Origin: Squalus acanthias
Lineage: Eukaryota
DNA: 64,000 nucleotides
Assembly: GCA_030390025.1 (NCBI GenBank)
Contig: CM059432.1
Location: 42,968,001-43,032,000 of the forward strand
Direction: 5' to 3'
Notes under the pieces: generated by a model
The model's database searches: none
Told to the model about the DNA's origin: nothing
The model's input: only the letters and a program-made list of their open reading frames with translations
Translations under genes and position numbers: made by a program
Shown here: positions 1 through 64,000 of the stretch, piece after piece
Position numbering within the stretch: the first letter of the stretch is position 1
How the letters are laid out: each line of letters opens with the position of its first letter

Positions 1-94
1 GTGGGATTAGGCTGGATAGCTCTTTGTTGGCCGGCGTGGACACAATGGGCCAAAATGGCCTCCTTCCATGCTGTAACTTTCTATGATTCTATGA
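1..94 (+). mobile_element. CR1 LINE 3' tail (cut by window edge)
   Basis: ATGGCCTCCTTC...TTCTATGATTCTATGA microsatellite tail, matching the CR1 ends at ~28780 and ~58195. Confidence 0.85.
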
Positions 95-232
95 CTCGAC
101 TTTCATATAGAAACTATGTTGTGTTTGCTATTTTCCAATTCTTCATCTACTCTCACATAAGATTTTGTTCCAATTCATTTCCTGGAACTAAATCAAGCAG
201 TGCTTCTTTCCCTGCTGGATTATAAAGATATT

Positions 233-998
233 GGCTCAGAATTTGCAGTTATAATGACAGTGAAACTGTCAGCGCTCGCCGTCATTACTGTGTAAAACTG
301 ACAGCAACTTCTGGCATCTGCACATGCGCAGTAAAACACGGAAATTGGAAGTTGCTGTCAGTGATACCCTGCTCCTCCACAGGGTGTGCTGTTGCAGTCT
401 TTGCAGATGCAATCAACACAGAGTCAGTGATTTGACGTGAACTTCAACTTTTTACGTACTATTTTCACTGTAAAAACCATTGAAAATGTCAAGCCTTGTT
501 GAATGAGGTGTAACTGAGCTTTTAACGGCATACTAAGTCATAATTACTGCTGACCAACCTCTCTGGCCCTGAAAAACTAATTTTATTAGTGTGGAGTATC
601 AATAACTTCCAATAATATTTAAAAATTGGATGATTTTTAAAATAAAACATAATTTTCATTTTAAAAAAAAGTTTGTTTGCTACTTCATCTTCTACCTTAA
701 TCCCTTGAGTTTGTCCCAGTCTTTATTTCGCTTTCTGATCAATGATTAAAAAGTTAATTATAATCCGTGCTTTTTAGTTCCTGGTTTGCTGTCTCTGAGA
801 ATTCTTCAATCTGATTGGCTGATCAGCCTGCTTGGTAACGTCACTGTTGCTGAATGTCACAGACTCCCTATAGATAGTGCCAGATTGAACGTCACGTTGG
901 AATAAGGGAAATCGACGCTCTAGAGCCCGCCAAATCTTTGTAGGCAGCTTTTTTCGAGCGGGTGTCATCCCTTTGCCGCTGACCGTAAAATCCGAGCC
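233..998. mobile_element. Non-autonomous DNA transposon (Harbinger-type MITE)
   Basis: Imperfect TIRs GGCTCAGAATTT / AAAATCCGAGCC; flanks ATT/ACT; internal inverted repeat CTGACAGCAACTTC..GAAGTTGCTGTCAG; related fragment at ~62700-62970. Confidence 0.65.
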
Positions 999-1234
999 AC
1001 TGATCTAGGAAGCAGTGTTGAATGCTTTCTAAAAAGCATTCCCTGCTTTGACTGCATGTATTACCTTTATATTGAGATAGTTAAAATCACCCAATGTTTT
1101 TGTATATTGCTGAATTATCTACAAATCTCCCTTTCTATCTCATCTGCCTGTTTGGTGGCCTGTAATGCACACTGAGAATTTCACTATTCCATTTCTATTA
1201 TATCTCTAACTCTATCCATATGCAATCCCCTAGA

Positions 1235-3399
1235 ATAGGGGTAGCCCAGATAATAAAAGATGGGATAAAGACAGTAGAGAAAAAGGATCTTAGCTCCAAA
1301 AATCATGAAGTAGAATCAGTTCGGGTGGAGCTAAGAAACAGCAAGGGGCAGAAAACATTGGTGGGAGTTGTTTATAGGCCCACAAACAGTAGTTATAATG
1401 TAGGGCAGAGTATTAATCAGGAAATTAGAGGTACATGTAGCAAGGGTAATACAGTAATTATGGGGGACCTTAATCTTCATATAGACTGGTCAACCCAAAT
1501 TTGCAGTAATAGTGTGGAGGACGAATTCATGGAATGAATACAAGATAGTTTTCTAGATCAGTATGTTGAGGAACCAACTAGGGAACAGGCTATTTTAGAT
1601 CTAGTATTGTGCAATGAGAAAGGGTTAATTAATAAGGGGCCTTTAGGGAAGAGTGACCATAATATGATAGAATTTTATACTGAGTTTGAAAGTGATTTAG
1701 TTAAATCCGAAACTAGGGTCTTAAATCTAAACAAAGCAAACTACGTAGGTATGAGGGGCGAGTTGGCTAAGGTAGATTGGGAAACTACATTAAAAGGTAT
1801 GATGGTAGACAAGCAATAGCTAGCATTTAAAGAATTAATACATAATTTACAACAAATATACATTCCTTTAAGGCACAAAAACCCCACAGGAAAAGTGGTC
1901 CAACCATGGCTAACAACAACAACAACAACTTGTGTATATATATAGTGCCTTTAACGTAGTAAAACATCCCAAGGCGCTGCACAGGAGTATTTAAGACAAA
2001 AAAAATTGACACCGAGCCACATAAGGATAAATTAGGGCAGGTGACCAAAAGGTTGGTCAAAGAGGTAGGTTTTAAGGAGCGTCTTAAAGGAGGAAAGAGA
2101 GGTAACGAGGCAGAGAGGTTTATGCAGGGAATTCCAGAGCTTAGGGCCTAGGCAACAAGAGAAGTTAAAGATAGAATTAGATCAAAGGAAGAGGCTTATA
2201 ATGCTGCCAAAACGAGTGGTAAGCCTGAGGATTGGAAGGATTTTAGAATTCAGCAAAGGAGGACCAAGAAATTGATAAGGAAAGAGAAAAAAGAATATGA
2301 GTAAATTAACAAGAGACATAAAAACAGATTGTAAATGTTTCTATAGGTATGTAAATAGGAAGAGATTAGTGAAATTAAACGTGGGCTCATTAGAGGCAGA
2401 GACACGAGAAATTATAATGGGCAATAAGGAAATGGCAGAGACATTAAACAAATACTTTGTATCTTTCTTCACAGTAGAGGACACAAAAAAAAAATTCCGG
2501 AAATAATGGGGAACCAAGAGTCTAGAGAGAATGAGGAACTTAAAGAAATCAGCATAAGTAAAGACATAGTACTGGAAAAATTAATGGGACTAAGTGGCAA
2601 CAAATCCCCTGGACCTAACGACCTGCATCCTAGGGTTTAAAAAGAGGTAGCTCCAGAGGTAGTGGATGCACTGGTATTAATCTTCCAGAATTCCCTAGAT
2701 TCTAGAATAGTCCCCAAGGATTGTAAGGTAGCAAACATAACCCTGCTATTTAAGAAAGGAGGAAGAGAAAAAAAAGGGAACTATAGGACAGTTAGTCTAA
2801 CATCAGTAGTAGGCAAAATGCTAGAATCTATTATTAGGGACATGGTAACAGGACACTTAGAAAATCATAATATGATTAGGCAGAGAGACTGGGAAATGTT
2901 TGCACTCAGAGGGACTTGGGTGTCCTTGTACACGAATCACAGAAAGTTAACATGCAGGTACAGCAAACAATAAGGAAAGCAAATGGTATGTTAGCTTTTG
3001 TTATAAAGGGATTAGAGTATAAGAGTAAAGAAGTCTTACTACAATTATACAGGGCATTGGTGAGACCACAGTCTCCTTACCTAAGGAAAGACATACATGC
3101 CTTAGAGGGAGTGCAGCGAAGGTTCACTAGACTGGTTCCTGGGATGAGGGGATTGCCCTATGAGGAGAGATTGAGTAGACTAGGCCTATATTCCTCAGAG
3201 TTTAGAAGAATGAGAGGTGATCTAATTGAAACATATAAAATTCTTAAGGGGCTTGACAGGGTTAATGCTGGGAAAATGTTTCTCCTGGCTGGGGAATCTA
3301 GAACACGGCGTCACAGTCACAGAATAAGGGGTCGGCCATTTAGGAATGAGATGAGGAAAAATTTCTTCACTCAAAGGGTTGTGAATCTTTGGAATTCTT
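1235..3399 (+). mobile_element. Degraded CR1 LINE ORF2 (APE endonuclease, linker and C-terminal part; RT core deleted)
   Basis: Peptides VGVVYRP, VIMGDLN, KSDHNMI, NYRTVSLTSVVGK, LEGVQRRFTRLVPG; stops and frameshifts; sequence jumps over the RT core at ~2885; no 3' tail. Confidence 0.92.
1912..2158 (-). mobile_element. L2 LINE 3' end inserted in the CR1
   Basis: Reverse complement of the L2 3' end at ~9580-9806, with (AAC)n tail; AACAA at both junctions (1912-1916, 2154-2158). Confidence 0.85.
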
Positions 3400-4729
3400 G
3401 GTGGGTGAATAGTTTCTTGTGCAGTGTGTACAGACTGAGGTTCAGATGGTGGTATGTAGGACCTGTTAACATAGAAGATAGGAGCAGGAGTAGGCCATTC
3501 GGCCCCTCGAGCCTGCTCCGCCATTTAATGAGATCATTGCTGATCATCCAAATTCAGTACCCTGTCCCTGCTTTCTCCCCATATCCCTTGATCCCTTTAG
3601 CCTTAAGAAATATATCTAACTTCTTCTTGAATATATTTAATGAATTGGCCTCAACTGCCTTTTGTGGTAGAGAATTCCACAGGTTCACCACTCTCTGGGT
3701 GAAGAAATTCCTCCTCATCTCTGTCCTAATTGGCTTACCCCTTATCTTTAGACTGTGACCCCTGGTTCTGACTCCCCCGCCATCGGGAACATCCTTCCTG
3801 CATCTAGACTGTCTAGTCCTGTTAGAATTTTATAAGTTTCAATGAGATCCCCTCTCATTCTTCTAAACTCCAGCGAATATAAGCCCAATCGACCCAATCT
3901 CTCCTCATACATCATTCCTGCCATCCCAGGTATCAGTCTGGTGAATCTTCGCTGCACTCCCTCCATGGCAAGAACATCCTTCCTCAGATACTCAAGGTGT
4001 GGTCTCACCAAGGCCCTGTACAACTGCAGCCCGGCATCCTTGCTCCTGTACTCGAATCCTCTCGCTATGAAGGCCAACATACCATTTGCCTTCTTAACCA
4101 TCTGCTGCACCTGCATGCTTACCTTCAGTGTTGAAGCATTTACTCACCTTGACTGCCCGAGTGAGGTCGTTGAATTTCTTCCGGCACTGTGTCAGGCTGC
4201 GTACGACCACACTACTGGCCGAGACCTCCTGGGCCTCTTCCCTCCACATTGCCCTGAATACCTGGGGCAATGTCCTCCTTCCAGTGTCTGGGAACAGACA
4301 CTGCCCTCCTTTGCACCACTCCCACGACCAATGCCTCCAATGCATCATCCGTGAAATGACGAGCTCTCTCCCTGGGAGTGGGATCAGCCATCACGATCAG
4401 GGGATTGAGTTGCTTTCAGGTCGCCTTCACAGCAAGCACTGCTGATAATGAGGTTCTGCACAATGATGCAACTTCCCCTTGAAGAGCTGGAAGGAGCCAA
4501 TGTGAAGGATCATTCCCGATTGCATTGCACCTGAAATTCATTATGGATCTGCTGGTAGCGCCCCTGTAGCGCCCTAAAGAGGTCATTAGCGCTTGATTTA
4601 GCGCTCCAGCTCTCTGCTGGAGCGCTAACAGCCAATTTAAGGGAACCTCAGATTCATTAGCGCCTGGCACTAATTTTTCATGATTTCAAAATTTAGCGCG
4701 CCAAATGGAGCGATACGAATTTCTCCCCC
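3400..4729 (-). mobile_element. Partial Harbinger element (Myb/SANT gene exon 1 and terminal TIR), interrupted by a CR1
   Basis: Colinear with ~61590-62235; encodes MADPTPRERARHF..TQCRKKFNDLTRAVK followed by GTGAGT; ends in AATTTCTCCCCC. Confidence 0.88.
3468..4128 (-). mobile_element. 5'-truncated CR1 LINE
   Basis: ORF 3748-4116 is a CR1 ORF2 C-terminus; TGTT at both junctions (3464-3467, 4129-4132); same subfamily as the CR1 ending at 51558. Confidence 0.92.
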
Positions 4730-5784
4730 AAAATGTTTTATTTTAAAATATATTCTATAATTATCGAATTTCAAATGGCAATTCTCAACGTTTAGTGAAT
4801 GCTCCAGTATTTCTTTCCATTTATGGAAAATTCTTATCTCAGTGAAATTCCAACTCATATTTACAGCTGAGTGTTAAAGTCTGTTGTGATATTGTTGCAG
4901 GTTATTTAAAAAAATAATTTGAAATAGGTAACAGGAAAATTTCATACAGGGTATGTATTACAAAACTTAATGACAAATAATTGGAGATTTGCAATGATGT
5001 GACTTTAGAGAGAATAAGTAATATTGAAAGTTTTCTTCTGGTAAAGTGAACATTAATGTAGTTGACATAATGTTCTTTGTTACTAACAAGCAGTAAAGCA
5101 TTTTAGGTATGTTTTAGATATTTATACACCTCCTGTCCTGCAGCTTTAGGAGGGTTGCCTGCCCTGTGAATTCTGGTCATGTGTGATTTATTGTAAACTA
5201 CGATAAAGCAAGCAATTCGATGTTTTTGCTTTTTTGAAGGTTGTGTTCATAGCTTCACACGCTCTACTATCTTCATCCAATCAGGAATGTGAGCAAGTGA
5301 ACATGGCCTTCATCAGTGCTGTTTTGTGCATTAGCTTACAGAAGGTGTGCTTCAACAGAGCAAGACAGGTGAAGTGTTCCCTGGTGGGGGTACCAGATGT
5401 AGTCATAGCTCATAACTGATTAAGTTCATTACATGTACCAGTGGACAGACTTTAGCACTGGTCTCCGCTGGGAAGTGAACACTCAGCTACAGAGCTGAAC
5501 AACAGTTTGTTTTTGTAGATATAATTCTGAATTTTAATATATTACAGCATGTAACACTGGTATGTAGGCCTGGAAATTTCAATTTTATAACTTGCTTGGA
5601 GCATGTTAACTTCCTTTGGCAGGCAAGGAAAGTCCCACAAATCCACTTTCCATATTGCAAGTAATATCAGTGTTCATTCCACTAGCTTCAATTATTCTTA
5701 CTGCTTTCGTGCTGCAAATGATCCTCTGTGACTTGTTGTTTCAACTTCCCTGACCAGCTTTCCCACATACATTTGCCCCATTTA

Positions 5785-5940
5785 TTTCCATGGGGGTTCT
5801 CTAGATCGTCCACAGTAACTTCAGCAGAAGATCTGCGGAAACCCCAGAGAAACAACACAAATGACATATCTCCAGGGTTTCCACAGATCTTTCCCCAAAG
5901 TTACGTAGATTGTGAGAACCCCTGTGGAAATTCAACCCCT
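5785..5940. mobile_element. Short fold-back MITE
   Basis: Arms ~5786-5850 and ~5870-5935 are imperfect reverse complements (TTTCCA..GGGGTTCTC..GTAACTT..AGATCTG.GGAAACCC). Confidence 0.6.
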
Positions 5941-6692
5941 TTATTCCTTCTGGCTAAATTTCAAATACAGTTCTTGACTAGATACCGCAATGGAAAAAAA
6001 ACCATGATCATCTTACCATCTGTTTTTCTCCTGCTGTGATAGTTGTAAAGCATGATATCTTTGATTATAGTGATAGATTAGTAGAAAATGGGTTAAGTTA
6101 ATGAAGCTGTTATCAGAAGAAGAAAAACAGAATAGCAACAATAAAACAGCTAACCTAATCATGAAATTTGCAATTATTCTATCAAGAAATCACACTGTAA
6201 TATGGCTAAACATAATCACAGTACACTATAAAGATAGCCTTGCCTTAATGGACTTCCTGTCTGAAGTGCCATGGAATTTTATGTGCAACAGTTATGTGTT
6301 TTAGGGTGTACTGATCAGATAATGCTATTGCATATATTGTCTAGAGAATGATACTGCATGTATACTGTAGGTAACTGAAACAGGAATAAATCACTTTCAG
6401 CGTTTGCTGTCTTCAGTGTGTCAAACCTTGAATACTACTCATATATAGTAAAGCTTGAAATCCATGATTTACTTACAAGAAGGATGAAGTCATATGCTTG
6501 CAAGCTGATTGAAGGTTTAAGATAAATCATGAAACTACATAAACTGTTTGCAACTTTCTTAGAATATACTGCAAATTATTTGAAGATAATGTGCAGAGAT
6601 GTCCTGAAAAACTGGTTTGAAATTAAAATTTTTAAATGCTACGTAAATCTGTATTTGTTAATGGAGCCATTATAATTTGTTAATGAGAACAC

Positions 6693-7651
6693 TGGCAGGA
6701 TGTGACTAGTAGCATCCCACAAGGATCTGTGTTCGGGCCTCAACTATTCATCGTATTCATTAATGACTTAGGTGATGGGATAGAGAGCCACATATCTAAG
6801 TTTGCCAATAACACAAAGATAGACAACTTTGTAAGAAGTGTAGACAGAAGCATAAAATTACAAAGAGGTATTAATAGATTAAGCGATTGGGCAAAACTGT
6901 GGCAAATGGATTTCAATGTAGGCAAATGTGAGGTCATCCACTTTGGACCTAAAAAGGATAGAACAGGGTACTTTCTGAGTGGTGAAAAGCTAAAAACAGT
7001 GGAGGTCCAAAGAGACAGGTACAGAAAATAATCAAAAAGGCTAATGGAATGCTGGCATTTATATTTAAAGGACTAGAATACAAAGGGGTAGAAGTTATTC
7101 TATAGCTATACAAAGCTCTGGTTAGACTATACCTGGAGTACCGTGAGCAGTTCTGGGCACCAAACTTTTGGAAGGATATATTGGCCTTGGAGGGAGTGCA
7201 GCGTAAATTTACCAGAATGACACCTGGACTCCAATGATTAAATTATGAGGAGAGATTACACAAACTAGCGTTGTATTCCCTGAAATTTAGAAGGTTGGGG
7301 GTGATTTAATCAAAGTTTTCAAGATATTAAGGGGAACTGATAGGGTAGATAGAGAGAAACTATTTCCGCTGGTTGGGTAGTCTAGGACTGAGGGCATAGT
7401 CTAAAAATTAGAGCCAGACCTTTCAGGAGTGAAGTTAGGAAACACATTTTTGGGACACTCTTCTGCAAACGGCAGTTGATGCTGGGTTAATTATTAATTT
7501 TAAATCTGAGATTGATAGATTTTTGTTAACCAAAGGTAGTAAAGGATATGGGCAAAGGCAGGTATATGGAGTTAGGTTACAAATCAACCATGATCTCATT
7601 AAATGACGGAACAGACTCGAGGGGCTAAATGGCCTACTCCTGTTCCTATGT
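6693..7651 (+). mobile_element. 5'-truncated degraded CR1 LINE
   Basis: IPQGSVFGP..FINDL..FANN RT remnant; CR1 3' stem-loop CTCGAGGGGC..GGCCTACTCCTG. Confidence 0.9.
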
Positions 7652-8014
7652 AGAACCTAATTGTGCAAGAGAGAGATGATACAATTTTAACAAGATACAG
7701 CTGAAGCTATTTGGGCTCAGGTGGATCAAACTATTAGCCCAAAATTGATCATTAGCACCTGTTCTTGGCCTCCCAATCAAGGGGCATATGAAGATGAAAT
7801 ACTGGGCGCAAATTACAAGGGCAACTGAGTTGATACTATTTTAACAGGGCCAGGTGTCACCAGACAAAATACAGACTATAAGTGCCCTCCCCACGTGTAC
7901 TGGTGGACAGCGAGTGATCTCTTTCCAGGGTTACGTAGGCGTGCACGAGGCCCTGACTAAGCAGCAAGCAGCCAGAGCAACTGTCCCTGCACAGTTGGAT
8001 TGGGACACTTTTGG

Positions 8015-8215
8015 ACATAGGAACAGCAGTAGGCTAATCAACCCCTGAGCCTGCTCTGCCATTCTATTAGATCATTAGATCTATACCTCAGCTCCATTTC
8101 ACGGCATTTGCTCCATATTGCATGATACCCTTACCAAACAAAAATCTATCGATTTCAGTCTTGAAAACTTCAACTGACCTAGCATCCAGTCTTTTTGGGA
8201 TAGAATTCTAGATTC
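8015..8215 (-). mobile_element. Old CR1 3' end
   Basis: Degenerate reverse complement of the CR1 3' UTR. Confidence 0.7.
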
Positions 8216-8226
8216 TATGACTCTTT

Positions 8227-9044
8227 GGGCTCAATTTTCACCGGCCCGTGGAGACGGGTTTGGAGGCTTGTGGGGTGGGAAAATAGCAGATTCGGGGGTC
8301 CCGAACCCATCCCGCCCCCAACTCGCCTCCATGCCAGTTTCACAGGAGGCGGGTACCCGACCTGTGCTGGGACCTGCCTCCCCGAGGCAGGAAGGGGATT
8401 AGTGCCAATAAACTGCCTGTTAACAGGTAGTTAACAGGCAGTTATTTGCCTAATCCCTATTTTTAGCCCTGAAGTGTGGGCTTCCCGACAGGTCCGAACC
8501 ACGCCGATTTAGCGAGGCGGACCGTCGGTCTGGAGGGCTTGGAGGGGTCGAGATGTCCGGTGTGCAGGTGAGTGATGGGTGCATGAGTGCAGAGGTAAGT
8601 GTGTTTGGTGTGTGTAAAATGTTTTAAGAACTTGTACTTACCTTAACTTTGTCCTGCAGGCTTCCTTCCTTCAGTTCTCAGGAGTCCCTCAGCTCACCGG
8701 CACAGAAAGCAGAATGGCCGCGGAGCTGTCAAAAGCTGCAGTCTCTGCTTTCTGTGCTGGATTGATTTCTAACTGAGTCTAAGTACAGGGACTCACATGA
8801 GAAATCATATTGTCAGTGTTTGACAGCTTCATCTGTCAAAAGCTCTTGACAGATGAAGTTTCAATGGCTGACGTCACCTGTATCCAAGGGACCCTTGATT
8901 GGCCTGCTAAGCTCGCTGGGCGGGCTTAACAAGGTCAATCAAGGGAAAATACAGTGGGTTGGCCACAAGTCGATGGAGGCAGGACTACAACCCAAAAAGT
9001 GGGAGTCCCGCCTCCATCACGTCCCCATTGACAAAATCCAGCCC
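8227..9044. mobile_element. Harbinger-type MITE, family A copy 1
   Basis: TIRs GGGCTCAATTTT / AAAATCCAGCCC; homologous to 15513-16354 (opposite orientation) and 38708-39550. Confidence 0.85.
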
Positions 9045-9084
9045 ATAATGTGTGAAAGTGCTTCCTGATTTGACTATTTTCTGA

Positions 9085-9806
9085 TATTTGACCCCAAAAT
9101 TAGCTTCCGACCACATATCCGTGCCATTACTAAGACCGCCTATTTCCACCTCTGGAATATCACCTGGCTCCGCCCTTGCCTCAGCTCATCTGCTGCTGAA
9201 ACCTTCATCCATGCCTTTGTTACCTCTAGACTTGACTATTCCAATGCACTCCTGGCCGGCCTCCCACTTTCTACCCTCCGTAAACTTGAGGTCATCCAAA
9301 ACTCTCCTGCCCGTGTCCTAACTCGCACCAAGTCCGGTTCACCCATCACCCCTGTGCTTGCTAACCTACATTGGCTCCCGGTTGAGCAACACCTTGATTT
9401 AAAAATTCTCATCCTTGTTTTCAAATCCCTCCATGGCCTCACCCCTCCCTATCTCTGTAATCTCCTCCAGCCCCACAACCCTCCGAGGTAACTGCGTTCC
9501 TCTAATTCTGGCCTCTTGAGCATCTCTGATTATAATCGCTCAACCATTGGTGGCCGCGCCTTCAGCTGCCAAGGCCCTAAGCTCTGGAAGTCCCTGCCTA
9601 AACCTCTCCGCCTCTCTACCTCTCTTTCCTCCTTTAAGACGCTCCTTAAAACCTACCTCTTTGACCAAGCTTTTGGTCATCTGCCCTAATATTTCCTTAT
9701 GTGGCTCGGTGTCAAATATTGTTTTAAAGCGCTCTTATGAAGCGCTTTGGGACGTTTTACTACGTTAAAGGCGCTATATAAATACAAGTTGTTGTTGTTG
9801 TTGTTG
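9085..9806 (+). mobile_element. L2 LINE 3' portion with (TTG)n tail
   Basis: L2 C-terminal peptides (FVTSRLDYSN, HITPVLANLHWLP, FKTLLKTYL); GGCGCTATATAAATACAAG(TTG)n end. Confidence 0.9.
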
Positions 9807-9807
9807 A

Positions 9808-10012
9808 TTTCACTCCAAAAGACCAAGTGCAAATTTTAAGATTATGCCCCCTTGTTCTGGATTCTCTCACTAGACAAAATAGTTTCTGTGTATCTACCCT
9901 TTCAAATCCCTTTATCATTTTAAACACCTTGATTAGATCAGCCCTCAACCTTCTAAACTCAAGGGAATACAAACCAATTTTATACAACCTGTCCTTTATA
10001 ATTTAACCCTTT
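9808..10012 (-). mobile_element. CR1 fragment
   Basis: GLYSLEFRRLRADLIKVFK peptide. Confidence 0.8.
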
Positions 10013-11758
10013 TGAAGGACCAGTAAGGTGTCATCGAGGTTTACCCAGTGCCTCCAGCAAAAAATATATTCTACAAATACTCATCCCAAGAGCAAGGCAC
10101 CACTTCTACAATTGGCTCGAACGGACTAAAATTATATTGCAATGTTAAATTAGAATTTCATTTGTAAAGTTTCGCAATTATCGCGATTCGAAATAACATA
10201 AGAGAAGCAGATTCGTTTGATCAGTTTTATTAAACGAAATGCTGTCCTGATAATAAAGGACACAGAAGCCTGTAAAATGGCCACCGCGCATCGTGGCAGA
10301 AGCTTCCAGAAATACAGTGGGCAGACAAGATGGCGTCGAATATACATTTCAGTATAAGATTGGATCATACTCGGTAAACACTGATAAAGACAGGATGCAA
10401 CCCGTTTGCATTTTGAAACAATAGCAAAGATATAAGTGCTGGAATCGTTTTCCTATGCACAGAAAGGATCATTGTACTGGGCAATCGAAGGCCCATCCAG
10501 ACACATCAATACACAAATACCCCCACGGCTCTACAATGAGAGAGACATTGACGGGTGATTAAGCAAGTATTCAGGGGCCCCCAAAACCAGTCAGGGAGAC
10601 GATTCATACACATCTTGGCTGGGTCAACAATGGGGAAAACATTAACGGATAGTTGGCCAGTTTCAGGTGCTACCGAAACCCGTTAAAGAAGACAACCGCC
10701 CCATGCTGGGAGTTTTGAGCGCCAATATTACACAAAGGACAAACATTAAGATTTGAGCGGGAGATAAGCGGACACATCACTGTAACTATAGAGAACAAAT
10801 GTCCATCGGTCTCTTATCCTCTGGTAGCACTCTCCTGGATGGGCAGCCTTCTGTGTTTTCTCTCTGGACTTTGTTGACTCTTGACTCTTAGCCGTACTGG
10901 TCGGTTATGCGAGTGTTGGGTGGAGCTCAATCGGAACGAGCCGCCCCGACAAGGGCAAGTAACAGGGTACACCATCCCGAGTGTCGGTAAACGGTGTCTG
11001 GACCCGGAGGCCCGAAGAGACGAGACGAGAAGAAGAGGAGAAGAATTCGAGAGAAACCCCGACCGCGCCCGAAAATATAAATAAAGAACTTTTCTTTGAG
11101 TTCTCCCGACAACCTGTATCGAGCACAGGAAGACTCTTCTTTGAACTGTGTCCGAGGTCCGTCGAGTTCTTCATGACAACAGAGAGTTTGGCCTGCTTTT
11201 CGCAGCAGCGAAAGTAAACAAGTGGGGTGCAGAAGCCCTTCCAAACACGTGACAGTCAGGCGCCGCAGCAAAACGAGCTGAGTGCCTCACTTTAAAATTC
11301 TCCGAAGTAACACGAGTGGTGAGCATGTTTTACGATCCTACAAATCTAGACGTAGTGTAGGTATTGTTAAGGGAGGGTGGTTTTAATAAGGTTAAGAGAT
11401 AATGTGTTCCCCTTTTTACGATGTGCCGTGTGTTCTTCATTTCCATAGACCAAGCTTTATGAATGTGTGTATACTTGTACTCTCATTAATTTGCGCCTAT
11501 GACATGTACTTCATGATTTTGGACGCTATGCAATAAAGATTTCCATTTCGTACTATTCAACCGAGTCTATTTGAGTTTTCTCTGCATTACTGCTCCCTGC
11601 ACCTAAGTCCAGTGTTAGAACCGTAAGGGCGAGTGGGTCGAAGCACTCACAGGTGCTTATTGCAAAAAGGCTGGCCGGAGACCAGAGCAAGCAATAGTAT
11701 TAGGCAACGAAGGCCTAACCTCGCACCAGCACCGTCTGAGACACGTTCCCCCCTTACA
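10013..11758 (+). mobile_element. Probable long (~1.75 kb) solo LTR
   Basis: Termini TGAAGG...CCTTACA; 4-nt flanks CTTT/CATT; AATAAA at 11532; CpG-rich relative to flanks; no convincing ORF. Confidence 0.6.
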
Positions 11759-12849
11759 CATTCTGTCCATGAATTACACCAGCTGTATCTAGCAGTGCTC
11801 ACCGGTCATGAACGGCTTCAAGCGTACTGATGGATAATACATGATCTTTTTTCAGGTTCACCTGGGCATGCACAAGGCCTTGAAAGTGTAGCAAATGGTC
11901 GCTGCGATCCTTCCTGCACAACTGAATTTGGACTCTTTGCCAATAAGGTGGCGCCAGTTTTTACCCAGTACATCTAAGATTATCCCCCACCCTTACCTCT
12001 AACTCGGCTTGACCTGAAAAAGCCAAATTGGTCCTGACTATCCATGTGCAACACCACAGGAGACTGAATAGTAATTTCGAATTATGGTTTCCTACCTAAT
12101 GTCATTTAATATATTTAAAATAGAAATTGCCTTTCTCAGCACCGTCAAAGGTTGTAACTGGTACTATAGTACACTTTTAAAATGTTTTTTCCACAGAAAG
12201 ACCCTGGCATTGAGTTGTCAATGGATTTTGAAATGGAAATTTGCAACTGAATCCTAATTTTTAATATACAAATGATTGTAAAGCTGAAATGCTTCTTTTC
12301 CTCTGGAATTTCTTGTGTTTTGTTTCTTACATTCTAGCAATGGCTGAAACTGGAGCCAAATTGTGTGGACAATGTCTTTACATACTGTAAAATCCAATGT
12401 ATAGGTTATATTTTGATGCAGCTTTTTTAATTAAATGACAGTCCATGGAGTATGAATAATTGTTCACACAAGTCCAGCCAATACAGAGTAGCCCCAATTT
12501 TGTGATCCCAGCAAATATGGGTTTGTGCTGACAAAGCAGGGGCACACATGTACCCGTATCTCATGGGATGGGCTGTTTCGTGATATAAACGCCTAAACTT
12601 CAGGGAAAGGAAAGTTGTACAGAGAGCTTGATTTGCAGCACACTTGGCTGATGATTGCAAAATCCAGCAAGAGAGCAGCACTAAAAAAGCTACACTAAAG
12701 AAAGGTGACCTTTTGGGGTTGAAGGATGCTCTCCAGTAAAAGGACAGGTCCCAATGTATGAAGGAAAATTGCCATATGAGTCAATGCTGTCACCCAGTTG
12801 CATCACCCTATATGCATCCTTTAAGGTCGGACATAATCCCTTTAAATTC

Positions 12850-13185
12850 GAAGAACACAAGGTAATTAAGGATGAGAAAGGCAATTTGAATCCTCCTAGT
12901 TCATCCATCCAGAAAGACCCTAAAGTCCCCACAATGCAGCAATTGTTCTTTTCGTCATTCCAGGATTCTCTCCACAACTATTTTATCTGGGAGTCCATTC
13001 CATGTATTGATCACTCTTTGAATGAAGAATTTCCTGATATCAGTTCTAAATTTGCAATTAACTATTTTGAATTTATGTCCTCTTTGTCCCATTATCCAGA
13101 TTTCCCTTTACTGTTAATTATCTCAAATATTTCAGTAAGACCACATCTCAGACACCTCCCTTCAAGGCTGAAAAGTTCAAGGGGG
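12850..13185 (-). mobile_element. Ancient CR1 3' fragment
   Basis: Degenerate reverse complement of the CR1 3' end (e.g. ATTGATCACTCTTTGAATGAAGAATTTC). Confidence 0.5.
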
Positions 13186-14432
13186 CTACAGCCCCCGAAA
13201 ATGGGCGTGGGGCTCGCAATGCGCGATTACATCATGCTCGTTCAGTGTGATGCAGGCAGCGTCGGATGAGTTGTTCACGGACAGCCCGGCCAGAAAGGGG
13301 CTGACTAGGTTGCCTCCTCCCTCTTCCTCCTCCTTCTCTTCCTCTTCCTCCTCCTCCTCTTCCTGCTCCTCCTCCTCCTGCTTTTGCAAGATAAGGGAGT
13401 GAAGGGTTATGGGGAGTGGGCGGGGAAGTGGCTTTGAGCCCTAGATCAGCCATGATCTTATTGAATGGTGGAGCAGGCTCGAGGGGCCAAGTGGCCTATT
13501 CCTGCTCCTATTTCTTATGTTCTTCTTATGTTCTTATGCTTCTCCTCCTGCTCCTCAGCTGCTGGCCGTTTAGCTGGTGGCAAGAGCTGTGCCCTCATGA
13601 TGGCGAGGTTGTGCAGCATGCAGCAGACCACCACGAATCTTGACACTCACTCTACTGAGTACTGCAGGGCTCCTCCAGAGCACTCCAGGCAGCAGAAGCG
13701 TTGTTTCAGCTCACCAATGGTCTGCTCTATCACATTTCATATGGCAGCATGGCTTTCATTGCATGCATGCTGCCCACGTGTGCGTAGATTGCGCACCAGA
13801 GTCATGAGCCATGTCGTCAGCCCTTGTCACCCAGTAGCCACACTTTGGTTTGTCATGGTAGCTCAAATGCAGATGGCACAATGCTGCAGAATGAAGGCAT
13901 CCTGACTGCTGTCAGGATACTGGGCATTGACCTGCATGATTCGCTGCCTATTGTCGCACACCAGCTGGACGTTGATGGAGTGGAATCCCTTTCGGTTGCG
14001 GTACATCTCAGAGTAGACATGCACCACCCACAAAGCAATGTGTGTGCAGTCAATGGCACCCTACACTATGGGGAAGCCTGCAATCCTCGCGAAGCCATGT
14101 GCTCGCTCCGCCTGCTGCTCTCTGGCAAGAGAGAATGAAATGTCAGCTCTCTTTGAATGCAGAGCCTCAGTGACCTCCCTTACACAACAGTGGATGGCAA
14201 ACTACGAGATGTTGCAAATGTCTCCAGTTCCAGCCTGAAAGGAGCTCAACGCATAAAAGTTCATGACCACGGTCACCTTCACAGCCACTGGCAATGCAAT
14301 CCTTGCCCTGCTCTGAGGTTGCAGTTGTGGCTGCAGCAGGTGGAAGATTTTAGTGAGAACATCCTTTACTGAAGCGCAAACGTCTCACACATGGTTCCTC
14401 GCTGAGGTTCAGTAGGAGAATTGCTCCCTGAA
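13186..14432 (-). pseudogene. Harbinger (HARBI1-like DDE) transposase remnant
   Basis: Minus-strand peptides [42 protein letters not shown] and a poly-Glu tail; homologous to 58697-59870. Confidence 0.85.
13384..13538 (+). mobile_element. CR1 3' tail inserted in the transposase poly-Glu tract
   Basis: GATCAGCCATGATCTTATTGAATGG..CTCGAGGGGCC..(TTCTTATG)n. Confidence 0.85.
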
Positions 14433-14717
14433 TTTTGAGCCCCAAGTTTCTCCAGTCTTTTCTCCCAAAGCAAACTTCTGACAATAGAGATCAGGCTCAT
14501 AGCTCTCTTTTGCAGTAGCTTGAGCAACTTTAATGTTTCCCTTGTGTCTGAATGACCAAATGCTGCTTGCTACCCAGATTTCCTGAATGGCAGTCAGTTA
14601 GCTTATGTGCTTGACCTGATTATATTTTCCATGAGCAGGGAGCCCAGACAAGTGAAAGGGTGGACCTTTCAACACAAATTTGGCCATGACACCTGCCCAC
14701 ACTACCAACACGTGTGT

Positions 14718-16985
14718 AACAACAACAACTCATATTTATATAGCGCCTTTAACATAGTAAGACATCCCAAGGCACTTCACAGATGCGTTATAAAACAAAA
14801 TTTGACACCAAGCTACATAAGGACAGTACAGAGGTAGGTTTTAAGGAGCGTCTTAAAAGAGGAAAGAGAGGTGGAGAGGCGGAGAGGTTTAGAGAGGGAA
14901 TTCCAGAGCTTAGGGCCTTTACAGCCGAAGGTACAGTCACCAATGGTTGAGCGCTTAAAATCAGGGATGTTCAAGAGGCCAGAATTAGAGGAACGCAGAT
15001 ATCTCGAAGGGTTGTGGGGCTGGAGGAGAATATAGAGATAGGGAGGGATGAAGCCATGGAGGGATTTGAAAACAAGGATGAGAATTTTAAAATCAAGGCA
15101 TTGCTTAACCAGGAGCCAATGTAGGTCAGCGAGCATAGGGGTGATGGGCGAATGGGACTTGCTGCTAGTTAGGACACAGACACAAGAGTTTTGGATCACC
15201 TCAAGTATACGGAGGGTAGAACATGGGATGCCGGCCAGGAGTGCGTTGGAATAGTCAAGTCAAGGGGTAACAAAGGCATGGATGAGGGTTTCAGCAGCAG
15301 ATGAGTTGAGACAGGGGCGGAGTTTGGCGATGTTCCGAAGGTGGAAATAGGCGGTCTTAATGATGGTGTGGACATGTGTTCGAAAGCTCATTTCGGGATC
15401 AAATATGACACCAAAGTTGTGAACAGTTTGGTTCAGCCTCAACCAGATGCCAGGGAGAGGGATGGAGTCTGATGGCTAGGGAATGGAGTTTGTGGCGGGG
15501 AGCGACGACAATGGGCTGGATTTTGAAGTTGGAGTCGGGTTGGGGTCGGGAATCATACATTCTGGCTTGTGAACCCGCCTCCATCGAGATGTGGCCAACC
15601 CACTGTATTTTCCCTTGATTGACCTTGTTGAGCCCGCCCAGTGGGCTCAGCAGGCCAATTAAGGGCCACCCGGCAACAGGTGACGTAACAGACTGACATT
15701 TCATCTGTCAAGAGCTTTTGACAGATGAAATATCAGCGTTTGACAGCTCTGTGAAGCTGTCAAACACTCACAATATGATTTCTAACTTCAGTCCTTCCTT
15801 TCAGGCTGAGTTAGAAATCATTCCAGCACAGAAAACAGAAGGCTGCAGGTTTTGACAGAACCACGGCTTTCCTGCTTTCTGTGCCGGTGAGATTTCTAAC
15901 TCCCGAGAACTGAAGGGCTGACACCTGCAGGAGGAAGTTAAGGTAAGTAAAACTTTTTCCAACACTTAGCACTTACCTTACACACTTACCTCTGCACACA
16001 TGCACCCATCACTCACCTGCCCACCGGACATATCGACCCCTCCAACCCCTGCAGACCCACGGCCCGACCCGATAACTTGGAGTGGTTGCCACCTGTCGGG
16101 AAGCCGACACTTTTCTTTTTAAAATAGGGATTATGCAAAAAACTGCCTGTTAACTACCTGTTAACAGGCAGTTAATTGTCACTAATCCCTTCCCGCCTCG
16201 GGGAGTCGGGTCTCAGACCAGGTCGGGTACCCGCCGCCAGAGAAACTTGCATGGAGGTGGGTTGGAGTCGGGATGGGGTCGGGACCCCCGAATCTGCAAC
16301 TTTAACCCCCCCCGCCTCCAAACCCGACTCCACGGGTCATTGAAAATCCAGCCCAATGGCTTCGGTCTTCCCAGTATTTAGTTGGAGGAAATTACTGCTC
16401 ATCCAGGACTGGATGTCGGACAGGCACTCTGACAATTTAGAGACCCTGGAGGGGTCGAGAGAAGTGGTAGTGAGGTAGAGCTGGGTGTTGTCAGCGTACA
16501 TGTGGAAACTGACACTGTATTTTCAGATGATGTCGCCAAGGGGCAACATGCAGATGAGAAGTAGGAGGGGGCCAAGGATGGATCCTTGGGGGACACCAGA
16601 GGTAATGGTGCAGGAGTGGGAAATGAAGCCGTTGCAGGTGATTCTCTGGCTACAATTAGATAGATAAGAATGGAACCAGGCTTGTGTAGTCCCACCCAGC
16701 TGGACAATGGTGGAGAGGCGTTGGAGGAGGATGGAGTGGTCAACCATGTCAAAGGTTGCAGACAGGTCGAGAGGACGAGGAGGGATAGTTTATCTTTGTC
16801 ACAATCACATAGGATGCCATGTGTGACTTTGATAAGAGCCATTTCGGTACTATGACAGGGGCAGAAACCTGATTGGAGGGATTCAAAGATGAAATTCCGG
16901 GAAAGTTGGACACGGATTTGGGAGGCAACAACACGCCAAGAACCTTGGATAGGAAAGGGAGGTTGGAGATGGGGTGGTAATACCG
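14718..16985 (-). mobile_element. L2 LINE (RT to 3' tail), interrupted by a MITE
   Basis: GVPQGSILGP, FESLQSGF, HSPITPMLADLHWL peptides; (AAC)n tail at 14718. Confidence 0.92.
15513..16354. mobile_element. Harbinger-type MITE, family A copy 2
   Basis: Perfect 12-bp TIR GGGCTGGATTTT; TSD AAT (15510-15512, 16355-16357); removing it restores the L2. Confidence 0.92.
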
Positions 16986-18399
16986 CCTCCCTCTTCTCTG
17001 GTCCTTCACATAGCACACATTAGTAATTTACTTCACCTCAACAATTGCTTTTCTTCCATCATCAATGTGCCCATACCATGGTCATCCACAGCCCCAACTT
17101 TTCATTATCACAAAATCAGAGCTAGTCTCATGCAGTATGCTCTGCAGATTTGCTTGTACGCATGTATTTATATATCTAAAGTTCACCTGCAATTACAAGG
17201 TAGAAATCCATCCTTTATTTGGTTAAAAGGAAATAGTAATTTTGTCAATATATCTTGGACAAAGATTTCTGATGCTCCACACTGCTGATGGGACCTCACA
17301 TTCTGTGGATTATTTCTTGTAAAAATGTGAATGTGCAACTTATGATTTTTCATCCATTGAAGGCAGTGAATCACGAGCAGCGGATCTGTGATCCTCCGAA
17401 TAAGCTGCCCACTCTGAGGTTCCGCCATTGGCGTTGGATGTCAATTTTGCCCCTTAGCTCATTATTTGTCACTTATAAAGAAACATTCATGGCACTTGTG
17501 GAGAGTACAGATTGTTTTGTATGTTTATGCTATTCAGTCATATAATTTACATAATGTATCTCAGCTGTGGAGGCTGCAACTAATTTCCTATTCCACTCAG
17601 TTCACAGAACTGCTGCAGTTTGTGCTTTGAAAATAATATATTTTAATCATTTGTCAGTGTTAGTCTGAATTTCACTCTCCATGATTCATTGATACTGCAA
17701 TCCAAAGTATATTTTAAAACTAGCAGTTCAGGAGGCAAATTAAGAGGAGAGTGCATCTCTGTGACTGGCAGTTAGTACTAAATCCACACGTGGCACTGAA
17801 CATTTATTTTGTGATACTTTGAATGCCAAGATGTCAAGTAGCTAGAAGTATGAACTACCCCCATGACAAGTTATTAAAATATATATTAGTTGAGGGATAT
17901 ACCTGCTCATAAATTTAAACTTTAATTGTGAGGATTGGGATTTTCAATATTGTTGCCAAAATCTTCTGGAGAAAGGTGAAAGCTGCTTTATGTAAAGATA
18001 TGGGAGACACTTATGAGCAAGACCTAGACAATTCTTTGACTCAGAATTAATTCAGGTAGAAATCATTCCACAGCTTGGGATTGAGTACTTGCTCTAATTA
18101 TACCTCCTATTGCAGTGATCACTAACCATTTCCTCCTCTTCACCACTTCTTCCCCATCTACACTGTCTTGCAAACCTTCCTAAAAAAACCTCCGCCCCTG
18201 GAACAAACTGCTCCTCCAGTTTCCACACCTGCACCCACTATAACTCTCAACTCCCTTTTTTCTGGTCTTTCACACAGCACACATTAGTAATTTATTTTAC
18301 CTCAACAATTGCTTTTCTTCCATAATCAATGCCCTTGAGCACACCAGATCACACTGTTGTCACTTCCTGTGATACAACAGCCATCTTCACGATCTTGCA

Positions 18400-18800
18400 A
18401 TCCAATTCCTACTGATATTGTCAACCTCTCCCTTTCTCAGGCATTGTTACCCCATTACAAAACTGCTATCATCACCCCTTAAAATGCTTATTCTTAACTA
18501 CCACCACGTCTCCAATCTCACCTTCCTTGCTAAGGTTCTCGAACATATCGTTACCATCCAGCTTGACTGAAATCTTTCCCACCATTTCCTGTTTAAGTTC
18601 CCCCAGTCTTGTTTCCATCGTACCCATAGCATCAAAAGCAACCAACAGAATCTTGTGTTACTGTGACCATGTCACACCTTCCCTTCTCATTCCCCTTGAC
18701 TTCTCCATACCATTTGATATAGTCAAACATTCTTCCCTCCACTGCTATCTATCTTCCATGATCCATCTCCACAACACCACGTTGGTTTCCTTCCTAGTGC
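18400..18800 (+). mobile_element. Ancient L2 RT fragment
   Basis: Degenerate SNLTFLAKVLE and LDFSIPFDIVKH motifs. Confidence 0.6.
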
Positions 18801-19487
18801 CAGTGTAAGAGAATTCAAATCTGACACCAAATATGGTTGCAACTAAACCATTTATTGTATTCGGCCAAGTATTGACACAACTAATGTCTAAGCAGTAGTC
18901 ATACAGAGAAATAAACAATATTACCCTGCTTTTCCTCTGAGTAGAGACATCATCGATCCTTTTGTTCTTGTCTCTCTCTACAAATTGCAAAGAAAATCTA
19001 AGATCTTTATAGGCCTCTGGTCACGCACTGTCCTTGATCATTCATTATGGTATGATAAGAGTTTGTTGTGAACAAGACCCCCAGAAATGAGGTAGTTCCT
19101 CACAAACTCCAGATAGCCAATCTTGTTCACCATTAATCATGTAACTATTCATCTTGGTCCCATTGTCCTATTTCCTATCTCAAGGCTATCGCTTCACAAT
19201 GTATTGACAAAGTTTAGTCAAAAGGCAGGAATTAACACATCCTGTACCTCAACAGAAAATAAACAGCAAAGTCAGATAAATTGTGCACTGATTTAAACCC
19301 TAAAGCATCCTAGGAATGAACAACTTAACCCTTCTTTTACTTCTAGCTACAGTACAAATCTACAAGCTATTTATAAGTCAAAAGAAAACAAAAACCTTGA
19401 TCATATGAGATTAAACCAAATCCTATTCCTAGGTATATATGTATATAATAGGGTATTGTACACCAGTGCAGTTAATTCATTTTCTTC

Positions 19488-20535
19488 CCATTCATTCACT
19501 TACTGTGGGCGTCGCTGACAACACCAGCATTTATTTCCCATCCCTAATTGCCCTTGAGAAGATGGTGGTGAGCCACCTTCTTGAACTGCTGCAGTCTGTG
19601 TGGTGAAGGTACTCCCACAGTGCTGTTAGGAAGTGAGTTCCAAGATTTTAACCCAGCAACGATGAGGAATAGCGATATATTTCTAAGTCAGGATGGTGTG
19701 TGACTTGGAAGGGAACTTGGAGGTGATGGTGTTCCCATACACTTGCTGCCCTTGTCCTTCTAGGTAGTAGAGGTCAAGGGTTTGGGAGGTGCAGTCGAAG
19801 AAGCTTTGGCGAGTTGCTGCAGTGCATCTTGTAGATCGTACGCACTGCAGCCTCAGTGCGCTGGTAGTGGAGGGAGTGAATGTTTAAGGTGGTGGATGGG
19901 GTGCCAATCAAGTGGGCTGCTTTGTCCTGGATGGTATCGAGCTTCTTGAGTGTTGTTGGAGCTGCACTCATCCAGGCAAGTGGAGAGTATTCCATCACAC
20001 TCCTTACTTGTGCCTTGTAGATGGTGGAAAGGCTTTGGGGAGTCAGGAGGTGAGACACTCGCCACAGAATATCCAGCCTCTGACCTGCTCTTGTAGCCAC
20101 AGTATTTATGTGGCTGGTCCAGTTAAGCTTCTGGTCAATGGTGACCCCCCCCAGGAAGTTGATGGTGGGGGATTTGGCGATAATAATGCTGTTAAATGTC
20201 AAGGGTCGATGGTTAGACTCTCTCTTGTTGCAGATAGTCATTGCCTGCCACTTGCATGGCATGAATGTTACTTGCCACTTATCAGCCCAAGCCTGAATGT
20301 CATCCAGCTCTTGCGGCATGTGAGCACGGACTGCTTCATTATCTGAGGAGTTGTGAATGGAGCTAAACACTGTGCAGTCATCAGTGAACATCCCCACTTC
20401 TAACCTTATGATGGAGGGAAGGTCATTGATGAAGCAGCTGAAGATGGTTGGGTCTAGGACACTGCCCTGAGGAACTCCTGCAGCGATGTCCTGTGGCTGA
20501 GTTGATTGGCCTCCAACATCCACAACCATCTTCCC
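19488..20535 (-). mobile_element. 5'-truncated CR1/L2-group LINE of a distinct family (RT C-terminal half and 3' UTR)
   Basis: ORF 19774-20529 with GVPQGSVL, FINDLP, MFTDD; a related 3' end recurs at ~44200-44275. Confidence 0.85.
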
Positions 20536-20556
20536 CCAATGGCTTCTCTATATATT

Positions 20557-21319
20557 GGCCCTGAAATTCGCCTCTCCGGCTTGCCGCGGGGGTAAGGATC
20601 GTGCGCGCACTTACCTACCGCGCCTGCCGGTGACCTCTGGGCCCACGGGAACTTCAGCTCCTGGGCCTGCTCCAAGTGCCGGTGCGCAGTGCGTGCGTGT
20701 CCCAGGGGCGTAGTTAGTGCGATGCGTCCCCTGGGATCACGTGGGCCATGGAGAGCCAATGGCAGCAGACCATCTTTCATTCATAGATTTGACAGGAAGA
20801 CCTGTCAAATCTATGAATTGAAATCGGCCACAAAAGAACAGCTAAACTGCAAATAAATTAAAAATAAAAATCACATTTATAAAATAACTATAAGTTAAAT
20901 AAATTAACTACTTTAAACAAAAATTTAAATTTTTGAAAAAATTAAAATACTTTTTAACAGTGCTAAAAATAAACTTACCTTTCTTTAAAGTATCTAAAAA
21001 AGATAAACCTGTTGAAAATTTTTTAAAATTACAATTAATTAACCACTTACCTTGTTGAAAACGGGTCCTGCGCCTCCTTTTTAAAAGCGCAGGTTCTTCA
21101 ATACTTACCCTCCCGGAGAAACCTTAAAAAAAATCTAAGTTTGCTGCGTGCGCGCAGCCTCGACCGCGCACGCGGTTCACCTCTGAACCGCCCCCTTCAC
21201 CAGACCGGAAGTTCCGGTTTCCCGCGCATGTGCAGTGTATGCAGAAACCGGCACTTCAGAGGGCCTTGCGGGTGAGTACACAGTGCGTACTCACCCGGCA
21301 AGTGCCGAAGTTTTGGCCC
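20557..21319. mobile_element. Harbinger-type MITE, family B
   Basis: Imperfect TIRs GGCCCTGAAATT / AAGTTTTGGCCC; TSD ATT; GC-rich ends and AT-rich core; perfect 18-bp hairpin at 20779-20818. Confidence 0.8.
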
Positions 21320-22045
21320 ATTGTTCTTTGGTGACTTCATCCAAAAGCATGGGGTCAGCCTCCCTATGTATGCCAAGAATATCCAACTCTACATTTCTAC
21401 CTCCATTGCTGATTCCATGATAACATTGTATTGTCTGACGGCCTACTTAATTTCATGAGCCATAACTTTCTCTAACTCAAAATTGGGAATATCAAAGCTG
21501 TCTTGTTTGGACCCCCCCAGAAACCTTTTGCTGAAACAACACGTGCACAACCTTAGTGTTCTGTTTGATCTAGAGCTGAGCGTCATAATTAAAATCTGAC
21601 CCATCACAAAGATCATTTACATCCAGCTCTGAAGCATCACCTGTGTATGTCACTACTTCACTCCCTGCACTGTTCAAACCCTATGACAAATCTATGCTTT
21701 TGTCATATGCAGGCTCATTGGCCTAGAAATTGGATTCGGCCAGAAAACGGGCGGTGTCAAGGGCCAGCGCTATTTGCCTGCGCCCGTTGAAAGTGGTCCA
21801 GGCAAGAAGCAAAATTCGTGCTGCCTGCTCATTATAATGATTGGAATGCTTATCTCAGCGCTAAACGCACTGCTGATTGGCTTAGCGCTCAATGGGGTGG
21901 GGGAATATCGGGTGCAGTCCACTGGCCAGTAATGTTTGGCCTAAGCTCTCTCCACTACATAAAGGGGAGGTGCTTTGTTGTAGTATTTGTCCTGGCCAAT
22001 ATTTATCCCTCAATCAACATCATTAAAACAGATTTCCTGGTCATT

Positions 22046-23548
22046 AAGAACATAAGAACATAAGAAATAGGAGCAGGAGTAAGTCATTTGGCCCTTCGAG
22101 CCTGCTCCGCCATTCAATAAGATCATGGCTGATCTTTTACTTCATCTCCACTTTCCTGCACGATCCCCATATCCCTTGATTCCCTTCATATTCAAAAATC
22201 TAGCGATCTCTTGTCTTGAATATACTCAACGACTGAGCCTCCACAACCCTCTGGGGTAGAGAATTCCAAAGATTCACCACCCTCTGAGTGAAGAAATTTC
22301 TACTCATCTCAGTCCTAAATGGCCGACCCCTTATTCTGAGACTGTGACCCCTGGCTCTAAACTCCCCAACCAGAGGAAACATCCTCCCTGCATCTACCCT
22401 GTCAAATCCTGTAAGAATTTTGTATGTTTCAATGAGGTCACCTCTCATTCTTCTAAACTCTAGAGAATATAGGCCTAGTCTACTCAATCTCTCCTCATAG
22501 GACAATCCCCCCATCCCAGGAACCAGTCTGGTGAGCCTTCGTTCCACTCCCTCTGTGGCAAGTATATCCTTCCTTAGGTAAGGAGACCAAAACTGTACAC
22601 AATACTCCAGGTGTGGTCTCACCAGGGCCCTATATAATTGCAGTAAGACGTCTTTACTCTTATACTCAAATCCTCTTGTAATAAAGGCCAACATACCATT
22701 TGCTTTCCTAATTGCTTGCTGTACCTGCATGTTAACTTTCGGTGATTCGTGTACAAGGACACCCAGGTCCCTCTGAACACCAACATTTCCCAATCTCTCA
22801 TCATTTAAAAATATTCTGCTTTTCTATTATTCCTACCAAAGTGGAATACTTCACTCAGAGGGTGGTAGGTCCATGGAATATGCTCCCCCAAAAAGCTGTA
22901 GAAGCTACATCATTACATAAATTTAAAACAGAAATAGACAGTTTCCTGGAAGTAAAGGGAATTAAGGGTTACGGGGAGCGGGCAGGAATTTGGACATGAG
23001 TCTAGGTTCGGATCGGTCATAGCCCTGTGGGTAGCGTAGCGGGCCCAGGGGCCGTGTAGCCTGATTCTGCTCCTATTTCTTGTGTCCAATTCTGTTAGGT
23101 TCAGGAGATGGTTCTGTGATAGTAGATTGGCGGTTAGGATCAGATCAGCCATGATCTTATTGAATGGCGGAGCATGGCTCGAGGGGCCAATTGGCCTACT
23201 CCTGCTCCTATTTCTTATGTTCTTATGTTCTTATAACTTCACATTTCTCCACATTATATTCCATTTGCCATGTTCTTGCCCACTCACTCAGCCTGTCTAT
23301 ATCCCCTTGAAGCCTCCTTGCATCCTCCTCACAACTTACATTCCCACCCAGCTTTTTATCATCAGCAAATTTGGATATATTATATTTGGTTCCCTCATCC
23401 AAATCATTGATGTAGATTGTGAATAGCTGAGGCCCAAGCACTGATCCTTGCGGTACCCCACTAGTTACAGCCTGCCAACCCGAAAATGACCCATTTATTC
23501 CTACTCTCTGTTTTCTGCCCGTTAACCAATCCTCAATCCATTCTAGTA
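22046..23548 (-). mobile_element. 5'-truncated CR1 LINE inside the DeuSINE
   Basis: ORFs 23223-23633 (GVPQGSVLGP, FADD) and 22200-22793; CATTA at both junctions. Confidence 0.92.
22846..23234 (+). mobile_element. Young CR1 3' end (double 3'-UTR family) nested in a CR1
   Basis: Closely matches the 3' end of 45694-47512; (TTCTTATG)n tail; splits the host sequence GTGGA/TAACTTCAC. Confidence 0.9.
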
Positions 23549-23748
23549 CATTATCACATTGCTGTTTGTGGGAGCTTGCTGTGCGCAAATTGGCTGCCGC
23601 ATTTCCTACATTACAACAGTGACTGCACTTCAAAAGTACTTCATTGGCTGTAAAGTGTTTTGGGATATCTGGTGGTCGTGAAAGGCACTATATAAATGCA
23701 AGTCTTTATTTCTTTCAGTAGCACCTCTTTGTCAGTCTGGCTGAAGAC

Positions 23749-25070
23749 ATGGATCAGCAATCAAGGGAGCGAGTATAAAAGTTCTCGGAGGCCTTGGTTG
23801 TGGCCATTCAAAGAAGGCGGGCTGTCCTCTTCCCGCAAGGTGGCAGGAAGCCATCCAAGGCCACTTGCAGAAGGCTCTGGGAGGCGATAGCGAGCTTCAT
23901 CACGACCACCAGTGTGGTCCCAAGGACGTGGATCCAGTGCCGAAAAAAGTTTAATGGCCTCAGACATCAGGTCAAGATGAGTGAAGGCTTCAGCAAATGC
24001 CATATACCACCATCTGTACCATAAGCCTGACACACTGCTCAATGCACTACACCCCCAGCAATCACCTACTAACAATCTCTAGCTATCACCAGTCTTACCT
24101 CACAATCATGGCTTCACTTCACCCTCACAACCTTACCACTGCTTCAACACTCACACTCACATCTCACACCTTGCACACACTGATAGCTATTCAACTATGG
24201 CAGGCACATCACCCAAACACATTGCACTACACTCACTCACACACTTCCCTTTCTCTTGCAGGCAAAGGTGGCACAGAACAGAAGGGAGCAGCGGCAGATG
24301 GGAGGTGGCCAAGTTGCTATACGGAACCTCACCGACCTGGAGGAATCCGTCCTTGACATAATTGTAAGGGCAGTGATGGAGTTCGTGGCAACAGGAGAAG
24401 TTGAATCCGCTGCAGATGATGACAGTATGGTCATTCCTAATCCCTCTCACATCCCACTTCCCCCTCATCTCACAATCTCTTCTCACTTACAAGCTACTGA
24501 TGGTGTATGCATGGATATCTTGCTTTCCCCACCTCCCCTCACCACAACCCGACCCTTGTGCCTTTCTGCTTTCAGATACCCTAGAAGTGCCACCAGCACA
24601 GCCTGTCCCTGATGTTGTGAAGGAGAGTGATGCAGGAGAAGAAGACTCACCATCACAGCATCTGAAACTCGCAGACATGAGCTCAGAAATTGGCACTGCA
24701 CGGAATTTAGAGGATAGTATAGATGCAGGACCTGCACATGGTGAGTCACCGAGCACGAGTGGGCAGCAGCAAGGCTAGGCGGAAAGGATAGCTCGGGTGC
24801 CAGTTCTCCAGAGAGCAGGTTCGCGCATGAATTCTACTCCACAGGACTCAGATGATGACCTCGATGGGGAGGCCTTCAGAAGAAGGGTGATGGCCATGAA
24901 CATGGAATTGCTGGGTGCAATGGCAAGCATGCCAGAGAGCCTCTTGTCAATGTTAAGGAGCATGGAGGGGTCCAGCTCCAACATTGCACGGGGCTTTGCG
25001 CAGCGCTTGGAGCCCATGATTTCCAGGATGGAAATGATGGACAACTCAAGGAGAGAACTTGTGGACCGTC
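23749..25070 (+). pseudogene. Harbinger Myb/SANT-like DNA-binding protein, 3 exons (23749-23976, 24262-24424, 24576-~25070)
   Basis: RTWIQCRKKFNGL and AKVAQNRREQRQMGGG peptides; same intron positions as the gene at 60037-61927; first donor mutated to ATGAGT; in-frame stops. Confidence 0.8.
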
Positions 25071-25787
25071 TGCAAGTTGTTGATGATGATCCCTTTAAAT
25101 ATCACTGCTGGAGGCTCCTTCCTGCTGCTGAATGCTTGGTCAGCAGGTCGTGATTAAGAGAGGGCGGTAAGTGGAGCGGCGACGGCGAAAATGGCAAATC
25201 GTGCATCAAGTGAGTGTTGCACACTCATTGATGTCACGATCTGCTTCATTTCCATTTCTGCAGTGAACGCAGGCAACGGCAGCACTACCAACCTGCTGAA
25301 AATGACAGTCGCTGCAGCACCCACCGGAAGCGGGCAGAAGCAAGGCGCCCGCCATTTTTTCTTCAAAATGGGCCTTAACGGCTGCGCTAATCCCCCGAAT
25401 TTCTAGGCCAATTCCTCAAATGCTCTCCTTGTAATTCTCCACAGTGCCACAGATTCCAGCTGATGCAGAAATGTGCAGCTCTTATTTTATCCCACATTTG
25501 GCCCTGATTTTAACTCCAGGTGGATTCCCCGCTCAGGCCTGAGTTAAAATACAGTTGGGTCTCAATGATGTCATTGGGCCGCAACATGCATATGTAAAGA
25601 AGGATCCTGTTGGCTCCGGGCGTCTGTCCTTGCTGCCTGTTCAGAAGAGCAGGATAAAATTGAAGATGTTGCGATCATGTCAGCTTTCGGACAGGTAAGA
25701 GCCAGGGCGATTTTAATTGCCCAACCCCCAGGTTTCTGCTGAGCGAGTAGGGTTAAAAATTGCTTCCAAAAGTCCCTCAAATCCATG

Positions 25788-26343
25788 GAGGGGAATTTTA
25801 AGCCCCTAAAATGGGTGGGTTTGGGTCGGAATGGATGTAAAAAAATTTTAAATCTCAAACTCAAACCCAATTCACCTCGAACCCGCCCACTTCCGGTTTT
25901 AACGGAGGCGGGACGGGGGGCAACTAACCAACCCACCTGCAGGAGGCGGGGTGCTCATTTAAATATTTTAATGAGGATGCATGCTTCAGATTTTATCTCT
26001 CTTCCAGGTTTAACCCTGGCCTGACGGGTTACCCAGGCAGCTAAAGGGAGGCAAGAACTGCTGCGTGGAACAGGTAAGTGCTTTTTCATCACAGCTTGTG
26101 GACCAGGAGGAGCAGGAGTGCTTCCTCCCAGCACCCCAAGCTAACCCCCTTCCCTCCCTGCGATTGGACCAAACCCCCACGATCAGACCCCTTCACAATC
26201 GGACCCACCCCCACCCCCAGGATCGGACCCCGCCCCCACCATATCACCGACCCCTCCCCCCACCATGATCAACGATAGCCCAAACCCCACATCTCTGCCC
26301 CGATCTGTCTCCAAGCCCCGCCCCCCCAGAAATCACCCCCCAC
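25788..26343. mobile_element. Partial MITE, family C
   Basis: GGAGGGAATTTTAA end; shares ACTTCCGGTTTTAA and CAGGTAAGT blocks with 26928-27393 and ~28960-29327. Confidence 0.6.
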
Positions 26344-26371
26344 TAGGAAATCCCTCCCCAGTGAATATCGG

Positions 26372-26680
26372 GGCCAGAGGCAAAGAAATTGTGGGCAGAG
26401 GTGATTTTCACAGCCCCTGGTAATGCATGGCCACCAGTTCCAGCAGGTAGCAGGTCTTCTTCTAGGTGGCTGCAGATGTCTGTAACCACCTGATGTGACA
26501 ACCTCAGGCTACGGAAGCACAGCTCTACCGAGAGGTCAAGGAAGTTGAGCATCTGTCTGTACATCCTGTTACGTAGGTAGTGCCTCCTGTGACCTCGTCC
26601 CCTCTCTTCTGTATCTCTCTCCTGTGCACTTCTTTCCTGTGCACCTGCTGATCTCACCACAGCTGTTGTCACTGCCATGG
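26372..26680 (-). pseudogene. Harbinger transposase N-terminal remnant
   Basis: RMYRQMLNFLDLS..LRLSHQVVTDICS..VKITSAHNFFASG, homologous to the N-terminus of 58697-59870. Confidence 0.75.
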
Positions 26681-26927
26681 ATGGTGATTGTCTTCCTCTT
26701 CTGATGTACTGTTAAACACATCCAAAGCACCTCCCATCTGACTGGTGTCTGTTTGAAAGCTTTCAAAGTCCTCCAATACCTGTATGGTGACAGGAACTCT
26801 CTGCTAATCATTTTCCAGAGAGAACTGAGGCACCAGCTACAATAACAGTGTCAGCCGTGACTCAGTTACCAGCACTCTTGCTCCTGAGTCAGAAGGTTGT
26901 GGGTTCAAGTCCCACTCCAGTGACTTA

Positions 26928-27393
26928 GGCCAAAATTTTAATCTGGAGGTGGGTAGGGAGTGGGGGGGGGGGGGGGTGCTAGAAAGTGATCGGGAAACCT
27001 GAGAGAACCTGGCGGGGGGGGGGGGGGCGGGCAGCGAAGGATCAGAGGCCTGGCATGGGGGGGATCAGAGGCCTCGGGGGGGAGGGGGGGGTGGGGGTGT
27101 CCGGTCACGGGGTGTGGGTGAGGCAGGGATCCTGGATCCAGGAGGTAAGTGGAAAGGCACTTATCCATCAGTCCTCACCTCACTTTAGCTGGCGGGTTCC
27201 CCGAGGCCCGGGAAGCCCGACCAGCCAGAGTTAAATTTGAAATGGTGGATCACCATGAGGCCTGCCAGCCTCGTTATAGTATTTAAATGGTGTCCCGCCA
27301 CCTAGGAGCGGGTTGGCTGCCCGCCTCCATTAAAACCAGAAGTGAGCGTGTTGGAGGTGGATTGGGGTCGGGATTCGGTTTAAAGTTCCCCCC
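26928..27393. mobile_element. MITE, family C, inserted in the SINE head
   Basis: TSD TTA (26925-26927, 27394-27396); degenerate TIRs. Confidence 0.75.
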
Positions 27394-27627
27394 TTAATCA
27401 CAAAAGTCGAGGCTGACATTCCAGTGGAGTACTGAGTGAGTGCTGCACTGTCGGAGGTGGAGTCTTTTGGATGAGACATTAACCCGAGGTCCCGTCTGCT
27501 CTCGCAGGTGGATCTATAAGATCCCATGGCATTATTTCGAAGTGGTGCAGGGAAATTATTCCAGGTGTCCTGGCTAATATTTATCACTCAATCAACTTCA
27601 CTAAAAAAAACAGATTACCTGGTCATT

Positions 27628-28787
27628 TTGATGAGGTAACAGAGAGGGTGAATGAGGGCCTGTGCAATAAAAGTACTACATATTAGGCTCGTTAGCAACA
27701 TTGAAGCCCAAGGGATAAAAGGGGCAGTAGCTGCATGGATACAAAATTGGCTATGGGATAGAAAACAGAGAGTTGTGGAGAATTGCTGTTTATCGGACTG
27801 GAGGGAGGTATACAGTGGCATTCCCCAAGGTTCAGTACTGGGACCACTGCTGTTTTTGATGTACATTAATGACTTGGACTTGGGGGTATAGGGCACATTT
27901 TCAAAATTTGCAGATGACACGAAACTTGAAAGTGTAATAAACAGTGAGGAATTTAGTAATATACTTCAAGAGGATGTAGACAAGCTGGTGGAATGGGCGG
28001 ACACATTGCAGATGAAATTCAAAGCAGAAAAGTGTGAGGTGCTAAATTTTGGGAGGAAGATTGAGGAGAGACAAAACAAGATAAATGGTACAATTTTAAC
28101 GTGGGTGCAAGAACAGAGAGACCTGGGGTTGTTTGTGCACAAATCTTTGAAGGTGGCAGAACAGGTTAACAAAGCAATTAATAAAGCATGTGGGATCCTG
28201 GGCTTTATAAATAGAGGCACAGAGTATACAAGCCAGGCAGTTATGTTAAACCTACATAAAACACCAGTTCGGCCCCAGCTGGAGTATGGTGTCCAATTCT
28301 GGGCACCACACTTTAGGAAGAACTCAAGGCTTTGCAGAGGGTACAGAAGAGATTTACTAGAATGGTTCCAGGGATGAGGGATTACAGCTACGTGGATAGA
28401 CTAGAGAAGCTGGAGTTGTTCTCCTTAGAGCAGAGAAGACTAAGAGGAGATCTGATAATGAATCATGAAGGGTTTAGATAGAGTAAATAAAGAGAAATTG
28501 TTTCCAATGGCTGAAGGGTCGATGAGAGGGCACAGACTTAAGGCAAAAGAACCAGAGGCGACATGAGGGAAAACTTTTTTACACAACGAACGGTTAGGAT
28601 GGTGGATACAGAGTCAATACTAGCCTTCAAAAGGGAATTGGATAAATTCTTGAAGGAGAAAAAATTGCAGGAATACGGGGAAAGAGCGGGGGAGTGGGTC
28701 TAACTGGATTGCTCTTCGAAAGAGCCGGTGCAGACTTGATGGTCCGAATGGCCTCCTTCTGTGCTGTACTATTCTATGATTCTATGA
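27628..28787 (+). mobile_element. 5'-truncated CR1 LINE inside the DeuSINE
   Basis: GIPQGSVLGP, FADD, RPQLEYGVQFW peptides; TTCTATGA tail. Confidence 0.92.
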
Positions 28788-29707
28788 ATATCACATTGCT
28801 GTTTGTGGGAGCTTGCTGTGCGCAAATTGGCTGCCGTGTTTCCTACATTACAACAGTGACTACACTTCAAAAGTACTTCATTGGCTGTAAAGTGCTTTGG
28901 AACGTCCTGAAGTCATGAAAGGCGCTATATAAATGCAAGTCTTTCTTTTCTTTCTTTCTAACTGAGCTTTTATTCAGATGGGGCAATCGCAACTTTAAAT
29001 ACTCTCATGAACTGCCTCCATTTCACTGACAAGATTCACGAGCCACGAGAATCCCGTGCTGGAGACGTTACATTTAAAGGCCAGTGAAATTCAATTTAAA
29101 AGATTTAATTAGCGTCTCATATGGATGTTAATTGCTGCGATAACTACCCGCTCGTCTGCACTAATTAAGGTCCTGACTGCGGCGAGCAGGTTATTCGCAT
29201 GCATCCAAATGCACCTCCATTAAACCCGAAAGTGGGAGCGATCGAGCCGGGTTGCAGTCCCAATTCAAAAATCAATCATTTTAGCTACCCACCCGCCCCA
29301 ACCCACCCGTTCTTGGGGGTTAAAATTCTATGTGGTAGATTGCTGCTGAGGTATTTCTGAATGATCTATTTCTGTAGAAGAAATATAAATATGTATTTCT
29401 GAAACTCAAATGGATCTACTAATCAAAGACATATTCAAACAAAACTCACAGGATGCCAGTATCTTAACTGAATTACTTGCTCCTCCTTTAGATATCTGTC
29501 ACAGACATAACATCTGTTCTGGGGCTATTGTGTGTCAAAACAATCCGGGCCATTTTTTGTGAGTGAACCTGGTTTTTGACTAGTATGTACCATATTAGAA
29601 TGAAAAAGCTAATTGCAAGATATATCATAGACAAAAGTGAGGTTAACAGTAAAATATCAAAACTGAACTGAATCTCAATTGTTACAACTTCTATATATAA
29701 AGGATAT

Positions 29708-31102
29708 TCATAGAATCATAGAATCATAGGAGGAAAAATTGAGTCGCGCCCCCTTTGGGGCACTAACTTCGCTGGGGCGCTACTTTTAGCGCCTCGAAAA
29801 AATTATCGCCCCCGCGGCCGAAATTCATCAGTAGCACCCTAAGAGGGAAGCGGGGTGCTACTGGAAGCACCCCGCCTCCCTCTTGAGGCGCTGCGAGGGA
29901 ATATCGTGGCCCTACGTGCCGCGGTACTGCAGCCCTTCCTCCCCTTCTTAAAGTGGAGGGGCCTTGCGCAGCGCGACCCGGGGCCCAGCAGGGGCCACCA
30001 GGGATCGGAGTGCCGGCAAAAGAGCCCAGCACTCAAGAGAAGTGCCGAGCTCACGGAGCGCAGCTGGCACTCCGCGGGGGGGCTGAAGAGGAGGCAGGGA
30101 ACGGCAACGGGGGCAGGTGCTGCAGGCGGCCAGCAACAAAAATGGCCGCCCGGCACCTCGCCTTTAATTAGCGCCGCCACGTCCGCAGGTAGGGCCCCCT
30201 GACCCCGTCGGACATAGTGTCCGGTGGTAAGTCAGGGAGCGCTACCGAAGATTGAGGCCGGGGCGCGAGCGGGGCGCTGCACACGGTGATCACATCATTG
30301 CCGGTGGCGCATCGCCGTGGGGCGCTAATGGTTACTGCCGCCGCTAACCACCCACTGAATTTCACGGGAGGTGTTGGCAGCGCCGCACCCGGGCGCTAGT
30401 TGCTTTGCGCCCCATCAGCGCCCTCTTAGGGCGCTAACGGGAGGCACAAAGCAACCAAATTTTTCCCCCATAGAATTTATGGCACAGAAGGAGGCCATTC
30501 GGCCCATCGTGTCTGTGCTGGCCAAAAAAGAGCTATCCAGCCTAATCCTACTTTCCAGCTCTTGGTCCGTAGCCGTGTAGGTTACGGCACTTCAAGTGCA
30601 CATCCAAGTACTTTTTAAATGCAATGAAGGTTTCTGCCTCTAGCACCCTTTCAGGCAGCGAGTTCCAGACCCCCATCACCCTCTGGGTGAAAAAAGTTCT
30701 CCTCGACTCCCCTCTAATCCTTCTAAATCTATGCCCCTGGTTATCTATGCTCTCTGCTAAGGGAAATAAGTCCTTCTTATCCACTCTATCTAGGCCCCTC
30801 ATAATTGTATACACCTCAATTAAGTCTCCTCTGTTCCAAAGAAAACAACCCTAGCCTATCCAATCTTTCCTCATAGCTAATAGTCTCCAGTCCTGGCAAC
30901 ATCCTCATAAATCTCCTCTGTACCCTCTCTAGTGCAATCACATCTTTTCTGTAATGTGGTGACCAGAATTGTACGCAGTACTCTAGCTGTGGCCTAACTA
31001 GTGTTTTATACTGTTCAAGCATAACCTCGCTGCTCATAAATTCTATGCTTCGGCTCATAAAAGGAAAGTATCCCCTATGTCTTCTTAACCACCTTATCTA
31101 CC
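29708..31102 (-). mobile_element. 5'-truncated CR1 LINE with a MITE in its tail
   Basis: RPQLEYCVQFWSP peptide; (TCATAGAA)n tail at 29708. Confidence 0.88.
29729..30469. mobile_element. GC-rich Harbinger MITE sharing ends with the autonomous element
   Basis: TIR GG(A/G)GGAAAAATT; TSD ATA; subterminal GCCTCCCGTTAG as in the elements starting at 54543 and 58205. Confidence 0.88.
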
Positions 31103-33121
31103 AGCACCATGAGCAACGAGAACAGTTTCTATTGCACCTATGAAAAAGCTAAAGAGGGAAAAAAAGGTAAAATAATTACCTTACACAATAATGGCAAACC
31201 ATATATCAGGGAATATTACTACAAAACATGGCACAAAAATTTATATGAAATATAATAAAATACTAAAAAATAATAAGGAAATACAGGCAATGCTCCCAAG
31301 TCTGCAAGATCTAAATAAAGAGCTGGCAAAAAAGCAGGAGCCAAAAATCCTACAACAGAGAGGACTAGCATTAAAATAAATGTACCCCTGTGCCAGTATA
31401 TCATCTGAATGTTGCGGCCACACAATAATTGAAATAATTTGCCTTAATACAATTTAAAGAAAGTTTACCTAAACTCCACCCTTGGTCCTACCCTCCAGTC
31501 TTCTGTTTAGTTTTGGACTTGGCAATAGTGACATCCCAACTGATATATAATTTAGACTGTAGTTTTGCATGGGCGTATGAAGATCTAGAATGTCATATTT
31601 TCTCGAACAGAATTAATAGAAAGAAATACTTTCATTTATATAGCTCCTTTCATGACCTTAGGATGTCCCAAAGCATTTTACAGCCAATCAAATACTTTTG
31701 AAGTGTAGTAATGCAGAAAACGCGTCAGTCAATATGCGCACAGTAAGGTTCCACAAACAGCAATGAGACAATGACCAGATAATCTGTTTTTTGGTGAGAA
31801 TACATGAACTCATTTCTCTTATTTGGAAGGAGGAGAGCATGCCAGGGGATCTCAGAGATGCCATAATCGTGACCATCTTCAAGAAAGGTGACAAGGCCGA
31901 TTGCGGTAACTACAGAGCAGTTTCCCTGCTGGCTGCCACAGGGAAAGTCATCGTAAGAATCCTTCTCAATCGCCTTCTCCCAGTGGCTGAAGAGCTCCTC
32001 CCAGAGTCGCAATGCGGATTCCGCCCACTAAGGGGCATAATAGACATGATCTTCACCACACGTCAAATATAAGAGAAATGCAGGGAACAGCACCAACCGC
32101 TGTACATGGCCGTCTTTGACCTCACAAAGGCCTTCGACACTATCAACCGTGAGGGATTATGGAGTGTCCTCCTCAAATTCGGCTGCCCTCAAAATTTTGT
32201 CACCATCCTCCGCCTGCTTCACGACGACATGCAAGCCGTGATCCTGACCAACGGATCCACCACAGACCCAATTCACGTACGGACCGGGGTCAAGCAAAGC
32301 TGTGACAGTACTGCCCCCCGATTATCAAAATCCATGACGAGGCCTTGGACAATGTGGATCACTTTCCATACCTCGGGAGCCTACTGTCAACAAGGGCAGA
32401 CATCGATGATGAAGTCCAACACCGCCTTCAGTGTGCCAGTGCAGCCTTCGGTCGCCTGAGGAAGAGAATGTTTGAAGACCAGGACCTCAAACCCGGCACC
32501 AAGCTCATGGTCTACAGACCAGTAGTGATTCCCACCCTCCTGTATGCTTCAGAGACATGGACCATGTACAGCAGGCATCTCAAAGCACTGGAGAGGTACC
32601 ACCAATGTTGCCTCCGCAAGATCCTGCAAATCCATTGGCAGGATAGGCACACCAACATCAGTGTTCTCGCTCAGGCCAACATCCCCAGCATCGAAGCTTT
32701 GACCACGCTCGATCAGCTCCGATGGACGGGCCACATCGTCCACATACCCGATACGAGACTCCCAAAACAAGCTGACGTAATAAAGACTCACTACGCACTT
32801 GAACATAAAGCAAGGCTTTAATCAACTTGTAACAAAACATGGAGGTCTAATTAGCAGTCACTAGCTTCCTGTTTCCAGATTGTCTCTGCCCAAGGTGGGC
32901 CCATGCCTGAGTATTTATACTCCCTGGACGGCGCCCCAGCTGGCCGCCCAGTAGTACTTCCTGAGTTGTTACTTGCGATTTATGACATTCTTCCTCCCTA
33001 AAAGGTTTGGAAGTCCAGTCTTCCTTTAACGGACTAGGCGGACCAGAAATAGCCGTAGACGTTTAGCTCTCTGCTTGTGACCGGAAGGCACGTCTCCCCG
33101 GACCGTGTCCTGGTCCCTGGG

Positions 33122-36100
33122 TCACTTGGCCCGTACCGGTAAGTCAGTAGAGTCCGCGTCGTCCTGATCATCCTGTGGAGGACTGGGAATAGCATGACTC
33201 CGGGTGCGGGTCCCCACAGGTGCTGAGCTGGCCTCATCCCGGGTCGTGGCTGGAGATTGTCCGGCGTCCTGGTTTCGGGTGGCCATCCTACGGGTAGCGT
33301 CCAGCTCCCTGAGTTGATCCGGTAGCGTTGCCGGCAGATCCCCCGATGTCCCAAGCGGGGCGTCATTTTCATAGGGGTGCGGAGTGTTGATATCCTCGTC
33401 ATGGGATCCTTCATCATTCGGGCCCGTGTGACCGGTTGGGCAGGGAGCCAGATCTCTGAGCGAGACGGTGGCCTCCCGGCCATCAGGGTACCGTACGTGC
33501 GCATACGTGGGGTTTACCTCTGTTAACTCCACCTCGTCAACGAGAGGGTCGTTTTTGGCAGACCGGACGAACCTCCGGAGTAGCACCGGGCCTGGAGCCA
33601 TCAACCATGACGGTAGAGACGTCCCATGTGTAGAGCGACGCCGGAATTTGAAGAATCGCTCATGAGGCGTGACATTAGTAGATGTGGAGAGAAGAGACCT
33701 GATAGAGTGTAACACGTCGGGGAGCACCGTTTCCCACTGCTGGTCCGGTAGGTTGCGTGACCTTAGTGCCAGACGGACAGCGTTCCAGATGATGGCATTG
33801 TATCGTTCAACCTGTCCGTTACCGATTGGGTGATATGGTGTCGTCCTACTTGAGGCGATTCCCCGTTGGGAGAGATAACTTTTAAGTTCACTCGACATAA
33901 AGGAGGGACCCCGATCAGTGTGGATAAAATTGGCCGTCCCGCAAAGGGAAAAGACCTGATCGAGGCATTTAATTACCGTAGAGGTAAGCATATTAGGGCA
34001 GGGGAAGGCGAAGGGAAAGCGTGAATACTCGTCCACCATCGTAAGTAGGTAGGTGTTCCTTGTCGACGAAGGCAATGGCCCTTTAAAGTCTATGCTGAGC
34101 CTCTGCATAGGCTGCATTGCATGTATGAGTAAGCCATCTGATGGGCGAAAGAATTGTGGTTTCAATTCTGCACAAATCCTACAGGAGGAGCATGTTTTCT
34201 TTACGTCCTCGGTTGAAAATGGTAGATTTTTGGAGCGCACAAAGTGCAACATGCGGGTCACACCAGGATGGCATAAGTCCATATGCAAATCCGCCAGAGT
34301 CGACGTTGACATTGAGGAGCAAAATGCCCGTGTGAAGGTATCTGGGGCCACGTTCTGTTTGCCGGGTCGGTAACGGATAGTATATCCAAAGGCAGCCAGC
34401 TCCATCCTCCAGAGTTGAATTTTATTATTTTTGATTTTCGTGCGCCTCCGGTTATCCAACATGAAGGCCACAGAGCGCTGGTCAGTTATAAGCGTAAAAT
34501 GACGCCGAGCAAGAAAATGACCCCATTGGCGTATAGCCTCGATGATGGCCGTAGCCTCCTTCTCGACGGGGGGGTAATGGAGCTCGCTACCCTGCAAGGT
34601 TCTGGATAGGAATGCCACGGGTCGGCCACCTTGATTCAAGGTAGCGGAGATCGCCAGCTCCGATGCATCGCATTCAACCACAAAAGGAAGATTTTCGTCA
34701 ATGGAGCGAAGCGTGGCTTTCTCCAGCTGTCGTTTGAGGAGGTTGAAGGCAGAAATAGCCGTAGCTTCCAATGGAAAAGACTTCGCATGGAGCAGGGGCT
34801 GTATTTTATCGGAGAAGTGTGGTATCCATTTTGCGTAATAAGCAAACATGCCAAGTGCCCGACGAAGAGAGCCGAGGTTCGTCGGGGGAGGGAGCTCCTG
34901 AAGTGGACGAAGTCGCTCTGGGTCCGGTTTAATAACACCGTTGCCCACCCAGTAGCCAAGAATGTTCACCGATGGCACCGACTTCACCGATTTGGATTCG
35001 TTTAACGTTAAGTGGCGACGGCGGAGTACGTCAAAAAATCTCTGAAGATTGGCGTCATGCTCCTTTTGATCATGGCCGGCAATAGTGATATTGTCTAAAT
35101 ACGGAAAGGTATCCGTCAAGTTCTCTTGCCGGACTAGGCCATCCATGGCCCGTTGGAAGACGGCCACCCCATTGGTGACCCCGAATGGAAGGCGGCGAAA
35201 CTGGAAAAGCCGACCATTGGCCTCAAAGGCCGTATACTTCTTGTCGGAGTCTTGCAGTGGCACCTGATGGTACGCGCTTTTTAAATCGAAGGTCGAGAAT
35301 ACCTTGTATTTGGCAAGGTTGTTGACCATGTCATCTATGCGTGGCAGCGGGTAGGCATCCAGATCGGTATATTGATTAATAGTCTGCGAATAATCGATAC
35401 ACAGACGTTTTTTATGTTGTTTTAAGGGATTCCTCACAATGACGACCTGAGCCCGCCAGGGAGATGAACATGGCTCGATAATACCGTCGACTAAAAGGCG
35501 AGAGATTTCCGCCTCAATAAACGCTCGATCGTCTTGGCTAAAGCGCCGCGATTTGGTGGCTATGGGTTTACAGCGGGGGGGAAGATTGGCAAACAGGGAG
35601 GGTTCACCGAGTAAGGCCGCCAAGAGTGCACAAAACGGCACCTTAGAAATGGTAAACTCCGGCCTTGACCCTCCAAACTCAAAAGTGATCTTCTTGTGCT
35701 GCTTCTGGAAGTCCTGTCCCAGAAGCACATCGCTGCATAAGTTTGCGAGTACTCCGAGCCGGGTGGAGAGATACGTGCGGCCGTTGAGGATGAGGTTGAC
35801 AAGACAGAAGCCAGAAGAATTGGTGGTCAGAGTCGTCAGAGCCATTGCAATCTCCCTGTCCGAGGGATAAATGTGCAGTTTTAACCTGTTGACAGCCCGC
35901 TTACTAATGAAGCTGTCAGAGCTGCAGGAGTCGATTAGCGCGCTTAGAGTGTGCCCATTTACTGAAACCTTCGTGGCTGCATGGGACAAACTTTGGGGAA
36001 AAACAGCCTGTGATGGGAGGAGGGGCAATTTTCCCTTCGGCAACTGTAGCCTTAACAGTAGTTCTTGGGGGAGGAGCAGCTCCATAGATAGCAGCTGTGA

Positions 36101-36157
36101 AGCTAACAGGAGCTCTCGACCGGTATACTTTAGAGGAGCGGCCTTTCTTGTTAGCAA
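33122..36157 (-). CDS. pol: Pol (protease-RT-RNase H-integrase), in the +1 frame relative to gag
   Basis: LIDSCSS, FDLKSAYHQ, LPFG, YLDN, CDAS, TDQ, HHCC zinc finger, DFKGP/TDRG/VERYN integrase motifs; uninterrupted ORF. Confidence 0.93.
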   Translation of the reverse strand: MLTRKAAPLKYTGRELLLASQLLSMELLLPQELLLRLQLPKGKLPLLPSQAVFPQSLSHAATKVSVNGHTLSALIDSCSSDSFISKRAVNRLKLHIYPSDREIAMALTTLTTNSSGFCLVNLILNGRTYLSTRLGVLANLCSDVLLGQDFQKQHKKITFEFGGSRPEFTISKVPFCALLAALLGEPSLFANLPPRCKPIATKSRRFSQDDRAFIEAEISRLLVDGIIEPCSSPWRAQVVIVRNPLKQHKKRLCIDYSQTINQYTDLDAYPLPRIDDMVNNLAKYKVFSTFDLKSAYHQVPLQDSDKKYTAFEANGRLFQFRRLPFGVTNGVAVFQRAMDGLVRQENLTDTFPYLDNITIAGHDQKEHDANLQRFFDVLRRRHLTLNESKSVKSVPSVNILGYWVGNGVIKPDPERLRPLQELPPPTNLGSLRRALGMFAYYAKWIPHFSDKIQPLLHAKSFPLEATAISAFNLLKRQLEKATLRSIDENLPFVVECDASELAISATLNQGGRPVAFLSRTLQGSELHYPPVEKEATAIIEAIRQWGHFLARRHFTLITDQRSVAFMLDNRRRTKIKNNKIQLWRMELAAFGYTIRYRPGKQNVAPDTFTRAFCSSMSTSTLADLHMDLCHPGVTRMLHFVRSKNLPFSTEDVKKTCSSCRICAELKPQFFRPSDGLLIHAMQPMQRLSIDFKGPLPSSTRNTYLLTMVDEYSRFPFAFPCPNMLTSTVIKCLDQVFSLCGTANFIHTDRGPSFMSSELKSYLSQRGIASSRTTPYHPIGNGQVERYNAIIWNAVRLALRSRNLPDQQWETVLPDVLHSIRSLLSTSTNVTPHERFFKFRRRSTHGTSLPSWLMAPGPVLLRRFVRSAKNDPLVDEVELTEVNPTYAHVRYPDGREATVSLRDLAPCPTGHTGPNDEGSHDEDINTPHPYENDAPLGTSGDLPATLPDQLRELDATRRMATRNQDAGQSPATTRDEASSAPVGTRTRSHAIPSPPQDDQDDADSTDLPVRAK

Positions 36158-36968
36158 AGGCCCGTGACTGGCATACCTTGGAAAAGTGTCCTTTCTTGCT
36201 GCAATGATTGCAGGTCACATTACGAGCCGGGCAAAATTTTCTGTGATGGCACGCCCCTCCACAAAAGAAACACTTTCTTCCTGATTGCCAGGATGCTGCT
36301 AGGGCGGGGTCGTCATCAGCGAAGGCCTCTAGGGTAGGGTCGTCGTCCGTTAGAGTAGAGACAACATCAGTGGGGGCATCCGCCCGAGACCTACCGAAAG
36401 ACTCATTAAAGGAGATAGCCGCCGCCCGTGCACGTGGTGGGAGATAAGTGTCTGCATTTTTCTTGGCCAAGTCCAAGGAACACGCCTGGTCATAAGCAGC
36501 CCGTAAATTGAGGGTTTTATTTTCCAGCAGGCGCTGACGTATAAAAGGGGACGCGATCCCATTGATAAAGGAATCGCGGATTAGTTCCTCTTGATACTGT
36601 TCAGCTGTAACTGCTTTAAGGTCACAATCCTTGCTGAGCCTGCGAAGTTTCTGGAGAAATTCATCGAGTGATTCCCCAGGCTGCTGCCGAGTTGTGGCCA
36701 GTAGGTGTCGAGCAAAGATTTCATTTGGGGACTTGACATATAGCTGCTGTAAGATTTCGATAGCAGTGTCATAGACTATACAGTCCTCAATATAATCATA
36801 CACATGAGGAGACACGTAGTTGATAAGCATTCGTAACTTATTAGGGACATCCGCCCCACATTCTTCAAGAAGGTTGCTAAAGGTACGAAACCAATGCTTC
36901 CATACCTTCGCTGCCGCAGGTGCATTCGGGTCCAGGTCGAGACGAGCGGGTCTGAGGAGTTTTTCCAT
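35916..36968 (-). CDS. gag: Gag with two zinc knuckles
   Basis: 350-aa ORF; CFFCGGACHHRKFC and CNHCSKKGHFSKVC motifs. Confidence 0.9.
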   Translation of the reverse strand: MEKLLRPARLDLDPNAPAAAKVWKHWFRTFSNLLEECGADVPNKLRMLINYVSPHVYDYIEDCIVYDTAIEILQQLYVKSPNEIFARHLLATTRQQPGESLDEFLQKLRRLSKDCDLKAVTAEQYQEELIRDSFINGIASPFIRQRLLENKTLNLRAAYDQACSLDLAKKNADTYLPPRARAAAISFNESFGRSRADAPTDVVSTLTDDDPTLEAFADDDPALAASWQSGRKCFFCGGACHHRKFCPARNVTCNHCSKKGHFSKVCQSRAFANKKGRSSKVYRSRAPVSFTAAIYGAAPPPRTTVKATVAEGKIAPPPITGCFSPKFVPCSHEGFSKWAHSKRANRLLQL

Positions 36969-38676
36969 GATGGATCAGTTTCTTGCCCTAGTTCCCTTCT
37001 GTGGTTCGAATTGCAGCTGGTTGTTCCGAATCACCCAAAGCATGGAGACGATACCAAGTTGATTAAATTGACGTAATAAAGACTCACTACGCACTTGAAC
37101 ATAAAGCAAGGCTTTAATCAACTTGTAACAAAACATGGAGGTCTAGTTAGCAGTCACTAGCTTCCTGTTTCCAGATTGTCTCTGCCCAAGGTGGGCCCAT
37201 GCCTGAGTATTTATACTCCCTCGACGGCGCCCCAGCTGGCCGCCCAGTAGTACTTCCTGAGTTGTTACTTGCGATTTATGACACAAGCGTTCTACTCGGA
37301 GCTCCGACATGGCAAGAGAGCCCCAGGTGGGTAGAGGAATCGCTTCAAGGACACCCTCAAAGCCTCCTTGAAAAAGTGCAACATCCCCACCGACTCCTGG
37401 GAATCCTTGGCCCAAGACCGCACAAAGTGGATGAGAAGTGGAAGGCACCGAACACCTCGAGTCTCTTCGCCAGGAGCAAGCGGAAGCCAAGCGCAAACAA
37501 CGGAAGGAGCGCACATCAACCCAAGCACCCCACCCACCCGGCCCCTTCAACCACTGCCTGCCCCACCTGTGACAGAGACTGTAGGTCCCGCATTGGACTC
37601 ATCAGTCCCCTGAGAACTCATTTTTAGTGTGGAAGCAAGTCATCCTCGGTTCCGAGGGACTGCCTAAGAAGAAGAATCTGTTTTTTGGTGTTGGTTGAGG
37701 GTATAATATTGACCAGAACACTGGGTAGGACTCCCCTGCTCTTTTTCGAATAGTGCCATGGGATCTTTTACATTCACCCAAGAGGGCAGACGTCCTTGGT
37801 TTAACGCCTCATCCAAAATACGCTACCTCCGACAGTGCAACACTCCCTCAGTACTGCACCAGAGTCAGTCTACATTTAGTGCTCAGGTCCTTATTGTATC
37901 TATTCAATATATACATTTATATTAAAGCTTCAACATTTTACAGTGATTGTATTACACAAGGAACATGGACACTCAAAGTGCAGCTGTAGAGAAAAAAAAA
38001 TCCGAATTTCCCATTGTCTGGAAAACAGTCTGGTACTGAACTGATGATCTCCTGAGCATTCTACTCATTGCCTAAATTCAAAGGTACTAATGATGATACA
38101 AAAGTCTTTTAACTCTATTTCATAACTAATCCCTTTGCAGGAATTCCACAGTGTATGACATGCAGCATTTCTAAGTCAAGATCAGAATTCCATTTTTTTT
38201 GCAATGCCCACAAAAGTGAAAACTCACAGGAAGCCCACGACCATTAATCAATTTGCTACAAGTTGTGCTCAGAGGAATTTCTACCCCCAAGAAAAGTTTT
38301 CAAACAATACAATTATTATATTTTACTAAGCAGTACAGAAATACAATAGTTTCATAGTACTTAATCAATATGTAATTATTAAGTGTTCGAGATACAGTTT
38401 ATTCTTCATTTCCTCACTCTTTTTCACTCTTCCTTACTTCCCCTTGTTGTTTGTCCTAACAAAAGGAGTCATTCTTCTAGATATGAGGGAACTGATAACA
38501 CGGGGAATGGGTATAGATTGTGCACTGTCACTTATAAACTCAAAATGCGCTGTTGCATTGTTCAGCTTTATTGACCTGGTCTTGTTGCAGAAATGTCTTT
38601 GTATGACGGGATTTCCGTTCGTCTCTTCAACCTTGTTCATCCCCTGCTTAAAAATTTCTCTTCCTTAACCTTTTCC

Positions 38677-38707
38677 AGTTCTGACGAAGGGTTCGATCCG
38701 AAACGTA
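38677..38707 (+). ncRNA. Minimal type I hammerhead ribozyme motif (disrupted; stem I 3' strand displaced to 39554-39557)
   Basis: AGTT-CTGACGA-stem II-GAA-ACGT palindrome-A. Confidence 0.65.
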
Positions 38708-39550
38708 GGGGGAAATTTTGCCAGCCCTGGGGAGGCGGGTATGGAGGTGGGACTGCTGGGATAATGGCAGAAACTGGGAGCCGGTACCAACCCCGCTCCC
38801 AACCCGCCTCGTGGCATCTTCCCAGGAGGCGGGTCCCTGACTCGCGCAGACCCATCTCCTCGAGGCGGGAAGGGGATTACAGCCAATTAACTGCCTGTTA
38901 ACAGGTAGTTAACAGGCAGTTAAGAGGATTATCCCCATTTTACCCACACAAGTGCAGGCTTCCTGATGGCTGCGAACCTCGCCAGGGTCAGCGAGGATAG
39001 CAGTGGGTCTGCGGGGGTGAGAGGGGACGAAAAGTACGCTGTGGCGGTGAGTGATGGGTGCAAGTGTGGAGAGGTAATTATGGGAGGTGAGTGTAAAGTG
39101 TTAGAAAGAGTTTACTTACCTTTGCTTCTTCCTGCAGACTTCAACCTTTGGGGATCCGGAGGTGCCTCATCTCAACGGTAGAGATGACAGAATGGCTGCT
39201 GCATTCTCCGATGCAACAGCCATCTGATTTCTGCTGAGGAAAGAGGTTTGGTGAGTCTTCAGTACAAGGACTCACCAAAGAACAGAGATTGTCAGTGTTT
39301 GACAGCTTCTCAAAGCTGTCAAACGATGACAATTCATCTGTCAAAAATGTTTGACAGATGAAACGTCATACGCTGACGTCCTCTGTCACCGGCTTTCCCT
39401 TAATTGTCTTGCTAAGCCCGCAGGGCGGGCTTAACAAGGTCAATCAAGGGAAAATAACGTGTGTTGGCCAGACGTCGTTGGGGGCGGGACTGAAACCCGA
39501 CAACCAGCAGTCCCGCCCCTAACGCATCCCCATTGATAAAATCCAGCCCA
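38708..39550. mobile_element. Harbinger-type MITE, family A copy 3 (more diverged)
   Basis: Right TIR AAAATCCAGCCC; GTA at both junctions; internal palindromes shared with copies 1 and 2. Confidence 0.85.
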
Positions 39551-42500
39551 GTAGACTCTGTTTCTCTCTCCTCGATGCTGCCTGACCTGCTGGGTGTTTC
39601 TAGCACTTTCTGTTGTTATTTCAGATTTCCAGCATCCGCAGTATTTTGCTATAGTATTAGTCTTTGTATATGGTATGGGCAATAATTACAAATTCTGTAG
39701 GGCTGTTCGTATAAATCCAATGAACATTAAAATGGTTGTTTATAGTTTTCACAGCTGCAAAACATATCCCAGCTATTGGACTAAATGACACTTCTTTTCA
39801 TTGCATCATTAAACCTTTCTGCAGAGCTCCTATAGAAACTCCCAGCAAGCTGTTTGAGTCATGGAAGGTTTTCCATTTTATCAAATGCAACTTTCTAGTT
39901 ACATATGTGAAGCACAGCATACATTTATGCATCAACGCATTTGCTATTTGTATAATGACACACTTTTAGTATTCTATTCCCTGAGATGGAGAACTTTTGT
40001 GTCAAGGCATTTTTGTGTTTACTAATTATGTACAAAACTTAAATGGGGTGAAAATGACATAATTATGCATGCGGAGCTAAATACAAGCTTCCACGAGACT
40101 GGAGACTGCAGAATACAAATCATTAAAGATAACAGAACTCAGCCCTCAAAGAGAAAGGAGACTCAGCTCGCTAAGAAACTTGGAGCTTCTGGTGGCTGCC
40201 ATTTTGTAGCAAAATGCTTAAATGCTTGCAGCTTGTATGCAGTATCCTAAAACCAGCATGTCCTCAAAAACATGGCCATAGGTTACCTAATGAACACATG
40301 CCCTTGGGAAGAAGAGTGAGAGAAAGCAACTAAGAATCTGATGGATTGACCTGTCCTATTTGCATATGCAAAAGATCTACCGCCTGTTTAAGACACGTGC
40401 CCTGGATGCTTATACTTCAGCCTTTACCAATATGGTGGGCGTGCACCATCCATCATATATGATCTTTATGCCTATGAAACGGGCACGGTGTCAACAAAAC
40501 CCTAGGCCATTATGTTAGTTCACTTTTTCTGTGGTAACGTTACTCTCCATTCACCGCCATTTGCAGCGTTACCCAAGATAGTAAAGTACTACTTCCAGTA
40601 ATTACCGCTACTCCACAGTTACAACAGGGTTTTAATATAATTAGTTAAGTTGACTAAAACATCAATTATGGCCAGTTATTAAAGTTTGGATTTCATTTGA
40701 ATATTGAATACTGGGTATCGCCCTGTTTTAGTTTTGTTTGTTAAAAATGTGCTAAGTACCTCCCACTGTCTTACACTGATAACGGCACACAGTTCCATTT
40801 TGCATAAATATTAATTTACTATTAGACATACAATTATAGAGCCTCATTATCCTTTACTATTATGCAAGATCTGATGAAGTTTAAATGTATTTTAATTGTA
40901 TTAAGCGTAATTGAATTTTGCACATTATGCAACATTTATTTGCGAGCTAATTGGCACTAACCAAACTACCTTTCACATGCATAAATTTAGAAAATTAAGA
41001 CCTGGAGAATTTAAAGTAAACCAACTTTTGTCAGAGCATTCCAGAAAGTGATGCATTTTTGGGGTAAGAGGGGAGTTATGAAGAAAATTATCCACGAGAC
41101 CTCTAGCTTTTTTATCATCATGATACGGTAACTAGCTACCCACACTGAAGGAAAAAAAAAACATTGATTTATTTTGCCTCAAATGAGAAAAGATGACCAA
41201 TTCTTGTATTTTATGCTATGTCAGATTTACACAGTGTGACATTCAACTCATGACTACCGGTTTTGCACCTGAAAAAAGGGTGACCATCAATTGAAAATTC
41301 ATTGGGGGTGGGGGAGGGGGCACCTAGGCCACCTCTTTGATACCCAAGGCCCGGCTGTTTTGGGCAGAAAGCTGCATAAATATGCATATCAGGGTTATAC
41401 GCCGGTTATAGAATCCTGATTTAAAAACTCATGTACAAATTGGCGAAGCAAGCTCCACCTAGTTGTACCAGGCGTTGAGCAGCCTATCCTGCGGTCCTTA
41501 AAGGAACTGCTGGAGGCTGCTCGAAAAACGGCCCAGGAAATTTTGAGTTTTTATTTTCTTGGGCCCAGGAGAATTAGGAGTGCTCCTCCTGAGCCCACAA
41601 AAAACCGTGGCTCGTTGCCGGTCCATGCAAGGACCCTCCCCGCGATCGCCCCGACCCCTGACCAATCAGCATAGGAAGCAGATGATTTCTCGCTCTCCTA
41701 CAACCAGCGAGTTGCAGCGGGAGACCCAGTTGTCCCCCGCAGCTTGCTGGCGGCATTTCAATGAGACCAGAAACCGAATTTTGTTTGGGTCTCATGCGGC
41801 ATGAATCAGCTGTTGGAACAAATACTTCGCCGACTTCACACTCGTTTTGGGCAGCTGGCGAATTTCTCGGTCATAATATTGAAAATGCACAGCAGGTCTG
41901 TCAAGTACCTATAAAGAGAAACAAATAGGTTCATATTTTGGGTGGAGACCCTTTACCAGAACTAAGTTAAAGCAGGAACTGTTAAAATCTGTACAGTATA
42001 GCACTGAAAGCAATTATAATTTGACTCTGTGGATGAAACCTTCACAGGGTCACCCTCAGAAGAAAGGGCACATTAACCTCAAAGTTGCAGTTACAACTTT
42101 TTCATCAGTTCAACAGTCGATGAATCCTCTTAGTTCTAACTTTTAATGCCCCCATTCTGTGATCGAGAAGAGGAAGGGCTAATTGTTGGTTATGGTGCCA
42201 GTTTGCTTGGCTCTTTGGACCAGTTTTGTTGGATTATTTTGCTGCAGGCCAACAATGATGTTATGTAACTGAAACAACACGGTGCTTAGTTCCTGCATTA
42301 GTTTCAAATCCTTGAATACCAGGGGTAATTTTCATCACTGGCTGTGTGTGCCATGATTGGATTGAAATTCCAACTCCAGACTCTGTGGTTATTGTGTCAC
42401 TTCCCCTAACAGTGACTCAGTAACAGTATGAGAATGATTGACAATTTCACCAGAAGTGTCCTGTGGGCGTAATTATAATTCGATTGGTCGCTTACCTCTA

Positions 42501-43293
42501 TGTGCAACAGGCCCATGCACCAGAAATAGCATTTTTGATCCGGCTATGATTTATGTTGCTTCTCTTATCACATTCTCACAAACACACATGGACAAGGAAT
42601 TAGCAACAAGTTGAGAGCTACCCACCTGTTTTTGGGCATTTGCATGCATGTCACTGTTGGAGGCTGAGGCCTGACAGCAGCCGCAAATCTCTGTGGGAGA
42701 GACTGTTGCATTTCTACAGTATCTGAATCCCTCTTCTATGGCAGTCACCAGTTGGTTTCCAACATTCTGTATTTTGGAATCCAGTGCCTTACCATCAGCG
42801 ACAACATTCCTGAAATATTATTATAACTGTGTTCACTGCCTGTGTGGTCGTTGCAGATGTCACTGTTGTTGCATCCCAATCTGTGGCAATCTGCAGTTCT
42901 GCGAACACTTGCTGTATGGCAGTGGTCAACTGGTTGGTAGCTGTGGTAATCCTGTGTAAAATTCACACAACAGTTTTTCATTGTCCTGTGAGTACAGGTG
43001 ACGTATTCAGCAGCTCATGCTTATGAAGTATCCTCCTTTTTATTCGTGGCCACGTGAGGTTAGAATCACAGGGCTACACTACAGATCTCATGGTCTTGCA
43101 GAACCTTCACTCAACAACAGCTAGCCCTCCATCGGCCTCTGCTTCTGCTCCTTCCTAAACTGTGGCATATGAATGAGCCTGTATTTTCTCTTCCAGATCA
43201 CCAAAGCCCTTGGGGGTGCCTGTGTTTGAGTTACAAGTACTGTTGGTGAAGCTGAGTGGTGAGATGACAGGTCTCCTCTTCCTTCTTCTCAGT

Positions 43294-43728
43294 TCATAGA
43301 ATCATACAGTGCAGAAGGAGGTCATTCAGCCCATTGTGTCTGTGCCATCTCTTCGAAAGAGCTATCTAATTAGTCTCACTCCCCTGCTCTTTCCCAATAG
43401 CCCTGCAAATTATTCCTTTTCAAGTATATATCCAATTTTCTTTGGAAAGTTATTATTGAATATCATTCCACCACCCATTCAGGTGCATTCTATATCATAC
43501 CAACTCACTGCATTGGCTTTTTGCCAATTATCTTAAATCTGTGTCCTCTAGTTATCGGCCCTCAAAACCCCTCATCATTTTGAACACCTCTATTAAATCT
43601 CCCCTTAACCTTCTCTGCTCTAAGGAGAACAACCCCAGCTTCTCTAGTCTCTCCACATAAGTGAAATCCCTCATTCCTGGTACCATTCTGGTAAATCTCC
43701 TCTGCACCCTCTCCAAGGGCCTTGACAT
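43294..43728 (-). mobile_element. Degraded CR1 3' fragment
   Basis: TCATAGAATCATA tail and CR1 C-terminal coding remnant. Confidence 0.8.
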
Positions 43729-44624
43729 TGGAACCTTTCTGAGGAAACAGAACAGAAGCAGAGTAAAAGCACCACATTAAACTTGACGCAAATGTAGGTC
43801 ATTAGTACAATGAATGTATGAGAATATCCATTCACAAATCAACAATGTTTTTGTCTCCGCAAATGTCAGCAAGCTCCAGGCTGTGAACAGATTCACAGCC
43901 AATAACATCCTCCCAAAAGGGATAAAGATTTTTATACGCTGTTCACCACCTCCAGTTCTTTACCTGTGGCTACAATAAATGCTGATTTAGTCTGTAAAGA
44001 AAAGAATGTATTGAATGAGAAAAGATTTGCTAAGCAATAGTCAAAACAACATTGATATCTGTGTTATTTTAGGCATAGCTAAAAAAAAGAAATGCTGGCA
44101 TTTATGTAGCGCTTTATAACTTCATTGAAACATTTCAAAGCACTTCACACAGTGAATTACTTTTGAAGTGCAAAGACTGTTATATAGATTGAAATGTGAA
44201 GTACCTTCCGAGGGATGGGCAATAAATGCTGGCCTTGCCAGCGACATACACAACTCGTGAATGAATAAAAAAAGATGTTATTCAGAAAAGCTTTGTTTAC
44301 TCAGTTCTATCTGTATTTTGCTAACGACACTCAACAATCTTTCGCATTTGCAACTTTTCCTGTTTCTGCTTTGTGTTTGTTGTAACCTGTGGCGGATCGC
44401 CACCTAAACGGGCGCAATCCACTTTTCCGTCCGTGGACAATAAATCGGGCACCTTGCCTTTAAGGCGCATGCTGCCTTTAAGGCATGAAAAAAGGAGTGG
44501 GCGTGGCCTCAGGGTTTTGCAGAGAAATGTGGTAGCAGCCATTTTGCCAAGGAGATGTATTAAAAAGCCATGTGTTCCACATATTGACTCGGCCTCAATT
44601 CGTGCTTCGCGGCAGCCCCAACAT

Positions 44625-44638
44625 TGGTGACCCCGACG
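44625..44638 (+). promoter_or_regulatory. Primer-binding site complementary to tRNA-Trp
   Basis: TGGTGACCCCGACG one nt after the 5' LTR; matches the avian retrovirus Trp PBS. Confidence 0.9.
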
Positions 44639-44663
44639 CTCAGAACGTATTCCGAGCACTGCA

Positions 44664-45693
44664 ATGGCGGACACGAACGCAGTTTCCGTGAAACTGCCGG
44701 AGTTTTGGGAAAACCAGCCCGAAGCCTGGTTCTTCCAAGCCGAGTCCCGATTCCGGCTGCGACACATCACCACAGATGGGACGAAGTACGACTACCTCGT
44801 CACATCACTCGGTAGCTCCACAGTTACAAAGGTCCGGACAGCGCTGCAGAACCCACCAGAGGATGGCAAGTATGCACATCTTAAGGCCGCGCTCCTTAAA
44901 AAATTTACGGCCTCGACATACCAGCGAAACTGCCACCTCCTCGACCTTCCAGGCCTCGGTGATGCCTCACCGTCAGACCTCCTCTTCCGCACGCGGTTCA
45001 TCCGCCAGCTACCTCTCAGCATCCGCCCAGCGATCGTGGCGTCCGGCCTCACGGACCTGGAAGCCCTGGCTGATGAGGCCGACAAGCTGCTGTCCGCTCA
45101 CTCCAGCCGCAACGTCACTCCGGACCTGGCAGCCACTGCCAGGGCGCGCCCCTCACCGGCCACCACGCGGCCACAAGGCCCAGCCACCAGGCTCACGGGG
45201 CCTTCGCGTCCCACTAACCCGGGCCACTGTTACTACCACGCACGGTTCGGTGCCAGGGCACAACGGTGCACACCTCCCTGCTCTTTCAAGTCCGCCCCCG
45301 TACCAGCCCCCGCGATGGCCGTGGGCCACGCGGGCTCCCTGCTGTACGTCACAGATGACAAAACCGGCCGCCGGTTCCTGTGCGACACTGGAGCTCAGCG
45401 CAGCATCATCCCGGCCTCCGCCGTCGACATCCAAAAGGGCAAACGAGGACCGGCGCTGGCTGCTGCTAACGGCTCAGACATCCGGACATACGGCACCCGC
45501 ACAGTCACCCTCGACCTCGCTGGTCGCCGCTACCGATGGGAGTTCATCACTGCCAAGGTGCTCTCCCCTCTCATCGGCGCAGATTTTCTGTGCGCCCACG
45601 GCCTACTGGTAGACATCCCTCGACACCGCCTCGTGGACATGAACACCATGTCCCCATCCTGGGCACCATGGCCCACCATCAACCTGCCGACAT
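44664..45693 (+). pseudogene. gag: Gag-protease of the CsRn1-like element
   Basis: VKLPEFW..PEAWF, CYYHARFGARAQRCTPPC (CHCC), LCDTGA; frame change near 45650; cut by the CR1. Confidence 0.88.
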
Positions 45694-47512
45694 AAGAACA
45701 TAAGAACATAAGAAATAGGAGCAGGAGTAGGCCAATCGGCCCCTCGAGCCTGCTCCGCCATTCAATAAGATCATGGCTGATCTGATCCTAACCGCCAATC
45801 TACTATCTATCACAGAACCATCTCCTGCATCTAACAGAATTGCACACGAAATAGGAGCAGAATCAGGCTACACAGTCCCTGGGCCCGCTCCACTACCCAC
45901 AGGGCCATGACCGATCCGAACCTAGACTCATGTCCAAATTCCTGCCCGCTCCCCGTAACCCTTAATGCCCTTTACTTCTAGGAAACTGTCTATTTCTGTT
46001 TTAAATTTAATTAATGTTGTAGCTTCTACAGCTTTTTGTGGCAGCATATTCCATGGACCTACCACCCTCTGAGTGAAGTAGTTCCTCCTCATCTCAGTTT
46101 TGAAAGAGCAGCCCCTTATTCTAAGACTATGTCCCCTAGTTCTCGTCTCACCCGTCATCGGGAACATCCTCCCCGCATCCACCCGATCCAACCCCTTCAC
46201 AATCTTATATGTTTCAATAAGATCGCCTCTCATTCTTCTGAACTCCAATGAGTAGAGTCCCAATCTACCCAACCTCTCCTCATATGACCACCCCCTCATC
46301 CCCGGGATTAACCGAATGAACCTTTTTTGCACTGCCTCGAGAGCAAGGATGTCTTTCCTTAAGTAAGGACACCAAAACTGTATGCAGTATTCCAGGTGCG
46401 GTCTCACCAATACCTTGTACAACTGAAGCAATACCTCCCTATTTTTATATTCTATCCCCCTAGCAATGAAAGCCAACATTCCATTTGCCTTCTTAATCAC
46501 TTGCTGCACCTGCATACTAACCTTTTGAGTTTCGTGCACCAGGACCCCCAGATCCCTTTGCACTTCAGTACTCTCCAGTTTCTTGCCATTAAGATAATAA
46601 ATTGCTCTAGGATTTTTCCTGCCAAAGTGCATCACCTCACACTTTCCAGTGTTGTATTCCATCTGCCAAATCTCTGCCCACTTACTTAGCCTGTCTATGT
46701 CCCCTTGCAGGTTTTTTATGTCCTCCTCATTCACTACTTTCCCTCCCATCTTTGTATCATCTGCAAATTTTGATATGTTACACTTGGTCCCTTCCTCCAA
46801 ATCGTTAATATAGATTGTGAAGAGTTGGGGACCCAGCACTGACCCCTGTGGAACACCACTAGTTACTGATTGCCAGTCTGAGAATGAACCATTTATCCCA
46901 ACTCTTTGCTTTCTGTTAGATAGCCAATCCTCTATCCATGCCAGAATATTACCCCCAATTCCGTGATTTTTTACCTTAAGCAATAATCTTTTGTGTGGCA
47001 CCTTGTCAAATGCCTTTTGGAAGTCTAAATACACTACGTCCACTGGTTCCCCTTTATCCACTCTATATGTTACTTCCTCAAAGAACTCCAGCAAATTTGT
47101 CAAACATGACTTCCCCTTCGTAAAACCATGCTGACTTTGTCCTATTAAATTATGATTATCCAAATGTCCTGTTACTGTTTCCTTAATAATGGACTCCAAA
47201 ATTTTACCTACCACAGATGTTAGGCTAACCGGTCTATAGTTACCAGCCTTCTGTCTACTGCCCTTTTTAAATAAGGGTGTTACATTAGCAGTTTTCCAGT
47301 CTGCCGGGACCTTAGCGGAATCCAGGGAGTTTTGAAAAATTATTACCAATGCATCTACAATCCCTACCGCCACTTCCTTCAAGACTCTAGGATGTAAGCC
47401 ATCAGGTCCAGGTGATTTATCCGCCTTGAGTCCCATTATTTTACCGAGTACCACTTCCTTAGTGATTTTGATCGTGTTTAGCTCCTCTCCCCCTATAGCC
47501 CCCTGTTTGTCC
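45694..47512 (-). mobile_element. Very young 5'-truncated CR1 LINE
   Basis: ACAT at both junctions (45690-45693, 47513-47516); (TTCTTATG)n tail. Confidence 0.95.
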
Positions 47513-47514
47513 AC
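45928..47514 (-). CDS. CR1 ORF2 RT domain and C-terminus (uninterrupted, 5'-truncated, start codon fortuitous)
   Basis: 528-aa open frame with KSPGPDG, YLDFQKAFD, GVPQGSVLGP, FADD. Confidence 0.85.
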   Translation of the reverse strand: MDKQGAIGGEELNTIKITKEVVLGKIMGLKADKSPGPDGLHPRVLKEVAVGIVDALVIIFQNSLDSAKVPADWKTANVTPLFKKGSRQKAGNYRPVSLTSVVGKILESIIKETVTGHLDNHNLIGQSQHGFTKGKSCLTNLLEFFEEVTYRVDKGEPVDVVYLDFQKAFDKVPHKRLLLKVKNHGIGGNILAWIEDWLSNRKQRVGINGSFSDWQSVTSGVPQGSVLGPQLFTIYINDLEEGTKCNISKFADDTKMGGKVVNEEDIKNLQGDIDRLSKWAEIWQMEYNTGKCEVMHFGRKNPRAIYYLNGKKLESTEVQRDLGVLVHETQKVSMQVQQVIKKANGMLAFIARGIEYKNREVLLQLYKVLVRPHLEYCIQFWCPYLRKDILALEAVQKRFIRLIPGMRGWSYEERLGRLGLYSLEFRRMRGDLIETYKIVKGLDRVDAGRMFPMTGETRTRGHSLRIRGCSFKTEMRRNYFTQRVVGPWNMLPQKAVEATTLIKFKTEIDSFLEVKGIKGYGERAGIWT

Positions 47515-50253
47515 ATGGCGTCACAGTGCCATGCCCGGGCCACGGATAACTACTCGGCACTCCTGGCCGAATTCCCGGCCCTTACCAATCCGACCTTCTC
47601 CGCGGAGGCCGCCAAACATGGGGTGGAACACTTCATCCCCACCACAGGCCCCCCAGTGTACGCCCACGCCCGCAGGCTGGACCCGGCCAAACTGGAGATC
47701 GTGCGGACCGAGTTTGCCACCATGGAACAGCCCTGCATCATCCGCCGCTCCAACAGTCCCTGGGCCTCCCCACTCCACATCGCTCCCAAACCAGGCGGGG
47801 GTTGGCGCCCCTGCGGGGATTACCGCCGCCTCAACGACGCCACCACCCCTGATCGGTACCCCGTGCCGCACATCCAGGACTTCTTGGCTAGACTGGCCGG
47901 CCGCTCAGTCTTTTCCAAGGTCGACCTGGTGCGCGGCTACCACCAAGTCCCCGTCCACCCTGCGGACGTCCCCAAGACGGCCGTAATCACCCCCTTCTGC
48001 CTTTTCGAGTTCCTGCGGATGCCCTTCGGCCTCAAAAACGCGGCCCAGGCATTCCAACGGCTCATGGACTCGGTCCTTCGGGACCTGAAGTTCCTGTTCG
48101 TCTACCAGGACGACATCCTGGTAGCCAGTTCCTCCAAGCAGGAAAACCTTGAACAACTTCGCATCCTGTTCGGGCGCCTCAGCGACCACGGGCTCATCCT
48201 CAGCCCAGCCAAATGCCAGTTCGGCCTGGACAAGATCGACTTCCTCGGCCACCACATCACCCATGCTGGGGCCATTCCCCTGCCCACCAAGGTACAGGCC
48301 GTCCAACAATTTCCCCGCCCCACCACCATCAAAGGCCTCCAGGAGTTCCTCGGGATGGTGAATTTCTACAACCGCTTCATCCCCAAAGCGGCGTCCCTCA
48401 TGAGGCCCCTGTATGAAGCCCTCCGGGACAGGAGCGGCAAGATGGCGGTCGAATGGACGGCAGACGCGTCAGTCGCCTTCGACTCCACCAAGACCGCGCT
48501 CGCCAACGCCACCCTGCTCGCGCACCCACGGCCCAATGCCAGGGTAGCGCTCACCATGGACGCCTCCGACCACGTGGTCGGCGCCGTGTATGAGCAGTGG
48601 GTCGACGGCGCCTGGCAACCACTTGCCTTCTTCAGCCGCCAACTACGCCCCCCGGAGGTCAAGTACAGCACCTTCGACCGCGAGCTCCTCGCACTGTTCC
48701 TGGCGGTCCGCCATTTTCGGTTTTTGCTGGAGGGCCACCCCTTCACTGCGTTTGTCGACCACAAACCCCTGACATTCGCAATGGCAAAGACAACCGACCC
48801 CTGGTCCGCCAGGCAGCAGCGCCAGCTCGCGGCAGTGTCCGAGTTCACCACGGACATCCAACACGTCTCTGGCCGAGACAATGTGGTAGCCGACTGCCTC
48901 TCCCGCCCCGCCATCCACGCCGCACACCTGGCAGTCGACTACGCTCAACTCGCAGCAGACCAGATCACCGACCCTGATCTGCTCTCCGCACCTACCAACC
49001 TACCAGTGCTACGCCTGGCCGACGTCGTCTGTGGCCCGACCGCAGTCACGGTCAAGTGCGACATATCCCTATGTCAACCTCGGCCCGTCGTCCCAGCGTC
49101 CTGGCGCCGCCGGGTATTCGAGATTCTCCACAACCTCTGCCACCCCGACGCCCGCGCATCCATCAAATTGGTAGCCAACCGCTTTGTCTGGCGCGGCCTT
49201 CGCAACGATGTGCATACTTGGGCCAACTCCTGCCTAGCCTACCAACGGGCCAAGGTGCAGCAACACACGAAAGCACCCCTCGAGGAGTTTACCGTCCCTT
49301 CGCGTAGATTCGACCACATCCACGTGGACATCGTCGGGCCCCTGCCGCCGTCGCAAGGCCACACGCACTTGCTGACGATCGTTGACCGCACCACGCGCTG
49401 GCCCGAGGCAATTCCACTGACCTCTACCACCACCGCCGACATCGCCAGAGCCTTCGTCAGCACCTGGGTCGCACGGTTCGGCGTCCCCTCCGACATGACA
49501 TCGGACAGAGGTCCGTAATTTACCTCTGAACTCTGGACCACCGTCGCACGCAATCTCGGGGTGACCATTCACCGCACCACAGCGTACCACCCCCAAGCCA
49601 ACGGACTGTGTGAGCGGTTCCACAGATCCTTGAAGGCATCTCTTCGAGCCAGCCTCCAGGACGGCGCCTGGACCGACCAACTCCCGTGGGTCCTCCTCGG
49701 CCTGCGCACCGTGGTTAAAGAAGACCTCCATGCATCGGCAGCAGAGCTCGTGTACGGTCAGCCGCTGCGCGTACCCGGCGAGTTCATGCCCACCGCCACG
49801 ACACCCTGGTCAGCCGACCAGCAACGCCACGACTTCGCCTCACCGGCGCTACAGTTTGCCCCGGTGCCCATTGCCCGACACGGTGAATCCACCTCACACG
49901 TCCCACTAAGCCTGCACCAGGCACGGTTCGTTTTCGTCCGGCATGACGCCGACCGTGGACCCCTTCAACCCCCGTACGACGGGCCCTACAAGGTGCTACA
50001 GGCTGGGGACAAATTTTTCACCCTGCAAGTGGGCGACAGGACCGAAAAAGTGTCGGTTGACCGACTCAAGCCAGCACACTCGGAGCCCGGTGAGCAGGTC
50101 CCTGCAGCTCGTCCACCGCCACGCGGCCGACCTGCCCTCAAGCCAGTTCACCCGGCTGCTCCACGCCCGGCCGTTCCACGTCCACCGGCTTCCTGCAAGA
50201 GCCGCTCCGGCCGGCCCATCAGACCGCCGCACCATCTCGTCCACACCTCCTAA
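47513..50253 (+). pseudogene. pol: Pol (RT-RNase H-integrase) of the CsRn1-like element
   Basis: DLVRGYHQ, MPFGLKNA, YQDD, DAS, HVDIVGP; premature TAA at 49516-49518 in DRGP*F; GLCERFH; PYDGPY. Confidence 0.92.
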
Positions 50254-50834
50254 GCGGATTCTGGGGGGAGCTGTGTGGCGGATCGCCACCTAAACGGGCG
50301 CAATCCACTTTTCCGTCCGTGGACAATAAACCGGGCACCTTGCCTTTAAGGCGCATGCTGCCTTTAAGGCATGAAAAAAGGAGTGGGCGTGGCCTCAGGG
50401 TTTTGCAGAGAAATGTGGTAACAGCCATTTTGCCAAGGAGATGTATTAAAAAGCCATGTGTTCCACATATTGACTCGGCCTCAATTCGTGCTACGCGGCA
50501 GCCCCAACAAACCCATCTCAAATGCCCTTACAATCTCTCATATATGCCACTTTCATTAAGTAACTGGATAATTTTAACAATGCTCTTCAGTGAACTTACA
50601 AGCCGAGAACTCCTTGATTAGTGAGTCTAAGAAATATAAACAATTTCCAAGCATAAACAAATATAAGAATGTGAGTTGATTGACACTTGTCCACCTTCTC
50701 AACACTTCAAATTGGAGATTTTCTTACACTCGCCCCTTGACGTACAGTAGGTGGTAGATTCAGTGCTAACTCTGACTGCAGGAATTGGCTCTTCTGCCTG
50801 CTGCACTCTCTGTGTGGTACCCTTTAAACCAGTA

Positions 50835-51432
50835 CAAAAAAAGCAACTTGCATTTATATAGCGCCTTTAATGTAGTAAAACGTTCCAAGTCACTTCACAG
50901 GAGTGTTATCAAACAAAATTTGACACCAAGCCACATAATGAGATATTAGGACAGGTGAAGAGGTAGGTTTTAAGGAGTGTCTTAAAGGAGAAGAGAGAGG
51001 TCGAGGGGCGGAGAAGCTTAGGGATGGAATTCCAGAGCCTAGTGCCCAGGCAGCTGAAGGCACGGCTACCAATGGTGGAGCGATTAAATTCAGAGATGCG
51101 CGAGAGGACAGAACTGGAAGAGAAACAAGATCTCGGAGGGTTGTAGGGCTGGAGGAGGTTACAGAGATAGGGAGGGGCGAGGCCATGGAAGGATTTGAAA
51201 ACTAGGATGAGAATTTTAAAATCGAGGTGATGCCGGACTGCAAGCCAGTTTGGGTCAGACAGGGGTGATGGGTGAATAGGAATTGGTTCGAGTTAGGATA
51301 CGGGCAGCAGTGTTTTCGATGAGTTCAAGTTTATGGAGAGTGGAAGATGGGAGGCCGGCCAGGAGAGCTTATGGAATAGTCAAGTCTAGGGGTAACAAAG
51401 ACACGGATGAGGGTTTCAGCAACAGTTGAGAA
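50835..51432 (-). mobile_element. L2 LINE 3' portion
   Basis: Reverse complement of the L2 3' end at 9200-9800. Confidence 0.85.
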
Positions 51433-52611
51433 GACATTTGGATGTTCCCTCACAGCATCTGCAATATCTGTAAGACTTTGTTTGTGAAGTGGTGTTTTCA
51501 GGTTCACCTTGCTCCCTACATCAGGGCACAAATCTAACACAGTTCTCAGCTACATTTCATAGAAACATAGAAACATAGAAGATAGGAGTAGGAGTAGGCC
51601 ATTCGGCCCCTCGAGCCTGCTCCGCCATTTAATGAGATCATGGCTGATCATCCAAATTCAGTACCCTGTCCCTGCCTTCTCCCCATATCCCTTGATCCCT
51701 TTAGCCTTAAGAAATATATCTAACTCCTTCTTGAATATATTTAATGAGTTGGCCTCAACTGCCTTCTGTGGTAGAGAATTCCACAGGTTCACCACTCTTT
51801 AGGTGAAGAAATTCCTCCTCATCTCTGACCTAAATGGCTTACCCCTTATCTTTAGACTGTGACCCCTGGTTCTGGACACCACGGCCATCGGGAACATCCT
51901 TCCTGCATCTAGTCTGTCTAGTCCTGTTAGAATTTTATAAGTTTCAATGAGAGCCCCTCTCATTCTTCTAAACTCCAGCGAGTATAAGCCCAATCGACCC
52001 AATCTCTCCTCATACGTCATTCCTGCCATCCCAGGTATCAGTCTGGTGAATCTTCGCTGCACTCCCTCCATGGCAAGAACATCCTTTCTCAGATAAGGCG
52101 ACCAAAACTGCACACCATACTCAAGATGTGGTCTCACCAAGGCTCTGTACAACTGCAGCAAGACATCCTTGTTCCTGTACTTGAACCCTCTCGCTACGAA
52201 GGCCAACATACCATTTGCCTTCTTAACCGCCTGCTGCACCTGCATGCTTACCTTCAGCGACTGGTGCACAAGGACACCCAGGTCTCGTTGCACTTCCCCT
52301 TCTCCCAATCTATTGCCGTTCAGATAATAATCTGCCTTCCTGTTTTTGCCACCAAAGTGGATAACCTCACATTTATCCACATTATACTGCATTTGCCATG
52401 CCCAATCACCCAACCTGTCCAAATCATACTGGAGTTTCTCGGCATCCTCCTCGCAGCACACACGCCCACCCAGCTTTGTGTCATCTGCAAACTTGGAGAT
52501 ATTACATCTAGTTCCCTCGTCTAGATCATTAATATATATTGTGAATAGCTGGGGTCCTAGGACCGATCCCTGCGGTACCCCACAGTGTCACTGCCTGCCA
52601 CTCGGAAAAAG

Positions 52612-53035
52612 ACATAGAAACATAGAATCTAGGAGCAGGAGTAGGCCATTCGGCCCGTCGAGCCTGCACCACCATTCAATACGATCATGGCTGATCATTC
52701 AAATCCAGTACCCTGTCCCTGCTTTAATCCCCACAGTACACATATCCTACCCGACCTCCGTAACCCCACGTATTTAATTCCCCCTAACATATCCCATCCT
52801 ATCCCCATAACCCCACATATTTAATCCCCCCCTAACACTAAGGGTCAATTTATCATAGCCAAATCAACCTAACCCGCACATTTTTGGACAGTGGGAGGAA
52901 ACCGGAGCACCCGGAGGAAACCCACGCAGACACGGGGAGAATGTGCAAACTCCACACAGACAGTCACCCGAGGTCAGATTCGAACCCGGGTCTCTGGCGC
53001 TGTGAGGCACCAGTGCTAACCACTATGCCACCATG
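52612..53035 (-). mobile_element. HE1/V-SINE with a CR1-derived tail
   Basis: tRNA-like head (GGTGGCATAGTGG..GGGTTCGAATC); V-domain GGAGTTTGCACATTCTCCCCGTGTCTGCGTGGGTTTCCTCCGGGTGCTCCGG; CR1 3' stem-loop tail. Confidence 0.85.
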
Positions 53036-54542
53036 TTGCCATAGTGGTTAGCACTGGTGCCCCATTTATTCCAACTCTTTGCTTCCTGTCTGCCAACCAG
53101 TTCTCTATCCAAGTCAGTACCCTGCCCCCAATCCCATGTGCCTTAACTTTACACGCTAATCTCTTATGCGGGACCTTATCGAAAGCCTTCTGAAAGTCCA
53201 AATACACCATATCCACTGGTTCTCCCTTATATATTTTACCAGTTACATCCTCAAAAAATTTCAGTGGATTAGTCAAGCACAATTTACCTTTTGTAAATCC
53301 ATGTTTATTTTGACCGATCCTGTCGCTGTTTTCCAAGTGCTCTGCTATTACATCTTTTATAATGGACTCTTGCATTTTCCCCACTACCGATGTTAGGCTT
53401 ACTGGTCTATAATTCCCTGTTTTCTCTCTACCACCCTTTTTGAATAGTGGGGTAACATTAGCTACCCTCCAATCCATGGGAACTATTCCAGAGTCTATAG
53501 AATTTTGGAAGCTGACCAGCAATGCATCTACTATTTCTAGGGCTACTTCCTTAAGTACCCTAGGATGTAGATTATCAGGCCCTGGGGATTTATCGGCCTT
53601 CAATCCCGTCAATTTCCCTAACACCATTTCCCTACAAATACTGATTTCTTTCAGTTACTCACTCTCATTAGACCCTATGTCCCCCGACATCTCTGGGAGG
53701 TTATTTGTGTCCTCCTGTTTGCCATTGCCTATCCACCGTCAACCCTTTGAGTAACATTCCCCAATCAATCCTACCCAATTTGCCCCTCATACCATCGTTG
53801 TTTCCTTTATTTAAATTCAGGACCCTAGTCTATGAGTCAAATACTTCACTCTCCATCTTAATGAACAATTCTATCGTATTATGATCGCTCCGCCCCAAGG
53901 GGCCTCGCACAACAAGATTGCTAATTATTCCTTTCTCATTACATAATACCCAGTCTAAGATGGCCTGATCTCTAGTTGGTTCCTCGACATATTGGTCCAG
54001 GAAACCATCCCGTATACACTCCAGGAATTCCTCCTCCACAGTATTGTTACTAATTTGGTTAGCCCAATCTATATGTAGATTAAAATCACCCATGATAACT
54101 GCAGTGCCCTTATTGCACGCGTCTCTAATTTCCCTTTTAATGCCATCCCCAACCTCCGCATTACTGTTTGGGGGTCTGTATACAACTCCCACTAACGTTT
54201 TCTGTCCCTTGGTATTTCTCAGCTCTACCCATACAGATTCTACATCATCAGAGCTAATATCCTTCCTTACAATTGTGTTAATCTCCTCTTTAACCAGCAA
54301 TGCTACCCCACCTCCTTTTCCTTTTTGCCTGTCTTTCCTGAATATTGAATACCCCTGGATGTTGAGTTCCCAGCCTTGGTCACCCTGGAGCCATGTTTCC
54401 GTAATCTCAATCATATCATATCATATCCGTTTACATCTATTTGCGCCGCTAATTCATCCACCTTATTACGAATGCTCCTCGCATTAAGACACAAAGCCTT
54501 CAGGCTTGTTTTTTTAACACTCTTAGACCTTTTAGAATTATT

Positions 54543-55390
54543 GGGGGAAAAATTCAGTTGGTTGCGCCTCCCGTTAGCGCCTTAAGAGTTTGCGCCGCTC
54601 GTGAAATTAACTAGACATTTTGCGGCGGCGCTAAACACTACCGCCACGATCTCCTGCACCGGCAGATCATGACGTCAATCGAGTGCGCAACGCCCCGGTA
54701 TCGCCCCGGAGCGGATATTGAGTGGCGCCCCCTGCCTTACCGCCTGACGCTAGCAACGACAGGTTGAGGGGAGCGTTCTGCAGTCATGAAGGGAAAGGGG
54801 GAGCGCTATTTAAAGGTGACCGCTTCCTGCCTTTTATTGTTGGTGCCATTTTTGAACTACGCATTCTGAGAGAGAGAGGCAGAGACTTCTGGAGAGATTC
54901 AACGTTGTGTGAAGGAGTTTTGGGTACTGAGCAGCACTTTGCAGGTTCATTTTGATTTGCCATTCCTTGTATCGATTTAGCAGAGACTGTGGGGGCTGCA
55001 CTCTGAGCTCTTGGCCTGGTACTCTCCATTGTTCTTTCCAGCACATTTGATGTGCAGGTCTCTCCAGGCCGAGATTCAAGGCTGCAATGAGCAGGATGTG
55101 GATGGAAAGAAAGATTAACCATCCCCTTTAAGAACTGGCCCATGCCATTGTGTGTGTGTTCCATTGTTGACTGACATTACATGAGCTTCGCCAGCGCTCT
55201 GAGATAGCGCCTCGCTCCTCGGCCTTTGCGCCTTAAGACAGGTGTGAAGCGCCTGATATAGCGCTGCAATCACCTCCAGGGGCGATAAAAGTGAAGTTTG
55301 CAGTCGGTGGCGATAATTAGCGCCAGGCGCTAATCTTTGCGCCCTGCCGATAATTGCGCCCCAAATGGGGCGATACTGAATTTCTCCCCC
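54543..55390. mobile_element. Harbinger MITE/derivative inserted in the CR1
   Basis: TIR GGGGGA(A/G)AAATT; TSD ATT (54540-54542, 55391-55393). Confidence 0.92.
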
Positions 55391-55530
55391 ATTGTTTACT
55401 GTGGCCATGTTTGATTTAAACCCTTGATTTCTCTGACTGCCACTTTTGCTTTTCTCCTTCCTGTCTTTTGCTTCTATCCTTGTTTCCCTTTCCTCTGTCT
55501 CCCTGCACAGATTCCCAACCCCCTGCCATT

Positions 55531-56397
55531 TTAGTTTAAACCCTCCCCCACTGCACTATCAAACACTCCCCCTCGGACATCGGTCCCAGTCCTGCCCAGG
55601 TGCAAACCGTCCATTTTGTACTGGTCCCACCTCCCCCAGAACCGGTTCCAAAGACCCAGGAATTTGAATCCCTCCCCCTTGCACCATTCCTCTAGCCACG
55701 TATTCATCTGAAATATCCTTCTATTTCTACTCTGACTAGCACATGGCATTGGTAGCAATCCTGAGATTACTACCTTTGAGATCCTATTTTTAAATTTACC
55801 TCCTAACTCCGTATATTCAGCTTTTAGGACCTCATCCCATTTTTTACCTATATCGTTGGTACCTATATGCACCACGACAACTGGCTGTTCACCCTCCCCC
55901 TCCAAAATGCTCTGTAGCGGCTCCGAGACATCCTTGACCCTTGCACCAGGGAGGCAACATACCATCCTGGAGTCTCGTTTGTGGCCGCAGAAACGCCTAT
56001 CTATTCCCCTTACAATAGAATCCCCTATCACTATAGCTCTCCCACTCTTTTTCCTCACGTCCTGTGCAGCAGAACCACCCATGGTGCCAGGAAGTTGGCT
56101 GCTGCTGCCTTCCCCTGATAAGCCATCTCCCGCAACAATATCCAATGCGGTATATCTGTTTGAGAGGGGGATGGCCACAGGGGACCCCTGCACTACCTGC
56201 CTGCGCCTACTACTCTGCCTGGTGGTCACCCATTCCCTTCCTGCCTGTGCAGCCTTTACCTGCGGTGTGACCACCTCCCTAAACGTGCTATCCACGAGGT
56301 CCTCAGCATTGCGAATGCTCCAGTATGTATCCATTCGCAGCTCCAGCACCTCAATGCGGTCTGTCAGTAGCTGCAGCTGGATACACTTCCTGCACAC
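55531..56397 (-). CDS. CR1 ORF1p with SGNH/GDSL esterase domain (N-terminus truncated)
   Basis: CRKC followed by a coiled coil; VIGDS, HIGTND, DGLH motifs. Confidence 0.85.
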   Translation of the reverse strand: MCRKCIQLQLLTDRIEVLELRMDTYWSIRNAEDLVDSTFREVVTPQVKAAQAGREWVTTRQSSRRRQVVQGSPVAIPLSNRYTALDIVAGDGLSGEGSSSQLPGTMGGSAAQDVRKKSGRAIVIGDSIVRGIDRRFCGHKRDSRMVCCLPGARVKDVSEPLQSILEGEGEQPVVVVHIGTNDIGKKWDEVLKAEYTELGGKFKNRISKVVISGLLPMPCASQSRNRRIFQMNTWLEEWCKGEGFKFLGLWNRFWGRWDQYKMDGLHLGRTGTDVRGGVFDSAVGEGLN

Positions 56398-56850
56398 ATG
56401 GTCGTTTCCTCACCATGCACTATTTCTACACATACAACAACAACTTTTACTTATATAGTGCCTTTAACATAGTAAAATGTCCAAAGGTGCTTCAATATAC
56501 ATCTATTTAACTAGTCGATGGGTGATTCATTCTTGAAGCTACATTCTGATGACACAAAACGTGGAGGTATAGTGAACAGTGAGGAGGATAGTGATAGACT
56601 TCAAGAAGGCATAGACAGGCTGGTGAAATGGGCGGACACATGACAGATGAAATTTAACGCAGAAAAGTGCGAAGTGATACATTTTGGTAGGAAGAACGAG
56701 GAGAGGCAATCTAAACTAAAGGGTACAATCCTAAAGGGGGTGCAAGAACAGAGAGACTTGGGGATATATGTGCACAAATCGTTGAAGGTAGCAGGGCAGG
56801 TTGAGAAAGCGGTTAAAAAAGCATACGGGATACTGGGCTTCATAAATAGA

Positions 56851-57580
56851 ATTGAGAGGTCGCACAACACCAGGTTATAGTCCAACAGTTTTATTTTAAA
56901 TCACAAGCTTTCAGAGTTACAACTCCTTCGTCGGGTGAAGTGAGGAGATACAGAATCGTCAAAGCATATATAGATAGAGAACAATGCATGTGTAACTTAC
57001 AATTGCAGACAGCTGAATTCAATCATCTGCCGAGGTGTGATAAAGTTAATCAGGTCAGCCAGGAAGGTACCACATCAAAGACATAGCAAGATACAACTGA
57101 GACAATGAGGTGGAATCGCATGGGGTCTAACGTGTCAAAAGCTGCCGTCTGTATGTAAAACGATTAACTTTAAAATTTTTACTTTTTTACTGGGAATCAC
57201 ATCTGTGAACAAGCCAACGACGACTCGAGTCCGGATCACGTCATGTATCGTGACATAAACCCAAGATCCCGATTGAGACCGTCTTCATGAGTGCGGAACT
57301 TGGCTATCAGTTTCTGCTCGATGATTTTGCGTTGTCGTGTTTTCCTAAGGCCGCCTTGGAGAACGCTTACCCGCAGATCCGAGGCTGAATGTCCTTGACT
57401 GCTGAAGTGTTCCCCGACTGGGAGGCAACAATCCTGCCTGGCGATTGTTGCGCGGTGCTCGTTCATACGTTGTCTCAGTGTCTGCATGGTCTCGCCGATG
57501 TACCATGCCGCGGTGCATTCTTTCCTGCAACGTATGAGGTAGACAACGTTGGCCGAGTCACATGAGTATGTACCATGTAC
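56851..57580 (-). mobile_element. Penelope-like element 3' fragment (GIY-YIG endonuclease and 3' region)
   Basis: NVVYLIRC..WYIGET..LRQRMNEHR..GLNRD; 10-bp flanks CATAAATAGA/CATAGATAGA. Confidence 0.9.
56901..56938 (-). ncRNA. Degenerate minimal hammerhead ribozyme motif
   Basis: TCAC-CCGACGA-AGGAGTT/AACTCT-GAA-AGCT-T-GTGA; core U4 replaced by C. Confidence 0.6.
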
Positions 57581-58696
57581 CATAGATAGAGGCATAGAGT
57601 ACAAATGCAAGGAAGTTATGATGAACCTTTATAAAACACTGGTACGGCCTCAACTGGAGTATTGTGTCCAATTCTGGGCACCGCACTTTAGGAAGGATAT
57701 GAAGGCCTTAGAGAAGGTGCAGAAAAGATTTACGAGAATGATTCCAGGGATGAGGGACTTCAGGTACGTGGATAGACTGGAGAAGCTGGGGTTGTTCTCC
57801 TTAAAGCAGAGAAGGTTGAGAGGAGATTTGATAGAGGTGTTCAAAATCATGCGGGGTCTAGACAGAGTAGATAGAGAGAAACTGTCCCCATTGGCAGAAG
57901 AGTTGAGAACCAGAGGACAAAGATTCAAGGTGATTGGAAAAAGAACTAAAGGCGACATGAGGAAAAACTTTTTTACGCAGCGAGTGGTTAGGATCTGGAA
58001 TGCACTGCCTGAAAGGGCGGTGGAGGCAGACTGAATTGTGGCTTTCAAAAGGGAATTGGATAAGTACCTGAGGGGAAAATATTTGCAGGGCTACGGAGAA
58101 AGGGCGGGGGAATGGGACTAGCTGAAGTGCACTTGCAGAGAGCCAGCATAGGCTCGATGGGCCAAATGGCCTCCTTCTGTGCTGTAACTATTCTATGATT
58201 CTTTGGGGGAGAAATTGGGCACCTTAGCGCCTCCCGTTAGTACCTCCAGGGGGCGTTAACGTGGCGCTACTGGCTTTGCGACCAGGCGCGGCAATAGTAC
58301 CGACGCCCGTGACATTGAGGTGGAGGTTTGCGGTGGCGGTAACCACCAGCGCCACGGTCTCCTGTGGCCGGACAGCGTGACGTTATTCGGGTGCGGAGTG
58401 CCTCAGCAGCGCCCCGGCTCTGAAATTCACTCTCGCCCCCTGCCTGAGAACCTGCCATTAGCAACGACAGGTAGAGGAGGCGGTATGCAGTCAGATGAGC
58501 GCTGAAGGAGCGCTATATAAAGGCGTCAACTTCCGGTTTTTTTATTCGGCAAAGAATGCTGCCTTGTCAGTTTGACAATCACAAACAGACATTTTGAGCG
58601 ATTTGAGCGTTTTCAACTTGAATGACTATTCTGGCTGAGAAAAATTTATCACTTTCATTTGGGTTACATGTGATAGTGCAACATTTCCATCATTTA

Positions 58697-59870
58697 ATGG
58701 GGGCTGTACCGGCACTGGACCTCGCCCTCCAGCGTCACCGTCGGAGGCAGCGGAGGCAGAGAGGAAGATTGCAAAATGTGGCCAGAGGGAGGAGGGCCAA
58801 CAGGGCTCTCAACAGGAGGCCTTACCCTCCCAGGGTATTCCGGCAGCATTTTTCCTACATCAATCTCACTGAGGAGCAGTGTCTTAGAAGGCTCCGCCTG
58901 ACCAAGGACATGGTCACAGAGCTCTGCTACCTCCTGCAGCCAGACCTCGAGCCTCACATCAGGAGCCCCACGTCTCTCTCAGTGGCAGTCAAGATCATCG
59001 TCGCCCTCAATTTCTTCATCAGCGGATCCTCCCAGTGTGCTACAGGAGACATATCTAACATCTCCCAGTTTGCCGTCCATTACTGCATTCGAGAGGTCAC
59101 AGATGCTCTCTACAGAAGGAGAAGGGACTACATTTCCTTCCCCATGACCAGAGAGAAGCAGCATGAGCGTGCACGTGGCTTTGCCAGGATAGCGGGCTTC
59201 ACCATGGTGCAGGGCACCATTGACTGCACATGTCGCTTGGCGGGCACCTCATAACAATCCTGAGGTATTCCGTAACCGCAAAGGCTACCACTCACTTAAT
59301 GTGCAGTTGGTATGCGACCACACACAGCGCATCCTCACAGTCAATGCCTGCTATCCTGGCAGCAGCCACGATGCCTTCATCCAGCTTTGTTCCAGCCACC
59401 ACATAAAGCTAGCGGATGGCTGCTGGGAGACAAGGGCTATCCACTCTCCACCTGGCTCATGACTCCCCTCTGCAACCCCAGCACTCATGCCCAACATTCA
59501 TACAATGAGAGACATGCTGCCAACAGGAACATCATTGAGCAGACCATCGGGGTGCTCAAGCAACGATTCCGTTGCCTTGACCATTCGGGAGGAGCCCTCC
59601 AGTACTTGGCTGAGCAGGTGTCCCTTTTTGTTGTCATCTGCTGCATGCTGCACAACTTGGCCACCATGAGGGCGCAGCCATTGCCACCAGGCATAGCCAC
59701 ACCACCTCAGGAGGAGGAAGAGGAGAAGGAGGAGGAGGATGAGGATGAGGATGAGAACGAGGAGGAGGAGGAGTAACAGGAGCACCAACACCAGCGACGG
59801 AGGATTCAGCCACTCCATCGGCCTTGTGGAAGGGTGGTCATGACCGCCTCATCAGACTGCGGTTCCAATC
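58697..59870 (+). pseudogene. Harbinger DDE transposase (HARBI1-like), frameshifted
   Basis: [49 protein letters not shown]; frameshifts at ~59230 and ~59385; TATA-like TATATAAA at ~58515. Confidence 0.92.
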
Positions 59871-60036
59871 AATTCGAGGCTACTTCCCATTTGCTCAGCC
59901 AGTCCCCATCATTCCATCAATTTCTCATTCCATACCACACCCCAAAGTTGAAATGAGACACAGCACCATTTCTGCATCATTCCAATAATAAATTTATACT
60001 CAATCAGTAAGCACATATATACAACAACAATATTAA

Positions 60037-61927
60037 CTAATGGCCCTTGTGCAAACCCTTACTTGCCCTCTTTACAGTGCCTTTTCCTAATCTACTGCTC
60101 CTACGTAGTGTCTCCCTAGTGGTTGCAGCACGGCTGGTGGAAGGCTGCTGAGTGTCGGTGCCAGAGACTACAGATGGCCTTGCAGGACGCCCTTGACCAG
60201 CTCTGGGCCTGGAAGGCCCGGCTTTACACTGCACCACCTCAGGATGGGCGGCGGCAGTCTGGGCTGGATAGATGACAGGCAGCGGCAAGGGCAATGGCGG
60301 AGTGGCAGTGGTGGGAGCAGGAATGCTGTCATCCTGAGAGAGGACAGCAGGTTCCTGCTCCATTGACACACTGCCACTCCCCCCGGGACAGCACTCCAGC
60401 ATCCCCACCAATCTGCTGAAGCACAGATTGCTGGCCTGCTGTGACACCATGAGATCCCCGGTGGACTGTGGTGGACCCAGCGACGATGGCAGCAGTCAGA
60501 GCTTGCGAGGCATCAAGCTGAGACTGCCTGAGAGCAGCCTGACACTCGATGGGATCAACCATTGACTGCATTACAGAACTAAAACGTTGCATGGCTTCCG
60601 CCTGTGCTGCAATAGCTGCTGCCACATTGCCCATGACACGCGGCATGAGGTCTGGGGCCCCACGGTCTCTCAGGAAGTCCACCATCCTTTGCAGACTGCC
60701 AAGGATGGGTTCCATGGTGTGCGCAGAGCTGTGTGCAATGTTGGAGACGGACTCCTTCAGGCTCCTTACCATTGCTGACAGGCTCTCGGGCACCCTTGCC
60801 ATTGCATCTATCATCTCGGTGTGCATGGCCATCACCCTTCTTGTGAACGCCTCTACATCGAGGTCCTCATCTGAGTCCTGTGCAGCAGAACTCGCCTTCC
60901 AGGGAGCTGGCTCCCGAGCTATCCTTTCCCCCTGGCCTTGCTGCAGCCCGCTTGTCCCCGGTGCCTTACCCTCTGCAGATGCCTCTACTAAACTTGCCTC
61001 TAAAGATTGTGTCGTGCCAGTATCTGAGGTGGTGCCTGCGGGTGAGAGATGCAGTGATGCGGTGCTTTGCTCCTCCTCCTCTTCTCCTTCCTCATTCTCA
61101 GAGGGAGGCTGAGTGACAGGCTGGTCATCTTGTTGCTGATTCTCTGATAGCATAAAGGCACAAGACTCGCTTTAAGGTGAGGGCAGGGGGGCAGGAAGGG
61201 AGCAAGGAATGCAGACAGTATCATGAGCTGGAAGTGGGAAAGGCTTGTGGTGTGAGGTGGAAGTGGGATGAGAGAAGGAGAGGGGATGAACATACCGTTG
61301 TTGCCCCCAGGGGTGCCGACGTTGCCAACGGCCACGCCGCCCACCACCTGCTGCCGAAAGAGTCGCAGCACTCGCTCCTCCAGGTCTGAAAGCTGCTGGA
61401 GCTGCGCATTACCCCCGCCTGTTCTCTGCTGCTCCCTCCTATTGTGAGCCATCTTGGCCTGCAAGAGAAACGAATGTGTGTGATTCAGAGTCCAGCTATG
61501 TGTTTGGGAGATATGCCTGCCATAGTTGAATAGCTGTGATTGTAGGCAAGGTGTGAGATGTGGATGTGAGTTTAAGTAGGTGCAGATGTTTGGTGGGTGA
61601 GTGGTGGGGTGTGGTGGTTTGTGCAGTGTGTATAGACTGAGGTTCAGATGATGGTATGTAAGACTTGTTGAAGCATTTACTCACCTTGACCGCCCGAGTG
61701 AGGTCGTTGAATTTCCTCCTGCACTGTGTCAGGCTGCGTTCACCCACACTACTGGCCGAGACCTCCTGGGCCACTTCCCTCCACATTGCCCTGAATACCT
61801 AGGGCAATGTGCTCCTTCCAGTGTCCGGGAACAGCACGGCCCTCCTTTGCTCCACTCCCACGACCAATGCCTCCAATGCCTCGGCCGTGGAACGACGAGC
61901 TCTCTCCCTGGGAGTGGGATCAGCCAT
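60037..61927 (-). pseudogene. Harbinger Myb/SANT-like gene, 3 exons (61927-61685, 61458-61296, 61143-~60037)
   Basis: GT-AG introns joining in frame; WREVAQEV..TQCRRKFNDL; premature TAG at 61799-61801; frameshift in exon 3. Confidence 0.88.
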
Positions 61928-62974
61928 CACGATCAGGGGATTGAGTTGCTTTCAGGTCGCCTTCACAGCAAGCACTGCTGATAATGAGGATCTGCACAAT
62001 GATGCAACCTTCCCTTTAACAACTGGAAGGAGCCAGTGTGAAGGATCATTCCTGTTTGCATTGCACCATTGTAGCGGCCTAATGAGGTCATTAGCACTTG
62101 ATTTAGCGCTCCAGCTCTCTCCTGGAGCGCTAGCAGCCAATTTAAGGGAACTTCAGATTCATTAGTGCCTGGCGCTAATTTTTCAAGATTTCAAAATTTA
62201 GCTCCCCAAATGGGGCGATAACGAATTTCTCCGCCACTTGATTCTAAGTAAAGTCATCCATCATGGAATGGCACTAACACCAACTTCTAAATGATGCATA
62301 ATCAGAGTGCAAAGATACCATTTATTTCCATTGTGTTTTGAAGATTGTTTTTATCCCCAATTTATCACTTCCAGTTTAGGGACATACAAATATTGCAGCC
62401 AAACATCTTTGGAGAGAGATGAAAGCCACCTCACAAAGTCATCGGAAGTATTAAAACACCTTTTACACATAATAGCTCACCTTATAATTAAGTTTAGCAA
62501 TTACAAAATAGTATAGTATTCATATATTTGGTATCAAGCTTCTGCTACAAACAGAAAATTTCAAATTTAGCAGATACCTAAAGAATGCATCCCAATCTAA
62601 GAGGATCTACACAACCCAAACTCAACTTTTGCTTATAAAGTCTCTAACATTCATCTGTAGGTGAAATTCTGTGCTAAATACTGAGATTTTAGATTTGGCT
62701 CCTGTTGGGTAATATACGCCCATACAGCAACTTCAGGCGAGGCGAGGTTAAACACGGAAATCCAAAAGTTGCTGTCCGAGATGCGCTGCTCCGCTGTTAG
62801 CTTCGCGAAAATAGCATCTCGCTGTCTGACTCACAATTGAAATGCGTTGAATGGCGTGAAGTTGCTGTACTTGCATGGTAGATAACAAACTAAACTCGCC
62901 ACAGATAGTTAAGTCTTGTCCATTTCAGTACACTTTTAATGACGTCATAAGTGTTAATCACTGCCAGTCATCCT

Positions 62975-64000
62975 CAGGGAGGATTGATGAAGGGAATGCA
63001 ATGGATGTTGTCTACATGGATTTTCGGAAGGCGTTTGACAAAGTACCACATAGAAGGCTGGTTAACATAATTGAGGCTCATGGAATAGGTGGGTCAGTGG
63101 CAGCTTGGATAAGGAATTGGCTTAAGGATAGAAAACAGCGAGTTGTGGTAAATGGCTGTTTTTCAGACTGGAGGATGGTAGACAGTGGTGTTCCCCAAGA
63201 GTCAGTGCTGGGGCCAGTGCTTTTTGTGATATATATAAATGACCTGGATATTGGAATACAGAGTAGAATTTCTAAATTTGCCAATGACACCAAACTTAGG
63301 GGTGTGGCAAACAGTGAGGATGATACCAATCGACTGCAGCAGGACATAGAAAGTCTAGCAGAATGGGCAGACAAGTGGCAGATGGAATTTAATACAGAGA
63401 AGTGTGAGTTGATGCATTTTGGCAGAAGGAACAGGGAAATGCAATATACACTTAATGGCACAGTTTTAAAGAGTGTGCAGAGACAGAGGGACCTGGGAGT
63501 TAATGTGCACAGGTCCCTGAAGGTGGCAGAACATATTGAGAAAGTGTTTAACAAAGCAGATGGGATCTTGGGCTTCATAAATAGAGGTATTTAGTACAAA
63601 AGTAGAGAAGTTATGCTGAACCTTTATAAAGCGCTGGTTAGGCCACAACTGGAGTATTGCATCCAGTTCTGGTCACCACACTTTGGGAGAGGGTGCAGAG
63701 GAGATTGACCAAACTGGTTCCGGGGATGGGTGATCTTAGCTACAAGGACAGGTTGGAGAAGCTGGATTTGTTTTCATTAGAGCAAAGGAGGTTGAGGGGT
63801 GATTTGATAGAGGTGTACAAGATTATGACGGGTTTGGATAGGCTAGATAGGGAAAGGCTGTTCCCACCAGTTGATGGTACAAGGACTAGGGGACACAGAT
63901 TTAAGGTTTTGAGCAAAAGATACAGGGGGGACGTGAGGAATAACTTTTTTACGCAGTGAGTGGTGAGGACCTGGAACTCGCTGCCGATGGAAGTGGTGGA
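62975..64000 (+). mobile_element. CR1 LINE RT fragment running off the window
   Basis: YMDFRKAFD, GVPQESVLGP, FAND peptides. Confidence 0.92.

Follow-up and report, generated by a model that had tools for sequence, protein, structure and literature searches.

Self-Complementary Primer Site of a Squalus acanthias Gypsy Element

A clade of animal Ty3/Gypsy elements, represented here by a complete and young member in Squalus acanthias, very probably starts its own copying with its own RNA, by self-priming in some form. The form favored by the evidence, and a probable one, is Tf1-like self-priming outside the chromoviruses, in which the 5′ LTR arm, cut at ATTAA^A, would serve as the normal primer. 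The initial annotation had read the site past the LTR as a candidate self-primer, and this reading was supported by covariation across families, an exact register to the LTR end, and the continuation of DNA from the arm in mis-copied insertions.

The element is 4.5 kb long and occupies 32773-37283 on the minus strand of the window, which is the whole 64,000-nt stretch of DNA that was analysed. Its two LTRs (215 nt each) are identical at 213 of 215 positions, and their ends were fixed independently by the 3′ LTR, the GCTTG duplication, and the purine tract. The LTRs, target duplication, purine tract, and PR-RT-RH-IN domain order are those of Ty3/Gypsy elements, and the best solved-structure matches were 4ol8 and 7q5b, both of them RT/RNase H entries and the second bearing the name Ty3-G Gag-Pol. 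The features, all on the minus strand and in transcript order, are as follows:

37284..37288, minus: 5′ target-site duplication GCTTG, 5 bp
37069..37283, minus: 5′ LTR, 215 nt, TG...CA, 213/215 identical to the 3′ LTR
37208..37215, minus: TATA-like box TATAAATA, putative promoter; similar box at a similar distance in both sister families of the genome
37113..37125, minus: predicted self-primer, the LTR arm CAAGTTGATTAAA, ending in the predicted poly(A) signal ATTAAA (37113-37118)
37113..37114, minus: inferred cut site ATTAA^A, mapped in two sister families, with no match in the window's family
37091..37112, minus: predicted hairpin from the first base past the arm, bulged in the window's family
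37071..37092, minus: predicted stem-loop in U5 that stops 2 nt short of the LTR end, not general in the clade
37055..37067, minus: primer binding site TTTAATCAACTTG, 1 nt (A, 37068) past the LTR
37054..37054, minus: first base past the pairing, hypervariable (among 76 copies, A 54, G 20, C 2)
35916..36974, minus: gag frame of 352 aa between stops, with two CCHC-like knuckles; in the window copy its frame differs from that of pol
33122..36214, minus: pol frame with protease, RT, RNase H, and integrase, without chromodomain (Pfam)
35090..35101, minus: RT active-site motif YLDN, not YxDD
32988..33000, minus: polypurine tract TAGGGAGGAAGAA, adjoining the 3′ LTR
32773..32987, minus: 3′ LTR, with its arm copy at 32817-32829
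32768..32772, minus: 3′ target-site duplication GCTTG, 5 bp

On the minus strand, the 5′ LTR end ..TTACGTCA is followed by a single A (37068) and then by TTTAATCAACTTG (37055-37067), the exact 13-nt complement of CAAGTTGATTAAA (37113-37125) across an intervening loop of 45 nt. The perfect complementarity claimed in the initial annotation was thus borne out. When the bases of the LTR were shuffled 100,000 times, a complement of 13 nt to the anchored site never arose and one of 12 nt arose twice. The 146-nt leader fold had a z of -3.1, with an equally good fold in 2 of 200 shuffles. ATTAAA is the sole AATAAA/ATTAAA on the LTR sense strand, as had also been claimed, although the variants CATAAA (LTR position 4) and TATAAA (position 69, the TATA box) are present; the TATA box, previously placed ∼90 nt upstream of the arm, is TATAAATA (37208-37215), 83-90 nt upstream of it.

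Gag and pol form two overlapping frames in the window copy and a single 1,315-aa frame in many other genome copies. The initial annotation had seen no chromodomain, and none was matched in the pol of the window element by Pfam at E ≤ 0.1 or present among the domains listed for 120 pol homologs. The RT motif was YxDN in 97 of these 120 homologs (P0123-P0242), YxDD in 15, and unparsed in 8, and YxDN is carried by a recently active family, that of the window element. No publication on the YLDN RT motif was found in the literature search; an equivalent change in the Ty1 RT is said to have kept polymerisation and blocked transposition.

The host genome (3.7 Gb) contains at least three related families, F1 (the window's), F2, and F3, which together have 3,190 normal 5′ junctions with an exact 11-nt arm and primer site (3,247 in a recount). 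No relative was found in a collection of viral contigs.

Conservation Across Related Families

Related families were recruited by a gag alignment search of metagenome contigs, in which 181 loci were confirmed and the best 80 kept, together with 60 loci from the element's own genome. A usable upstream region was present in 126 of these 140 loci, the other 14 being dropped because they were too short or had no gag start, and grouping by gag DNA likeness gave 32 families (F1 and F2 counted as one), with gag proteins about 30-70% identical. Named relatives, at the protein level only, belong to crustaceans and cnidarians, to a gastropod, a sea cucumber, and a tunicate, and to hagfish, rays, and a catshark.

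With anchors at CA+1, 29 of the 32 families kept the pairing without a shift of register, forming at least 10 of the 11 pairs, and three lacked it. The initial annotation had proposed looking for covariation in related elements, and the complementarity kept in these 29 families is formed by 26 distinct 11-mers. Without anchors, and judged by the best member, 26 of the 32 families had a perfect inverted repeat 11 bp or longer vs. none of 56 coding-region controls. At positions -1 to -11, 315 of 319 cells were Watson-Crick and one was G-U, a count that is circular because the families were selected on the 11 anchored pairs; positions -12 and -13, outside this selection, were paired in 27 of 29 families. 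Positions -5 to -12 were fully paired in 24 of 29 own pairs, compared with 2 of 812 cross-family pairs. On contigs with both LTRs and a cleanly recovered end, the helix began 1 nt past the LTR, and TGG near the LTR end was found in none of the 32 families, in agreement with the earlier observation that in the window copy no TGG directly follows the LTR but rather one A and the self-complementary site. The arm ended in ATTAAA in 10 families and in AATAAA in 8; the remaining 11 had other six-base words there, most of them a near variant. Judged from this sequence conservation, the self-pairing primer site is a trait of the clade.

Two metagenome contigs showed departures of their own: L047 has a compensated change of arm and primer site among near-identical family copies, and in L086 the LTR end and primer site are doubled in tandem before gag.

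Mis-Copied Insertions and the Template End

Pattern searches of the genome for primer sites without the normal leader after them yielded 17 independent insertions (2 in F1, 12 in F2, 3 in F3) in which the primer site runs into the inverted arm and U3. All are defective, and set against the 3,190 normal junctions they amount to about 0.5%. The 18 F1 matches included two independent insertions, one of them tandemly duplicated and both with exact 5-bp duplications, whose inverted part starts from the 3′ LTR hexamer and takes in U3, the purine tract, and some of pol, over 297 nt and 1,625 nt. Exact 5-bp duplications were found at 8 of the 12 F2 loci; two of the loci consist of a whole LTR plus inverted U3, one (L355) reaches through the purine tract, and four (L358, L361, L362, and L363) have as their left end a cryptic TG at LTR position 150, in a CCATGTT motif that could mark the transcript start. 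The same motif occurs in the window's LTR at 37132-37138. The five further loci are LTRs with an 18-28 nt copy of the U5 end inserted past the arm, and these insert-bearing LTRs resume at the last A of the hexamer (four of five) or two bases earlier (one of five).

In F3, three of four pattern-search matches are inverted insertions. A search with LTR sequence only gave four F3 elements, each with a 5-bp duplication and with U3 joined by microhomology to AGCTT, the junction starting at the last A of the hexamer in both LTRs. An inverted arm copy was present in two of the four F3 short-LTR elements, whose own LTRs have no arm, which excludes a simple fold-back of the element's own DNA; one of the two copies ends about 30 nt below a TATA-like box. 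These four mini-elements (L398-L405) have 63-nt LTRs and separate internal deletions. Another F3 element (L415-L416, G000:C1:260201470 and 260205747) has lost most of the arm in both LTRs and retains a normal primer site. A search by upstream-mismatch pattern gave no cut-site junctions in F1, where the seven matches were small indels and one truncated copy, and no clear ones in F3.

The 5-bp duplications at non-native ends indicate that the products were made before integration. One cause would explain most of the insertions, namely a U3-bearing arm primed at the site, on templates that often ended at ATTAA^A, and from the junctions in F2 and F3 the template end is placed at the last A of ATTAAA. 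The mis-copied insertions thereby provide a prediction at the level of single bases, a cut at ATTAA^A before the hairpin. All assignable inverted insertions include U3 or the purine tract, and they therefore point to the 3′ arm or to plus-strand DNA, not to a short 5′ primer; several can also be explained by the end of plus strong-stop DNA mis-annealing to the arm. In the sequences of the F3 short-LTR elements, loss of the 3′ acceptor appears to coincide with failed transfer. Insertions of this kind show how priming mechanisms can be read from genome assemblies.

Proposed Priming Mechanism and Possible Use of the RNA Tail

In the Tf1-like scheme that is favored here, the arm in the 5′ LTR RNA would pair with the site past the LTR, a step for which the complementarity is observed and the fold predicted. 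The element's RNase H would then cut the 3′ end of the arm, where the conserved hairpin begins; the position of this putative cut comes from the sister-family junctions, and the example of Tf1 suggests RNase H as the enzyme. Synthesis of the minus strand would begin at the end so released, since a cut at ATTAA^A leaves two bases (AT) beyond the terminal CA. It would proceed through U5 as far as the new end of the template and then transfer to the short stretch of matching sequence in the 3′ LTR. Two bases beyond the terminal CA are the usual overhang trimmed by integrase. Plus-strand synthesis would finally copy the remaining 11-13 nt of the primer and so remake the primer site, with an untemplated purine added to give the hypervariable base 37054. 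The inverted insertions would arise when the 3′ LTR arm was used by mistake.

All the assignable long copies derive from 3′ molecules, and this raises a rival in which the 3′ LTR arm is the normal primer. The RNA 3′ end would be cut inside the poly(A) signal and pair with the primer site, in a circle or across an RNA dimer, strong-stop DNA would extend to an upstream start, and RNase H would trim the primer to 11-13 nt during strand transfer. The long inverted copies (both in F1, and L355 in F2) cross U3 and the purine tract and reach pol, so that a 3′ LTR molecule is their only source; in four F2 products, minus-strand DNA passed through an uncut 5′ arm to LTR position 150; and the TATA-like box lies well upstream of the arm in all three host families. 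However, the products that support priming from the tail make up about 0.5% of junctions and are all defective, whereas other products have templates ending at the hexamer, as expected from a cut 5′ arm, and in the F3 short-LTR elements failed transfer coincides with the lost 3′ acceptor. This route is consequently considered rather unlikely. The same doubt attaches to its fullest version, in which a large animal Gypsy clade with a YxDN RT would prime with its own RNA tail and a single 13-nt helix would act as poly(A) mask, cleavage guide, and primer; if true, it would be a route distinct both from tRNA priming and from the 5′ self-primer of Tf1.

Hairpin, Poly(A) Signal, and Transcript Start

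A perfect hairpin of 4-7 bp begins at the first base past the arm in 19 of 29 families, compared with 4.6 expected, and none of 2,000 simulations reached 19. Its letters vary between families, for example GCCGA/TCGGT, ACCAA/TTGGT, and GCCAG/CTGGT. The hexamer at the end of the arm was 80-99% paired in the predicted 5′ fold and mostly paired also in the local fold of the 3′ LTR, and in 11 of the 29 families AATAAA/ATTAAA is absent from the arm end. A search for poly(A)-tailed retrocopies gave no matches. Among 16 sequencing runs, all present as contigs, one is recorded as RNA; of four that were compared, two resemble DNA skims and a third had one contig, and none yielded an RNA end.

The predicted fold might bring the element a side benefit by concealing the 5′ poly(A) signal. 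That the duplex serves chiefly as such a mask, as in HIV-1, with priming by something else, is improbable. The arm does end in AATAAA/ATTAAA in 18 of 29 families, with a near variant in most others, and the hexamer is almost fully paired in the predicted 5′ fold, but a mask has no need of a helix that begins, in every one of the 29 families, exactly 1 nt past the LTR end, most of the hexamer in the 3′ LTR is likewise paired in its local fold, no other primer site is present (TGG in 0 of 32 families), and the DNA that continues from the arm at the primer site would be left unexplained.

Hints to the transcript start conflict, pointing variously to the arm itself, to a site ∼11 nt above it, and to the TATA-predicted site, ∼60 nt downstream of which the initial annotation had put the paired segment. 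AGT is found at -11 in 14 of 29 families, which would suit a start at the arm, although pairing extends to at least 13 nt in most families and this start is therefore kept as a hint only. The template end suggested by four F2 products lies ∼11 nt above the arm, and one F3 product suggests the TATA-predicted site. Of the 29 families, 18 lack a TATA-like box; all three host families have one, well upstream of the arm.

Conversion Between the Arms

Of 38 copies whose 5′ arm carries one change, two had a compensating change in the primer site, where ∼0.07 was expected. Both have the 3′ LTR unchanged, and one has an exact target duplication. In these copies, L164 (G000:C16:68347844-68347913) and L156 (G000:C3218:47615-47681), 5′ arm and primer site changed together in a manner that looks like template switching at an inverted repeat, and in L164 the pairing is also lengthened by an extra base. 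In another copy, L189, the arm change is present in both LTRs and the primer site is unchanged. The compensated variants were considered as proof of primer copying and rejected as such because the 3′ LTR is unchanged in both. As read from these sequences, arm-to-arm DNA conversion appears to occur in the elements, and because it also yields perfect pairing, perfect Watson-Crick pairing alone is no proof of primer copying.

Conversion at the DNA level might then uphold the inverted repeat without any role in priming. The 2 of 38 compensated copies, both with unchanged 3′ LTRs, speak for this explanation, but it leaves the register to the LTR end, the AAA end, and the following hairpin unfixed across families, and it supplies no primer, which together make it very improbable.

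Hypervariable Base Past the Primer Site

In the window copy, TGGTATC stands 12 nt past the LTR, and its second G is base 37054, which among 76 F1 copies was A 54 times, G 20 times, and C twice; among 40 copies chosen neither by window likeness nor by variant, it was A in 35, G in 4, and C in 1. The base lies outside CpG, has a maximum r2 to lineage of 0.12 vs. 0.67-1.0 for ten internal markers, and changed 17 times on the tree vs. 2-3 times for six lineage markers; one CpG site in the LTR is just as unlinked to lineage. The base next to 37054 was changed, or an insertion was present there, in 14 of the 18 F1 pattern-search matches. In F2, the first unpaired base occurs in several variants, both substitutions and indels, partly linked to lineage (r2 0.5), and the variable bases of F3 lie 3-5 nt beyond the paired stretch and are also partly lineage-linked (r2 0.42 and 0.73).

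The RT of Tf1 is described as adding untemplated bases and copying its primer (PMC11042837). By analogy, the variability of 37054 likely reflects untemplated addition at the end of the primer copy, although the lineage linkage in F2 and F3 and the offset of the variable bases in F3 count against this reading.

The downstream TGGTATCGTC was also considered as a tRNA site and was rejected because the second G of its TGG is polymorphic. The comparison with host tRNAs proposed in the initial annotation gave a longest match of 5 nt to the site, a result that stands for just 7 distinct sequences, with 63 genes scored and 30 loci fetched. Although this small number and the TGGTATC of the window copy might leave room for a host tRNA, a tRNA half, or another small RNA as primer at either site, such priming is scarcely credible given an A or C at the second G in 54 and 2 of 76 copies, 26 different 11-mers in 29 families that each match their own LTR, the 5-nt limit among the tested tRNAs, and the appearance of a real tRNA site in the neighboring Gypsy of the window, which has the ordinary TGG primer site TGGTGACCCCGAC.

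Comparison With Known Systems

The closest likeness is to Tf1/Tf2 of Schizosaccharomyces pombe and the Tf1/sushi group, in which there is no tRNA site and the primer site is complementary to an ∼11-13 nt LTR stretch (PMC7175516; PMC11042837; PMC5341516; bioRxiv 2022.12.06.519325). The primer of Tf1 is given as the first 11 bases of its own RNA, cut by RNase H (PMC7175516), and the group is characterized as chromodomain-bearing with a three-duplex leader (bioRxiv 2022.12.06.519325). The putative cut at the duplex end and the copying of the primer into plus-strand DNA with untemplated additions, both inferred here, resemble what these sources report for Tf1/Tf2. In contrast to Tf1/sushi, the window clade has no chromodomain, has LTRs of about 150-220 nt and an RT motif that is mostly YxDN, and its arm overlaps a poly(A)-like hexamer. 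The primer in Tf1 is the RNA 5′ end, whereas the arm is here only one candidate for that end, and a local hairpin past the arm replaces the leader duplex. The three-duplex "pretzel" leader of Tf1 was thus not found: the central duplex is present, the leader duplex occurs in 2 of 29 families, and in 3 of 29 the fold of the loop is better than that of its shuffles (z < -1.5).

Self-priming has also been predicted, in PMC6317226, for the plant TAR copia and Tcn1 lineages from a match of at least 10 nt between the LTR and a site 0-5 nt past it. The window element shows such a match, as do the TAR (Houba, Osr-1) Ty1/copia and Tcn1 lineages; these, however, belong to another superfamily or to the chromoviruses and are from plants and fungi.

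Saci-2/lennie of flatworms share the single gag-pol frame and are animal Gypsy elements with no described chromodomain, but they have a tRNA-Leu primer site and a mostly 4-bp target duplication (PMC4558846; PMC12471100). The window element has no such site and a 5-bp duplication, and Saci-2/lennie was rejected as its clade on these two grounds.

In HIV-1, as here, the poly(A) hexamer sits inside a stem. HIV-1 has its polyA hairpin at both RNA ends and is tRNA-primed, whereas the partner strand of the hexamer in the window clade is the primer site itself. The HIV-1 polyA hairpin is reported to regulate the poly(A) signal (PMC2645353).

As to classification, the window element belongs to a clade that may be Cigr-1-like. 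Cigr-1, of a clade found in Ciona, molluscs, and annelids, has an LTR of ∼245 nt, one ORF of ∼1,210 codons, and a Mag-like gag. These features fit the homologs (median 1,214 aa over 61 full ORFs, with one tunicate homolog), although the sizes are not diagnostic. Cigr-1 is reported from molluscs in PMC6238403, whose supplement places it under Mag.

Novelty and Implications

In the literature consulted, self-priming is associated with the Tf1/sushi chromoviruses, and two plant lineages are predicted to use it as well (PMC6317226; bioRxiv 2022.12.06.519325). No publication on self-priming in the present clade was found in a literature search that lacked key older papers and Repbase, and its novelty is hence provisional; the inverted insertions, the template-end junctions, and the post-arm hairpin are new here. 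The findings extend the self-priming signature to a Gypsy clade that lacks a chromodomain and has relatives, at the protein level, in crustaceans and cnidarians, in molluscs and echinoderms, and in a tunicate, hagfish, and cartilaginous fish. Priming without a tRNA must then either have arisen separately or go back to an older ancestor. Elements of this type would presumably have no need of the host tRNA supply and would escape silencing by tRNA fragments at the primer site. Annotation that relies on tRNA matches would overlook this site or assign an incorrect tRNA to it.

Two further arrangements of Gypsy elements were observed. The second Gypsy of the window (44388-50509, plus strand), with the ordinary primer site TGGTGACCCCGAC, has 236-nt LTRs that are 99% alike and a gag resembling that of CsRN1, and it is broken by a minus-strand frame (45928-47520) resembling a LINE RT. 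At L157 (G000:C1:566000-575600), F3 elements stand in tandem with single shared LTRs at a spacing of 4,247 nt, resembling the tandem arrays described for Tf1/Tf2.
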